This document shows positions 1 to 64,000 of a DNA stretch of 64,000 nt, piece after piece. This DNA is from Pseudomonas aeruginosa PAO1. Its GTDB lineage: Bacteria; Pseudomonadota; Gammaproteobacteria; Pseudomonadales; Pseudomonadaceae. Positions within the stretch are counted from its first letter, which is position 1. Each line of letters starts with the position of its first letter. Position numbers and translations under genes: made by a program. Location of the stretch: the NCBI RefSeq assembly GCF_000006765.1, contig NC_002516.2; one strand, 5' to 3'. The notes beneath the pieces are model-generated. The model ran no database searches. It was not told the DNA's origin and saw only the letters and a list, made by a program, of their open reading frames with translations.

Positions 1-388
1 CGACGTGCACCAGGTGTCCCCGGCCAAGCTGCGCGAGATCTATGGCGCCGACGCGGCGCTGTACGTCACGGTGAGCGACTACGGCACGCGCTACATGGTG
101 ATCAGCAGCGCGACCATCGTCACCGCCAGCGCCAAGCTGGTCGACCTGCGATCCGGCACCACCCTGTGGACCGGCTCGGCGACCGCCTCCAGCGAGGAAG
201 GCAACGGCGGCAACAACGGCGGCCTGGTGGGCATGCTGATCACCGCGGCGGTCAAGCAGATCATCAACAGTTCGGTGGAGGACGCCGGTTATCCGATCGC
301 CGGGATGACCAGTGCGCGCCTGCTCTCGGCCGGCCAGCCGGGCGGACTGTTGTACGGCCCCCGCTCGCCGAGGTACGGCAGCGACTGA
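1..388 (+). CDS. 3' part of a putative lipoprotein (DUF799-like; PA0047-like), truncated by the window start
   Basis: Open frame to TGA 386-388; LYVTVSDYGT...ASAKLVDLRSGTTLW matches my recollection of DUF799 lipoproteins. Confidence 0.7.
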   Translation, partial: DVHQVSPAKLREIYGADAALYVTVSDYGTRYMVISSATIVTASAKLVDLRSGTTLWTGSATASSEEGNGGNNGGLVGMLITAAVKQIINSSVEDAGYPIAGMTSARLLSAGQPGGLLYGPRSPRYGSD

Positions 389-402
389 GCCGTGCGCCGG
401 GG

Positions 403-786
403 CTACGGGGACGTTTCCGTGGCCTCGGCGCAAGCCGCCGGGAGGGGCTTGGCCGCTGCGTTGCGCTTGGCCATGTACTGGCGGATCAGGTCGTCGAGCA
501 ACGCCCGGATGGCGCGCCGCTCGTCCAGCCGCAGGCGGCCGATGGCCTCGAACTGCAGGCGCAGGTCTTCCGGTAGCGCCTGCCGCTCGCTGCGCTCGCA
601 GACCAGCCAGTCGAGGGGCACCGCGAAACGTCCGGCGATGGTTTGCAGCACCACCAGCGACGGGTGCCCGCCCTTGGTTTCGAAGTGCCGCAACTGGCTC
701 ACGGTGATGCCCAGTCGCTCGGCCATCTGCCGTTGGGTCAGGGCGTTCTGCTGGCGTAGGCGTAGGAGATTCTGCGCGAAGCTCAT
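403..786 (-). CDS. XRE/Cro-family HTH transcriptional regulator (PA0048-like)
   Basis: N-terminal LLRLRQQNALTQRQMAERLGIT...FETKGGHPSL is a typical HTH_3; GGAG RBS upstream. Confidence 0.9.
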   Translation of the reverse strand: MSFAQNLLRLRQQNALTQRQMAERLGITVSQLRHFETKGGHPSLVVLQTIAGRFAVPLDWLVCERSERQALPEDLRLQFEAIGRLRLDERRAIRALLDDLIRQYMAKRNAAAKPLPAACAEATETSP

Positions 787-1067
787 GGAAAACTCTCCAA
801 GTCAGAGGAAATCCTTGCCACCGCCCCGGTGATGCGGGCGATGGCGGTTGTCTCCATCATCGGCGTTCCCACTCTCCGACTCTGCCCTACCGTTCCGGCG
901 CGGGCCTGGGAAAGCTCCGGGTCGTGAGTCCGAGGTTTCCCCGCGTGCCGCCTTTTTCGATTCAGTAGAGGCGGAAGCGACGGGCCACCGTCCCGTTGGC
1001 CTGCGTCGGCGGCAGTTCGGCTCCGCGGCGAAGCGATAGGTCGCGAGGGCCTTGCGCCTGGCGAGGA

Positions 1068-2729
1068 CTAGTCCGCTTGCGCCCCCTGCGCCAGGGCGTT
1101 GCCGACGCCCACCAGCAGCGCCCGGGTCTGCGCCACGATGGCGCTGCGGTAGGCCTCGTAGCGGGCGTCGCTGATGGCGTTGTCGTTGCGCGCGCCGCCG
1201 CCGCTCGCCGGTACGCCGGTGTAGTAGTTGTTCATCACCGGGACATGGATGTGCCCGGCGGGAATCTCCAGGCGGAACGCGTCGCGCAGCACCGTGTTGC
1301 GGTAGGCGCTCTCGTTGGACAGGTAGTCGCCGCCACCGCCGTTGCGCGCGCAGATCCGTCGGTTCGGCGGGAGCACCAGGGAGGGATCGGGCATGGCGTT
1401 CATCACTCCGTTGGTCGGCACGTTTTCGGTGCGCGGGTTGGCGCAATCGGGGAAGAAGTCGTAGTTGGTGTGCCAGGTGACGTCGAAGCCTTCCGCGGCC
1501 TGGCTGGTAGCGCCCGGCGGCCGCTCGATGCCGCGCCAAGTATCGGCGGCGAGCAACTGGCGGACCGGCAGCGAGGCCTTGGAGAACTGTGCCGGCAGGT
1601 TCTGCCGCCAGCGGCTGGCGCTGTCGTAGCCGAGCCAGCGGCGCGGCGGGTTGATATTGCAGCCGGAGCCCCGCAGGGAAATCGGCGCGGTGCCGGGATT
1701 GGTCACGCTGCCCAGGGGAAGCACGTAGTTGGGCAAAGCGCTGTCGGCGGGGCAGTAGACGATGCCGTCGTTGCCGGCGGAGGAGCCGTGGAAGCGGCCG
1801 TTCCAGGCCTCCAGCCAGAACTGGTTGGCGCCGCCCTGGCTGATGGTGATGGAGGCGTCGACCCGGCGCGGGCCGGGGCGGAACCAGGGGCCCAGGGTGT
1901 CTTCCTGCATGCCGCGGTTGAACGGGTCGTAGCTGACCGGCAACAGGTAGGCCTCGATACGCAGCAGGCTGCCGTCGGCCAGCCTGAACTCGCGGCCGTC
2001 CAGCGCAAGGGCGGTGGCGCCCGAGGGGTTGCCGTTGCGCAGGCCGGTGTTCGCCGTCCCGGGAGTGCCCAGGGTGAAGACGTCGAAGCCGCTGATGATC
2101 ATCCGCCGGTAGCGCGAGCCGTCGGCGGCGTAGCGGCGTGGCAGGTCGATGTCCAGCTGTCCGCGCGAGGCGCGTTCGAAGCGCCATTGCAGTGCCTGGG
2201 CCTGGGCCTTGCCGAGGTGGAAGGATGGCGCCCACTGGCGCAGGGTGCGGGTCATGTAGAGGCGCGTCCAGTAGAGCATGCGGTCATCGCTGGCCGGCAG
2301 CGCGCCGGCGGGAATGGCGCGGCGACCCTGGGCCCGGTCGACGGCGGCGCGCCACAGCGCGCGGCCCTCTTCGGTGACCAGCTTCAGTGCCTTGGCGTAG
2401 CTGGTGACCGGGGTGCGGCCGTCGGCGGCGCACAGGCGCTTGGCGAAGGCCGGTTCGAAGCCGTCGAAGCCGGCGCCCTTGACGATGCGCTCGGCCAGCG
2501 GCGTCTGGTCATGGGTGACGACGTTGGCGCCGCTGAACGGCAGCGGCGTGTCGAGCCGGCGCTCCTCGTAGGACAACGCTGCCTCGCGGTTCCAGGAGCA
2601 GGCGACGCTGGGCGGCTTGCGGGCGCCGGCGAGGTCGCCGTTGGCGGCCCAGCCGGCGCCGGGCAGCAGGGCTGCCGAGACGGCCAGGGTGAAGAGGGAG
2701 TATCGGCTTGCGTGACGGGCGTAGCGCAT
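1068..2729 (-). CDS. Secreted protein (553 aa) with C-terminal pyroglutamyl-peptidase I (peptidase C15)-like domain (PA0049-like)
   Basis: AGGAG RBS before ATG 2729; Sec signal (…GAGWA); C15 motifs IISGFDVF, NPSG, LLPVSY, LEAW, GNDG, LPVR, GDYLSNE, GHIHVP. Confidence 0.85.
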   Translation of the reverse strand: MRYARHASRYSLFTLAVSAALLPGAGWAANGDLAGARKPPSVACSWNREAALSYEERRLDTPLPFSGANVVTHDQTPLAERIVKGAGFDGFEPAFAKRLCAADGRTPVTSYAKALKLVTEEGRALWRAAVDRAQGRRAIPAGALPASDDRMLYWTRLYMTRTLRQWAPSFHLGKAQAQALQWRFERASRGQLDIDLPRRYAADGSRYRRMIISGFDVFTLGTPGTANTGLRNGNPSGATALALDGREFRLADGSLLRIEAYLLPVSYDPFNRGMQEDTLGPWFRPGPRRVDASITISQGGANQFWLEAWNGRFHGSSAGNDGIVYCPADSALPNYVLPLGSVTNPGTAPISLRGSGCNINPPRRWLGYDSASRWRQNLPAQFSKASLPVRQLLAADTWRGIERPPGATSQAAEGFDVTWHTNYDFFPDCANPRTENVPTNGVMNAMPDPSLVLPPNRRICARNGGGGDYLSNESAYRNTVLRDAFRLEIPAGHIHVPVMNNYYTGVPASGGGARNDNAISDARYEAYRSAIVAQTRALLVGVGNALAQGAQAD

Positions 2730-3338
2730 CGGGTGGACTCCTGTTCTTGTTCGGTTCATGGGTCGATCGGTGCGGCGGGCGGAGCGCGGGCGAGCGGCGC
2801 CCGCCGGCGGCGGGGGCCGGGACCGACGCAAGGTGCGTCGCGGGTTGCTGCGGTGGCGGACGGGAGGGCGGTGCTAGGGGGCGCGTGTCGCCGGTAGACG
2901 GAGGCGCGCGGAGGGAGGGTTGCGGGACGACGCGGAGGCGTCTGGGAAAGTCAGGTCCTTTGCCATGGATGCACCGATCGTTGTTCTTGCTGTTGTGGGG
3001 CGTCGGTGGGTGCACGGCCGGACTTCGCACCCGTGCGGCATTCTTGGAGGCGCCGGCGCGGGGCGTCCAACGAATTTATGTGGCCGCCGGGGATAGGAAA
3101 AGTTGATGGCGAACCGGTGCCGAAGCCCCCTGCCCCGGTACTTTCGCTGGCGCTGCGGCAATCCACCGCACTGGCGCGTTCGCTCGGGCTGGTCTTTGCT
3201 CTCCGGGGTCCGGCGGCTCGCCGGCGAGTCTTGCGGTGCGCCGCGAGCGGACGGGCGTTCGGTCCTTCTGCAGGCAAATGCCCTTGTTTTCGGAGAAGGA
3301 CACGGATCGTTGATCGCTGTTTCGACCAAGGAGGTCAG

Positions 3339-3479
3339 ATGAAAAGGAAGATGCTGGCGGCTTCGCTGCTGCTGTGGATGTTCTCGCTGACGGCGCAGGC
3401 GGACTGCGCGGTGCTCGGGCCGGGGGAAGATCCCTGCGCGGGCCCGGTGCTGGGACCGACCGTCTGCGAGTGCCCGTGA
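3339..3479 (+). CDS. Small secreted Cys-rich peptide 1 (46 aa; PA0050-like)
   Basis: AGGAGG 3329-3334 then ATG; MKRKMLAASLLLWMFSLTAQA signal followed by DCAVLGPGEDPCAGPVLGPTVCECP. Confidence 0.9.
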   Translation: MKRKMLAASLLLWMFSLTAQADCAVLGPGEDPCAGPVLGPTVCECP

Positions 3480-3540
3480 TGACCGACTGTACCCTCGACC
3501 AGGGACAGGGAGCGTTCGATTACCAACCAGGAGGTTGCAA

Positions 3541-3678
3541 ATGAAGAAAGTACTGTTGGCTGTGTTCCTGCTCTGTGGCTTCTCTCTTACCGCCCAGGCC
3601 GCGTGCCCGGTTTTCGGCCCGTCCGAGGACCCGTGCAGCGGGCCGGTGTTCGGTCCGTCGACCTGCGAATGCCCTTGA
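3541..3678 (+). CDS. Small secreted Cys-rich peptide 2 (45 aa), paralog of peptide 1; absent from the ORF track
   Basis: Hand translation: AGGAGG 3529-3534; MKKVLLAVFLLCGFSLTAQA then ACPVFGPSEDPCSGPVFGPSTCECP, stop TGA. Confidence 0.9.
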   Translation: MKKVLLAVFLLCGFSLTAQAACPVFGPSEDPCSGPVFGPSTCECP

Positions 3679-3691
3679 GGTAGGTCGTCTG

Positions 3692-3718
3692 GCGGGCCCG
3701 GTGCAGCGGGCCCGCTTC
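3692..3718 (+). terminator. Hairpin after peptide 2, probable terminator
   Basis: GCGGGCCCG-gtgcag-CGGGCCCGC is a perfect 9-bp stem; the U-tail (TTCC) is weak. Confidence 0.5.
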
Positions 3719-3839
3719 CGGATGTATCGCTCGCTCGAAGTTGCCTTCTTTAATTCTCCATTCCCCGCGCCGCCCTACTTTTCCCGCTCGTCCATCGTCG
3801 CGTCGAACGTTGCCACGAAATCAGCGTCGATGGACAACT

Positions 3840-4130
3840 CTTATATTCAATAGTTGTACGATCTGAGTTTGTTGTAGTCATTTGCTTAGTTGGCTATTCA
3901 TATGATTGCCGTAAAGCAATTATAAGTTTAATTGGATTAGCCTTCTAAGTCTTTGGAAAGAGCCGTGAACGACCCTGTAATATCTGGTTGTAGAGCCGCG
4001 TAATGATGTTTCAGGATATTTCATTAATTTTGTAGATTATTGTTTTTCCTTTGTTTTTTTAAAAACAGCTACCAGATTTAGATGGATATTAATTAACTCG
4101 GCCACGTTTTTTCCTGTTCTATCATTGGCC
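3840..4130. promoter_or_regulatory. AT-rich phzH upstream region with two las/rhl-box-like 16-mers
   Basis: Hand-counted 60-nt lines give 22-45% GC; CTACCAGATTTAGATG (4069-4084, +) and CAACCAGATATTACAG (3975-3990, -) resemble the phzA1 box as I recall it (CTACCAGATCTTGTAG). Confidence 0.45.
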
Positions 4131-4302
4131 TTCCTTGGGCGCAGGCCTGCCGAAACTGCTTATCTTCAGGTCCTCGAAAAGTTCATACATCGACCGCCTT
4201 GGGCGAAGCATTCGTACGCCGGAAATCGTCCGGCCGCACGGATGTTTTCAGCATGTTCTCTGGATGAGTTTCCCGATAAACATCAATTATAGGAGTTTCC
4301 CT

Positions 4303-6135
4303 ATGTGCGGTCTCGCGGGTTGGGTGGATTACACGCGCAAGCTCGACGACGAATTTCCGGCGATCTTCGCCATGACCGATACGCTCGCCTTGCGCGGGCC
4401 GGATGCCGAGGGCATCTGGAAGCACCGCAACGCCCTGCTGGGTCACCGGCGGCTGGCGGTCATCGACCTCAGCGGCGGCGTGCAGCCGATGTCCTATCGC
4501 TTTCCCACCGGCCAGGAGGTCACCCTCGTCTACACCGGCGAGGTGTACAACCACGATGCCCTGCGCGAGCGGTTGCGCCGGGCCGGACATGAGTTCCGCA
4601 CCCGCAGCGATACCGAGGTGGTCCTGCACGCCTATCTGCAATGGGGCGAGCGTTGTTGCGAGTACCTGACCGGGATGTTCGCCTTCGCCGTCTTCGATGG
4701 CCGCGACGGCCACCTGCTGCTGGTGCGCGACCGCCTGGGCATCAAGCCGCTGTATTACGCGCGGCACCGCGAGGGACTGCTGTTCGGCTCGGAGATCAAG
4801 TCCATCCTGGCGCATCCGGAATTCGCCGCCAGGCTCGACGCGGTCGGCCTGGTCGACCTCCTGACGCTGTCCCGGGGCACTTCGCAGACGCCGTTCCGCG
4901 AGGTCCAGGAACTGCTGCCCGGCCACCTGCTGTCCTGGCGTCCCAATTCCCAGGCGAAGTTGCGCCGCTACTGGGAGGTGCGCCGCCAGGAGCATGCCGA
5001 CGACCTGCAGAGCACCGTGCAGCGCACCCGCGAACTGGTCACCCGCGCCCTGGGGGCGCAATTGCACGCCGACGTTCCGGTGTGTTCGCTGCTATCGGGT
5101 GGGCTCGATTCGACCGCCCTGACCGGCATCGCCCAGCGCATCGCGAAGGCGGAGCACGGCGGCGACATCAATTCGTTCTCGGTGGACTTCGTCGGCCAGG
5201 CCGAGCAGTTCCGCAGCGACGACCTGCGTCCCGACCAGGACCAGCCGTTCGCCCTGCTGGCCGCGCAGTACATCGGCAGCCGTCATCGCACCGTGCTCAT
5301 CGACAATGCCGAACTGGTCTGCGAACGAGCGCGCGAAGAGGTATTCCGGGCCAAGGACGTACCTTTCACCTTCGGCGACATGGATACCTCGCTGCACCTG
5401 ATGTTCGGCGAGATCCGCCGGCATTCCACGGTGGCCATCTCCGGTGAAGGCGCCGACGAGCTGTTCGGTGGCTACGGCTGGTTCCGCGATCCGCAGGCGG
5501 TGGCTGCGGCGCGCTTCCCCTGGGCCTCCAGGGTGCGCCTGCCGGCCGGCTTCATCGACGCCGGTTTCAACCGCCGCTGCGATCTCCTCCAGTACCAGCA
5601 GGCCAGCTACGACGATGGGCTGCGCCAGGTCGAACACCTGGCCGGCGACAGCCCGGAGGAGCGGCGGATGCGCGAGTTCAGCCACCTGCATCTGAAGCGC
5701 TGGATGGTGCTGCTGCTCGAACGCAAGGATCGCCTGAGCATGTGCAACGGCCTGGAGGTGCGGGTGCCCTACACCGACCATGAGCTGGTGGAGTACGTCT
5801 ACAACGTGCCCTGGTCGATCAAGAGCCGGGACGGCGAGGAGAAGTGGCTGCTCAAGCGGGCCTGCGCCGACTATGTCCCGGAAGCCGTGCTCAAGCGCCG
5901 CAAGAGCCCTTATCCGACTTCTGCCAACCTCGGCTACGAGCGTTTCCTGCGCGGGAGCGTGCGGCGCCTGCTGGAGGACGCGGTGAACCCGGTGTTCGGC
6001 ATCGTTTCGCGAGAGTTCCTGGCCGCCGAACTGGAGCATCCGGAGGGGTACTTCAACACCCAGGTGAGCCGCCACAACCTGGAGACCGCACTGGCGCTGG
6101 AAGGCTGGCTCAGGTTGTACGGGCTCTCCGCCTGA
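4303..6135 (+). CDS. phzH: Phenazine-modifying glutamine amidotransferase (PCA to phenazine-1-carboxamide), asparagine synthetase-like
   Basis: AGGAG 4291-4295; N-terminal MCG (Ntn nucleophile), GHRRLAVID, SGGLDS, SGEGADELFGGY; locus position. Confidence 0.93.
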   Translation: MCGLAGWVDYTRKLDDEFPAIFAMTDTLALRGPDAEGIWKHRNALLGHRRLAVIDLSGGVQPMSYRFPTGQEVTLVYTGEVYNHDALRERLRRAGHEFRTRSDTEVVLHAYLQWGERCCEYLTGMFAFAVFDGRDGHLLLVRDRLGIKPLYYARHREGLLFGSEIKSILAHPEFAARLDAVGLVDLLTLSRGTSQTPFREVQELLPGHLLSWRPNSQAKLRRYWEVRRQEHADDLQSTVQRTRELVTRALGAQLHADVPVCSLLSGGLDSTALTGIAQRIAKAEHGGDINSFSVDFVGQAEQFRSDDLRPDQDQPFALLAAQYIGSRHRTVLIDNAELVCERAREEVFRAKDVPFTFGDMDTSLHLMFGEIRRHSTVAISGEGADELFGGYGWFRDPQAVAAARFPWASRVRLPAGFIDAGFNRRCDLLQYQQASYDDGLRQVEHLAGDSPEERRMREFSHLHLKRWMVLLLERKDRLSMCNGLEVRVPYTDHELVEYVYNVPWSIKSRDGEEKWLLKRACADYVPEAVLKRRKSPYPTSANLGYERFLRGSVRRLLEDAVNPVFGIVSREFLAAELEHPEGYFNTQVSRHNLETALALEGWLRLYGLSA

Positions 6136-6187
6136 GCGTGACGCGGGGCGTGGCGGGTTCGGGCTGCTGTCCGGCCCGCCGGCGTCT

Positions 6188-6616
6188 TCAGGCGTCGGGC
6201 ATTTCGCCGCGTTCGCCGAGCCCCACCGGCATGCCTTCCACGCCGGCATGGAACAGCAGGGCTTCCACCGGTTCGGCCCCGGCTATCAGGCGATGGATGA
6301 TGTTCATCAGGCAACCCGCCGCCTCGCCTTCCAGCACCCGGGTGCTCTGGGCACCGTCGCGGGTCTCCAGGCGCAGTTCGCCCTTGAGCACGTAGAGCGC
6401 GCTGGGCATCGGATGGACCTGCCAGTCCAGGCGTTCGTGGGCGGCCAGGCTCAGGCGCTGCACGGTGAGCTGCGGCTGGCCGAGGGGATAGCCGAGGTAG
6501 AGCGAGCCGTTCCAGGCGCAGCCGCTGCGCAGCAGGGTTTCGCGGTGCGGACTGGTTGCGGCCGGGAGGTCGCGGCTGGGTGGGAACACATGCACGTGGC
6601 TGGGGCGAAGGTCCAT
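6188..6616 (-). CDS. Cupin-fold hypothetical protein (PA0052-like)
   Basis: WQVHP...LYVLKGEL and IIHRL cupin motifs; AGGA RBS. Confidence 0.75.
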   Translation of the reverse strand: MDLRPSHVHVFPPSRDLPAATSPHRETLLRSGCAWNGSLYLGYPLGQPQLTVQRLSLAAHERLDWQVHPMPSALYVLKGELRLETRDGAQSTRVLEGEAAGCLMNIIHRLIAGAEPVEALLFHAGVEGMPVGLGERGEMPDA

Positions 6617-6835
6617 CGGGCGTCCTGCGCTTGTCGGTATTTTTCCTCAGTCAAGCCGGCTTTCACCGCCTGCTCCACTGCCGCTTCTGCTAGGCGGCAG
6701 CGGGCCATCAACGTTCGAGGCTCGTCTGCAGGCTGCTAGGCCATGTTGCGGTGCGCCTTGCCAGTGCTTCCGGTTTCGAGAGGACATCTGTTCCCTGCCT
6801 GCACTGGTATATGCTTGAACACTGAATATTCGTCC

Positions 6836-6850
6836 CCTGCCCGGGGCAGG
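6836..6850. promoter_or_regulatory. Palindrome upstream of the antidote gene, candidate operator
   Basis: CCTGCCC-G-GGGCAGG, 33 nt upstream of ATG 6883. Confidence 0.35.
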
Positions 6851-6882
6851 CAGGTCCGGGAAGTGGATCCTTGGAGGTACAT

Positions 6883-7053
6883 ATGTCGCGATCGCTGCGC
6901 AAATCGAAGAAACTCGTCATTCCTCCCCGTCCTCGCGATGAGGTCGTGCGCGCGCGCCCGGCCTTGGGAGAACATCAGAAGCAGGTCGAGAACGCCTTTG
7001 CCCTGGCCTTCGAACGCTACGAAAAAACCTTCGAAGAGCTGGCCAAGGTTTAA
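6883..7053 (+). CDS. Putative Doc-partner antitoxin (56 aa)
   Basis: GGAGG 6873-6877; C-terminal FERYEKTFEELAKV helix resembles doc-partner antidotes; ends 2 nt before the doc ATG. Confidence 0.7.
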   Translation: MSRSLRKSKKLVIPPRPRDEVVRARPALGEHQKQVENAFALAFERYEKTFEELAKV

Positions 7054-7055
7054 GC

Positions 7056-7526
7056 ATGTCGCAAGACCAGCAAGGGATACGCTATCTCTCCGTTGCAGAT
7101 CTCGTTCGCCTCAATGAGTTGCTCATCCTGGCCCAGACTCCGGACGAGCCGATAGGCGTCCTCAAACCGAACGAGTTGGAGTCCGCATAGCAACGGCCAG
7201 CCAACCATCGTTACTATGCTCGAACCGACGATATCATCACGCTGGCTGCGGTCTTTGCGGAAAGCTTGGCAATGAACCACTGCTTTGCCAATGGCAACAA
7301 ACGCACGGCGGCGGCGGCCGCTACGGTTTTCCTCCTGCTCAATGGCATAGAGCTGACGGGGCCCGCTCAGGACTTCGTCGACATCATGGTCGCCCTCGTG
7401 ACTCGTGAAGCGAGCGTTCAGGACCTGGAAGACTGGATGTTCTACTGGCACAGACCATTCGACGCTTACAACCTGCCGGACAGCGACGCTTTCGAGCGAA
7501 TGGTCGCCCGCTTGGGCATTGGTTAG
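7056..7526 (+). pseudogene. Doc/Fic-family (death-on-curing) toxin interrupted by in-frame TAG at codon 45; the C-terminal ORF 7266/7272-7526 is the remnant (PA0053-like)
   Basis: Frame from ATG 7056 reads MSQDQQGIRYLSVADLVRLNELLI...ELESA*QRP...HCFANGNKRTA; TAG at 7188-7190; Doc motif HxFxNGNKR intact. Confidence 0.85.
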
Positions 7527-7542
7527 TCCGTAGAACGCCTTC

Positions 7543-8091
7543 TCAAGCCTCGCGGATGAACCGCACGGGTACCCGCTCGGTCAGCCAGACGCCGTTCTCC
7601 GCCTGGTGGAATAGGTGCCCGGCCAGATGCATGTCGCGCGCGTCGATTTCCAGCAGAACCGGGCTGCCGTAGCGGCGGCCGACTTCCAGGGCGGTGGCGC
7701 GGCGGGCGGAGAGATGGACGTGGTGGCGGCTGCCGGGAACCAGGCCGCGCTCGCGGATGGAGTCGAGGAAGCGGCTGGCGGTGCCGTGGTAGAGCACTGC
7801 GGGCGGGACCGCGGGGGCGTAGGCGATGGCCACCGCGGCATGCGAGTGGCCTTGCACGGCGCGGATGCGCTGGCCATCGGCGGAGAGGGCGAAGCGCTTC
7901 TTGTCGTTGTTCTCGACCACCGCGCCGAGCAGCATGCGGTCGAGGGCGCGGCCGTCCCGCGCCGCGCCGGCGATCAGGGCGTCGATGTCGGCCCAGCCTT
8001 CGCCGTCCAGCGTCAGGCCGATGGCCTCGGGCTGGTGGCGAAGGACATAGCTGAGGAACTTGCTGGTGTCGTCGAGGGTTTTCCGATCCAT
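7543..8091 (-). CDS. kptA: RNA 2'-phosphotransferase (Tpt1/KptA family)
   Basis: [44 protein letters not shown]. Confidence 0.92.
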
Positions 8092-8129
8092 TCCATGGTC
8101 CTTGTGCGTGCCATCCCGGCGCGGGAACC

Positions 8130-8636
8130 TCAGGCGCCGCCGAGGAAGTCCATCTTGCCCAGTTCGACGCCGTTGTGGCGGAGGATGGCGTAGGCGGTGG
8201 TGACGTGGAAGAAGAAGTTGGGCAGGGCGAAGCCGAAGAGGAAGTCGCGGCCGTTGAAGCTGATCTCCTGGCCGCGCACCTTGAGGGTCACGTTGCGCTC
8301 TTCGGCGCCGTCCAGTTGTTCCTCGCGGATGCCCTCGAGGAACTCGACGGTGCGAGCGATGCGTGCCTGGAGTTCGTCGAAGGTGGTTTCCGTATCCGCG
8401 TAGCTCGGCACTTCCAGCCCGGCCAGCCGCGCGCCGGCGCCCTTGGCGGCGTCGCTGGCGATCTGCACCTGGCGCGCCAGGGGGAACATGTCCGGCGCCA
8501 GCCGGGCGTCGATGAAGATGCGCGGATCGATGTTCTTCGCTTCGGCGTGGGCGGCGGCTTTCTTCAGGATCGCCGAGAGGTTGCCGAGGGTGCGCAGGAA
8601 GGTCGGGATCGAAGCCTGGTAGATCGACAGGGACAT
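8130..8636 (-). CDS. DUF1993 family protein
   Basis: [17 protein letters not shown] and [29 protein letters not shown]. Confidence 0.85.
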
Positions 8637-8701
8637 GGACGTGCTCCAGACAGGGGATAAAGGTGCGTCGAAGGCGGCGCGTCCAGCAGTCTACCCGGCT
8701 T

Positions 8702-9622
8702 TCACGCCAGCGCCAGGGGGCCCGCCTCGTCCCAGTGCGGATCGGCCGCCATCCGTTCGACCAGGAAGTCCAGCAGCGCCCGCAGCGCCGGCGGCATCTG
8801 CCGGCGCGAGGCGTACACCGCGTGGATGCCGAGCACCTGCGGCGACCACTCCGGCAGCAGCGCCACCAGGCGTCCGCTACGGATCAGCGGGGCTGCCGAG
8901 TACAGCGGCTGCTGGCTGATCCCGGCACCGGCGGCGGCGGCCTCCAGCAGCACGGTGGATTCGTTGGCGCTGAGACTGCCACCCACCGGCACGCTGGTCG
9001 GCTCGCCGTCGCGCTCGAACTGCCAGAGACTGCGGCCGAAGTAGGAGTAGGTCAGGCAGTTGTGCAGCGCCAGGTCCTCCGGGCGCCGCGGGGTGCCGTG
9101 GCGGCGCAGGTAGTCCGGCGCGGCGCAGATCACCGAGCGGCATTCGCCGAGGCGGCGGGCGATCAGGTTGGGGTCGAGCTGGTTGGCGATGCGCAGGGCC
9201 AGGTCGATGCGCTCCTCCACCAGGTTGACCACCTGGCTGTTGACCTGCAGGTCGATGGCGGTGCCCGGGTAGCGCTCGACGAAGGCGGCGGCGGCACGGG
9301 TCAGCCAGGCCTGGGCGAAGGACAGGCTGCTGGTGATGCGCAGAGTGCCGCGCGGGCTGTCGCGGCGGGTCTGGCCGGTGGCCTGCATGGCGTCGGCCAC
9401 GGCGAGCATCTCGCGGCACTGCGGCAACAGCTCCGCGCCGGCGTCGGTCAGGCTCAGGCGGCGGGTGCTGCGGTGCAGCAGGCGTGCGCCGACCCACTCC
9501 TCCAACTCGGCGAGGTAGCGCGAGACCATCGCCCGGGACATGTCCAGACGCTCGGCGGCGGCGGTCTGGCTGCCGCTGTCGATGACTTCGACGAAGACGC
9601 GAGTGGCGGTCAGGCGGTCCAT
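8702..9622 (-). CDS. LysR-family regulator (PA0056-like), divergent from the MBL-dsbM operon
   Basis: [10 protein letters not shown]...[26 protein letters not shown] plus substrate-binding domain. Confidence 0.93.
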
Positions 9623-9729
9623 GATTCGCTCGATCCATGCAACAAAGCTGTGATTATTGCGGGGCTTTTTGCGCGCTTTCAAGCAACTAACATGGCAAGC
9701 CTCTGATCCCACTGCCTGGAGAACCGCTC

Positions 9730-10617
9730 ATGTCGCGCCATGGATTGCTTCGTTCCCTGTTCGCCGCCGCCGCCCTGCTGGGGGCCGCCGGCGTCTTCGC
9801 CGCCAGCGCCGAACCGCTGCGGCTGGAGGTCTACAACCCCGGCGAGAAGGCGATCTTCGCCGTGTCCTCGGAACTGCTGGTGGGCCAGCGCGAGGCGATG
9901 CTGATCGACGCGCAGTTCTCCCGCGCCGACGCCGAGCAACTGGTCAAGCGTATCCAGGCCAGCGGCAAGACCCTCAGCACTATCTACATCAGCCACGGCG
10001 ACCCGGACTTCTACTTCGGCCTCGACGTGCTGAAGGCCGCCTTCCCCGAGGCGAAGATCCTCGCGACGGCGCAGACCGTCGCACACATCCAGGCGACCAA
10101 GGACGCCAAGCTGGCCTACTGGGGGCCGATCCTCAAGGACAACGCGCCGACGTCGCTGGTGGTGCCGGAGCCGCTGAAGGGCGACCAGTTGAAGCTGGAA
10201 GGCCATGCCCTGAAGGTGGTCGACCTGAAGGGGCCGAGCCCGGACCGCACGGTGCTGTGGATTCCGTCGCTGAAGACGGTGGTTGGTGGCGTGCTGGTGG
10301 AATCCGGTTCGCACGTCTGGACCGCCGATACCCAGACCCAGGCCTCGCGCCAGGCCTGGGTGGCGATGCTCGACCGGATCGAGGCGCTGCAACCGCGGCG
10401 CGTGGTGCCCGGCCATTTCACCGGCGAGGAGCCGAAGGGCCTGGACGGCGTGCGCTTCACCCGTGACTACCTGAAGGCCCTGGAAGCCGAACTGCCCAAG
10501 GCCAGGGATTCCGCCGCGCTGGTCGAGGCGATGAAGCGCCGCTACCCGAACCTGCCGGGCGAGGAAGGCCTGGAGCTGAGCGCCAAGGTGCTCAAGGGCG
10601 AGATGCAGTGGCCCTGA
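9730..10617 (+). CDS. Secreted metallo-beta-lactamase-fold protein
   Basis: Signal peptide; LIDAQF, YISHGDPDFYFG, VVPGH motifs. Confidence 0.85.
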   Translation: MSRHGLLRSLFAAAALLGAAGVFAASAEPLRLEVYNPGEKAIFAVSSELLVGQREAMLIDAQFSRADAEQLVKRIQASGKTLSTIYISHGDPDFYFGLDVLKAAFPEAKILATAQTVAHIQATKDAKLAYWGPILKDNAPTSLVVPEPLKGDQLKLEGHALKVVDLKGPSPDRTVLWIPSLKTVVGGVLVESGSHVWTADTQTQASRQAWVAMLDRIEALQPRRVVPGHFTGEEPKGLDGVRFTRDYLKALEAELPKARDSAALVEAMKRRYPNLPGEEGLELSAKVLKGEMQWP

Positions 10618-10679
10618 GCCGCGCCCGCCGATAGCCGCTGATCGAGGCGTCCCCTGCGGGGCGTCTCGTGGAGACCGAG

Positions 10680-11384
10680 ATGAACGACCTCACCCTGCAT
10701 TACCTCTACGATCCGCTCTGCGGCTGGTGCTACGGCGCCTCGCCGCTGCTCGCCGCCGCCTGCGAGGTGACGGGTCTGGACGTACGCCTGCATGGCGGCG
10801 GCATGATGACCGATGCCAACCGCCAGCCGGTCGGCGCCGGTCTGCGCCACTACGTGATGCCCCATGACCTGCGGATCGCCCAACTGACCGGCCAGCCGTT
10901 CGGCAAGGACTACTTCGACGGCCTGCTGCGCGACACCAGCGCGGTATTCGACTCGGCCCCGCCGACCGCCGCCGTGCTTGCCGCCGAAGCGCTCGACGGC
11001 CTCGGCGCGGCGATGCTGGCGCGGATCCAGCGTGCCCACTACGTCGAGGGCCGGCGTATCGCCGAGCGTCCGGTGCTGCTCGAGCTGGGTGCCGAACTGG
11101 GGCTTGGCGAGGGCTTCGCCGAGGCGTTCGACGCCTGCTCCGGCGAGCCGCTGCGCGCGCACTTCGCCGACAGTCGGCGGCTGATGAACCGTCTCGGCGC
11201 CGCTGGCTTCCCGACCTTCGCCCTGGAGCGCGACGGCCGCCTGCAGGTGCTCGACACCGGGCGCTACCTCGGCCAGCCGGACGACTGGCGGGCTTTCCTC
11301 GAAACGCAGCTGCGCCTTGCCGGCGGCAGCGGTGCCGTGGGCGGGGCCGCGGCGCCGCTCTGCCGCATCGACGGTTGCGCCTGA
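10680..11384 (+). CDS. dsbM: DsbA-family (thioredoxin-fold) disulfide oxidoreductase
   Basis: YDPLCGWCYG CxxC and GFPTF cis-Pro motif; no signal peptide; GGAG RBS. Confidence 0.8.
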   Translation: MNDLTLHYLYDPLCGWCYGASPLLAAACEVTGLDVRLHGGGMMTDANRQPVGAGLRHYVMPHDLRIAQLTGQPFGKDYFDGLLRDTSAVFDSAPPTAAVLAAEALDGLGAAMLARIQRAHYVEGRRIAERPVLLELGAELGLGEGFAEAFDACSGEPLRAHFADSRRLMNRLGAAGFPTFALERDGRLQVLDTGRYLGQPDDWRAFLETQLRLAGGSGAVGGAAAPLCRIDGCA

Positions 11385-11497
11385 ATCCCGCCGCCGCGCA
11401 AGCGGACTGAACTTGTCCGGCTGCGTCGTCCTCCCATGTAGACATGCCCGCTCGCCGACGCGAGCGGATGTCCATCCACAGCTCCGGAGGAGTCGAC

Positions 11498-11923
11498 ATG
11501 AAGAAGACGGCATCGGCGGTCTGGCAAGGCGGCCTGAAAGACGGCAAGGGCACCCTTTCCACTGAAAGCGGCGCGCTCAAGGACAACCCCTATGGCTTCA
11601 ATACCCGCTTCGAGGGCGCACCGGGAACCAACCCGGAAGAGCTGATCGGCGCGGCCCACGCCGGCTGCTTCAGCATGGCCCTGTCGATGATGCTCGGCGA
11701 GGCCGGCCTGACCGCCGAACGTATCGAGACCCGCGCCGAGGTCACCCTCGACAAGCAGTCCGACGGTTTCGCCATCACTGCCGTGCACCTGGTGCTCAGG
11801 GCGCGCGTGCCGGGGGCGGACGCGCAGACCTTCGAGCAGATCGCCAACAAGGCCAAGGCCGGTTGCCCGGTATCCAAGGTGCTCAACGCGAAGATCAGCC
11901 TGGACGCCAGCCTCGACGGCTGA
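11498..11923 (+). CDS. osmC: OsmC peroxiredoxin
   Basis: GGAGG RBS; TNPEELIGAAHAGCFSMAL and AKAGCPVSK. Confidence 0.95.
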   Translation: MKKTASAVWQGGLKDGKGTLSTESGALKDNPYGFNTRFEGAPGTNPEELIGAAHAGCFSMALSMMLGEAGLTAERIETRAEVTLDKQSDGFAITAVHLVLRARVPGADAQTFEQIANKAKAGCPVSKVLNAKISLDASLDG

Positions 11924-12033
11924 GCGGAACGCTTCCCCAGCCCGGCGAACTGGCCCTGGCCTGCCGCAGTCGAATGCGGCAGGATGCGCTGCGCAGCACT
12001 CGGCTGCCAGGCATCGACGAGGAGTGACGGGTC

Positions 12034-12267
12034 ATGAAAACCATCGGGCTGGGGATTGCCACCTTGCTGTTCAGCGCCACGGCGCTGGCCGCGCCGAAGC
12101 CGTGCGAGGAACTCAAGGCGGAGATCGAGACCAAGATCCAGTCGGCCGGGGTGACCTCCTACACCCTGGAGATCGTGCGCAACGACGAAGTCAGCGACCC
12201 GAACATGGTGGTCGGCAGTTGCGAGAACGGCACCAAGAAGATCATCTACCAGAAGAACGACGACTGA
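12034..12267 (+). CDS. Small secreted DUF1161 protein
   Basis: Signal peptide; KPCEELKAEI...VVGSCENGTKKIIY. Confidence 0.85.
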   Translation: MKTIGLGIATLLFSATALAAPKPCEELKAEIETKIQSAGVTSYTLEIVRNDEVSDPNMVVGSCENGTKKIIYQKNDD

Positions 12268-12278
12268 GCCGCTGCGTT

Positions 12279-12716
12279 TCAGTACGGCGGGCAGCGGCTG
12301 GTCTGGAAGTTCGAACGGGCGACCACCTCGCCACGCTCGTCGCTCAGTAGCGCCAGCGCCCTGCGCAATTGCGGGCGCACCTCCAGGCGATAGCGCCGGC
12401 CCGCCTCGAAGCCGTCATAGACCACCTGCTGGTAGCAGTTGATCTGCACCGGCTCGCCGAAGCCGCCCCCCCCGCCGCCGGAACCGCCATAGAGTTCGTA
12501 CTGGAAGCGCACCTCCAGCACATGGCGTCCCGGAGTGACCTGGAAGTAGCGCCCGTCGCTCAACCGCTCGCCGTCCAGGCGCTCGGCCAGCAGGGTGTTG
12601 GCCGGCGCGCTGCGCAGCTCGACCCAGGCCATCTGCGGGTCCGGCTGCGGCAGCGGTCCGGCGCAGCCGGCGAGGAGCAGCAGCGCGAGCGGGACGAGAC
12701 GGGTGAGTGGACGCAT
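12279..12716 (-). CDS. Putative lipoprotein (PA0061-like)
   Basis: Lipobox LLLAGC; paralog of the adjacent gene. Confidence 0.8.
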   Translation of the reverse strand: MRPLTRLVPLALLLLAGCAGPLPQPDPQMAWVELRSAPANTLLAERLDGERLSDGRYFQVTPGRHVLEVRFQYELYGGSGGGGGGFGEPVQINCYQQVVYDGFEAGRRYRLEVRPQLRRALALLSDERGEVVARSNFQTSRCPPY

Positions 12717-12772
12717 GGGGCGGGCTCCGGAGGGTGTTCAGCTCCTAGCATAGCGCCCTCGCCTTGCGCCGT

Positions 12773-13189
12773 TCAGACCTTCGCGCAGCGCCCCTCGCGG
12801 CCGCGCGCCAGTTCCCTGTTGTCCTGGTCGTAGAGCTTCGCCCAGGGACGGAAGCCGATGTGCCCGGCCTCCAGGCGGTAGCGCTGGCCGGCGCTGAAGT
12901 CCTTGAACTTGAGGTTGAGCTGGCAATCGCGCCAGAGCGGGCTGTCCACGGGGCCGATGTTGGTCGGGTCGACGGTGAACTGGTAGCGCACCGTGAGTTC
13001 GCGGGTGCCGGGATCGACCTCGAAGTAGCGCGTGCGGTCCCAGCTCTTGTCGTCGACTTCCACGGCGGCGAGATCGGCGTCGGGCTGGGTATCGAGGTCG
13101 ACCCAGGCGCGGTTCGGGTCGGGGGTGGGCATCAGCAGTGAGCAGCCGCTCAGGACGAGCAGGCCACCGGCAAGCAGCAGCGTACGCAT
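12773..13189 (-). CDS. Putative lipoprotein (PA0062-like)
   Basis: Lipobox LVLSGC; PxPDP..AWV.L shared with 12279-12716. Confidence 0.8.
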   Translation of the reverse strand: MRTLLLAGGLLVLSGCSLLMPTPDPNRAWVDLDTQPDADLAAVEVDDKSWDRTRYFEVDPGTRELTVRYQFTVDPTNIGPVDSPLWRDCQLNLKFKDFSAGQRYRLEAGHIGFRPWAKLYDQDNRELARGREGRCAKV

Positions 13190-13328
13190 AGAAGACTCCG
13201 AAGCTCCTTTAACCCGGCCGCCATCCGTCGCGCCTTGGAAAAACGCCTTGCGTTCCTCCGCCTCGCCGGATCGCGGACCGGTGCTGGTAGGGCGGCGGGC
13301 GGTCCGCGTGCTGTGCTATGTTCCGCCC

Positions 13329-14408
13329 ATGCCACGCCGCCTTCGCCATCCGCTTGCTGACCTTCGACTGCCCCGTTGGGTTCCCTGCCTGGCGCTGTTG
13401 GCGCTGAGCGGTTGCTCGACCGTCTCCTACTACGGGCAACTGGCCAGCGGCCAGTTCGCCCTGCTGCGCGCCCGCGAGCCGGCCGCCGCGGTGATCGCCG
13501 ACCCGCAGCGCGACGCGCGCTTGCGCGAACGCCTGGCGAAGGCGGAAAAGGCCCGGCAATTCGCCAGCGAACGCCTCGGCCTGCCGGACAACCGCAGCTA
13601 TCGCCTGTACGCCGATATCGGCCGGCCCTACGTGGTATGGAACGTGTTCGCCACCCCGGAGCTGTCGCTGCAGCCGGTCACCCATTGCTTCCCCATCGCC
13701 GGCTGCGTGGCCTACCGCGGCTACTACAGCGAGGCCGCCGCGCGCGCCGAGGCGGCGCGCCAGCGGGCGCTCGGCGACGACGTCTACGTCGGCGGGGTGC
13801 AGGCCTACTCGACCCTCGGCTGGTTCGACGATCCGATCCTCAGCAGCATGCTGCGCTGGGACGACGAACGGCTGGCGACCTTGATCTTCCACGAACTGGC
13901 GCACCAGAAGTTCTACCTGCGCGACGACACCGCCTTCAACGAATCCTTCGCCACCTTCGTCGAACAGGAAGGTACCCGCCAGTGGCGCGAGTATCGTGGA
14001 CTGCCGCCGGCGGACGGCCGCGAGGAGAAGCGCCGCGAGCAGTTCACCGCGCTGGTCCTGGCCAGTCGTGCGCGCCTCGAAGCACTTTATGCCGGGCCGT
14101 TGGACGATGCCGCCAAGCGTGCCGGCAAGGCTGCCGAATTCCAGCGCCTGCGCCGCGAGTACGCGGCGCTGAGCCAGCGCGAATGGGGTGGCGAGTCGCC
14201 GTTCAAGGCCTGGATCGACGCGCCGTTCAACAATGCCAAGCTGCTTCCCTTCGGCCTCTACGACCAATGGGTGGCGGCGTTCGCCGTGCTGTTCCGCCAG
14301 GTCGGCGGCAACTGGCCGGCGTTCTATGCGCGGGTCCGTGCCCTTGGCCAGCTCCCCCTGGCGGAGCGCCAGGCGGCGTTGCAGCGGCTGGCCGCCGCAG
14401 CGCCCTGA
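13329..14408 (+). CDS. Putative zinc aminopeptidase lipoprotein; start uncertain
   Basis: Lipobox LALSGC; HELAH (HExxH) motif; YSTLGWFDDP. Confidence 0.8.
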   Translation: MPRRLRHPLADLRLPRWVPCLALLALSGCSTVSYYGQLASGQFALLRAREPAAAVIADPQRDARLRERLAKAEKARQFASERLGLPDNRSYRLYADIGRPYVVWNVFATPELSLQPVTHCFPIAGCVAYRGYYSEAAARAEAARQRALGDDVYVGGVQAYSTLGWFDDPILSSMLRWDDERLATLIFHELAHQKFYLRDDTAFNESFATFVEQEGTRQWREYRGLPPADGREEKRREQFTALVLASRARLEALYAGPLDDAAKRAGKAAEFQRLRREYAALSQREWGGESPFKAWIDAPFNNAKLLPFGLYDQWVAAFAVLFRQVGGNWPAFYARVRALGQLPLAERQAALQRLAAAAP

Positions 14409-14415
14409 CGCCTGC

Positions 14416-15399
14416 TCAGGCGGCGAGCTGGTCGGCGTAGCACCAGCGCGTGGCCAGCCGGCCGATCGGCCAGAGCAGCGCCAACAGGCCGACGCCGAGC
14501 AGCGCCACCAGCAGCGTATAGCCGATGCCAGCGGGCGCCAGGCCGAGGATCATCAGCAGCGCCAGCCCCCCGCCGACCGCCAGCAGCGCGACGCTCCAGA
14601 GCAGCATGGCGACCACCGCGAGCAGCAGCGCGCGGCCGGCGGCGAAGCGTTGCAGGCGCGCCGGCAGGCGCGTGCAGACGGCGCCGAAGAGCAGCGCCGC
14701 GGGCAACGCCACGCCGCTCAGGTACAGGCCGTATAGCCAAGGCTCGTCGTAGCGCAGCAGGGCGTAGGGAAGGAACTGCATCAGCTTGAAACACAGCGTG
14801 GCGAAACACAGCGCGGCGCCCAGGGCGACCTGCCAGGCAGCGACGCGGGCTTCTTCCCCTTCGGCCAGGCGCGGCGAGTTCACCCGGCTGCCGAGCAGCA
14901 CCAGCCCCAACGGCAGCAGGCTGCCCAGGAGCAGGTAGACCCAGCTCATCGCTTCGTTGAACGCCATCAGCCAGACGCCGTAGCTGGATTGCGCCGTCAC
15001 CCACTGGTAGAACGGCAGCGTCAGCGGTGCCAGGCCGATCCCGGCGAGCATGCCGCAGACCAGGTTGAGCAGACCGTAGCCGATCAGCAGCAGCGCCAGC
15101 GGGCGGAACTCGACGAGCTGCCGCTTCTCGCGGTAGGCATGCAGCACCAGCAGGTTGGCCGCCGCGTAGAACACCAGGCCGGTGAACCAGTGCGGCGCCA
15201 TCAGTTGCAGGTGCTCGGAGAAACGCTGGCGGATCTCGCCAATGTCGTTGTACCACTGGATGCCCAGGCTTACGGCGAAGGACAGGCAGGTGACCAGCGC
15301 CAGCACCGCGATGAACGCATAGGGCTGGGTGGTGGCGGGCACCTCTCTGGCCGGCGGCTGCACCGGGGCGGTGGGGGTGGCGAAGGGGTTGTCGGTCAT
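14416..15399 (-). CDS. Multi-pass membrane hypothetical protein
   Basis: MTDNPFATP start; about 8-9 hydrophobic segments. Confidence 0.75.
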   Translation of the reverse strand: MTDNPFATPTAPVQPPAREVPATTQPYAFIAVLALVTCLSFAVSLGIQWYNDIGEIRQRFSEHLQLMAPHWFTGLVFYAAANLLVLHAYREKRQLVEFRPLALLLIGYGLLNLVCGMLAGIGLAPLTLPFYQWVTAQSSYGVWLMAFNEAMSWVYLLLGSLLPLGLVLLGSRVNSPRLAEGEEARVAAWQVALGAALCFATLCFKLMQFLPYALLRYDEPWLYGLYLSGVALPAALLFGAVCTRLPARLQRFAAGRALLLAVVAMLLWSVALLAVGGGLALLMILGLAPAGIGYTLLVALLGVGLLALLWPIGRLATRWCYADQLAA

Positions 15400-15431
15400 G
15401 TCAGGCGTCCTTGTCTGAAACGGAGCATGGG

Positions 15432-16097
15432 TCAGTGGGATTCCAATACCTGCCGCAGGGCGGCGAGGTCGGCGCAGTAATGGGTCGGCTGGTGCGCGCG
15501 CAGTTCGTCTTCGCTGCCGAAGCCGTAGCCGACGCCGATGCAGGCGACACCGTTGCGGCTGGCGCCGAGCAGGTCGTGCATGCGGTCGCCGATCATCAGG
15601 CAATGCTCCGCTGCCAGGCCTTCGCTGTCGAGCAGATGGCGGATCAGTTCCTCCTTGTGCGTGCGCGTGCCGTCCAGCTCGCTGCCGTAGATCGCCTTGA
15701 AGTGACGGTCGAAGGCGAAGTGGCGGGCGATCTCGCGGGCGAACACGCCGGGCTTGCTGGTCGCGACGTAGAGCGTGTGGCCGCGTCCGACCAGGGCTTC
15801 GAGCAGCTCGGGAATGCCGTCGAACACGCGGTTCTCGTAGAGACCGGTGACCCTGAAGCGCTCGCGGTAGTGGTTCACCGCCTCCCAGGCGCGCGCTTCG
15901 TCGAAGCCGTAGGTCTGCATGAAGCACTGCAACAGCGGGGGGCCGATGAAGTGTTCCAGGCGCGCCAGGTCCGGCTCGTCGATGCCCAGGCGGGCGAGGG
16001 CGAACTGCACCGAGCGGGTGATGCCCTCGCGTGGGTCGGTGAGGGTGCCGTCGAGATCGAAGAGGATGTTCGGGTAGCGCAGCGCGGCGTCACGCAT
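15432..16097 (-). CDS. HAD-superfamily hydrolase/phosphatase
   Basis: FDLDGTLTD, VATSK, MIGDRMHD. Confidence 0.92.
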   Translation of the reverse strand: MRDAALRYPNILFDLDGTLTDPREGITRSVQFALARLGIDEPDLARLEHFIGPPLLQCFMQTYGFDEARAWEAVNHYRERFRVTGLYENRVFDGIPELLEALVGRGHTLYVATSKPGVFAREIARHFAFDRHFKAIYGSELDGTRTHKEELIRHLLDSEGLAAEHCLMIGDRMHDLLGASRNGVACIGVGYGFGSEDELRAHQPTHYCADLAALRQVLESH

Positions 16098-16632
16098 GGT
16101 AGTCCTCGGCGATGTGCAGGTCCTTGAGCTTCACGTAGTTGCCGGCGGTGTAGGCGAAGAAGCCGCGCTCCTTGTCGCTCAGCGGACGGGCCTTCTTCGC
16201 CGGGCTGCCGACGTAGAGGAAGCCGCTCTCCAGCACCTTGCCCGGCGGCACCAGGCTGCCGGCGCCGAGGATCACTTCGTCCTCGATCACCGCGCCGTCC
16301 ATGACGATCGAGCCCATCCCCACCAGCACCCGGTTGCCGATGCTGCAACCGTGCAGCAGGACCTTGTGCCCGACGGTCACTTCGTCGCCGATGCTCAGCG
16401 GAAAACCGTCCGGGTTGAAGGGGCCGGCGTGGGTGATGTGCAGCACGCTGCCGTCCTGGATGCTGCTGCGCTGGCCGATGCGGATGCGGTGCATGTCGCC
16501 GCGGATCACCACCAGCGGCCAGACCGAGCTGTCGGCGCCGATCTCGATGTCGCCGACGAGCACGGCCGAGGGATCGACGAAGACCCGCTCGCCGAGCAGT
16601 GGCGTTTTGCCCTGGTAGGAACGAATGGTCAC
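16090..16632 (-). CDS. Gamma-carbonic-anhydrase-like hexapeptide-repeat protein (YrdA family)
   Basis: RGDMHRIRIG, IQDGSVLH, VGHKVLLHGC; overlaps the HAD gene by 8 nt. Confidence 0.9.
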   Translation of the reverse strand: MTIRSYQGKTPLLGERVFVDPSAVLVGDIEIGADSSVWPLVVIRGDMHRIRIGQRSSIQDGSVLHITHAGPFNPDGFPLSIGDEVTVGHKVLLHGCSIGNRVLVGMGSIVMDGAVIEDEVILGAGSLVPPGKVLESGFLYVGSPAKKARPLSDKERGFFAYTAGNYVKLKDLHIAEDYHA

Positions 16633-16709
16633 GATAGTTTTCCTCAGGCTGCGGATGCCGCCGATTGTATTTAAGATGGTCGGGTATTTCCTTAGCCAAG
16701 GTTGCCAAC

Positions 16710-18755
16710 GTGAGCGCGAATCCCCTTCTGCAGGCCTACGACCTGCCGCCTTTCTCCTCCATTCGCCCGGAACACGTGAAGCCGGCCATCGAGCGGATCC
16801 TCGCCGATAACCGCGCCGCCATCGCCCGCCTGCTGGAAACCCAGCGCGAGCAGCCGACCTGGAAGGGCCTGGTGCTGGCGATGGACGAACTCAACGACCG
16901 TCTGGGCGCCGCCTGGAGTCCGGTCAGCCACCTCAACGCGGTGTGCAACAGCGCCGAGCTGCGCGAGGCCTACGAGGCCTGCCTGCCGGAGCTGTCGGCC
17001 TACTCCACCGAGCTGGGGCAGAACCGCGCCCTGTTCGAGGCCTACGAGGCGCTGGCGAAGAGCCCCGAGGCGGCCGGCTTCGACGTGGCCCAGAAAACCA
17101 TCCTCGAACACGCCCTGCGCGACTTCCGCCTGTCCGGCATCGACTTGCCGGCGGACAAGCAGAAGCGCTATGCCGAGGTGCAGTCGCGCCTGTCCGAGCT
17201 GGGTAGCCGTTTCTCCAACCAGCTGCTCGACGCCACCCAGGCCTGGACCAAGCATGTCACCGACGAAGCCGCGCTGGCCGGCCTGACCGATTCGGCCAAG
17301 GCCCAGATGAAGCAGGCCGCCGAGGCCAAGGGCCTGGACGGCTGGCTGATCAGCCTGGAGTTCCCCAGCTACTACGCAGTGATGACCTATGCCGATGACC
17401 GCGCCCTGCGCGAAGAGGTATACGCCGCCTACTGCACCCGCGCCTCCGACCAGGGCCCGAACGCCGGGCAGAACGACAACGGTCCGGTGATGGAAGAGAT
17501 CCTCGACTTGCGCCAGGAGCTGGCCGGCCTGCTCGGCTTCGCCAACTACGCCGAGCTGTCGCTGGCGACCAAGATGGCCGAGTCCAGCGACCAGGTGCTC
17601 AGCTTCCTCCGCGACCTGGCGGTGCGCAGCAAGCCGTTCGCCGCCCGCGACCTGGAGCAGCTGCGCGCCTACGCCGCCGAGCAGGGCTGCACCGAATTGC
17701 AGAGCTGGGACGCCGGCTACTACGCCGAGAAACTCCGCGAGGCGCGCTACAGCGTGTCCCAGGAGGCGCTGCGTGCCTACTTCCCGGTGGACAAGGTGCT
17801 TTCCGGCCTGTTCGCCATCGTCGAGCGCCTCTACGGCATCCAGATCCGCGAACTGCACGATTTCGAACGCTGGCACGCCGACGTACGCCTGTTCGAGATC
17901 CTCGAGAACGGCGAGCACGTCGGCCGCTTCTACTTCGACCTCTATGCCCGCGCCAACAAGCGCGGCGGTGCCTGGATGGACGGCGCCCGCGACCGCCGGC
18001 GCGACGCCCAGGGCCGGCTGATCGACCCGGTGGCCTACCTAGTGTGCAACTTCACCCCGGCGGTGAACGGCAAGCCGGCGCTGCTGACCCACGACGAGGT
18101 CACTACCCTGTTCCACGAGTTCGGCCATGGCCTGCACCACCTGCTGACCCGCGTCGAGCATGCCGCCGCCTCCGGGATCAACGGGGTGGCCTGGGACGCC
18201 GTCGAGCTGCCCAGCCAGTTCATGGAGAACTGGTGCTGGGAACCGGAAGGCCTGGCGCTGATCTCCGCCCACTACGAGACCGGCGTGGCGCTGCCGCAGG
18301 ACCTGCTGGAGAAGATGCTGGCGGCGAAGAACTTCCAGTCCGGGATGATGATGGTCCGCCAGCTGGAGTTCTCCCTCTTCGACTTCGAGCTGCACGCCAC
18401 CCACGGCGACGGCCGCAGCGTGCTGCAGGTGCTCGAGGGCATCCGCGACGAAGTGGCGGTGATGCGTCCGCCGGCGTACAACCGCTTCGCCAACAGCTTC
18501 GCGCACATCTTCGCCGGCGGCTACGCGGCCGGTTACTACAGCTACAAGTGGGCCGAGGTGCTGTCCGCCGATGCCTTCTCGCGTTTCGAGGAAGAAGGCG
18601 TGTTCAACCCCGATACCGGGCGTGCCTTCCGCGAGGCGATCCTGGCCCGCGGCGGCTCCCGCGAGCCGATGCTGTTGTTCGTCGATTTCCGCGGTCGCGA
18701 GCCGTCCATCGACGCCCTGCTGCGTCACTCCGGGCTGGTCGGGGAGGCCGCATGA
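16710..18755 (+). CDS. prlC: Oligopeptidase A (M3 metallopeptidase)
   Basis: GTG start; HEFGHGLH, WDAVELPSQFMENW, GYYSYKWAE. Confidence 0.96.
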   Translation: MSANPLLQAYDLPPFSSIRPEHVKPAIERILADNRAAIARLLETQREQPTWKGLVLAMDELNDRLGAAWSPVSHLNAVCNSAELREAYEACLPELSAYSTELGQNRALFEAYEALAKSPEAAGFDVAQKTILEHALRDFRLSGIDLPADKQKRYAEVQSRLSELGSRFSNQLLDATQAWTKHVTDEAALAGLTDSAKAQMKQAAEAKGLDGWLISLEFPSYYAVMTYADDRALREEVYAAYCTRASDQGPNAGQNDNGPVMEEILDLRQELAGLLGFANYAELSLATKMAESSDQVLSFLRDLAVRSKPFAARDLEQLRAYAAEQGCTELQSWDAGYYAEKLREARYSVSQEALRAYFPVDKVLSGLFAIVERLYGIQIRELHDFERWHADVRLFEILENGEHVGRFYFDLYARANKRGGAWMDGARDRRRDAQGRLIDPVAYLVCNFTPAVNGKPALLTHDEVTTLFHEFGHGLHHLLTRVEHAAASGINGVAWDAVELPSQFMENWCWEPEGLALISAHYETGVALPQDLLEKMLAAKNFQSGMMMVRQLEFSLFDFELHATHGDGRSVLQVLEGIRDEVAVMRPPAYNRFANSFAHIFAGGYAAGYYSYKWAEVLSADAFSRFEEEGVFNPDTGRAFREAILARGGSREPMLLFVDFRGREPSIDALLRHSGLVGEAA

Positions 18756-19027
18756 GCCCGGCGATCACCAGGAAGCGCTTCATCGCCGGGGCGGTCTGCC
18801 CGGCGTGCAGCGAACAGGACAAGATCCAGATGTGGGAAGAGGACGGCGTGCCGCACCGCGAATGCGTGGCCTGCGGCTACGCCGACACGCTCAACGCCCA
18901 GGGCCAGTCGATCCCGAAGGAGCTGGGTACGCGGGTCAACCAGAACGCGCCGAAGCCGGCCAACCCGAAGGTGCAGTCGGTGCAGTTCTTCCCCAATCCC
19001 AAGCTGAAGAAGAAGCCCGACGCCTGA
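18752..19027 (+). CDS. YheV-family zinc-ribbon protein
   Basis: KRFIAGAVCPAC...ECVACG; ATGA overlap with the prlC stop. Confidence 0.88.
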   Translation: MSPAITRKRFIAGAVCPACSEQDKIQMWEEDGVPHRECVACGYADTLNAQGQSIPKELGTRVNQNAPKPANPKVQSVQFFPNPKLKKKPDA

Positions 19028-19079
19028 CCGCTCGCCGCCGACCGGCGGCGATGGCTGTGGGCCGGGGCCCGGTGCGATA

Positions 19080-19095
19080 CTGTATCCATATACAG
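19080..19095. promoter_or_regulatory. LexA (SOS) box
   Basis: CTGTATCCATATACAG fits CTG-N10-CAG, within the near-perfect palindrome TACTGTATCCATATACAGTA, 20 nt before ATG 19116. Confidence 0.9.
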
Positions 19096-19115
19096 TATTT
19101 CGCCGGGTTCCCCTC

Positions 19116-20174
19116 ATGAGCGCTCCCCTGCCCCCGCGCGGTCGCGGTACCGCCAGCAACCCCCTCAACCGCTTCGCCCCGACCCACAGCGAGGCCTTCG
19201 ACGATGGCTGGGAGCAGGACGTGCCGCCGATCCAGCTCACCGAGGTGCGCGAGGAGATCGCCCGCACGGTGATCTCCCGCAACCAGTCGCCGGACCTCCC
19301 TTTCGATCGTTCGATCAATCCCTACCGTGGTTGCGAGCATGGCTGCATCTACTGCTATGCGCGGCCCAGCCATGCCTATTGGGACCTCTCGCCGGGGATC
19401 GATTTCGAGACCCGGCTGATCGCCAAGAGCAACGTCGCCAGCGCGCTGGAGCAGGAACTGAGCAAGCCCGGCTATCGCTGCGCGCCGATCAACCTGGGCG
19501 CCAATACCGACCCCTACCAGCCGCTGGAGCGCGAACGCCGCCTGACCCGCCAGGTGCTGGAGGTGCTGCTGCGCTTCCGTCACCCGCTGACCATCGTCAC
19601 CAAGGGCTCGCTGATCCTTCGCGACCTCGACCTGCTGCGCGAACTGGCGGAGCAGAACCTGGTGGCGGTGATGATCAGCCTGACCACCCTCGACGACGAG
19701 CTGAAGCGCATTCTCGAACCGCGCGCGGCGGCGCCCTCGGCGCGACTGCGGGCGATCCGCACGCTCAGCGGCAACGGCATCCCGGTGGGCGTGCTCTGCT
19801 CGCCGATGATCCCGATGGTCAACGACATGGAGCTGGAGCGCCTGCTCCAGGCGGCGCGGGACGCCGGCGCGCGCAGCGCCGCGTACATGCTCCTGCGCCT
19901 GCCGCGCGAAGTCGGCCCGCTGTTCGAGGAATGGCTGGCGGCGCACTACCCGCAACGCGCCGAGCATGTGATGAGCCTGGTCCGCCAATGCCGTGGCGGC
20001 GAGGTCTACGACAGCCGCTTCGGCCACCGCTTTCGTGGCCAGGGACCGTTCGCCGACCTGCTGGCGCAGCGTTTCGCGGTGGCGATGAAGCGCCTCGGGC
20101 TGGACCGCCGCGAGGGCTTCGGGCTGGATTGCAGCCGGTTCGCCGTGCCGGGGGCGCAGATGGCGTTGTTCTAG
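19116..20174 (+). CDS. Radical SAM protein, spore-photoproduct-lyase-like (PA0069 family)
   Basis: CEHGCIYC (CxxxCxxC), NTDPYQP, TKG. Confidence 0.92.
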   Translation: MSAPLPPRGRGTASNPLNRFAPTHSEAFDDGWEQDVPPIQLTEVREEIARTVISRNQSPDLPFDRSINPYRGCEHGCIYCYARPSHAYWDLSPGIDFETRLIAKSNVASALEQELSKPGYRCAPINLGANTDPYQPLERERRLTRQVLEVLLRFRHPLTIVTKGSLILRDLDLLRELAEQNLVAVMISLTTLDDELKRILEPRAAAPSARLRAIRTLSGNGIPVGVLCSPMIPMVNDMELERLLQAARDAGARSAAYMLLRLPREVGPLFEEWLAAHYPQRAEHVMSLVRQCRGGEVYDSRFGHRFRGQGPFADLLAQRFAVAMKRLGLDRREGFGLDCSRFAVPGAQMALF

Positions 20175-20349
20175 CGTTTTCCCCGCGGTGCAGCATTTCG
20201 TATAGGGCGGAGTAGCGGCGGAGCGTGCCGGTGGCGATATCCGCCCTGCGGGAAGAACCGCTGCCGCCGGGAAGCCGGAAACGTCGGAAGCAGCCGTCCC
20301 GGCGAACGCTCGACCTTCAGGCCGGTCGGGTCAGCGCGCCAGCCCCCTC

Positions 20350-20377
20350 AACGAAACGGCGACCCGAAGGTCGCCGT
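20350..20377 (-). terminator. Intrinsic terminator downstream of tagQ1
   Basis: Minus strand ACGGCGACC-TTCG-GGTCGCCGT followed by TTCGTT. Confidence 0.65.
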
Positions 20378-20403
20378 CGCGTTCGTGCCGGTAACGAGGC
20401 CGA

Positions 20404-21318
20404 TCAGGCCTTGGCGCAGCTCGGCGGCGCCCAGTCGCCCATGTCCGGGCTGTTGCAGACTTCCCGGATCATGCCCTGGCCCTGGGAGGCCACCTTGTTG
20501 CCTTCGCTTTGCGCGTCCTGGGCCTTGCGGATGGTCTGCTCGGTGGCGACCGCTTCCTTCGGCACCTTGGGATTGCTGCCGGTCTTGGGCTTGCTGCCGC
20601 CTTTCGTAGTGCTGGCGCGGTTCTCGGCCTCGGCGACCTTGGTCACCTCGGCGCGCGGTACGCCGACCTGCTGCAGGTCTTTCTCGTAGGCCTGGGTGTA
20701 GTTGCTGATGTTCTCGCCGGCACGGCCGTTGGCGGCGACCAGCAAGGCGTTGGTCTCCTGCAGGCCGCTGACGATCTCGGCCAGGCGCTTGCGCCCTTCG
20801 GCTTCGTTGATCGACTTGTTCTTGCGACCGTCGAGCAGAGCCTTGAACTGGCTCTGGTAGCAGCTTTGCGCCGACTTGGCGTAGGCCACGCTACGGTTGA
20901 TCTCGACGGTGCTGCGGTCGACGTCGGTACCGTAGGAGCCGATGCGCGCGCGGTCATCGCTGATCTGCTTCTGCTTCTCCATGTAGTAGCCCGCCGCGCC
21001 GCCGGCCAGGGCGCCGCCTGCGGCAGCGAGGGCGGCATTGCGGCCGCGGTTCTCGTCGCTGGCCAGGCCGCCGGCCAGGCCGCCCAGGAGGCCGCCGGTA
21101 ATGGCGCCGGTGATGGCCGAATTGCGCACTGCGTTATCGGTGCTGCGCAGGTGCGACACCGGCTCGTAGCAGGACGGGTAGTATTCCGCGCGGGTGGTCT
21201 GGGCGACCGAGCCGACGCCGCTGCTGGCGCAGCCGCTGAGCAGCACGCCGCTGGCGGTCAACAGGCAGAGCGCGTAGCGCGCCGAGGTGATCAAACGGTT
21301 TTCGCTGGGTTGGCTCAT
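20404..21318 (-). CDS. tagQ1: T6SS-associated outer-membrane lipoprotein TagQ
   Basis: Lipobox LLSGC, glycine zipper, locus position. Confidence 0.9.
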   Translation of the reverse strand: MSQPSENRLITSARYALCLLTASGVLLSGCASSGVGSVAQTTRAEYYPSCYEPVSHLRSTDNAVRNSAITGAITGGLLGGLAGGLASDENRGRNAALAAAGGALAGGAAGYYMEKQKQISDDRARIGSYGTDVDRSTVEINRSVAYAKSAQSCYQSQFKALLDGRKNKSINEAEGRKRLAEIVSGLQETNALLVAANGRAGENISNYTQAYEKDLQQVGVPRAEVTKVAEAENRASTTKGGSKPKTGSNPKVPKEAVATEQTIRKAQDAQSEGNKVASQGQGMIREVCNSPDMGDWAPPSCAKA

Positions 21319-21379
21319 TGCATCTCACTCCTGGTTTGATGAACCGCCCGGCTGCCGAGAGGGGCCGGACGGAACTCCT

Positions 21380-23092
21380 TCAACGCCCGCTGGACGCGAG
21401 CAATTCCTTCAATACCGCCTCCGGCTCGGCCCGGTGCTGCTGGCGATAATCTCCGACGTGTTTGACGAACAGGGTCGCGCGCTTGACCAGGCTCTTGCCC
21501 AGAACCGGGTTGCGATTGAGTTCTTCCTGGATGCGCTGGAACTGCGCCTGGATCACCGCGTCGGTGTAACGGGTGCCGGTGGCGAGGTTGTCGATGTAGA
21601 TGGCCAATGCGCCATCGAGGGCGCTGCGCCCGTTGGCGATGGCGCCGGCATAGAGCTGGGCGGTCGCCTGATCCCTGGCTGCCACGGCTTTCTCCCTGTC
21701 CTTCTTGAGGTTGGTCAGGCGTATGTTGTAGTTGTTGATCGTCTCGGCGACCAGTGCCGCCGACTGTATCAGGTTTCCGGCGGCCTCTTCGCGCTGCCGG
21801 GCGATCAACGAAACGTTACGCTTGAGTTCCTCGTTTATCTGGGCCAACTGCGCCTGCATCTGCGGGTCGCGGGTGGCGGCAATGATTCCGTCCAATTGCT
21901 TGGTGGGATCTTGAGCGTCATCGATGGCATCGGTCAATGCCGCTAGTCGGCCTTCCTTCTGCCATTGGGCGAACAGCTCGGGATAGCGCGAGCGCGGCGC
22001 GGACAGCGCGCCGATGGCGACACGGAAACCGGTGGTCTCGTTGCGCTGTTCGCTGCCGTCGGCGGCGAACAGCGGGTATTCGCGGCGCATCCCGGTGAAT
22101 AGAGTCATCTCGCCTTCGAGATAGTTCCCGCCCTTCACCACGAAACCGCCATATGTGCCCTGCCGGCGACCGGCGTGGACCAGTTGGAAGGACTCCTGGA
22201 CCATCTCCGCGGCATTGCCGATCACGTCGAACAGGCCCAGCGGGTTCGGCCGCTTCATCCCTACCGGCAACAGTCGCGCGGCCTGCCCGGTGCCGCCGGC
22301 GACCTGGTTGTACACCGCCCAGTCGCCCAGCGGGCCTTCCTGGTCGCTGCCCTCGACCTTGCGCGGGAACAGCCGGCCTTCCAGTTCCTGGCGGCTTACC
22401 GCCTGGCCGCCGCGCGCGGCGAACTCCCACTCGACCTCGGTGGGCAGGCGGACGAAGCCGATGCCGCCGTCCTCGGGATTCTTGCCGCGGCCGCTGACCG
22501 GCAGCAGTTCCGGGTGGTTCTTCAGCAGCCAGGCGCTGTACACCGCGCCGAAGCGTTCGGCGTCGAAGCGCGAGAGGTTGACCTTGGGCAGCCGCGCGGC
22601 CATTCCGTCCGGCACGTCGCAGGCCGGCGCCTCGCCCTGGCCGGAGAGCGCGGCCGCCTGGCTCATCACCGCGGCGTACTGGCGGGCGGTCACCTCGTAC
22701 TTGCCGATGAAGTACAGCATCGGCTTCAGCGGGGTGCCGGCGGCAGGCTTCGGCAGGCTGGCGGAGAGCTTCTGCTGCCAGGCCGGTGCCAGGTCGGCGA
22801 GGCTGAACTGGCCGTTCACGTAGTCGCGCCGGTAGCCGGAGATGAACGACTGCTGGTAGCCCGCCTCGCCTTCGTTGAAGGCGTAGCCGAGGTTGACCTC
22901 GCGATCGTCGAGGGCGCCTTCGGCGAGTACGTAGACATGCCGGAAGACCATCTCGCCGCCACACGGCAGCGGCAGGGCGACGTCGTCGGCCAGCGGCTTG
23001 GGATTGTCCGGCGAGTCGCCTTCGGCCCAGGCCGGCGCGGCAAATGCCAGGCAGGCGCCGAGGGCGAGCGGAAGAATGGCTTTCTCAAACAT
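21380..23092 (-). CDS. tagR1: T6SS activator TagR (FGE-sulfatase domain)
   Basis: Signal peptide; RLPTEVEWEFAARGG, NPLGLFDVIGN. Confidence 0.9.
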   Translation of the reverse strand: MFEKAILPLALGACLAFAAPAWAEGDSPDNPKPLADDVALPLPCGGEMVFRHVYVLAEGALDDREVNLGYAFNEGEAGYQQSFISGYRRDYVNGQFSLADLAPAWQQKLSASLPKPAAGTPLKPMLYFIGKYEVTARQYAAVMSQAAALSGQGEAPACDVPDGMAARLPKVNLSRFDAERFGAVYSAWLLKNHPELLPVSGRGKNPEDGGIGFVRLPTEVEWEFAARGGQAVSRQELEGRLFPRKVEGSDQEGPLGDWAVYNQVAGGTGQAARLLPVGMKRPNPLGLFDVIGNAAEMVQESFQLVHAGRRQGTYGGFVVKGGNYLEGEMTLFTGMRREYPLFAADGSEQRNETTGFRVAIGALSAPRSRYPELFAQWQKEGRLAALTDAIDDAQDPTKQLDGIIAATRDPQMQAQLAQINEELKRNVSLIARQREEAAGNLIQSAALVAETINNYNIRLTNLKKDREKAVAARDQATAQLYAGAIANGRSALDGALAIYIDNLATGTRYTDAVIQAQFQRIQEELNRNPVLGKSLVKRATLFVKHVGDYRQQHRAEPEAVLKELLASSGR

Positions 23093-24284
23093 CGCGTAAT
23101 CCCTCTGCGGCTTCGATCCGCGCCGCGCGCCAGCCGCCGCTGGCGGCGGCCAGGACGCTGCACAGCAGCGTGGCGAGCAGCGCCGTCAGGTAGTGGCTGG
23201 GCAGCAGGCGGCAGACGAACTCGCCGCTCTGGTTGTCGAACAGGTGGTTCAGCGCGCCGGCCGTGGCGGCGTACAGCAGCCCGGCGAGGAACAGGCCGAA
23301 GACGGCGCTGAACAGCGCCAGGAGCATGACGAAGCCGACCAGCGCGGCGGTCGGGAAGCCCAGCAGACGTAGCACCGCCAGGGCCCGGCGCTTGCGTTCG
23401 ACGGCGGCCAGGCTGCTGGCGGCGATGGCGGCGAAGGCACCGCCGATGGCCAGCGCGGCGACGATCCAGAACACCAGGCCGAGGTTGCGGCTGAGGCTGC
23501 GCACCTGGGCGATGGCCTCGGCCTGGGTGGCGACTTCCACGCCACTCGCGACGAAGTGCCGGCGCAGCCCTTCCACCGCATCGAGGTCTCGGGCGTACAG
23601 GCGGAAGCCCGGGTAGATGCGTGCGCGCGGGGTCTCGCCGGCCTTTCCCGGCCAGCCGTAGGCGGCCACCGCGCGACCGTCGCGATAGTCCTCGGCGGCT
23701 TCCAGCAGGGCCAGCGGGGCGAACAGCGCGTCGCGGGCGAAACGCTCCTGCGGCAGCACCGCGAGCACTTCCAGCTCCAGGCGCTGGCTCTGTGCCTGGC
23801 CATCCATGCGCCGGCCGATGCGCGCGACGATGCGCTCGCCAGGCTGGGCGCCGAGTTTTTCCGCGGCGCCGTGGCTGAGCACCACGCGGGTCGGCCGGTC
23901 GGGTTGCGGCAGGCCGGCCAGCAGCGGGTCGCCGGCGGCGCTGGGAATCATCTCGACGCTCAGGGCGGTCTCGCCGCCGCCGCTGAGGTCGGCGGTGGCG
24001 GCGATCTGCCGGGTGCGCGGCACGGCGAAGGCGACGTCCGCGCGTGCGGCCAGGGCGGCGATGTCCTCGGCACGGTAGCGGGCGCCGCCGACCGGAATGA
24101 TCTCGCGCACCGAAGGCGCGCGCTCCAGCCGCTCGGTGAGGGTGCTGACCAGGCCGTACTTGAGGCCGAACAGCACCAGCAGCGGGGTGATCACCGCCGC
24201 CAGGGCGAAGATCGCGCAGAGCGACAGGCGCGCCTCGCCGCGGTAGTCGGCCCAGGCCAGCGAGAGCAGCAGGCCGGCGCGCAT
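23085..24284 (-). CDS. tagS1: ABC transporter permease TagS
   Basis: FtsX/MacB-like topology; VERKRRALAVLRLLG. Confidence 0.9.
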   Translation of the reverse strand: MRAGLLLSLAWADYRGEARLSLCAIFALAAVITPLLVLFGLKYGLVSTLTERLERAPSVREIIPVGGARYRAEDIAALAARADVAFAVPRTRQIAATADLSGGGETALSVEMIPSAAGDPLLAGLPQPDRPTRVVLSHGAAEKLGAQPGERIVARIGRRMDGQAQSQRLELEVLAVLPQERFARDALFAPLALLEAAEDYRDGRAVAAYGWPGKAGETPRARIYPGFRLYARDLDAVEGLRRHFVASGVEVATQAEAIAQVRSLSRNLGLVFWIVAALAIGGAFAAIAASSLAAVERKRRALAVLRLLGFPTAALVGFVMLLALFSAVFGLFLAGLLYAATAGALNHLFDNQSGEFVCRLLPSHYLTALLATLLCSVLAAASGGWRAARIEAAEGLRDV

Positions 24285-25003
24285 CAGCCAACTTCCTCGA
24301 GGCAGGCGCCGACGCTGTCGTCGGCCTCGCGTTGCCAGCGGATGGCCAGGACTTCCAGGCCGGCGGCGCGAGCCAGGCGTTCGTCGTGGGTGGCGACCAC
24401 GGTGCAGGCGCCGCGCTCGCGGGCCTGCTCCACCAGCAGGCGCATCACCCGTTCGGCGTTCAGCGGGTCGAGCGCCGCGGTCGGCTCGTCGGCCAGCAAC
24501 AGGCGCGGCGCATGCGCCAGGGCGCGGGCGATGGCGACCCGCTGGCGCTGGCCGACCGATAGCGCCGCCGGTTTCTTGTCCAGCTGGTCGCCGATTTCCA
24601 GCCGCTCGGCCAGCGCCTGTACGCGCTCGGCGGATGGGGCGCCGAGCAACGCGCAGGGCAGTCCGATGTTGCGCCGCACATCGAGGAACTCGAGCAACCC
24701 GCCGCTTTGCAGCACGTAGCCGCAGTGCTGCCGGCGCAGCGCCGCCAAGCGGTCCTGGCGGCCGTCGCGCCAGAGCGCGGCGATGTCCTGCGGGCGTTCC
24801 CCGGCGAGGAATTCGAAGCGCCCGCCCGGGTCCGGCGCCAGGGCCAGCGCCAGCAGGTCGAGCAGGGTGCTCTTGCCGCAGCCGCTGGGGCCGACGATGG
24901 CCAGCTGGCGACCCGCGCGCAATTCCAGCGCCGGCACCCGCAGGCGGTAGCGCTGGCGACCGGCGCCGTGGCTGCGGGCGACCTCGTGCAGGCGCAGGAT
25001 CAT
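24284..25003 (-). CDS. tagT1: ABC ATPase TagT
   Basis: GPSGCGKS, LSVGQ, LLADE. Confidence 0.92.
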   Translation of the reverse strand: MILRLHEVARSHGAGRQRYRLRVPALELRAGRQLAIVGPSGCGKSTLLDLLALALAPDPGGRFEFLAGERPQDIAALWRDGRQDRLAALRRQHCGYVLQSGGLLEFLDVRRNIGLPCALLGAPSAERVQALAERLEIGDQLDKKPAALSVGQRQRVAIARALAHAPRLLLADEPTAALDPLNAERVMRLLVEQARERGACTVVATHDERLARAAGLEVLAIRWQREADDSVGACLEEVG

Positions 25004-28000
25004 GGCAGCGTCGACAGCGGCACGCGGTACAGCGCGTCGCCGGCGTCGGCGTCGCCGAACCGGACCCAGTTGGCGACGTCGTTGTGGAAGGTTTCGTAGA
25101 GGCGGATCTTCGACTCCAGTTCGTCGATGAAGTCCTGCTGTTCGGCGACGCTCAGCGACAGCCAGAGGTCCTGGGTCATGTTCAGCGACTTGCTGCGGTA
25201 CGGCAGGCCTTCCAGGTATTCGCCGAGTACGCCGCTCTGCGCCAGGTTGCTGCCCTTCACCAGTTGCGCCGGGTCGCGGCTCATGTAGGCGCTGGCGCTG
25301 GCGATTTCCTGGAAGAAGTCCTTGGGCGAGGTCTGGGTGCGCTTGGCCGCGTCGACGATCAGTTTCAGCGACTGTTGCAGTTCGTTGAGTTGCAGCTTGC
25401 TCAGCAGCACGCAGACCTGGAACGCCGGCAGCGCCGGGTTGGTCAGGTCACGGTCGGCGGTCCAGGCGGTGACGACCTGCGGCGCGCGCACCGGGTCGCG
25501 GCGACCGAGGAATTCCATCTGCATGGCGTAGCCGATGGCCGCCGACTTGCTCGCCACGCTTGGCGCGGCGTCGAAGCGCGGCGCCTGCGGCTTGCGGTTG
25601 CCGGCGTCGTGGACCAGGTCGGCGAACACCGTGCCGATCTCCTTCACCGTGTTGCCGAAGGCGTTCACCTCGCCGCCGGCCACCGGGATGTAGAGGTCGG
25701 CGATCTTCGGGTTGGCGTCGGCGGTGAGGCTGCGGTACTGCTGCTCGGCGTAGCCGTGGTTGTTCTTCCCGGCCGGGGTGCGCAGGTGCAGGGCATAGAT
25801 CTTCACGCCCTTGCGCAGCGCCGCCTGGCGGACCTCGGCCTCGTTCATCTGGGTGCGCCCGAGCGGGTCGTTCTTGCGCAGCGCGCCGGCGTCGGTGACC
25901 AGCAGCACCACGCGCCCGGCGTAGGGCGACCAGTCCATTTCGTCGACCGCCTGCATGATCCCGGCGAAGGCGTCTTCGTTGAACGAGTGGCTGGAGACGT
26001 CGGTGGCGCGCACCTGGCTGCTCAACTCGGCGAAGCGCTGCGCGTCGTTGCCCGGTTGCAGCGGCACCAGGGTCTTGCTGACGTATTCCAGGCCGGGGGT
26101 CTTGTCGGTGTTGTTGCGGAAACCGACCAGGCCGAAGCTGACCTTGTCCAGGTCGCCGCGCTCGCCGATCTGCCGCTGCAGGCCGTCGATCACCTCGCGC
26201 ACGCGGTCGATGTAGGGCTGCATCGACACCGAGGTGTCCACCACCAGGACGATGCCGGTGCGGAAGGTGTCGCTCGCCGCGCCGCTGGCGCCGCCCTGCC
26301 CGGCCTGGCCCGGCGCCTGGGGTGCCGCGGCGCTGCCGCCGGGGTCGATCGAGGCGACCTCCAGCAACTGCGCCGGCTGGCCGTCGGCGTCGAAGCTTTC
26401 CTTCGAGTCGAAGATCGGCAGCAGGTAGAACTGGTCCTGGGGGATCGCCCGGTCGTTGGGCTCGACCGCGACCACCTGCGGATCGCCCTTGTGATCCACC
26501 GCCTGGGTCAGGGTGTCGCGCGCTGCGCGGGTATCGCCGAGCAGGCGCTCGACCTGCTCGGCGCTGTTGAGGAACATCACCGGCGCGCGGCCGGAGCGTT
26601 CGGTGAACTTCAGCACCAGGCTCTGCTTCCAGTCGCTCACCGCGCTAGCCGGCAGCCAGCCGTCGCCCTCGCCGTTGCTGGAGGCGCCGACGCGCAGCCA
26701 GGGGCTGCCGCCGACCTGCTTGCGGGCGTACACGTAGAGCACCGAGAAGGCCGGCACCGCGCCGGCCCGGGGCGGGCCGCCAGCCTCGGCGGAGATGGCC
26801 GCGCCGGGTTTGGTCAGGACGCGCTGGAACAGCGTCTTCTTGCCTGGCATCAGCAGCGGACGCTCGCCGCCGTCCTGTTCGGCATCGGCCACCGGGGTCT
26901 GCTGCTGCGGCTTGTCCGCCGGCGTCTGTCCCAGCGGCGCTGGATCGGCAGCGCTCGGCGCGTCGCCCGAGCCCAGCAGCCACCAGGCGCCGCCGCCGAT
27001 CGCCAGGAGCACGGCGGCCGCGGCGGCGGCGATCAACGGCGTGCGGCTGCCGCCGGCACGTGGCTTCGCCGGCGGCAACGGAGGCGGCGGGGGCGATGGC
27101 GGTTTCGCCGCTTGCGACGGCGGAGGCGGAGGCGGCGTGGCGCCGCCGGCGCTGGGCGTGACCGGCGGCAACTGGATCGACACCGGTTGCAGGCCGCCGA
27201 GGTCGGCGGGCGGCAGGGGCGCGGGTTCGGCCGGCGGCGGGTTGCTCGCTCGCGGCGAGCCCTGCGGCGTCGCCAGCGGACGGATCTGGGTGGCTTCCAG
27301 GGCGCTCGGCGCCAGGCGGTCGAGGGCGGCGATCAACGCGCCGGCGGTGGGGAAGCGCTCGGCCGGGTCCTTGGCCAGCAACTGGCGCAGGATGTCCTGG
27401 TAGCGGCCCTGCTCGATCGGCAGTTCCGGCAGCGGCTCGGTGAGGTGGGCCAGGGCGGTGGAGAGCGAGTCCTTGCCGTTGTAGGGCAGCTTGCCGGTGA
27501 GGATCTCGTAGAGCACCACGCCCAGCGCGTAGAGGTCGGCGCGGCCGTCGATCTCCTGCCCGCGGGCCTGCTCCGGGCTCATGTAGCTGGGGGTGCCGAC
27601 GGCGAAGCCGACCTGGGTGAACTGGGTATTGTCCTCGATCGACTTGGCGATGCCGAAGTCCGAGAGCACCGCGGTGCCGTCGGCGCGGAACAGGATGTTG
27701 GCCGGCTTCACGTCGCGATGCACCAGGCCCTGGGAGTGCGCGTAGCCGAGCGCGGCGGCCACCTGCCGTACGTAGGCCAGGCCCTGCTCGGGATCGAGGC
27801 CCTGCTGGATGCGCTCCTTGAGCGTGCCGTTGGGCAGGTATTCCATGGCCATGTAGTAGCAACTGCCGACGTTGCCGATGTCGTGGATGGTCACCGTGTT
27901 CGGGTGCGACAGCCGCGCCAGGGTCCGACCTTCGCGCAGGAAGCGTTCGGCGAAGCTCGGGTCGGCGGCCAGCGCCGCGGCCATCACCTTCAGCGCCACC

Positions 28001-28098
28001 TTGCGCTGCAGCGAGCGCTGGGTGGCCAGGTAGACCGTGGCCATGGCGCCTTCGCCCAGCTCGCGTTCGATGTCGAATCCCGGAAGTTCTATGTCCAT
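25000..28098 (-). CDS. ppkA: Ser/Thr kinase PpkA
   Basis: HRDVKPAN, DFG, Pro-rich linker, TM helix, C-terminal vWA domain (DTSVS). Confidence 0.95.
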   Translation of the reverse strand: MDIELPGFDIERELGEGAMATVYLATQRSLQRKVALKVMAAALAADPSFAERFLREGRTLARLSHPNTVTIHDIGNVGSCYYMAMEYLPNGTLKERIQQGLDPEQGLAYVRQVAAALGYAHSQGLVHRDVKPANILFRADGTAVLSDFGIAKSIEDNTQFTQVGFAVGTPSYMSPEQARGQEIDGRADLYALGVVLYEILTGKLPYNGKDSLSTALAHLTEPLPELPIEQGRYQDILRQLLAKDPAERFPTAGALIAALDRLAPSALEATQIRPLATPQGSPRASNPPPAEPAPLPPADLGGLQPVSIQLPPVTPSAGGATPPPPPPSQAAKPPSPPPPPLPPAKPRAGGSRTPLIAAAAAAVLLAIGGGAWWLLGSGDAPSAADPAPLGQTPADKPQQQTPVADAEQDGGERPLLMPGKKTLFQRVLTKPGAAISAEAGGPPRAGAVPAFSVLYVYARKQVGGSPWLRVGASSNGEGDGWLPASAVSDWKQSLVLKFTERSGRAPVMFLNSAEQVERLLGDTRAARDTLTQAVDHKGDPQVVAVEPNDRAIPQDQFYLLPIFDSKESFDADGQPAQLLEVASIDPGGSAAAPQAPGQAGQGGASGAASDTFRTGIVLVVDTSVSMQPYIDRVREVIDGLQRQIGERGDLDKVSFGLVGFRNNTDKTPGLEYVSKTLVPLQPGNDAQRFAELSSQVRATDVSSHSFNEDAFAGIMQAVDEMDWSPYAGRVVLLVTDAGALRKNDPLGRTQMNEAEVRQAALRKGVKIYALHLRTPAGKNNHGYAEQQYRSLTADANPKIADLYIPVAGGEVNAFGNTVKEIGTVFADLVHDAGNRKPQAPRFDAAPSVASKSAAIGYAMQMEFLGRRDPVRAPQVVTAWTADRDLTNPALPAFQVCVLLSKLQLNELQQSLKLIVDAAKRTQTSPKDFFQEIASASAYMSRDPAQLVKGSNLAQSGVLGEYLEGLPYRSKSLNMTQDLWLSLSVAEQQDFIDELESKIRLYETFHNDVANWVRFGDADAGDALYRVPLSTLP

Positions 28099-28105
28099 GT
28101 CCGTC

Positions 28106-28834
28106 TCAGAAGGCCCTGACCACCAGGGCCGTGATGTTGTCCGGGGCGCCGCGGGTCAGGCCCAGGTGGACCAGGCTGCGGACCACCGCATAGGGATCGC
28201 TGTGGCTGAGCACGTCGCGCAGTTCGCTGTCGTCGGCGGTCTTGTTGAGGCCGTCGCTGCAGAGCAGGAAGCTGTCGCCGGGCAGCACGTGCAGCGCGGC
28301 TTCCGACAGTTCCAGTTGCTCGTGCACGCCGACCGCGCGGGTGACCACGTTGGCGCGCGGATGGTGGCGCGCCTCTTCCTCGCTGATCAATGCGTTGTCG
28401 AGCAGCTCCTGGACGTAGCTGTGGTCCCGCGAGATGGCTTCCAGCACGCCGCCGCGCAGGCGGTACAGGCGGCTGTCGCCGGCCCACAGGCAGCTCGCCT
28501 GGTTGCCGCGCGCGGCGAGCAGTACCAGGGTGCTGCCCATCACGCTGACGCCACGCAGGCCAGCCTCCTGGCGAACCCGCTCGTTGACCTGGGCGAGGCC
28601 GGTGCGCAACGCGCCGACATAGGCCGGTAGCGAGGAGGCCGCCGGGATGCGCCGCAGGGTATCGACGATCAGGCTGCTGACGAAGTCGCCGGCGGCGTGG
28701 CCGCCCATGCCGTCGGCGACCACCCAGAGTCCCGCCTCGGGGGCGTCGAGACTGGCGTCTTCGTTGACCTTGCGGACCATGCCGACGTGGCTGTAGCTGG
28801 CCGACCTGTAGTAGCTGACTGAGTTGGGCACCAT
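28106..28834 (-). CDS. pppA: PP2C-family phosphatase PppA
   Basis: VADGMGGH, GDSR, CSDGL, DNIT. Confidence 0.95.
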   Translation of the reverse strand: MVPNSVSYYRSASYSHVGMVRKVNEDASLDAPEAGLWVVADGMGGHAAGDFVSSLIVDTLRRIPAASSLPAYVGALRTGLAQVNERVRQEAGLRGVSVMGSTLVLLAARGNQASCLWAGDSRLYRLRGGVLEAISRDHSYVQELLDNALISEEEARHHPRANVVTRAVGVHEQLELSEAALHVLPGDSFLLCSDGLNKTADDSELRDVLSHSDPYAVVRSLVHLGLTRGAPDNITALVVRAF

Positions 28835-28843
28835 CAGTTGTCC

Positions 28844-29524
28844 TTAACCGGGTATGCCGGGAAAGAGCGGGATCACCTCGCCCTCTCCGGTGAGGAATCG
28901 TCCGAACGCCGGCGCCGGCGGCAGGCCCTGGTAGCGCATCAGGCCGGCGGAGATCCGTGCCGAGCCGCGTCCCCACCAGTGGCTGGCGCCGTCGCAGGCG
29001 TGCTGGGCCAGCGCGGCGAGGCGCTGCGCCGGGGTCACCGCTTCGCTGCGCAGCAGGTTGCCGCTGATCAGCGATTGTTCGATGCGCGGTCCGCAGGGCG
29101 GTGCCGGGAGCTGCGCCACCGCCTGCTCGAAGGCCTCGACCTCGGCCTCCGGTTCGAGGGTGGAGAGCAGCAGGCTCTCGACCTGTTCGAACCAGCCGTC
29201 GTCGCCGCCGACCAGCCCGCCGAGGTCGGCGTTCGCCGGTAGCAGGCAGGCGACGGTCAGCGGGAAATAGCGACCGACCCGGTCGATGCTCGGCATCACC
29301 ACTCCGGTCACCGCTTCGCCGCCGAGCAGGCCGGGGGCGATGGCGAAGCGCCACAGCGGGCTGGTCAGGTAGGCGTCGAGCCAGGCCGCGCCGAGCTCGT
29401 CCTGGCTGGCGCGCATGCCGCTGGCCAGCCAGGCGTCCCAGGGTTCGACGAAGGTGTTCGGCAGGCCGCGGCTGACGAAATCGCCGCGGCCGGCCAGCTT
29501 GCCGTAGAAACCGACGCTGTTCAA
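28844..29524 (-). CDS. tagF1: T6SS repressor TagF (TTG start overlapping the tssM stop)
   Basis: GFYGKLAGRGDFV, MPSIDRVGRYFPL. Confidence 0.92.
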   Translation of the reverse strand: MNSVGFYGKLAGRGDFVSRGLPNTFVEPWDAWLASGMRASQDELGAAWLDAYLTSPLWRFAIAPGLLGGEAVTGVVMPSIDRVGRYFPLTVACLLPANADLGGLVGGDDGWFEQVESLLLSTLEPEAEVEAFEQAVAQLPAPPCGPRIEQSLISGNLLRSEAVTPAQRLAALAQHACDGASHWWGRGSARISAGLMRYQGLPPAPAFGRFLTGEGEVIPLFPGIPG

Positions 29525-32500
29525 AGGCGCTCCGGGAGGCTGAAGCCGGACACGACCCGGCTCTTGAAGGGGTTGAAGGCGCTGCTGGCGCGCAGCTCGC
29601 AGGCGATGCTGGAGCCGTCGATGCGCAGCCGCAGGGTGAAGCGGTCCGGCGAGTTGCCGCGTTCCAGGTCCGACTGGTCGAGCAGGCGGAACCAGGCCCA
29701 GGGGCCTTCCAGGGTCAGGCCGGAACGGCCGCTGCTGGGCGGCGGCGTCACCGTCAGGCGGACCACGCCGAGGCCGTTGGCGCTCGGCCACTGCATCGCC
29801 ACCGGGCGGCTGGGGCCGTGGTCGTAGGTCAGCTGCTGGCCGTCGAGGTCGAGGATGAACTGGCTGATCGCCGCGTCCATGGTCACCGGCTTGAGCTCGA
29901 AGCGCACCGTCGGTTGCATGCCGCCGGAGCGGAAGAAGGCGTCGCGGATCGCCGCCGCGCGCTGGAAAGTGTGCAGCACGCCGGGGTTGATGCCGAGCTT
30001 CTGCGCCGCGCCGGGCTGCCAGCGCCAGGTGCTGGCGGAGGTGTCGACGTAGGGTTGCAGGTACTGGCGGAAGTAGCTGTCCATCACCCCGCCGGCACCG
30101 AAGAAGTGGCCGAAGTCTTCCAGGGTGGCGTCGCGCGAACTGCCGGCGGCGATCGGGTAGCGCCCGGCCAGGGATTGCCGGTAGACGCTGACCACGTCGC
30201 TGATCCAGGCCGCGTTGAGCTGGTTGCGCACGCTGCCCATCATGCTGCTGGTGGTGGAGTTGACCACGTTCTTCACCAGGCCCTGGACCACCGGCGGCTG
30301 GCGCTCGGCGCTGAGGGCCACGCGCGAGGCGGCGGCGGCCACCTGGTTCTTGGCGTCGCCGAGCAGCGAGTCGCCGCTGGCTCCGGCCATGGCGCTGACC
30401 TGCACGTAGAGCGCGTTCATGTCTTCCAGCAGGCTGTCGATCGGCGCCGGCTCGTTGCCGCCCTCGCCCTTGCTGACCAGGCTGTTGAGTTCGGCGAAGT
30501 GGGCGCTGATCGGGTCGCTGTCGACCTGCCGCGGCTGTTCGCGGGCGCCCTCTTCCTCCTGGCCGACCAGCGAGCCGAGGCGCTGCTTGAGCTTGTCCAC
30601 GGTGCCGTCGGCGGCCTTCTTCACTTGCGCGGCGACCAGCCGGTCGCCCTTCTGCAGGTCGGTCTCGCGGGCCACTGCCTCGAGCAGCTTGCGGAACGGC
30701 GAGGTCGGCCCGGAGAGAATGCGCAGCACGTCGGCGGCCTGGGTGACATTGGTGATCGGCACCACGGTGAGGTCGGCGAGCAGGTCGTCCCACTGCCGCA
30801 GGTAGTCCTGGAAATACAGGCGACGCACGTCGAGGGCCAGGTTGGCGGCGTCGCCGGCATCGTTCAGGTCGCGCCCGAGCACCCACTGTTCCTCGGCGAT
30901 GGTGCCGGCCTGGCTGAGGCTGGCGGTGAGGAACACCTCGCGATAGCCGCGGTAGGTGAAGAAGCCGCTGAGCGGGTCGGTGAGCGGCTTGCCGCTCTTG
31001 CGCGCGAACACCAGCGGCGCGTCGCGGCCGGCGGCGTCGCTGATGCGGAAGTCGGGCACGTCCTTGGGCAGCCTCTGCCGCTTGACCCGGTCGTAGACCC
31101 GCTGCGCCACCGGCAGTTGCTGCAACTGGCGGCGCAGGTCCTCGACCAGGTCCTGGTCCAGGCGCGCCGACGGCGGCCGTCGTTCGAGCAACGCGTCGAG
31201 GTGCGCGTGCAGCGCCTGGCGCTGTTCCGGCGAGAGGTCGCGCGGCAGGTTGCGTTCCCAGTCGAGGCTGATCCAGGCCTTGATGAAGTCGGCGTCGTAA
31301 TGGTCCGGGCTGCCGAGCATCAGGTAGGCCTTCAGGCCCTCGTAGAGGAAATCGCTGCTGCCGCCGGAGCGCAACTGTTCCTCGATGCGGGTCACCAGGC
31401 GCGGGGCGAACACCGCGATCAGCAGCTTGCGGTAGACGCTGGCGGACTCCTCGCCGAGCATGTCGCCCTGGTACAGCCCGTAGCCTTCGGCCCAGCTCGG
31501 CGCGTCGCCGGCGAGATTCTGCACCGCGTTGAGCTGTGGCAGTACGGCCAGGACGTCGCGCTGGGCCGGGCTCAGCGACTCGATGCCGCGCGCCAGCGGG
31601 TCGACGCGCTGGTCGACCGCGGCGATGTAGCTCTGGTTGGCGCGGTAGCTGGCGATCCATACCGCCGTCACCGCCAGCACCACCAGCGCGGTGGCGCTCA
31701 GCGCGCCGATGGTCAGCCACTTGCGGCGGCGCTCGACCTTCGGGTTGGTGCCGACCAGGCCGCGTTCGCCGAACGCCACTTCGCGGAACAGCCGCTCGAT
31801 GAAGTAGCTGCGCCCGGTTCCGGTCTGCCGCGCCAGGTGCTGGCGGTCGAGGTTCATCGACTGCGCCATGCTGCCGATCAGGCGGTCGATCGGACTGCCT
31901 TCCTGGGTTCCGCTGGTGAAGTACAGGCCGCGCAACAGCGGGCGTTCCTCGTAGGGGTTGGGCTTGAACACGCCGTTGAGGAACTCGCCGAGGCATTCGC
32001 GCAGGGCGGCGAATTGCTGCGGGAAGCCGTAGACCAGGTCGCGCCGCGCCGGGTCGCGCTCCTGCTGCAGGCGTTCCACCAGGCGCGCGGTGAGACGCTG
32101 TTCGAGCAGGGCGAATTCGCTGTCGAACACCGCCAGCGGGCCTTCCGCGCTCTTGCCGTCGTCGAGGGCGAAGGTCATCCCCCAGACCTGCGCGCGTTCC
32201 TCGCGGTTCAGGCTGTCGAAGAACTCCATGAAGCCCGGCACCAGGTCGAACTTGGTCAGCATCACGTAGATCGGGAAGCGCACCCCGAGCTGCTGGTACA
32301 GCTCCTGGATGCGTGCGCGGATCGCCTGGGCATGGGCGGCGCGCTCGGCGTCGCTGCCCAGCAGCAGGTCGGAAAGGCTGATGGCGATGAACGCGCCATC
32401 GATGGGGCGGCGCTTGCGCTGGGTCTTGAGCAGGTCGAGGAAGCCCAGCCAGGCGGCCTTGTCCACCTGGGCGTGGCTGTCCTGGGTGGTATAGCGGCCG

Positions 32501-33051
32501 GCGGTGTCCAGCAGCACCGCTTCGTCGGTGAACCACCAGTCGCAGTTGCGCGTGCCGCCGACCCCGCGGATCGCCCCGGCGCCCATCTGCGCGGCGAGCG
32601 GGAAGTCGAGGCCGGAATTCATCAGCGCGGTGGTCTTGCCCGAACCGGGCGGGCCGATGATCACGTACCAGGGCAACTCGTACAGGTTGCGCCGCTCGCT
32701 GCCGCCCAACTTGGCCCGCTTGAGCAGGGCCAGGGCCTCGTCCATGCGTTGCTTGAGGGTCGCCAGCTCTTCGGCGGTGGCGACGCTGGCGGCGTCCGGC
32801 GCGCTGACCTCGGCGAGACTCTGCATGACCTTCGCCGCGTTGCGCCGGGCCTGCACGATGCGCAGCACGCGGAAGCCGATCCAGACCAGGAACAGCAGGA
32901 CGATCAGCACCCAGCGGCTGGTCGCCGAGGCCAACGGTTCGTAGTTGCCCAGGCGCAGCAGCGGGCCGAGGAACCAGATGATCAGGCTCAGGGCGAGCAG
33001 GCCGAGCACCGGCACCACCCAGCGCGCGAAGAAGTTGAGGAAGCCTTTCAT
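29521..33051 (-). CDS. tssM1: T6SS membrane complex TssM/IcmF (1176 aa)
   Basis: N-terminal TM helices; LPWYVIIGPPGSGKTT, LLDTAGRY; ATGA overlap with the tssL stop. Confidence 0.95.
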   Translation of the reverse strand: MKGFLNFFARWVVPVLGLLALSLIIWFLGPLLRLGNYEPLASATSRWVLIVLLFLVWIGFRVLRIVQARRNAAKVMQSLAEVSAPDAASVATAEELATLKQRMDEALALLKRAKLGGSERRNLYELPWYVIIGPPGSGKTTALMNSGLDFPLAAQMGAGAIRGVGGTRNCDWWFTDEAVLLDTAGRYTTQDSHAQVDKAAWLGFLDLLKTQRKRRPIDGAFIAISLSDLLLGSDAERAAHAQAIRARIQELYQQLGVRFPIYVMLTKFDLVPGFMEFFDSLNREERAQVWGMTFALDDGKSAEGPLAVFDSEFALLEQRLTARLVERLQQERDPARRDLVYGFPQQFAALRECLGEFLNGVFKPNPYEERPLLRGLYFTSGTQEGSPIDRLIGSMAQSMNLDRQHLARQTGTGRSYFIERLFREVAFGERGLVGTNPKVERRRKWLTIGALSATALVVLAVTAVWIASYRANQSYIAAVDQRVDPLARGIESLSPAQRDVLAVLPQLNAVQNLAGDAPSWAEGYGLYQGDMLGEESASVYRKLLIAVFAPRLVTRIEEQLRSGGSSDFLYEGLKAYLMLGSPDHYDADFIKAWISLDWERNLPRDLSPEQRQALHAHLDALLERRPPSARLDQDLVEDLRRQLQQLPVAQRVYDRVKRQRLPKDVPDFRISDAAGRDAPLVFARKSGKPLTDPLSGFFTYRGYREVFLTASLSQAGTIAEEQWVLGRDLNDAGDAANLALDVRRLYFQDYLRQWDDLLADLTVVPITNVTQAADVLRILSGPTSPFRKLLEAVARETDLQKGDRLVAAQVKKAADGTVDKLKQRLGSLVGQEEEGAREQPRQVDSDPISAHFAELNSLVSKGEGGNEPAPIDSLLEDMNALYVQVSAMAGASGDSLLGDAKNQVAAAASRVALSAERQPPVVQGLVKNVVNSTTSSMMGSVRNQLNAAWISDVVSVYRQSLAGRYPIAAGSSRDATLEDFGHFFGAGGVMDSYFRQYLQPYVDTSASTWRWQPGAAQKLGINPGVLHTFQRAAAIRDAFFRSGGMQPTVRFELKPVTMDAAISQFILDLDGQQLTYDHGPSRPVAMQWPSANGLGVVRLTVTPPPSSGRSGLTLEGPWAWFRLLDQSDLERGNSPDRFTLRLRIDGSSIACELRASSAFNPFKSRVVSGFSLPERL

Positions 33052-34397
33052 TGCGCGCCCTCCGCGAATACGGTGATTTCCACCCGGCGGTTGCGTGCGC
33101 GGCCTTCGGCGCTGGCATTGGTCGCCACCGGCTCGGTGTCGCTGCGCCCTTCGGCGGTGAAGCGGCCGGCGTCGCCGGTGGTCGCGCCGAGCAGGTCGGC
33201 GACCTCCTGGGCGCGGGCCTGGGACAGTTTCCAGTTGGACGGGTAGCGCAGCGTGGCGATCGGCCGGTTGTCGCTATGGCCGGTGACCAGCACCTGGCCC
33301 TTGACCTTGCGCAGGGCGTCGGCGATGCGCAGCAGCAGCGGCTGGAACTCGTCGCGCACGCTGGCGCTGGCGCTGGCGAACAGCTCGTCGCCGCGGATGG
33401 TCACCACCGAGCGGTCGACGGCGTCCTCCACCGCCACTCGCTGGGCCTTGATGTCGTCGGCGAGGAAGCGCGCCAGGCGTGGCCGCTCGATCACCCGCGG
33501 CTGCACCGCCGGGCGGTCGATGGCCTGCACCGGGATCTCGCCGATGGCGTGGATGCGCTTGAACACCGGCTCGGCGTCGGCGGCCAGCTTCATCCGCAGG
33601 CCGAACAGCAAGGCCAGCAGCAAGGCCAGGCCGATGGCGATACCGACCCACGGCGGCAGGTATTGCGAAAGGCGGTCGCGCATCACGCTGAGGCCGCGCC
33701 AGTGCGGCGACAGTTCGTGCTCGTACTCGCCGCGGGTGCTGCGGATCACCGCCGCGGTGCGCTCGCGCAGCGCCTCCAGTTGGCTGCGGCCGTCGTGCAT
33801 GACCCGGTAGCGGCCTTCGAAGCCGAGGCTGGTGCACAGGTACAGCAGCTCCAGCAGGTGCAGGCGCTGGTGCGGGTTCTGCAGGCAGTGTTCGAGCAAC
33901 TGGAAGACCTTCTCGCCGCCCCAGGCCTCGTTGTGCAGGGTGATCAGCAGGCTCTGCTTGCCCCAGTCGCTGGTGCTGCCCCACGGCGTGCTGAGCACCG
34001 CTTCGTCGAGGGCGGTGCAGAGCACGTAGCGCGCCAGCATCACTTCGTCCGGCGCCACGCCGGCCTGGCGTGCCTTCTCCTCGAACTGGCGCAGGTAGCC
34101 GAGCAGTTGCGCGCGCAGGCTGGCCGGCGCCGGATGGGCGATGGTGTTGCGCAGGCGGGTGAGCATCGCCAGCAGTGGGCCGGCGGCCTGCTCCAGCGGG
34201 TTGAGGCCGTCGCCGCGGCCGCTCAGCGGCGCCAGGCTGGCCATCGGCGGCGGCGTGTAGGGATCGCCGCCGCGGGGGCCGCCGGCCGGTTCCGGGGCGC
34301 GGCCGCCGGGACGCGGCATGATCATGGTGCGGTCGTCGGGCGGGCTTCCGTTGCCGCCGCCGGCCGGGGTGCCGAAGGGATCGTCGATGGGAGGCAT
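33048..34397 (-). CDS. tssL1: TssL/DotU with C-terminal OmpA-like peptidoglycan-binding domain
   Basis: ARYVLCTALDE, LGFEGRY; GHSDN, RNRRVEI. Confidence 0.95.
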   Translation of the reverse strand: MPPIDDPFGTPAGGGNGSPPDDRTMIMPRPGGRAPEPAGGPRGGDPYTPPPMASLAPLSGRGDGLNPLEQAAGPLLAMLTRLRNTIAHPAPASLRAQLLGYLRQFEEKARQAGVAPDEVMLARYVLCTALDEAVLSTPWGSTSDWGKQSLLITLHNEAWGGEKVFQLLEHCLQNPHQRLHLLELLYLCTSLGFEGRYRVMHDGRSQLEALRERTAAVIRSTRGEYEHELSPHWRGLSVMRDRLSQYLPPWVGIAIGLALLLALLFGLRMKLAADAEPVFKRIHAIGEIPVQAIDRPAVQPRVIERPRLARFLADDIKAQRVAVEDAVDRSVVTIRGDELFASASASVRDEFQPLLLRIADALRKVKGQVLVTGHSDNRPIATLRYPSNWKLSQARAQEVADLLGATTGDAGRFTAEGRSDTEPVATNASAEGRARNRRVEITVFAEGAQ

Positions 34398-34403
34398 CGT
34401 TGC

Positions 34404-35738
34404 TTATCCTCGAATGGCCCAGAAGGCCAGGTTCAGCCCGGGGAACTGGCCGGCGATGTGGAAGGCGAAGCCGCCGGAGTGCGTCAGCTGCTTCCAATGC
34501 GCGCTGCCGCGGTCCAGTTCGAAATAGGTGGAGCCGGCGTGGTAGGGGATCTGCCGCGGCGCCACCGGCATCGGCAGCAGGCCGATACCCGGCAGTTGCA
34601 GGTTGACCAGGTCGCGGATGTGCTCCACCGAGCCGACCTTGGCCTGCTGCGGGAAGTGCCCGCGCAGGCTCTCGCCGGGGACGTCGGCGCGCACCACCAG
34701 GACGAAGCTGGCGTTGTCGATCAGGCTGCGGTCGCTGAGCATCGCGACGTGCACGCCGTAGGCCTTCTCGACGATCGGGATGGCGATCGCCTTGGCGTCG
34801 ATCACCGTCGCCAGCGCCTGGCGCAGGGCGAGCATCACCGGGGCGAAGCTGGCGGCCAGGTCGTCGTGGTTGTACACCGGGTACTCCTCGGGACGCCGCT
34901 GGCTGGCGGTGAAGGTGCAGAACTCGCCGGCCAGGGCCACCAGTTCGCGGTACAGCTCCTGCGGGTGCAGCGGGCGCACGCGGGACAGGTGACCGGTGAG
35001 GGCCTCGGCGCGGTTGACCAGTTGCAGCAGCAGGAAGTCGGCGATTTCCGAGGCGCCCCCGGCGCTGGAGGCCACCACCCGCCCGGCGAGGGCTTCGCCG
35101 CGCTGGTGGAGCAGGCCCAGCAGCTCCTTGGCGAAGGACGCCAGGGGCGGCGCGGCGGCAATGTCGAGTACCGGCGGCAGGTAGTCCTCGTCCAGGCTCA
35201 GGGCCTGGTCCGCGCGCTTCTCGCGGACCCGCGCGACGCCCACCGCGGCGTATTCGCCGAGGCCGTCGCGCTCGGTCAGCAGGCGGAACGCCTGGCTGCC
35301 CAGGGCCACTGGCGCGCGGCTCTCGAAGGCGGCATTGTCGTCGCGCACTTCCTGCACCTGGCTGACGTAGCGGGCGCCGCCGAGGGCCTCGCCCTCCTCT
35401 ACCGTGTCGCGGGTGCCGACCCGCTTCAGCGGCAGGCCGAGGTAGACGATGCCATCACGCAGGCTTTCCTCGACATTCAGCGGCGCCGGCGCCGGATCGT
35501 CGGCGGGGATGTTGAACGGCGTACCATCCGGCAGCACGCCGCGGGCGCTGACGATGGCCAGCTTGCCCTGGGTCAGCAGGGCATCGTCCAGCTTCAGCTC
35601 GGAAAAGCCCCAGCCGCCCGCCAGGAGCGAGCGGCAGCGGCCATCCACCAGGGTTTCCAGGTAGCGGTCGTGCTGCTGGAAATGCTGTGGCCGCAGGAAC
35701 ATGCCTTCGGACCACACCACGCGGTTATTCCAGGACAT
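34404..35738 (-). CDS. tssK1: Baseplate TssK
   Basis: VVWSEGMFLRPQHFQQ. Confidence 0.96.
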   Translation of the reverse strand: MSWNNRVVWSEGMFLRPQHFQQHDRYLETLVDGRCRSLLAGGWGFSELKLDDALLTQGKLAIVSARGVLPDGTPFNIPADDPAPAPLNVEESLRDGIVYLGLPLKRVGTRDTVEEGEALGGARYVSQVQEVRDDNAAFESRAPVALGSQAFRLLTERDGLGEYAAVGVARVREKRADQALSLDEDYLPPVLDIAAAPPLASFAKELLGLLHQRGEALAGRVVASSAGGASEIADFLLLQLVNRAEALTGHLSRVRPLHPQELYRELVALAGEFCTFTASQRRPEEYPVYNHDDLAASFAPVMLALRQALATVIDAKAIAIPIVEKAYGVHVAMLSDRSLIDNASFVLVVRADVPGESLRGHFPQQAKVGSVEHIRDLVNLQLPGIGLLPMPVAPRQIPYHAGSTYFELDRGSAHWKQLTHSGGFAFHIAGQFPGLNLAFWAIRG

Positions 35739-35753
35739 AGGGACTCCGAAGGT

Positions 35754-36218
35754 TCAGGGCGCGGGACGCGCGACGATGCCGATGGCCTGCGCGCCGAGCG
35801 TGATGTCGAGATGGCTGGTGCGTTGCCCCGGCACGTCGAGGACCTGGCGCCAGGTGGCGCGGTCGAGGTCGCGGTAGGCGGCGACGAAACCGAGCTGGCG
35901 GGTCTGCTCGTCGAGCGTGCGTTCGATGCGCCGTTCCTCGCCCGGACGCAGGAGGAACTCGTCCTGCTCCACCAGGTCGCCACCGAGGGTCGACTGGGCG
36001 TTGTCGGTGAGGGCGAAGTAGTCGGCGCGGCCGAACGCGGTGTCTTTCTTCAGCTCGTACAGCCGCAGGCGCAGCGGCGCCGCCTGGCCGGCGGCGGACG
36101 GGTTGAGGTTCGGTGCGGCGTGGAGCCAGATCACCACCCGGGTCGGCGGGGTTTCCGGCGGGCTGGACGAACAGGCGGCGAGCAGCAGCCCGAACAGCGC
36201 GACGATCAGTTTCTGCAT
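35754..36218 (-). CDS. tssJ1: Lipoprotein TssJ
   Basis: Lipobox LLAAC; LRLYELK, GFVAAYRD. Confidence 0.95.
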   Translation of the reverse strand: MQKLIVALFGLLLAACSSSPPETPPTRVVIWLHAAPNLNPSAAGQAAPLRLRLYELKKDTAFGRADYFALTDNAQSTLGGDLVEQDEFLLRPGEERRIERTLDEQTRQLGFVAAYRDLDRATWRQVLDVPGQRTSHLDITLGAQAIGIVARPAP

Positions 36219-36262
36219 GGTGTCGTCCTCATTGACGTTGTTTCTCCTGGTGTTCGTTGGCG

Positions 36263-37756
36263 TCAGGAACGCCGTAGTCGAGCGCTGTGTTCCTCGTAGG
36301 CGCGGCTGAATTCGCGGCCGAAAAGCTCCTGGAAGTCGTCCTCCGCCTCGCGCAGGATCTTCGCGTACAGCTCGGTGAAACTGTCCCAGTTCTGTGCCTG
36401 GCGGGCCCCCGGCAGCAGGCCGGAAAGCCCGGCCGGCTTGCCGAAGCGGGCTTCCAGCGCGGCCGGTTCGAAGCGCGCCAGCAGGTGGCGGATGGCGGCC
36501 TGCACGCCGGCCATCACCGCCAGCTGGTGCGCCTTGAGGTCTTCGAAGCTGTCGGCCACCGCGCGATCCGGCGCCATGAACGCCTGGTTGTCGCGGCGCA
36601 GCAGGAGCAGCATGGCCTCGTCGACGTTCGGCGCGAACTTCAGCGGGTTGTTCTGCACCGGCTGGATCATGGTCTGCGCCATGCGGAACTCGCCCTTCAG
36701 GCTGGCCCGCGCGCGCAGCACGTCCACCAGTCCTTCCACCAGGCCGCGATAGCTGCGGCCGATGGCTTCCATCTGCGCTTCGGCGCCGGCCGGGTCGACC
36801 TTCAACTGGGTCATGCCGGCGCCGCGCAGGAACGCTTGCAGCAGGTCGCCGCCGGCCGACGCGGCGGCGCTTGCCGGCGGCGTCGGCGCCGCCACGCTCG
36901 CTGGCTGTGGCTGTGGCTGTGGCTGTGGCTGTGGCTGTGGCTGTGGCTGTGGCTGTGGCTGTGGCTGTTGGGTGATCCCTGGGTCGGCGAAGGGCATCGC
37001 CAGCGGCGTCGGTTCGGCCGTCGGCAGCGGCTGGGCGACGGGCGTGGCGCTTGGCGCGGGCGTGTTGCCGAGCAGTTCGGCGAACGGGTCCCAGTCGGCC
37101 GGAATCAGCGGTGCGCCGCCAGCGGGCGGTGGCGCCGGGGTGGTCGCGGGGGGCGGCGGGATCACCGGTTCCGGCGGGCGGAAGTCGTGCTGTTCGGCCG
37201 GTACATGGTCCGGACGCGGCGCCGCGCCGGGCGGCGGCGGGGTGAGGAAGTCGAACAGGTCGGGCTTGGTGTCCAGCGGCGAGCCGCCCTGGAAATGCGC
37301 CGTCACCGCGGGGTGCGGGGTGGGCGCCGGTTCGGCGAAGGCAGGCGCCGATCCGGCGGCCTGCCGGCTCATCAGGGCGTCGAAGCTGGTGAACGGATCG
37401 GTCTGCGGATTGCCGCTGCCGGGCAGGGCGATGTCATGGCCGAGCTGGACGAGGATGTCGTATTCGCCGAGGCGGACGGTCTCGCCGTCCTGCAGCGGCT
37501 CGCTGTTGCCGCGGCGCAGGCGGTGCCCGGCATTGACCAGCAGCACGCCGTTGGTGCTGGTGTCGGTGAGGTAGTACACCCCGTCGCGGTTGAGGATGGT
37601 GCAGTGGCGGCTGGAGACCAGGCGCTCCGGGTCCGGCAGGACCCAGTCGTTGTCCGGGCCCCGACCGATGGTCAGCTGTCCCTGGTCCAGTACCTTTTCC
37701 GAACACTGACCGGGGGTCAGCTTGTGGTAGCTGGTGATGGTCAATCGCAGCGGCAT
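36263..37756 (-). CDS. fha1: FHA-domain protein Fha1
   Basis: IGRGPDNDWVLPD...VSSRH...DTSTNG FHA motifs; Pro-rich linker; NNPLKF; AAGGAG RBS. Confidence 0.95.
   Translation of the reverse strand: MPLRLTITSYHKLTPGQCSEKVLDQGQLTIGRGPDNDWVLPDPERLVSSRHCTILNRDGVYYLTDTSTNGVLLVNAGHRLRRGNSEPLQDGETVRLGEYDILVQLGHDIALPGSGNPQTDPFTSFDALMSRQAAGSAPAFAEPAPTPHPAVTAHFQGGSPLDTKPDLFDFLTPPPPGAAPRPDHVPAEQHDFRPPEPVIPPPPATTPAPPPAGGAPLIPADWDPFAELLGNTPAPSATPVAQPLPTAEPTPLAMPFADPGITQQPQPQPQPQPQPQPQPQPQPQPASVAAPTPPASAAASAGGDLLQAFLRGAGMTQLKVDPAGAEAQMEAIGRSYRGLVEGLVDVLRARASLKGEFRMAQTMIQPVQNNPLKFAPNVDEAMLLLLRRDNQAFMAPDRAVADSFEDLKAHQLAVMAGVQAAIRHLLARFEPAALEARFGKPAGLSGLLPGARQAQNWDSFTELYAKILREAEDDFQELFGREFSRAYEEHSARLRRS
36903..36968. 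repeat. Perfect 6-bp tandem repeat (GGCTGT)x11 encoding (QP)11 in Fha1
   Basis: Counted directly; from memory this is the MLVA marker ms010. Confidence 0.95.
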
Positions 37757-38048
37757 TGCTACTCCTTGCATTGCCAGCGCCCGGCTCTTCCAGGCGCTCA
37801 CCCCCGTGCCCGAGGGATTTCGGTTCGCATCCAGGCTGGCCCGACGGCTTTCCGGCGTTTCGTCGCCTCGGGAAGACACATCGGGTGATACCGGATTATA
37901 AAAGACTAATCCTACGTCTTTTAAAGATTTGTCCGATCTGCGGTGTCATGCAACTAGTGGCGTTGTGCCTTCCTTGACAAGCCTTGCGGCATGCCACAAG
38001 AATTTTGCCAACCTTTCGAGTCATCCAATATTCATCAATGGCTCCTAC

Positions 38049-38118
38049 AAGATCCGACGGAGTGGATCTTACAAGCGAAGGTGAGGGCCGCGCAGCGGCT
38101 TCGATGATAGGGAGATCG
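38049..38118 (+). promoter_or_regulatory. RsmA/RsmN-type GGA hairpins in the tssA1 leader
   Basis: AAGATCC-GACGGAGT-GGATCTT (38049-38070) and GAT-AGGGAG-ATC over the RBS (38106-38117). Confidence 0.75.
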
Positions 38119-38123
38119 TCACC

Positions 38124-39158
38124 GTGCTGGATGTACCCGTTTTGCTGGCTGCCGTATCCCCGGACTCGCCCTGTGGCGACGATCTGGAGTACGACGCCGC
38201 GTTCCTCGAACTCGAACGCATCGCCCAGGGCCAACCCGAGCGCCAGATGGGCGATGCCGTGCTGCCCGCCGAGCCGCCGGAGTGGCCGCGCGTACGCGCG
38301 CTGGCCAGCGAACTGTTCGGCCGTAGCAAGGACCTGCGGGTAGCCAACCTGCTGCTGCAGAGCAACGTCGCCCTCGACGGCCTGGACGGGCTCGCCGACG
38401 GCCTGCTGCTGGTCCGCGAGCTGCTCGGCCAGTACTGGGACGGCGTCTATCCGTTGCTCGACGCCGATGACGACAACGACCCCACCTTCCGTATCAACGC
38501 CCTCACCGGCCTGGTCGCCGAACCGCTGCTGCAACTGGTCTGGGCGATCCCGCTGGTGCGCTCGCGGGCGTTCGGCCCGGTCAACCTGCGCGCCGCGCTG
38601 AACGCCGCCGGGCTGCAACGCTTCGCCAGCGAGACCCTGAGTCCCGAGCAGATCGCCGGCGCCTTCGCCGATGCCGACGCCGATGCGCTGGCCGCCACCC
38701 GGCGCGCCCTGGATGGCGCCCAGGAACATGCCCTGGCCATCGAGAGCGGCGTCGCCGAACGGGTCGGCTCGGCCCAGGGACTCGACCTCGGTCCCCTTCG
38801 TCAACTGCTGCGCCAGGCCCTCCAGGTGTTCGACCTGTACGGCCCGCAGGGCGCCGGCGAGTCCTTGGCGCCGGGTGCCGAGGCGGTCGCCGACGAGCAG
38901 GTGGGTGCCGCGCCTGTCGCAGCCGTCGCCGCGCCGGCACCGCGAGCCAGCGGCGAGATCGCCAACCGCGAAGACGTCCTGCGCCAGCTCGATCGCCTGC
39001 TCGAGTATTACGTTCGCCACGAGCCGTCGAGTCCGGTGCCGGTGCTGCTCAAGCGCGCCAAGACACTGGTGACGGCCGACTTCGCCGAAATCGTGAGGAA
39101 TCTCATCCCCGATGGGATTTCCCAGTTCGAAACCCTGCGAGGCCCGGAAAGCGAGTAA
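38124..39158 (+). CDS. tssA1: TssA
   Basis: ImpA_N domain (PCGDDLEYD, SKDLRV), C-terminal PSSPVP. Confidence 0.95.
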   Translation: MLDVPVLLAAVSPDSPCGDDLEYDAAFLELERIAQGQPERQMGDAVLPAEPPEWPRVRALASELFGRSKDLRVANLLLQSNVALDGLDGLADGLLLVRELLGQYWDGVYPLLDADDDNDPTFRINALTGLVAEPLLQLVWAIPLVRSRAFGPVNLRAALNAAGLQRFASETLSPEQIAGAFADADADALAATRRALDGAQEHALAIESGVAERVGSAQGLDLGPLRQLLRQALQVFDLYGPQGAGESLAPGAEAVADEQVGAAPVAAVAAPAPRASGEIANREDVLRQLDRLLEYYVRHEPSSPVPVLLKRAKTLVTADFAEIVRNLIPDGISQFETLRGPESE

Positions 39159-39246
39159 CGCCTAGCGGCCGTCCGGGCCAACGCTGCAAGCCGCCGGGGC
39201 GATTCCGACGGCGCTAACAACCGCCGTCGCGCGAGGGAGAAACAAG

Positions 39247-39765
39247 ATGGGAAGCACTACCAGCAGTCAGAAGTTCATCGCCAGGAACCGGGCGCCACGC
39301 GTGCAGATCGAGTACGACGTGGAGCTGTACGGTGCCGAGAAGAAGGTCCAGCTGCCCTTCGTCATGGGCGTCATGGCCGACCTCGCCGGCAAGCCCGCCG
39401 AACCCCAGGCGGCGGTCGCCGACCGCAAGTTCCTGGAGATCGACGTGGACAACTTCGATGCCCGGCTGAAGGCGATGAAGCCGCGGGTGGCCTTCAACGT
39501 ACCGAACGTGCTGACCGGCGAAGGCAACCTGAGCCTGGACATCACCTTCGAGAGCATGGACGACTTCAGCCCCGCCGCGGTGGCGCGCAAGGTCGATTCG
39601 CTGAACAAGCTGCTCGAGGCGCGTACCCAGCTGGCCAACCTGCTGACCTACATGGACGGCAAGACCGGCGCCGAGGAAATGATCATGAAGGCGATCAAGG
39701 ACCCGGCCCTGCTTCAGGCCCTGGCCAGCGCGCCGAAGCCCAAAGACGACGAGCCGCAGGCGTAA
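39247..39765 (+). CDS. tssB1: Sheath small subunit TssB
   Basis: RAPRVQIEYDVE, LPFVMGV. Confidence 0.97.
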   Translation: MGSTTSSQKFIARNRAPRVQIEYDVELYGAEKKVQLPFVMGVMADLAGKPAEPQAAVADRKFLEIDVDNFDARLKAMKPRVAFNVPNVLTGEGNLSLDITFESMDDFSPAAVARKVDSLNKLLEARTQLANLLTYMDGKTGAEEMIMKAIKDPALLQALASAPKPKDDEPQA

Positions 39766-39777
39766 GAGGATTCCAGC

Positions 39778-41274
39778 ATGGCCGAATTGAGCACCGAGAA
39801 CCTGGCCCAGGGCCAGACCACCACCGAGCAGACCAGTGAGTTCGCCAGCCTGCTGCTGCAGGAGTTCAAGCCCAAGACCGAGCGCGCCCGCGAAGCGGTG
39901 GAGACCGCCGTGCGGACCCTCGCCGAGCATGCCCTGGAGCAGACCAGCCTGATCTCCAACGACGCGATCAAGTCGATCGAGTCGATCATCGCGGCGCTTG
40001 ACGCCAAGCTCACCGCGCAGGTCAACCTGATCATGCACCACGCCGACTTCCAGCAACTGGAAAGCGCCTGGCGCGGCCTGCACTACCTGGTCAACAACAC
40101 CGAGACCGACGAGCAACTGAAGATCCGCGTGCTGAACATCTCCAAGCCGGAGCTGCACAAGACCCTGAAGAAATTCAAGGGCACCACCTGGGACCAGAGC
40201 CCGATCTTCAAGAAGCTCTACGAAGAGGAATACGGCCAGTTCGGCGGCGAGCCCTATGGCTGCCTGGTCGGCGACTACTACTTCGACCAGTCGCCGCCGG
40301 ACGTCGAGCTGCTCGGCGAGATGGCGAAGATCTCCGCCGCCATGCACGCGCCGTTCATCTCCGCCGCCTCGCCGACGGTGATGGGCATGGGTTCCTGGCA
40401 GGAACTGTCCAACCCGCGCGACCTGACCAAGATCTTCACCACCCCGGAATACGCCGGCTGGCGTTCGCTGCGCGAGTCCGAGGACTCCCGCTACATCGGC
40501 CTGACCATGCCGCGCTTCCTGGCGCGCCTGCCCTACGGGGCGAAGACCGATCCGGTGGAAGAGTTCGCCTTCGAGGAAGAAACCGACGGCGCCGACAGCA
40601 GCAAGTACGCCTGGGCCAACTCGGCCTACGCGATGGCGGTCAACATCAACCGCTCCTTCAAGCTCTACGGCTGGTGCTCGCGGATCCGCGGCGTCGAGTC
40701 CGGCGGCGAGGTGCAGGGCCTGCCGGCGCACACCTTCCCCACCGACGACGGCGGCGTGGACATGAAGTGCCCGACCGAGATCGCCATTTCCGACCGCCGC
40801 GAGGCGGAGCTGGCGAAGAACGGCTTCATGCCGCTGCTGCACAAGAAGAACACCGACTTCGCCGCCTTCATCGGCGCGCAGTCGCTGCAGAAACCCGCCG
40901 AGTACGACGATCCGGACGCCACCGCCAACGCCAACCTGGCGGCGCGCCTGCCCTACCTGTTCGCCACCTGCCGCTTCGCCCATTACCTGAAGTGCATCGT
41001 TCGCGACAAGATCGGTTCCTTCAAGGAGAAGGACGAGATGCAGCGCTGGCTGCAGGACTGGATCCTCAACTACGTCGACGGCGACCCGGCCCACTCCACC
41101 GAGACCACCAAGGCCCAGCACCCGCTGGCGGCGGCCGAAGTGGTGGTGGAGGAAGTCGAAGGCAATCCGGGTTACTACAACTCGAAGTTCTTCCTTCGCC
41201 CGCACTACCAGCTCGAGGGACTGACGGTATCGCTACGCCTGGTATCCAAGCTGCCTTCGGCCAAAGAGGCCTGA
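39778..41274 (+). CDS. tssC1: Sheath large subunit TssC
   Basis: FQQLESAWRGL, EEYGQFGGEPYG, FLRPHYQLEGL. Confidence 0.97.
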   Translation: MAELSTENLAQGQTTTEQTSEFASLLLQEFKPKTERAREAVETAVRTLAEHALEQTSLISNDAIKSIESIIAALDAKLTAQVNLIMHHADFQQLESAWRGLHYLVNNTETDEQLKIRVLNISKPELHKTLKKFKGTTWDQSPIFKKLYEEEYGQFGGEPYGCLVGDYYFDQSPPDVELLGEMAKISAAMHAPFISAASPTVMGMGSWQELSNPRDLTKIFTTPEYAGWRSLRESEDSRYIGLTMPRFLARLPYGAKTDPVEEFAFEEETDGADSSKYAWANSAYAMAVNINRSFKLYGWCSRIRGVESGGEVQGLPAHTFPTDDGGVDMKCPTEIAISDRREAELAKNGFMPLLHKKNTDFAAFIGAQSLQKPAEYDDPDATANANLAARLPYLFATCRFAHYLKCIVRDKIGSFKEKDEMQRWLQDWILNYVDGDPAHSTETTKAQHPLAAAEVVVEEVEGNPGYYNSKFFLRPHYQLEGLTVSLRLVSKLPSAKEA

Positions 41275-41349
41275 GGCATTCAACGACAGCGCCTGCCATG
41301 GTGGCGGGCGCTTGCATAGCGTAGTGGCGCGAGCCACACGGGAGGAAAG

Positions 41350-41838
41350 ATGGCTGTTGATATGTTCATCAAGATCGGCGACGTCAAGGGTGAGTCCAAG
41401 GACAAGACTCACGCCGAGGAAATCGACGTGCTGGCATGGAGCTGGGGCATGTCCCAGTCCGGGTCGATGCACATGGGCGGTGGCGGCGGCGCCGGCAAGG
41501 TCAACGTGCAGGACCTGTCGTTCACCAAGTACATCGACAAGTCCACGCCCAACCTGATGATGGCCTGCTCCAGCGGCAAGCACTATCCGCAGGCGAAGCT
41601 GACCATCCGCAAGGCCGGCGGCGAGAACCAGGTCGAGTACCTGATCATCACCCTGAAGGAAGTCCTGGTGTCCTCGGTGAGCACCGGCGGCAGCGGTGGC
41701 GAGGATCGCCTGACCGAGAACGTGACCCTGAACTTCGCCCAGGTCCAGGTCGACTACCAGCCGCAGAAGGCGGATGGCGCGAAGGACGGCGGTCCGGTCA
41801 AGTACGGCTGGAACATCCGCCAGAACGTGCAGGCCTGA
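41350..41838 (+). CDS. hcp1: Hcp tube protein
   Basis: GDVKGESKDKTHAEEIDVLAWSWG. Confidence 0.98.
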   Translation: MAVDMFIKIGDVKGESKDKTHAEEIDVLAWSWGMSQSGSMHMGGGGGAGKVNVQDLSFTKYIDKSTPNLMMACSSGKHYPQAKLTIRKAGGENQVEYLIITLKEVLVSSVSTGGSGGEDRLTENVTLNFAQVQVDYQPQKADGAKDGGPVKYGWNIRQNVQA

Positions 41839-42065
41839 TGAGCCGGCTGCCGGTCATGGCGTGGCCAGGCCATGCCGTGGCCGGTGCGAGCGCCCGCCAT
41901 ACCGGGTGCCGAAGGCGCGCGCGGCGCGCCGCGGACCTCGTCCGCCCGACCTCCTGCCGGAGGTACTGAATTCCACCGGGTCGTCCGTCGCGTCCGCCGG
42001 GCGCCATGGCCGACCCTTCATTCGCATCCGGGCGCCTGGGCTCCCGGCTACAGGGAAGTATCGCG

Positions 42066-42851
42066 ATGATCGCCGAAGAACTGTTGCGCGCCGGGCGCCT
42101 GGACGATGCCTTGAAAGCCTTGCAGGAACAGGTGCGCAGCCAGCCGTCGAACGCTACCCTGCGGATCTTCCTGTTCCAGCTGCTGGCCGTGATGGGCCAG
42201 TGGGCGCGGGCGCAGAACCAGCTCAAGGTGGTCGGCGAACTGGATGCCTCGGCGCTGCCGATGGTACAGACCTACTCCACCGCCATCGACTGCGAGGCGC
42301 TGCGCCGCGAGGTGTTCGCCGGGCGCCTGACGCCGGTGATCCTCGGCCAGCCGGCGGAATGGATCGCGCCGCTGTTGCAGGCCCTGAGCCTGGACGCCGA
42401 AGGCCATGGCGAGGCCGCCCAGGCCCTGCGCGAGCAGGCCTTCGACGCCGCGCCGGCGGTGCCCGGTCGGATCGGCGAAGCGCCGTTCGCCTGGCTGGCG
42501 GATGCCGACACGCGCCTCGGCCCGGTGCTCGAGGTAATCGTCAACGGTCGCTATGCCTGGTTGCCGATGAGCAACCTGCGCAGCCTCAAGGTCGAGGCGC
42601 CGAGCGACCTGCGCGATCTGGTCTGGCTGCCGGCCGAACTGACCCTGGCCAACGGTGGCGCCACCGTCGCGCTGCTGCCGGCGCGCTACGCGGAAACCGT
42701 CGAGCACGGCGACGACGCCGCGCGCCTGGGACGCAAGACCGAATGGCTGGACAGCGGCCTGCCGGTCGGCCAGCGGCTGTTCGTCACCGATGCCGGCGAG
42801 ACCGCGCTGTTCGACCTGCGTGAACTGGACTTCGAGCCGACGGACGCCTGA
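42066..42851 (+). CDS. tagJ1: TagJ (ImpE family); ORF extends to 42006 but 42066 is the likelier start
   Basis: AGGGA before ATG 42066; [30 protein letters not shown]. Confidence 0.9.
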
Positions 42852-42852
42852 C

Positions 42853-43362
42853 ATGGCCGAACTGACCCTCCAGGAGCGCCTGCAGCCGTCGCTGCTCGAC
42901 CGCCTCACCGACGACGAGCCGGGCAACCTCAAGGAAGCCGCGGAGCGCCGGGTGCTGACCCTGAACCAGCTGAAGGCCTCGGTGCTGCGCGACCTGGCGT
43001 GGCTGTTCAACACCACTTCGCTGTTCGACCACGGCCCCGCCGCACGGATGCCGGCCGGCAACTCGGTGCTCAACTACGGGCTGCCGGCGCTGGCCGGGCA
43101 CACCGCGTCGAGCGTCGACGTGCATGCCATCGAGGCGCTGCTCACCGAGACCATCGCCACCTTCGAGCCGCGCATCATCCGTTCTTCGTTGCGGGTGCGC
43201 GCGCAACTGCTGCCCGGCGAGATGGACCACAACGCCCTGAGCTTCGAGATCGAGGGCGACCTCTGGGCCGAACCGGCGCCGCTGCGCCTGCTGCTGACCA
43301 CCAACCTGGACCTGGAGACCGGCCACGTGCGCGTCGCCCAGGGCGAGCGGAGGCGTACATGA
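42853..43362 (+). CDS. tssE1: Baseplate TssE (gp25-like)
   Basis: [19 protein letters not shown]. Confidence 0.95.
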
Positions 43363-45218
43363 ACCCGCGCCTGCTCGAGTACTACAACCAGGAATTGCAA
43401 CACATCCGCGAAAGCGCCGCGGAGTTCGCCGAGGAATTCCCGAAGATCGCCGGGCGCCTGTCGCTGTCCGGCTTCGAGTGCGCCGACCCCTACGTCGAGC
43501 GCCTGCTGGAAGGCTTCGCCTATCTCACCGCGCGGGTCCAGCTGAAGCTCGACGCGGAGTACCCGACCTTCACCCACAACCTGTTGGAAATCGCCTACCC
43601 GCACTACCTGGCGCCGACCCCGTCGATGACCGTGGTGCAGTTGCGCCCGGACCCCAACGAAGGCGCCCTGAGCAGCGGCTTCAGCATCGAGCGCGGGGCC
43701 TCCCTGCGCGGCCAGCTCGGCCCCGATGACCAGACCGCCTGCGAATACCGCACCGCCCACCCGGTGACCCTGTGGCCGCTGGAAGTGGCCCAGGCCGACT
43801 ACTTCGGCAATCCCGCCGCGGTGCTCGGCCGCCTCGCCGCCAGCGAGCCGCGGGCCAAGGCCGGCCTGCGCATCCGCCTGCGCAGCGGCGCCGGCATCCC
43901 GTTCGACAGCCTGTCGCTGGACGCCCTGCCGCTCTACCTGCACGGCGCCGACGAACAACCCTACCGCCTCTACGAACAATTGCTCGGCAACGCCTGCGCG
44001 GTGTTCGTCCGCGCCCCGGACAATGCCTGGGTCGAACGCCTGCCGACGAGCAGCCTGCGTGCGCGCGGCTTCGACGACGAGGACGCGCTGCTGCCGGTGG
44101 TGCCGCGGGCGTTCCAGGGCTACCGCCTGCTGCAGGAATACTTCGCCCTGCCGGCGCGCTTCCTGTTCGTCGAGTTCTCCGGCCTGAACCGCGCCCTGCG
44201 TCGATGCCACGGCGAGGAGCTGGAACTGGTCGTGCTGTTCGGCAAGCACGACCAGCGCCTGGAGGGCACGGTGGACGCAGAGCAACTGGTGCCGTTCTGC
44301 ACCCCGGCGATCAACCTGTTCCCGCGCCGCTGCGACCGCATCCACCTGTCCGACCGGGTCAACGAGCATCACGTGATCGTCGACCGCACCCGTCCGCTGG
44401 ATTTCGAGGTGCATTCGCTGCAACAGGTGAGCGGCCACGGCAGCGGTCCGGAGCAACCCTTCCAACCGTTCTACGCGGTGCGCGACCCGGCGCGCTACGG
44501 CCGCGAGCAGGCCTACTTCAGAGTGCGCCGCGAACCGCGCGTGCTGTCCAGCAAGCAGCGGCGCAAGGGCCCGCGCTCGACCTACGTCGGCAGCGAGACC
44601 TTCGTCGCCCTGGTCGACGCCAACCAGGCGCCCTATCGCCACGACCTGCGCCAGCTCGGCATCGCCGCGCTGTGCACCAACCGCGACCTGCCGCTGTTCA
44701 TGCCGATCGGCGCGCACAAGAGCGACTTCACCCTGGAGGACAGCGCGCCGGTCATGCAGGTGCGCTGCCTCGCCGGACCGAGCCGGCCGCGCGCCAGCCG
44801 TGCCCACGATGCCAGCGCCTGGCGGCTGATCAGCCAGCTGTCGCTGAACTACCTGTCGCTGGCCGAGCGCGGCCAGGGCGCCGCCGCCCTGCGCGAGCTG
44901 CTGCGGCTCTACGGCGACAGCGGCGATCCGGCGCTGCAATTGCAGATCGAGGGCCTGCGCGAGGTCAGCAGCAAGCCTTGCACGCGGCGCCTGCCGATGC
45001 CCGGGCCGATCGTCTTCGGCCGTGGCCTGGAGATCACCCTGGACTTCGACGAGAACGCGTTCCGCGGCACCGGGGTGTTCCTTCTCGGCGCTGTGTTCGA
45101 GCGCTTCCTGGCACGCTACGTGTCGATCAACAGCTTTACCGAGACGGTGCTGCGCACCGGCGAACGGGGCGAGGTGATGAGATGGCAGGCGAAGCCGGGC
45201 AGCCGTCCGAACCTCTGA
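43359..45218 (+). CDS. tssF1: Baseplate TssF
   Basis: [33 protein letters not shown]. Confidence 0.96.
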
Positions 45219-46228
45219 ACCTGCTCGCCGGGATGGCGGCGGCGCCCTGGGACTATGACTTCTTCCAGGCGCTGCGGCGCATCGAGTGCGAGTCGCCGCA
45301 ACTGCCGCGCCTCGGTCATTCGGTGCGGCTGGCGGACGACCCGCTGCGTCTCGGGCAGAAGCCCGACTGCACCTTCGCGCCCTCGACCCTGGCCTCGGTG
45401 AGCCAGGCCGGCACCGCTGCGGTGCCGCGCCTGGACCAGTTCTTCTTCGGCCTCACCGGCCCCAACGGGCCGCTGCCGCTGCACCTCACCGAATACGCCC
45501 GGGAACGCCAGCGCAACGTCAACGACGCGACCTTCAAGCGCTTCATGGACGTCTTCCACCACCGCCTGCTGACCCTGTTCTACCGGGCCTGGGCCGAGGC
45601 GCGGCCGGAGATCAGCCACGACCGGATCGACGACGACTACTGGTCGGCGCGCCTCGCCGCGCTCTCCGGGCGCGGCATGCCGAGCCTGCGGGGGCGCGAG
45701 CCGCTGGCGGATACCGCACGCTACTACTACACCGGCCACCTCGCCGCGCAGACCCGCTACCCGGACGGCCTGCGGGTGATCCTCGCGGAGTATTTCGAGG
45801 TCCCGGTGGCGGTCGAGGAATACGTCGGCCAATGGCTGGAGCTGCCCGAGCGCAGCCGCCTCGGCGTCGACTCGACGAGCCTGGGCATGGACGTCTGCCT
45901 GGGCACCCACGTCTGGGACCGCCAGCACAAGTTCCGCCTGCGCCTGGGGCCGCTGGACCTCGATCAATACCAGCGCTTCCTGCCCGACGGCGACCACTTC
46001 GTCGAGCTGGCCGCCTGGGTCGCCGAATACCTGGGCGAGGAGCTGGACTGGGACGTCAACCTGGTCCTGCAACGCCACGAAGTACCCCCGCTGGGCCTGC
46101 AGGGCGGCGGGCGGCTCGGTTTCAACACCTGGCTGGGCGATCCCGGCCAGGACGCCAGGGATCTACTGCTGGCCCGCCAGTACGCCACTGCGCGGCCGCA
46201 CGAGCACAAGGAGAAGGAACATGAGTGA
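45182..46228 (+). CDS. tssG1: Baseplate TssG
   Basis: YDFFQALRRIE, GLTGPNGPLP, FMDVFHHRL. Confidence 0.95.
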   Translation: MAGEAGQPSEPLNLLAGMAAAPWDYDFFQALRRIECESPQLPRLGHSVRLADDPLRLGQKPDCTFAPSTLASVSQAGTAAVPRLDQFFFGLTGPNGPLPLHLTEYARERQRNVNDATFKRFMDVFHHRLLTLFYRAWAEARPEISHDRIDDDYWSARLAALSGRGMPSLRGREPLADTARYYYTGHLAAQTRYPDGLRVILAEYFEVPVAVEEYVGQWLELPERSRLGVDSTSLGMDVCLGTHVWDRQHKFRLRLGPLDLDQYQRFLPDGDHFVELAAWVAEYLGEELDWDVNLVLQRHEVPPLGLQGGGRLGFNTWLGDPGQDARDLLLARQYATARPHEHKEKEHE

Positions 46229-56017: not shown

Positions 56018-57130
56018 ATGGAACTGTTGAACGCCACCCCGCTGGCCGCCGCCTACAACCAGGGGCTCGACGCCGAAGGCCGGGAGTCGCTGGTGGTGAT
56101 CGCCAAGGGCAGTTTCGACCTGCCGCTGGACGGTCGCGAGGCGCGCCTGCTGGACGAGCAGCAGACGCTGCTGATGGTCGATGAATTCTATGGCGAGCCG
56201 GGGTTTTCCGCGCCGCGCCGGGAGTGCGAGTTCGTTCCCTTCAAGCCGTTCTGCGATGTGCTGGTGCTGGGCAGCGCCCAGGCGCCCGGCGGGCGGCCGG
56301 TACAGCAGTTGACCGCGGGCATCCGCGTCGGCCGGGTGAGCAAGGCGCTGACGGTGCATGGGCCGCGCCAGTGGGAACCGGGATTGCTCGGTGCCGGCGC
56401 GGGCGTCGCGCAGCCGTTCCAGAGCCAGGACATTTCCTACGCCAGTGCCTTCGGCGGCAGCCATGCCTCGCCGGACAACCCCGGTTTCATGGATTGCTAC
56501 ATGGCCAATCCGGCCGGATGTGGCTGGTTTCCGCGCAGCGCCGACACCGCCGAGATCGTCGGCACGCCGATGCCGGCCACGGAAAAGCTCGGCGAGCCGG
56601 TGGACAGCCCCCACGGCCGCTTCACGCCGATGGCGCTCGGCCCGCTCGGCCGCCACTGGCAGGCCCGGGTCGGCTTCGCCGGCCGCTACGACGACGCCTG
56701 GCTGGCCGAGCGCTTCCCGTTCCTGCCCGCCGACTTCGACGAGCGCTACTTCCAGTCCGCGCCGGCCGACCAGTGGACCGACCATCTGCGCGGCGGCGAG
56801 GAGGTCCTGCTGCTCAACCTCACCGGCGAGGAGCGCGCGGCCTTCCGCGTGCCGCGCAGGGAGGTCCCGGTGACCTTCTTCCTGAAAAAGGGTGGCCACG
56901 AAACCGCGCAGGCACGGATCGATACCCTGCTGGTGGACTGCGACGCCCGTCGCGTGGAAGTCACCTGGCGCATTCGCCGGCCGTTGAAGCGCAACCTGTT
57001 CGAGATCGCCCAGGTGCTGGTCGGCAGCAAGTCCGCCGCCTGGTGGCGCGCCCGCGAGCTGGGCAAGGACTACTACCCCTCGCTTGCCGCGTTGGCACGC
57101 AGCCGCCAGGCCGAGGAGGACGAGGCATGA
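56018..57130 (+). CDS. DUF2169 T6SS adaptor
   Basis: LVVIAKGSF, PFKPFCDV, FPFLPADFDERYFQSAP. Confidence 0.9.
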   Translation: MELLNATPLAAAYNQGLDAEGRESLVVIAKGSFDLPLDGREARLLDEQQTLLMVDEFYGEPGFSAPRRECEFVPFKPFCDVLVLGSAQAPGGRPVQQLTAGIRVGRVSKALTVHGPRQWEPGLLGAGAGVAQPFQSQDISYASAFGGSHASPDNPGFMDCYMANPAGCGWFPRSADTAEIVGTPMPATEKLGEPVDSPHGRFTPMALGPLGRHWQARVGFAGRYDDAWLAERFPFLPADFDERYFQSAPADQWTDHLRGGEEVLLLNLTGEERAAFRVPRREVPVTFFLKKGGHETAQARIDTLLVDCDARRVEVTWRIRRPLKRNLFEIAQVLVGSKSAAWWRARELGKDYYPSLAALARSRQAEEDEA

Positions 57131-58164
57131 GCCAGGCCCTGAGCATCGTCGCCTCCGGCATGGTCAGCGCGGTCGGTCTCAGCGCGCCGGCCAGCTGCGC
57201 GGCGATCCGCTGCGCCCTGGACAACTTCCAGGAAACCCGTTTCATCGACCAGGGCGGCGAATGGTTGCTTGCCGCCAGCGTGCCGCTGGAGCAGCCCTGG
57301 CGCGGCCGCGCCAAGCTGCTGAAGATGGCTGCGCGAGCCATCGACGAGGCCTTGCGCGGCCAGCCCGATCTCGATTGCACGGAGCTGCCGCTGCTGCTCT
57401 GCGTCGCCGAGGGCGACCGTCCCGGACGCTGCGCGGGGCTCGACGAGTCTTTCCTGCGTGACCTGGAAGGCGAGCTGGGACGACGCTTCCATCCCTCCTC
57501 GGCACTCATCGCCCGTGGCCGGGTCGGTGGCGCGGTGGCCCTGCTCAACGCGCGCAAGCTGATCCAGGGCGGCTGCCGGCAGGTCCTGGTGGCCGGCGTC
57601 GACTCCTTCGTCAGCGGCCCGACCCTGGCCGCCTACGAGGCCCGCGAGCGGCTGCTGACCAGCCAGAACTCCAACGGCTTCATTCCCGGCGAGGGCGCCG
57701 CCGCCGTGCTGGTCGCCGCGCCGCTCCACGAGGAGGCGCCGCAGTTGCTCTGCATCGGCCTCGGCTTCGGCGTCGAGAAGGCCACGGTGGAGAGCGAGGA
57801 CCTGCCGCTGCGCGCCGACGGCCTGAGCCAGGCCGTGCGCGCCGCCCTCGCCGAGGCTGGCTGCGGCCTGGAGCAGATGGACTACCGGCTCACCGACATT
57901 TCCGGCGAGCAGTACTACTTCAAGGAGGCCTCGCTGACCCTGAGTCGCAACCTGCGCGTGCTCAAGCCGAAGTTCGACCTCTGGCACCCCGCCGACTGCA
58001 TCGGCGAATGCGGCGCCGCCATCGGTCCGGCGTTGCTCGCCGTGGCCCTGGCCGCTTCGCGCAAGGGCTACGGCGACGGGCCGAACGTGTTCTGCCACCT
58101 GGGCAACGATGCCGGCGAACGCGCCGCCGCGCTGCTCAGCTATCGACGGGTGAGGGCTGCCTGA
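57127..58164 (+). CDS. Ketoacyl-synthase/thiolase-fold T6SS accessory protein (PA0098-like)
   Basis: LVAGVDSF, GFIPGEGAAAVL; ATGA overlap. Confidence 0.85.
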   Translation: MSQALSIVASGMVSAVGLSAPASCAAIRCALDNFQETRFIDQGGEWLLAASVPLEQPWRGRAKLLKMAARAIDEALRGQPDLDCTELPLLLCVAEGDRPGRCAGLDESFLRDLEGELGRRFHPSSALIARGRVGGAVALLNARKLIQGGCRQVLVAGVDSFVSGPTLAAYEARERLLTSQNSNGFIPGEGAAAVLVAAPLHEEAPQLLCIGLGFGVEKATVESEDLPLRADGLSQAVRAALAEAGCGLEQMDYRLTDISGEQYYFKEASLTLSRNLRVLKPKFDLWHPADCIGECGAAIGPALLAVALAASRKGYGDGPNVFCHLGNDAGERAAALLSYRRVRAA

Positions 58165-59324
58165 TGGCCAACGAGGTGTACGCCAACAACATGGAGATCT
58201 CCTGCAAGGCGGCGAACGGCAAGTCCATCGCGGCCTTCCCGGATGTCTGCTTCACCCCGCCGCAGGCGCCGCCGACGCCGTTGGGGGTACCGATCCCCTA
58301 CCCCAATACCGGCCTGTCCAAGGACACCACCAAAGGCACCCGGACCATTCGCATCACCCGCAAGGAGGTGATGCTGAAGAACAAGAGCTACTACAAGACC
58401 AGCTACGGCGACGAGCCGGGGCGGGCGCCGAAGAAGGGCATCGTCACCAGCAAGATCAAGGGCAAGGTGTACTTCACCTCCTGGTCGATGAACGTCAAGT
58501 TCGAAAGCAAGAACGTGGTTCGCCACCTCGACCTGACCACCCACAACCACGCGTCCTTTCCTGGCAATACGCCGGTCTGGCCCTACCTCGACCAGGCCAC
58601 CGTCGATGCTGGTGGTGGACCGTGCAGCAATGAAGTGAAGAAGGAGAAGAAGGATTGCGCTGACTTCAAGCCGCATGGCAGCAAGGATGCCTGCGCTGGC
58701 CTTGGCGCGGGCAAGCCTTCCGGCAAGAAGACCAGCAACGAAGCTGACCGACTGGCAGACAAGGTCGCTGCCCGAAAATGCCTGACCGCGCGCCGGTGTG
58801 CCCTGCAACCGTACAAGCCGAACAGTTGCTGCCCGCAGCAGACCGCTCACCACCTGATCGAGGCCAGCGCCTTGCACGACAAGGGACGTGGTGGAAAAGG
58901 CTCGGTACCCCTCAAGGGGATATCCAACTATTCGGAGAACAAGGCTCCTTGCGTCTGCGCGGAGGGCGTCAATCAGAACGTGGGTACCCACGGCCTCATG
59001 CACACGTTCCAGAGCGCCGCTGCCGCGAAGTCGCGCAGTGGAACCCTGCAATTGTCCAATGGCAGCTCCATCTCCGCGAAGAAGACCACCTACGGAACGG
59101 CGAAACGTCAATCCATGGCTGCCATGGGCAAGGTCTTTCCGCAGTCGAAATGCTCGAAGGAATGTCTGTCCGCTCAGCTCGACAACTATCACAAGCAGTG
59201 CGGAATCAACGCCAGAACACCCATCAAGGCCGTTGAAACCGGCCAGACCGACGTCACGGCTGCGACGCAGGCGATAAAGACCCGCAATGCGCGTCTTGGC
59301 GCCACGAGGAGTCGAGTCCGCTAG
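58164..59324 (+). CDS. tse7: PAAR-like (DUF4150) nuclease effector Tse7
   Basis: FPDVCFTPP...PIPYPN N-terminal domain; Cys-rich C-terminal toxin domain with TAHH and His cluster. Confidence 0.88.
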   Translation: MANEVYANNMEISCKAANGKSIAAFPDVCFTPPQAPPTPLGVPIPYPNTGLSKDTTKGTRTIRITRKEVMLKNKSYYKTSYGDEPGRAPKKGIVTSKIKGKVYFTSWSMNVKFESKNVVRHLDLTTHNHASFPGNTPVWPYLDQATVDAGGGPCSNEVKKEKKDCADFKPHGSKDACAGLGAGKPSGKKTSNEADRLADKVAARKCLTARRCALQPYKPNSCCPQQTAHHLIEASALHDKGRGGKGSVPLKGISNYSENKAPCVCAEGVNQNVGTHGLMHTFQSAAAAKSRSGTLQLSNGSSISAKKTTYGTAKRQSMAAMGKVFPQSKCSKECLSAQLDNYHKQCGINARTPIKAVETGQTDVTAATQAIKTRNARLGATRSRVR

Positions 59325-59345
59325 TGACCGTTACAGGAGATTGAA

Positions 59346-60266
59346 ATGTTGAAGAAACTCTCGCCGATTTTCTCGAACATCACCGGCGTCGTCCGCTATC
59401 AGGACCTGGCGTACGTGGCCTCGGTATCCGACGAGATCCAGGAGCAGAACATAGCGCACAGCTATGTCACGGAGTGGGACTGCGGAACCTGGTGTGTTGC
59501 TGGCGAGGATGACGACATGCTGCCCTGGGAGATCGTGTCGGCCACGGTAGTGCACGAGCCGGTGGAACAAGCATTGTTTCTGGGCGCTCGGGGCCAGGTA
59601 TTCTGCATGGGCTCCGGCGACATCCATGAAGAGCAGTTGCCCGACGGCGACGATGCCATCGGTGGCCGGGGCAATATGCGCGGCGTTGCCTGTATCGACG
59701 GGGTGGCCTATGCCTGCGGGATGGATCGACAGGTCTACCGGCGCTTCGACGAGAACGACTGGCGTGCCATCGACACCGGCGCTCGGCCTCCGGCAGGCAG
59801 CGAAGCGGTGGTCGGATTCGAGGCCATCGGCGGCTTCGGTGCCAGGGAAATCTATGCCGTCGGCTGGGACGGGGAGATCTGGCAGTACGACGGCAAGCGC
59901 TGGCAGCCCCGGGAGAGCCCGACGAACTTGATCCTGACGGCGATCTGCTGCGCGGAAGATGGCTCGGTTTACGCCTGTGGACAGGCGGGAACGCTGCTGC
60001 GTGGACGCAACGACCACTGGGAGATCATCGCCCAGGACGATGTCGATGAAGACTTGTGGAGCCTCGCGTGGTTCGACGGCGCACTCTACGTGTCGAGCGC
60101 AACGGCGGTCTATACGCTGGTCGGTGGCCATCTCAAGGAGGTGGACTTCGGTGATGAGCAACCCCAACGCTGCTTCCACCTTAGCGCTGCCGACGGCGTG
60201 TTGTGGAGCATCGCCGCGAAAGACATCTTCAGCTTCGACGGCCAGCAATGGACGCGCATAGATTGA
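59346..60266 (+). CDS. tsi7: Immunity protein Tsi7 (beta-propeller-like)
   Basis: Directly after tse7; W/YDG..W repeats. Confidence 0.8.
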   Translation: MLKKLSPIFSNITGVVRYQDLAYVASVSDEIQEQNIAHSYVTEWDCGTWCVAGEDDDMLPWEIVSATVVHEPVEQALFLGARGQVFCMGSGDIHEEQLPDGDDAIGGRGNMRGVACIDGVAYACGMDRQVYRRFDENDWRAIDTGARPPAGSEAVVGFEAIGGFGAREIYAVGWDGEIWQYDGKRWQPRESPTNLILTAICCAEDGSVYACGQAGTLLRGRNDHWEIIAQDDVDEDLWSLAWFDGALYVSSATAVYTLVGGHLKEVDFGDEQPQRCFHLSAADGVLWSIAAKDIFSFDGQQWTRID

Positions 60267-61495
60267 GCATCGCAGCGATCGTCGACCAGCACGCCGAGGA
60301 AGCCGCCTTCCTTGCCCTGCTCCGCGACTACGCCGTGCGTGCGCCCCATTACGACCTGGAGGAGCTCGCCGAGCTCGATCAGCGCATCGAGGCGCACCTG
60401 GACGGCTTGGCGATCGCCGGCCAGGCCGGCCATGACGCCCTGCTCGAGCAACTCGACGCGCACGCCCAGGGCGAGGCGTTCGCCCTCGCGGTGCTGGCCA
60501 TGCAGGCAGGAGACGATGCGTTGATCGGACGGATGCGCGCCTGTCTTGCGGCGTCTCCGGAAGCCCGGCGCGGTTTCGCCGCAGCCCTCGGCTGGCTCGA
60601 CTGGGACCAGGCGCGGCCCTGGGTGGAGCGCCTGCTGGCCTCGCCCGAGCCGCTGTTCCGCGCCATTGGCCTGGCCGCCTGCGGCATGCACCGGCATGAC
60701 CCGGGGCCGGCGCTGCTGTCCGCCCTTGGCCACGCCGACCCGGCGGTGCTGGCGCGCGCCGCGCGCACCGCCGGCGAGCTGCGTCGGCGCGACCTGATGG
60801 CGAATATTCGCGCCTATCGCGCCCACGATGACCCGAGCCTGCGCTTCTGGGCCAACTGGGCCACCGCGCAGATGGGCGACGAGGAGGCGTTGGGGCCATT
60901 GCGTGCGTTCGCCGGGCAGCCCGGCCCGTTCCAGCTGCCGGCGACCATGGTGCTGCTCGCCTGGCAGCCGCGCGACACCAGCATGGCCTGGATTCGCCAA
61001 CTGATGCAGGCGGCGGACACGCGGCGGATCGGCATCCAGGCCACCGGCCTGTTCGGCGATCCGGTGGCGGTGCCCTGGCTGATCCAGCAGATGCGCGACG
61101 AGAGTCTGGCGCGGGTCGCCGGCGAGGCCTTCAGCCTGATCACCGGCGCCGACCTGGCGCTGCTCGACCTGGAGCTGGAGGCCTTGCCCGACTACGACCC
61201 TGGCCCCAACGACGATCTCGACGACGACAACGTCGCCCTCGACGACGACGAGAACCTTAGCTGGCCGGAGGCGGAGCGAGTCTCCGCCTGGTGGCGTGAC
61301 AACGGCGCGCGTTTCGTCGCCGGGCGCGCCTACCTGCTCGGCGAACCGCTGGGCGAGGCGCGCTGCCGCCAGGTCCTGCGCGACGGCCAGCAACGCCAGC
61401 GGATGGCTGCGGCGTGCCTGCTGGCGCGCTTCGTGCCGAACCTGCCGCTGTTCCCCACCGGTGCGCCGGTGCGCCGCCAACTGGACCTGTTCTGA
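60248..61495 (+). CDS. HEAT-repeat T6SS-associated protein (PA0101-like)
   Basis: IVDQHAEEAAFL, RIEAHLDGL, AGEAFSLITG. Confidence 0.82.
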   Translation: MDAHRLSIAAIVDQHAEEAAFLALLRDYAVRAPHYDLEELAELDQRIEAHLDGLAIAGQAGHDALLEQLDAHAQGEAFALAVLAMQAGDDALIGRMRACLAASPEARRGFAAALGWLDWDQARPWVERLLASPEPLFRAIGLAACGMHRHDPGPALLSALGHADPAVLARAARTAGELRRRDLMANIRAYRAHDDPSLRFWANWATAQMGDEEALGPLRAFAGQPGPFQLPATMVLLAWQPRDTSMAWIRQLMQAADTRRIGIQATGLFGDPVAVPWLIQQMRDESLARVAGEAFSLITGADLALLDLELEALPDYDPGPNDDLDDDNVALDDDENLSWPEAERVSAWWRDNGARFVAGRAYLLGEPLGEARCRQVLRDGQQRQRMAAACLLARFVPNLPLFPTGAPVRRQLDLF

Positions 61496-61870
61496 TAGCT
61501 GGCTGGCACCGGGCGGCCAGGTCATGGCCGCTGGCGCGGTGCGCCGGGTTTTCCCATTCGACGAATTTCCCTGCACGTAGCCAACCGGTTGACTGAAACC
61601 TTTCACCACTTATGCGGGGCGAATGGAAATGCCACTCGTTTGCCATGATAGCCTGTCGACATCCTCTGGAAATATCGTGAAAAAAGCTGGCAACGTGCGA
61701 GATAGAGGGATTTTTTAATTTATGGTTAAGCTTCGGGCATTAGCGTTGAGCACCAGAAGTGACCGATCGGTCACGTAGGTCGCTCTGCGTTTGTTGTGCC
61801 TTTTTCCTATGGGGAAAGCGTCGGCAGACGTGGGAAAATTCAATCGATCCACTCATCGAGGTTCCGAACC

Positions 61871-62599
61871 ATGCCAGACCGTATGCGGGGCGTTAAGTCC
61901 GATTCTCCAGAGCAGGAAAGCGCTGACGATGCATTGAAAAGGATTGTCGATGGATTCCAGCATTTCCGCCGGGAGGTCTTTCCCGAGCAGCAGGCGCTGT
62001 TCAAGAAGCTCGCCAATAGCCAGCGGCCGCGGGCGATGTTCATCACCTGCGCGGATTCGCGCATCGTTCCCGAGCTGATCACCCAGAGTTCCCCCGGCGA
62101 CCTGTTCGTCACCCGCAACGTCGGCAACGTGGTGCCGCCCTACGGGCAGATGAACGGTGGCGTCTCCACCGCCATCGAATACGCTGTGCTGGCGCTGGGC
62201 GTGCACCACATCATCGTCTGCGGCCACTCCGACTGCGGGGCGATGCGCGCCGTGCTCGACCCGCAGACCCTGGAACGCATGCCGACGGTCAAGGCCTGGC
62301 TGCGGCACGCCGAGGTGGCACGCACGGTGGTGGCGGACAACTGCGACTGCGGCGCCAGCCACGACACCCTCGGGGTGCTCACCGAAGAGAACGTGGTGGC
62401 CCAGCTCGATCACCTGCGCACCCACCCCTCGGTGGCCTCGCGCCTGGCCAGCGGGCAACTGTTCATCCACGGCTGGGTGTACGACATCGAGAGTGCGCAG
62501 ATCCGCGCCTACGACGCCAAGCAGGGTCGCTTCCTGCCCCTCGACGGCGAGCATCCGGTGCCGATGGCCACGCCCGCGCCGCGCTACCTGAGCTCGTGA
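61871..62599 (+). CDS. Beta-class carbonic anhydrase (psCA1-like)
   Basis: FITCADSR and GHSDCG zinc ligands; RNVGN. Confidence 0.95.
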   Translation: MPDRMRGVKSDSPEQESADDALKRIVDGFQHFRREVFPEQQALFKKLANSQRPRAMFITCADSRIVPELITQSSPGDLFVTRNVGNVVPPYGQMNGGVSTAIEYAVLALGVHHIIVCGHSDCGAMRAVLDPQTLERMPTVKAWLRHAEVARTVVADNCDCGASHDTLGVLTEENVVAQLDHLRTHPSVASRLASGQLFIHGWVYDIESAQIRAYDAKQGRFLPLDGEHPVPMATPAPRYLSS

Positions 62600-62809
62600 T
62601 AGCGGCGGCCGTGCGGGCCGCCGGATAACAACAGCGTTTTCGCGTCACCTTTCGCCGTTCCTGCCATGGACGACCTCTGGGAAGCCCCGTTCCGGGGCTG
62701 AACGGGTCGCTATTACAAGAAAAAACACACTGCGCACACACAACCGGCGCCGGGCCTGGTCCTGGCGTCGCTCCCTCGTCGTGGAAAAAATTCGCAGGAG
62801 AACTGTGCC

Positions 62810-64000
62810 ATGCATGTTTCAAAGGTGTTTCCGTCCCTCCGGGACACGTTGCCGCGGGACCTGATGGCCTCCGTGGTGGTGTTCCTCGTCGCCCTGCCGC
62901 TGTGCATGGGCATCGCCATCGCCTCCGGGATGCCGCCGGCCAAGGGCCTGCTCACCGGCATCGTCGGTGGCCTGGTGGTCGGCTTCCTGGCCGGCTCGCC
63001 GCTACAGGTCAGCGGCCCGGCGGCCGGCCTCGCGGTGCTGGTCTTCGAACTGGTGCGTACCTACGGGGTGGCCATGCTCGGGCCGATCCTGCTGCTCGCC
63101 GGCGCCATCCAGCTGCTCGCCGGGCGGCTGCGCCTGGGCTGCTGGTTCCGGGTCACCTCGCCGGCGGTGGTATACGGGATGCTCGCCGGCATCGGCATCC
63201 TCATCGTCCTTTCGCAATTGCACGTGATGCTCGACCTGGCGCCCAAGGCGTCCGGCCTCGACAACCTGCTGGCATTCCCCCAGGCGGCGTTCGCCGCGCT
63301 CGGTTCGCTGGGCATGGACAGCGGCCTCGACGCGGCGCTGCTCGGGCTGGGCACCATCGCGGTGATGTGGGGCTGGGACAAGCTGCGTCCGCAACGCCTG
63401 CGCTTCCTACCCGGTGCGCTGCTCGGCGTGAGCCTGGCGACCCTGGCCAGCCTCTGGCTGGCGCTGGACGTGCGGCGGGTCGAGGTACCGGCCAACCTCG
63501 GCGAGGCCATCGTCTGGCTACGCCCGGCCGACCTGCTGGCCCTGGCCGATCCCTCCCTGCTGCTGGCGGCGGTGGTGGTGGCCTTCATCGCCAGTGCGGA
63601 GACCCTGCTCTCGGCGGCGGCGGTGGATCGCCTGCACGACGGCCCGCGCTCGGACATGGATCGCGAGTTGTCCGCCCAGGGTGTCGGCAACATGCTCTGC
63701 GGCCTGCTCGGCGCGCTGCCGATGACCGGGGTGATCGTACGCAGCTCGGCCAACGTCAATGCCGGTGCGCGAACCCGCGCCTCGGCGATCTTCCACGGCC
63801 TCTGGTTGCTCGCCTTCGTCCTCCTGCTCGGCAGCCTGCTGCGGCAGATTCCGGTGGCGAGCCTGGCCGGGGTGCTGGTCTATACCGGGGTCAAGCTGGT
63901 CGATTTCAAGGCCCTCGGCAACCTCTCTCGCTACGGCCGGATGCCGATGCTGGTGTACGCGGCCACCGCCCTGGCCATCGTCTTCACCGACCTGCTGACC
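62810..64000 (+). CDS. SulP/SLC26 anion (bicarbonate/sulfate) transporter, truncated by the window end
   Basis: DLMASVVVFLVALPLCMGIAIASG, QVSGPAAG, GVIVRSSAN. Confidence 0.92.
   Translation, partial: MHVSKVFPSLRDTLPRDLMASVVVFLVALPLCMGIAIASGMPPAKGLLTGIVGGLVVGFLAGSPLQVSGPAAGLAVLVFELVRTYGVAMLGPILLLAGAIQLLAGRLRLGCWFRVTSPAVVYGMLAGIGILIVLSQLHVMLDLAPKASGLDNLLAFPQAAFAALGSLGMDSGLDAALLGLGTIAVMWGWDKLRPQRLRFLPGALLGVSLATLASLWLALDVRRVEVPANLGEAIVWLRPADLLALADPSLLLAAVVVAFIASAETLLSAAAVDRLHDGPRSDMDRELSAQGVGNMLCGLLGALPMTGVIVRSSANVNAGARTRASAIFHGLWLLAFVLLLGSLLRQIPVASLAGVLVYTGVKLVDFKALGNLSRYGRMPMLVYAATALAIVFTDLLT

Follow-up and report, generated by a model that had tools for sequence, protein, structure and literature searches.

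A tandem pair of PA0050-family genes for small, four-cysteine peptides with predicted Sec export and RsmA-type leaders

The window analysed here, a continuous stretch of 64 kb, carries on its plus strand two short open reading frames, A (ORF1) and B (ORF2), that are separated by 61 nt (3480-3540) and are each preceded by the ribosome-binding sequence AGGAGG, at 3329-3334 and 3529-3534. The pair and the elements surrounding it, numbered from the first letter of the window, are as follows.

3169..3229, plus strand: conserved block CACTGGCGCG...CTGGTCTTTGCTCT...CCGGCGGCTCGCCGG, from the alignment of loci
3246..3287, plus strand: remnant of a third member of the family (its 3' end), reading ...GRAFGPSAGKCPC..., in frame with ORF1
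3292..3338, plus strand: gene A leader, with GGA at 3292, 3298, 3304 and 3330
3324-3327 / 3333-3336, plus strand: stem of the gene A RBS hairpin, loop AAGGA at 3328-3332 (GACC-AAGGA-GGTC)
3339..3479, plus strand: gene A (ORF1), 46 aa, ATG at 3339, stop at 3477-3479
3339-3401, plus strand: predicted signal peptide of gene A, MKRKMLAASLLLWMFSLTAQA
3402-3476, plus strand: predicted mature 25-mer of gene A, DCAVLGPGEDPCAGPVLGPTVCECP
3480..3540, plus strand: gene B leader (inter-gene), with GGA at 3503, 3509 and 3530 and without a terminator between A and B
3524-3528 / 3533-3537, plus strand: stem of the gene B RBS hairpin, loop AGGA at 3529-3532 (CAACC-AGGA-GGTTG)
3541..3678, plus strand: gene B (ORF2), 45 aa, ATG at 3541, stop at 3676-3678
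3541-3600, plus strand: predicted signal peptide of gene B, MKKVLLAVFLLCGFSLTAQA
3601-3675, plus strand: predicted mature 25-mer of gene B, ACPVFGPSEDPCSGPVFGPSTCECP
3692-3700 / 3707-3715, plus strand: GC-rich hairpin from folding, 9-bp all-G/C stem, 6-nt loop

The architecture described in the initial annotation, comprising the two ORFs with their spacing and ribosome-binding sites, Sec-type signals ending in SLTAQA in both, the two 25-residue mature sequences and a 9-bp hairpin following the pair, was recovered in every particular from the sequence and the ORF list. For gene B there exists an alternative in-frame start, a TTG at 3535, that would extend the product by 2 aa. Both mature peptides have the pattern C-x9-C-x9-C-x-C-P. 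The statement that one of the two had been missed by the ORF track is wrong as regards public annotation, where NCBI assemblies call both ORFs and name both 'PA0050 family protein'. Downstream, the pair adjoins a phzH-like gene, a homolog of asparagine synthase.

The family to which both products belong is already catalogued and not new to databases. Scored against NCBIfam NF047882 'PA0050 family protein', a profile of 45 positions with a curated cutoff of 45 bits, ORF1 reaches 98.4 bits and ORF2 94 bits, each over model positions 1-45. The entry, to which hypothetical protein PA0050 of P. aeruginosa PAO1 belongs, describes the same family without difference; it makes no distinction between the two paralog types, A and B, told apart in the current analysis, and its name carries no function. 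Peptides A and B recover one another reciprocally by tblastn within the window at E ~1e-9 and, because the next best match is at 0.085 or worse, their similarity lies far beyond chance. The two are ancient paralogs that form separate clades (support 99/99), with type A reading AQA-DCAVLGP... and type B reading AQA-[A/S]CPVFGP... across the junction of signal and mature part. A dedicated two-gene family, as originally described, is real in 13 of the 24 Pseudomonas species loci compared; the description is too narrow for the other 11, in which a single B-like gene stands by itself, and for the relic of a third copy upstream of the pair. B-type orthologs are found in 24/24 of these loci, and Burkholderia holds a transferred copy of the family. 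The exact sequence of A is present in at least 1000 public contigs (42206 index blocks) and that of B likewise in at least 1000, compared to 1-10 contigs for each of the rare frameshifted variants. PA0050 has been placed among the genes fully conserved at the protein level (PMC2864246), and both genes belong to the core genome of P. aeruginosa.

Both ORFs are real protein-coding genes under strong purifying selection, and they rank among the most constrained small genes of the genus Pseudomonas. The mature cores of A and B differ by 12 synonymous and 12 non-synonymous changes over 24 codons (dS 1.6, dN 0.27), giving an omega of 0.17, and pN/pS within the orthologous mature cores amounts to 0.12 (A) and 0.155 (B), as against 0.32-0.38 in the signal regions. 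Gene A differs from its orthologs in loci L001-L004 by 11-15 synonymous and 0 non-synonymous changes over 24 codons, the comparison with L003 (15 synonymous, 0 non-synonymous) giving a Fisher p of 3e-12. The earlier reading of selection on the peptide despite synonymous divergence is thus borne out by the omega between the cores and by a pN/pS of 0.12-0.16, and the checks suggested along with it, on dN/dS, on frameshifts and on the cysteine pattern, came out the same way: pN/pS is far below 1, frameshifts are rare and the pattern is kept in 34/34 sequences. Across this set of 34, drawn from the 24 species loci and the window, the invariant positions are, in order, A-3, A-1, C, V, G, P, D, P, C, V, G, P, C and C, which include the four cysteines and the V-G-P frame of the two V-(L/F)-G-P repeats, themselves invariant as a motif. 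The residue between the third and fourth cysteine is variable (E/V/Q).

Ahead of the gene A leader, the family has left further traces. The relic at 3246..3287 aligns locally with the 3' end of gene B over 41 nt at a score of 37 (300 shuffles gave 18.3 +/- 2.6, with a maximum of 33), and tblastn with peptide B returns 61.5% identity over 13 aa at 3246-3284. In the block at 3169-3229, TGGTCTTTGCTGT together with the GC hairpin following it aligns across A-bearing and cichorii-group loci (alignment A2). The block may be where the promoter lies, or else what decay has left of the 5' part of an older copy of the gene. A simple promoter scan upstream of gene A, the block included, did not find a sigma-70 consensus. 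A sigma-54 promoter and a las/rhl box were each considered for the upstream box and rejected, the spacing being wrong by eye.

On the downstream side, the 60-nt stretch around the 3692-3715 hairpin folds at -32.4 kcal/mol (z = -2.5 relative to shuffles). A strong hairpin stands 10-20 nt past the B stop in almost every locus, with stem sequences that differ, and in some species it is followed by a U tract; the window copy has a weak T tail only. A strict terminator scan found no canonical terminator and passed over the 3692-3715 hairpin because it is without a T run. It is likely a terminator or an mRNA stabiliser. The gap between A and B, 31-63 nt long, is free of such a hairpin in 14/14 paired loci. 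The region would accordingly be read as one two-gene operon of ~0.5 kb, in the order leader, A, leader, B, terminator hairpin. That the unit is self-contained is concluded from the lack of any neighbouring gene conserved across lineages: it sits in different neighbourhoods in different Pseudomonas lineages and in Burkholderia, and a comparison of 12-kb loci, using tblastn of nine window neighbours against the 24 loci and all-against-all clustering of ORFs, detected no neighbour conserved beyond single clades. An Rfam scan of 2800-4300 gave no match.

A feature absent from the initial annotation, whose interpretation of the pair is supported in part, is the RsmA-type regulatory signature found here in both leaders. 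RsmA/CsrA targets are marked by two or more A(N)GGA motifs spaced ~10-60 nt, one of which overlaps the Shine-Dalgarno sequence and is exposed in a hairpin loop, and both leaders show this arrangement. Relative to the start codon, the GGA motifs lie at ~-35 and -9/-10 in A and at -38/-32 and -11 in B. A second GGA at -32/-35 and the loop GGA at -10 recur in nearly all A and B leaders, and an RBS-hairpin stem of at least 4 bp presents A(A)GGA in 29/36 of them; the outer stem pair varies between G-C, G-U and A-U, with a double change in one leader (GATC...GATC, L003_A). Part of the GGA conservation is trivial, since the GGAGG ribosome-binding site contains GGA anyway, and the leaders as a whole fold no better than shuffled sequence (z +1.2 for A and +0.6 for B). 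From the literature, Table5 of PMC11882435 assigns PA0050 to the RsmA regulon on the basis of the Brencic and Lory 2009 microarray, and the supplement of PMC4066749 (Kulkarni 2014) gives it as a predicted RsmA target. PA0050 has four entries in Table5; the ChIPPAR list contains the neighbour PA0049 only, and PA0050 is absent from the RsmN RIP-seq supplements examined. In biofilm transcriptomes, PA0050 rises with the H1-T6SS genes and PA0277 (PMC9993114). The leader sequences and the literature lists together make RsmA control of the pair probable. RsmA, and probably RsmN too, would repress translation of both genes by binding the GGA at about -33 together with the second GGA in the loop of the RBS hairpin. 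Production of the peptides would set in once GacS/GacA is active and the small RNAs RsmY/RsmZ titrate RsmA, and would coincide with that of the other members of the RsmA regulon, the Mag proteins and H1 type VI secretion genes among them. Should the RsmA link hold, the pair represents an uncharacterised output of the Gac/Rsm switch, which controls chronic infection, biofilm formation and biocontrol traits.

The two products are almost certainly real exported peptides, judging from their sequences. Sec export with cleavage by signal peptidase I calls for a basic n-region, a hydrophobic core of 10-15 residues and small residues at -3 and -1 (A-x-A), and both precursors fit, with MKRK or MKK, 13 hydrophobic residues and T-A-Q-A; the alanines at -3 and -1 are those invariant in the 34 sequences. 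The Sec pathway would export each precursor, and signal peptidase I would cleave it behind the A-x-A, to release an acidic 25-residue peptide into the periplasm. We lean towards oxidation of the four cysteines to two disulfides there, which would give a rigid mini-fold, rich in Pro and Gly, that displays two V-(L/F) hydrophobic pairs. An AlphaFold2 model of ORF2 from the 34-sequence alignment (pLDDT 62.9) renders the signal helix alone. No relative was found in the PDB (a profile search gave one chance match, E 2.5) and none in Pfam at E up to 1 for either peptide. A profile search of 1.84 billion representative proteins revealed no distant relatives; its 18 matches were to members of the family or to read-throughs of frameshifts, with two repeat proteins as spurious additions. 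As computed for A and B of the window, the mature peptides are of ~2.4-2.5 kDa, have a pI of about 4 and contain no K, R or H. With two disulfides, their calculated monoisotopic masses are 2394.00 Da (A) and 2477.96 Da (B), to which reduction adds 4.03 Da. Having no Lys or Arg, they would go undetected in trypsin-based proteomics, and this may explain why they have been overlooked. The unit is small as well as self-contained, and the peptides are easy to synthesise chemically.

Based on the collective evidence, we hold with slightly better than even confidence that an exported, RsmA-controlled PA0050-family operon is the best explanation overall. We infer that the function is that of acidic, disulfide-constrained envelope peptides which bind a conserved partner. 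The initial annotation's remark that no function is assigned agrees with the literature found, in which PA0050 occurs in gene tables only; a functional study of PA0050 was not found there, and a search for 'PA14_00630' gave no match. That the peptides are protein-binding inhibitors or modulators has, in our estimate, a little under an even chance; a peptide of this kind may perhaps bind a conserved envelope protein as a small inhibitor or modulator. A bolder view has the pair as a new class of disulfide-rich mini-proteins, that is, 25-residue double-loop effectors exported by Sec, made only with Gac/Rsm on and acting as envelope inhibitors or ligands, in which A, with Leu, and B, with Phe, would either differ in specificity or pair as a heterodimer; as partner one might envisage, among others, a sensor domain, an enzyme of the cell wall or a protease of the periplasm or the host. 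We regard this as rather unlikely. Specifically a protease inhibitor, by analogy, is a doubtful assignment: the leading guess would have the peptides act through a double loop on proteases of the chymotrypsin, elastase or subtilisin type as their inhibitors, the contact residue being Leu in A and Phe in B. As there is neither a confident fold nor a relative, the idea draws solely on the loop-like pattern of Pro and Cys and on the theme of the regulon. It counts against the idea that V-(L/F)-G-P is invariant, inhibitors that face foreign proteases typically having variable contact residues.

Among the alternatives, a role as periplasmic metal-binding peptides, in which Cu(I), Zn(II) or Cd(II) would be held by the four thiolates, those of the C-terminal C-x-C included, along with acidic residues, so that metal stress is buffered, is unlikely, even if the four invariant cysteines including C-x-C, the invariant Asp, the acidic character without basic residues and the stand-alone genes that are usual for small metal binders are all consistent with it. 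Cysteines in the periplasm are normally oxidised by DsbA, the peptides contain no His or Met, metal-resistance genes are not linked in any lineage and the papers found on PA0050 mention no metal regulation. Moreover, it is the hydrophobic V-(L/F)-G-P that is invariant and the residue between C3 and C4 that varies, which favours a fold or protein interface over a chelation site. A signal or regulatory ligand, binding a sensor kinase at its periplasmic domain, or another envelope regulator, in the manner of MgrB on PhoQ and feeding back on, for example, Gac/Rsm, we consider quite unlikely. The size is suitable, the near invariance of a peptide predicted to be exported suggests a conserved endogenous partner, and the RsmA lists place it in a global regulatory regulon; the idea is, however, purely analogical, no lineage has a linked receptor or kinase gene and the predicted signal-peptidase cut would leave the peptide unanchored.

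Very unlikely are lipoproteins, with Cys1 lipidated as the +1 residue once signal peptidase II has cut and a 24-residue peptide anchored in a membrane. Copies from the chlororaphis group and Burkholderia do read L-A-A-C or M-A-[A/S]-C, an acceptable lipobox, and UniRef labels one P. cichorii member 'Lipoprotein'. Only the chlororaphis-group and Burkholderia copies match [LVI][ASTVI][GAS]-C: the window genes read A-Q-A-D-C (A) and A-Q-A-A-C (B), where a lipobox is incompatible with the Asp at -1 and a Gln at -3 would be atypical of one, and the A-x-A one residue ahead of Cys1, common to 34/34 sequences, fits signal peptidase I. Highly improbable, too, is a modified-peptide natural product or bacteriocin precursor acted on by a YcaO, MNIO or radical-SAM enzyme or by a lasso-type, Asn-synthase-like cyclase. 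It is suggested by an OsmC-YcaO fusion directly upstream on the same strand in 7 putida-group loci and by the asparagine synthase homolog downstream of the pair in the window. Since the YcaO link occurs in a single clade, it counts as one evolutionary event, and there is no YcaO within the 64-kb window; the downstream gene scores 586 bits as asparagine synthase (cutoff 267) as opposed to 205 with the lasso cyclase model (cutoff 525), and no other species has it next to the family. Linked genes for modification (outside the putida group), export or immunity were not found, and acidic peptides with a Sec signal are unlike most such precursors. A YcaO substrate was accordingly rejected, the maturase being adjacent only in those 7 loci and no MNIO or radical SAM occurring among the neighbours examined, as was a lasso peptide, on the sub-threshold cyclase score and the missing synteny of the phzH-like gene. 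Of the antimicrobial option raised initially, the cationic kind is unlikely given the pI of the mature peptides, their lack of K/R/H and the absence of linked export or immunity genes, and for the same reasons of neighbourhood and acidity the peptides do not resemble a bacteriocin or microcin, which would usually be cationic or hydrophobic. An RsmA sponge, with the transcript as main product, seven GGA motifs in ~340 nt dense in both leaders and the peptides secondary, is scarcely credible in view of the selection on the amino-acid sequence, above all in the mature part, the empty Rfam scan and leaders that fold no better than shuffles.

In known mRNAs repressed by RsmA/RsmE/CsrA (hcnA, tssA1, fha1, magA), GGA motifs, one of which lies in the Shine-Dalgarno hairpin loop, bind the dimeric protein. 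The PA0050 leaders similarly have at least two GGA ~21-25 nt apart, the proximal one in a 4-5-nt loop on a 4-5-bp stem that holds the Shine-Dalgarno sequence, with compensating changes seen; the unit differs from known targets in having two successive cistrons, each with its own predicted site. Bufferins, the Sec-exported, MNIO-modified and copper-binding Cys peptides, are likewise small, bear a Sec signal and cysteines and are bound for the periplasm in Proteobacteria; unlike them, PA0050 has no MNIO (DUF692) or DUF2063 nearby in any lineage and no DUF2282 or other Pfam match. MgrB, the 47-aa small protein of enterobacteria that inhibits PhoQ, keeps its N-terminal segment as a membrane anchor. 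It resembles PA0050 in precursor length, in the N-terminal hydrophobic segment and in functionally important periplasmic cysteines; PA0050 is set apart by its invariant A-x-A site, by the absence of sequence similarity and by the lack of a linked kinase. A Bowman-Birk inhibitor in the strict sense was considered and rejected (no Pfam match; C-x9-C loops and 4 Cys versus the 14 Cys and 9-residue C...C loops required). By analogy, the repeated Pro-containing loop bounded by Cys and the hydrophobic Leu/Phe as candidate contact in both loops nonetheless recall inhibitors of the Bowman-Birk/SFTI type, from which the PA0050 peptides depart in having C-x9-C rather than C-x7-C loops, four Cys only, invariant contacts and no homology. 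With ecotin and with the alpha-2-macroglobulin MagD, whose operon is an RsmA target, PA0050 would, again by analogy, share both its place in the envelope and the regulon theme.

The two peptide genes ORF1 (gene A) and ORF2 (gene B) represent a catalogued, functionally uncharacterised family, whose name, "PA0050 family protein", carries no function. As regards coordinates, the 61-nt spacing of the ORFs, ribosome-binding sites, signals, mature peptides and terminal hairpin, the initial annotation was exact when read against the sequence. The elements of the locus are as follows:

3246-3287, directly 5' of the A leader: 41-nt relic of a third family copy, from its 3' end, reading ...GRAFGPSAGKCPC...
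3329-3334, plus strand: AGGAGG of ORF1, read from the sequence
3339 (ATG) to 3477-3479 (stop), plus strand: ORF1, 46 aa
3529-3534, plus strand: AGGAGG of ORF2, read from the sequence
3541 (ATG) to 3676-3678 (stop), plus strand: ORF2, 45 aa
3692-3700 / 3707-3715, plus strand: all-G/C hairpin of 9 bp, 3' of ORF2

Each ORF begins with a classical Sec signal, in which MKRK or MKK is followed by 13 hydrophobic residues and T-A-Q-A, and the predicted mature peptides, DCAVLGPGEDPCAGPVLGPTVCECP (ORF1) and ACPVFGPSEDPCSGPVFGPSTCECP (ORF2), match each other in tblastn with an E of about 1e-9. With both as queries, no other near match except the relic was found in the 64-kb window. The 60 nt around the hairpin fold at -32.4 kcal/mol (z = -2.5). 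NCBIfam model NF047882, "PA0050 family protein" (cutoff 45 bits), is covered over all its 45 positions by ORF1 (98.4 bits) and ORF2 (94 bits); a Pfam scan of the two gave no match. For each peptide, the exact sequence was found on 1000 or more public contigs; the index of the collection has ORF1 in 42,206 blocks. Because both ORFs are called as genes and named in NCBI assemblies, the pair is catalogued, and the suggestion that one had been missed does not stand.

Purifying selection on both paralogs is strong. Mean pN/pS in the mature core is 0.12 (A) and 0.155 (B), far from the value near 1 of a neutral reading frame, and 0.32-0.38 in the signal region, which bears out the earlier proposal of selection at the peptide level. 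Comparison of the window's gene A with those of four other loci (L001-L004) gave 11-15 synonymous and 0 non-synonymous changes over 24 codons (Fisher p 3e-12). Among 34 sequences, the columns without variation are A-3, A-1, C1, V, G, P, D, P, C2, V, G, P, C3 and C4, so that the cysteine pattern first noted is retained in full; within a peptide, both repeats have the same hydrophobic residue after Val, which is Leu in A and Phe in B. Frameshifts are rare: the ORF1 forms concerned begin after the G5 run at window 3422-3426 and occur in 1-10 contigs each, compared to at least 1000 intact. The corresponding public P. aeruginosa proteins (P0014, P0018, P0020-P0022) diverge directly after GPG at this homopolymer; they may reflect errors in sequencing or, alternatively, rare slippage.

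When each species was represented by one genome, the scan yielded 24 loci, all from Pseudomonas bar one record labelled Pantoea sp. Cy-639 (NZ_VWXI01000014.1). The latter holds a full A-B pair and a YcaO protein 93% identical to that of P. entomophila; it has the look of the putida group, and mislabelling or contamination of a Pseudomonas assembly is probable. The idea of a dedicated two-gene family holds in part: A is followed by B, at 31-63 nt, in 13 of the 24 loci, whereas the other 11 have a single B-like gene, with a visibly decayed A upstream of B in L015-L017. The signal junctions read AQA|DCAVLGP... in type A and AQA|[A/S]CPVFGP... in type B. In the protein tree the types form separate clades (99/99 support), which places the duplication before the species splits. 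The locus originated through successive tandem duplications of a unit made up of leader and gene; A and B units are alignable over their full length, leaders included. The relic aligns with a score of 37 compared to 18.3 +/- 2.6 in shuffles; a similar stretch is also seen upstream in the alignment of other loci (L002/L003, cichorii group), which implies a formerly longer array. Burkholderia ubonensis and B. stagnalis (L030-L033) carry divergent single copies (gene at 6001-6162 or 6001-6240). The leader DNA of these Burkholderia cepacia complex copies hardly differs from that of the P. chlororaphis group (L023, L024), an indication that the leader-gene-terminator unit has moved whole between genera by horizontal transfer.

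By its neighbours, the region is the P. aeruginosa PA0045-PA0054 segment, with CsgG, DUF4810 and GNA1162-like genes, an HTH_3 regulator, a PA0049_N-domain protein on the opposite strand to the pair, a phzH-like asparagine-synthase homolog and RNA 2'-phosphotransferase KptA. The divergent PA0049_N-domain gene (1068-2831, minus strand) has a signal-like N-terminus, and public records differ on its start (502 or 553 aa, the maximal ORF being 587 aa). A sharply AT-rich stretch (3800-4200; 32-41% GC versus about 65-74% elsewhere in the region) separates the peptide operon from the phzH-like gene and contains the sole sigma-70-like match (minus strand, 4063-4036); it may have a regulatory role or be a scar left by horizontal acquisition. 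When nine neighbours from the window were searched by tblastn in the 24 loci, no shared synteny was found, and all-against-all ORF clustering confined shared neighbours to single clades. In the putida group, an OsmC-YcaO fusion (761 aa, YcaO_C domain; L007 3355-5637, also L006, L008-L011 and L022) precedes the pair by ~360 bp on the same strand and a MerR-methyltransferase fusion comes after. YcaO beside Cys-rich peptides is a pairing worth attention; as a linkage of one clade only, it is probably coincidental. Elsewhere the neighbours are FMN reductase, cupin, nucleoside hydrolase, HNH nuclease or a strictosidine-synthase-like protein, and AMP nucleosidase in Burkholderia. Because no neighbour is common to the lineages, the peptides would seem to require no nearby-encoded dedicated maturase, exporter, immunity protein or receptor.

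The mature peptides are acidic (about 2.4-2.5 kDa, pI about 4), with 5-6 Pro, 3-4 Gly, 4 Cys and no K/R/H. Given the lack of an exporter, the peptides most likely remain in the periplasm or are released in vesicles; in the periplasm, oxidation by DsbA would be expected to yield two disulfides. Structure prediction gave no usable model (pLDDT 63), and no remote homolog was found in PDB or 1.84 billion representative proteins. The cysteines, V-(L/F)-G-P and D-P never vary and the charged residues do, a pattern that suggests a conserved protein partner and fits a chelation site less well than a defined mini-fold whose hydrophobic contact surface is conserved. Our leading specific guess, a double-loop inhibitor of proteases preferring Leu or Phe, is in keeping with the internal repeat and with the anti-protease content of the RsmA regulon, the Mag operon; having no homology support, it is held to be unlikely as it stands. 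Metal binding, to which the invariance pattern is less well suited, is more doubtful, and so, a degree further, is a regulatory ligand, the dedicated form of which lacks a linked receptor gene. Lipid anchoring appears quite improbable. A modified-peptide precursor is very improbable: among the neighbours examined, the sole linked maturase candidate is the putida-group YcaO, the 64-kb window contains no YcaO, and the downstream phzH-like gene is an ordinary asparagine-synthase homolog (586 bits, cutoff 267) that scores 205 against the 525 cutoff of the lasso-cyclase model. The absence of linked exporter or immunity genes likewise speaks against a bacteriocin, and an RNA sponge is scarcely credible.

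While the family itself is already known, the split into two ancient paralog types, the self-contained mobile unit, also transferred to Burkholderia, the relic of a third copy and the conserved candidate RsmA-type sites on both cistrons are new, as is the notion that the window's mature peptides would escape tryptic proteomics. Our analysis of the pair found no surprising mechanism; the pair is a good and cheap experimental target.

Regarding regulation, the leader of A is a homolog of that of B, and both show conservation between species. In nearly all, one GGA, set in CA(N)GGA, lies at -32 to -35, and the ribosome-binding site supplies another; the bases on either side of this site are complementary and are predicted to pair as a stem of 4-5 bp whose loop presents A(A)GGA (GACC-AAGGA-GGTC in A, CAACC-AGGA-GGTTG in B). 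At least four pairs are kept in 29 of 36 leaders, the outer pair being G-C, G-U or A-U; a double change (GATC...GATC) in the gene A leader of L003 retains the stem with the Shine-Dalgarno sequence itself altered. Such a GGA pair, one in a hairpin loop at the ribosome-binding site, is the signature by which proteins of the CsrA/RsmA family bind. Several species (L001-L004, L007/L008, at 6001) use TTG or GTG in place of ATG as the gene A start, with the hairpin retained; these weak codons may add to low basal translation. As the A-B gap lacks a hairpin and almost every locus has, after B, a strong GC hairpin of differing stem sequence, the pair most likely forms a single transcript of two cistrons, each predicted to be independently RsmA-gated. 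The upstream scan located no promoter of the pair; the conserved block 3169-3229 is a promoter candidate. PA0049, but not PA0050, is an entry in the RsmA ChIPPAR list, and a peak in the intergenic region shared with gene A could belong to the gene A leader. A literature search for direct binding to the PA0050 mRNA, RsmN RIP-seq tables included, found none. H1-T6SS genes and PA0277 are repressed by RsmA. PA0050 rises along with them in biofilm transcriptomes (PMC9993114); PA0050 is likewise raised in a mexT deletion. It appears in the RsmA regulon list of the Brencic and Lory 2009 microarray, as reproduced in Table5 of PMC11882435, and among the sequence-predicted RsmA targets of Kulkarni 2014, per the lists in PMC11882435 and PMC4066749. 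The literature on PA0050 thus fits with the candidate RsmA-type sites.
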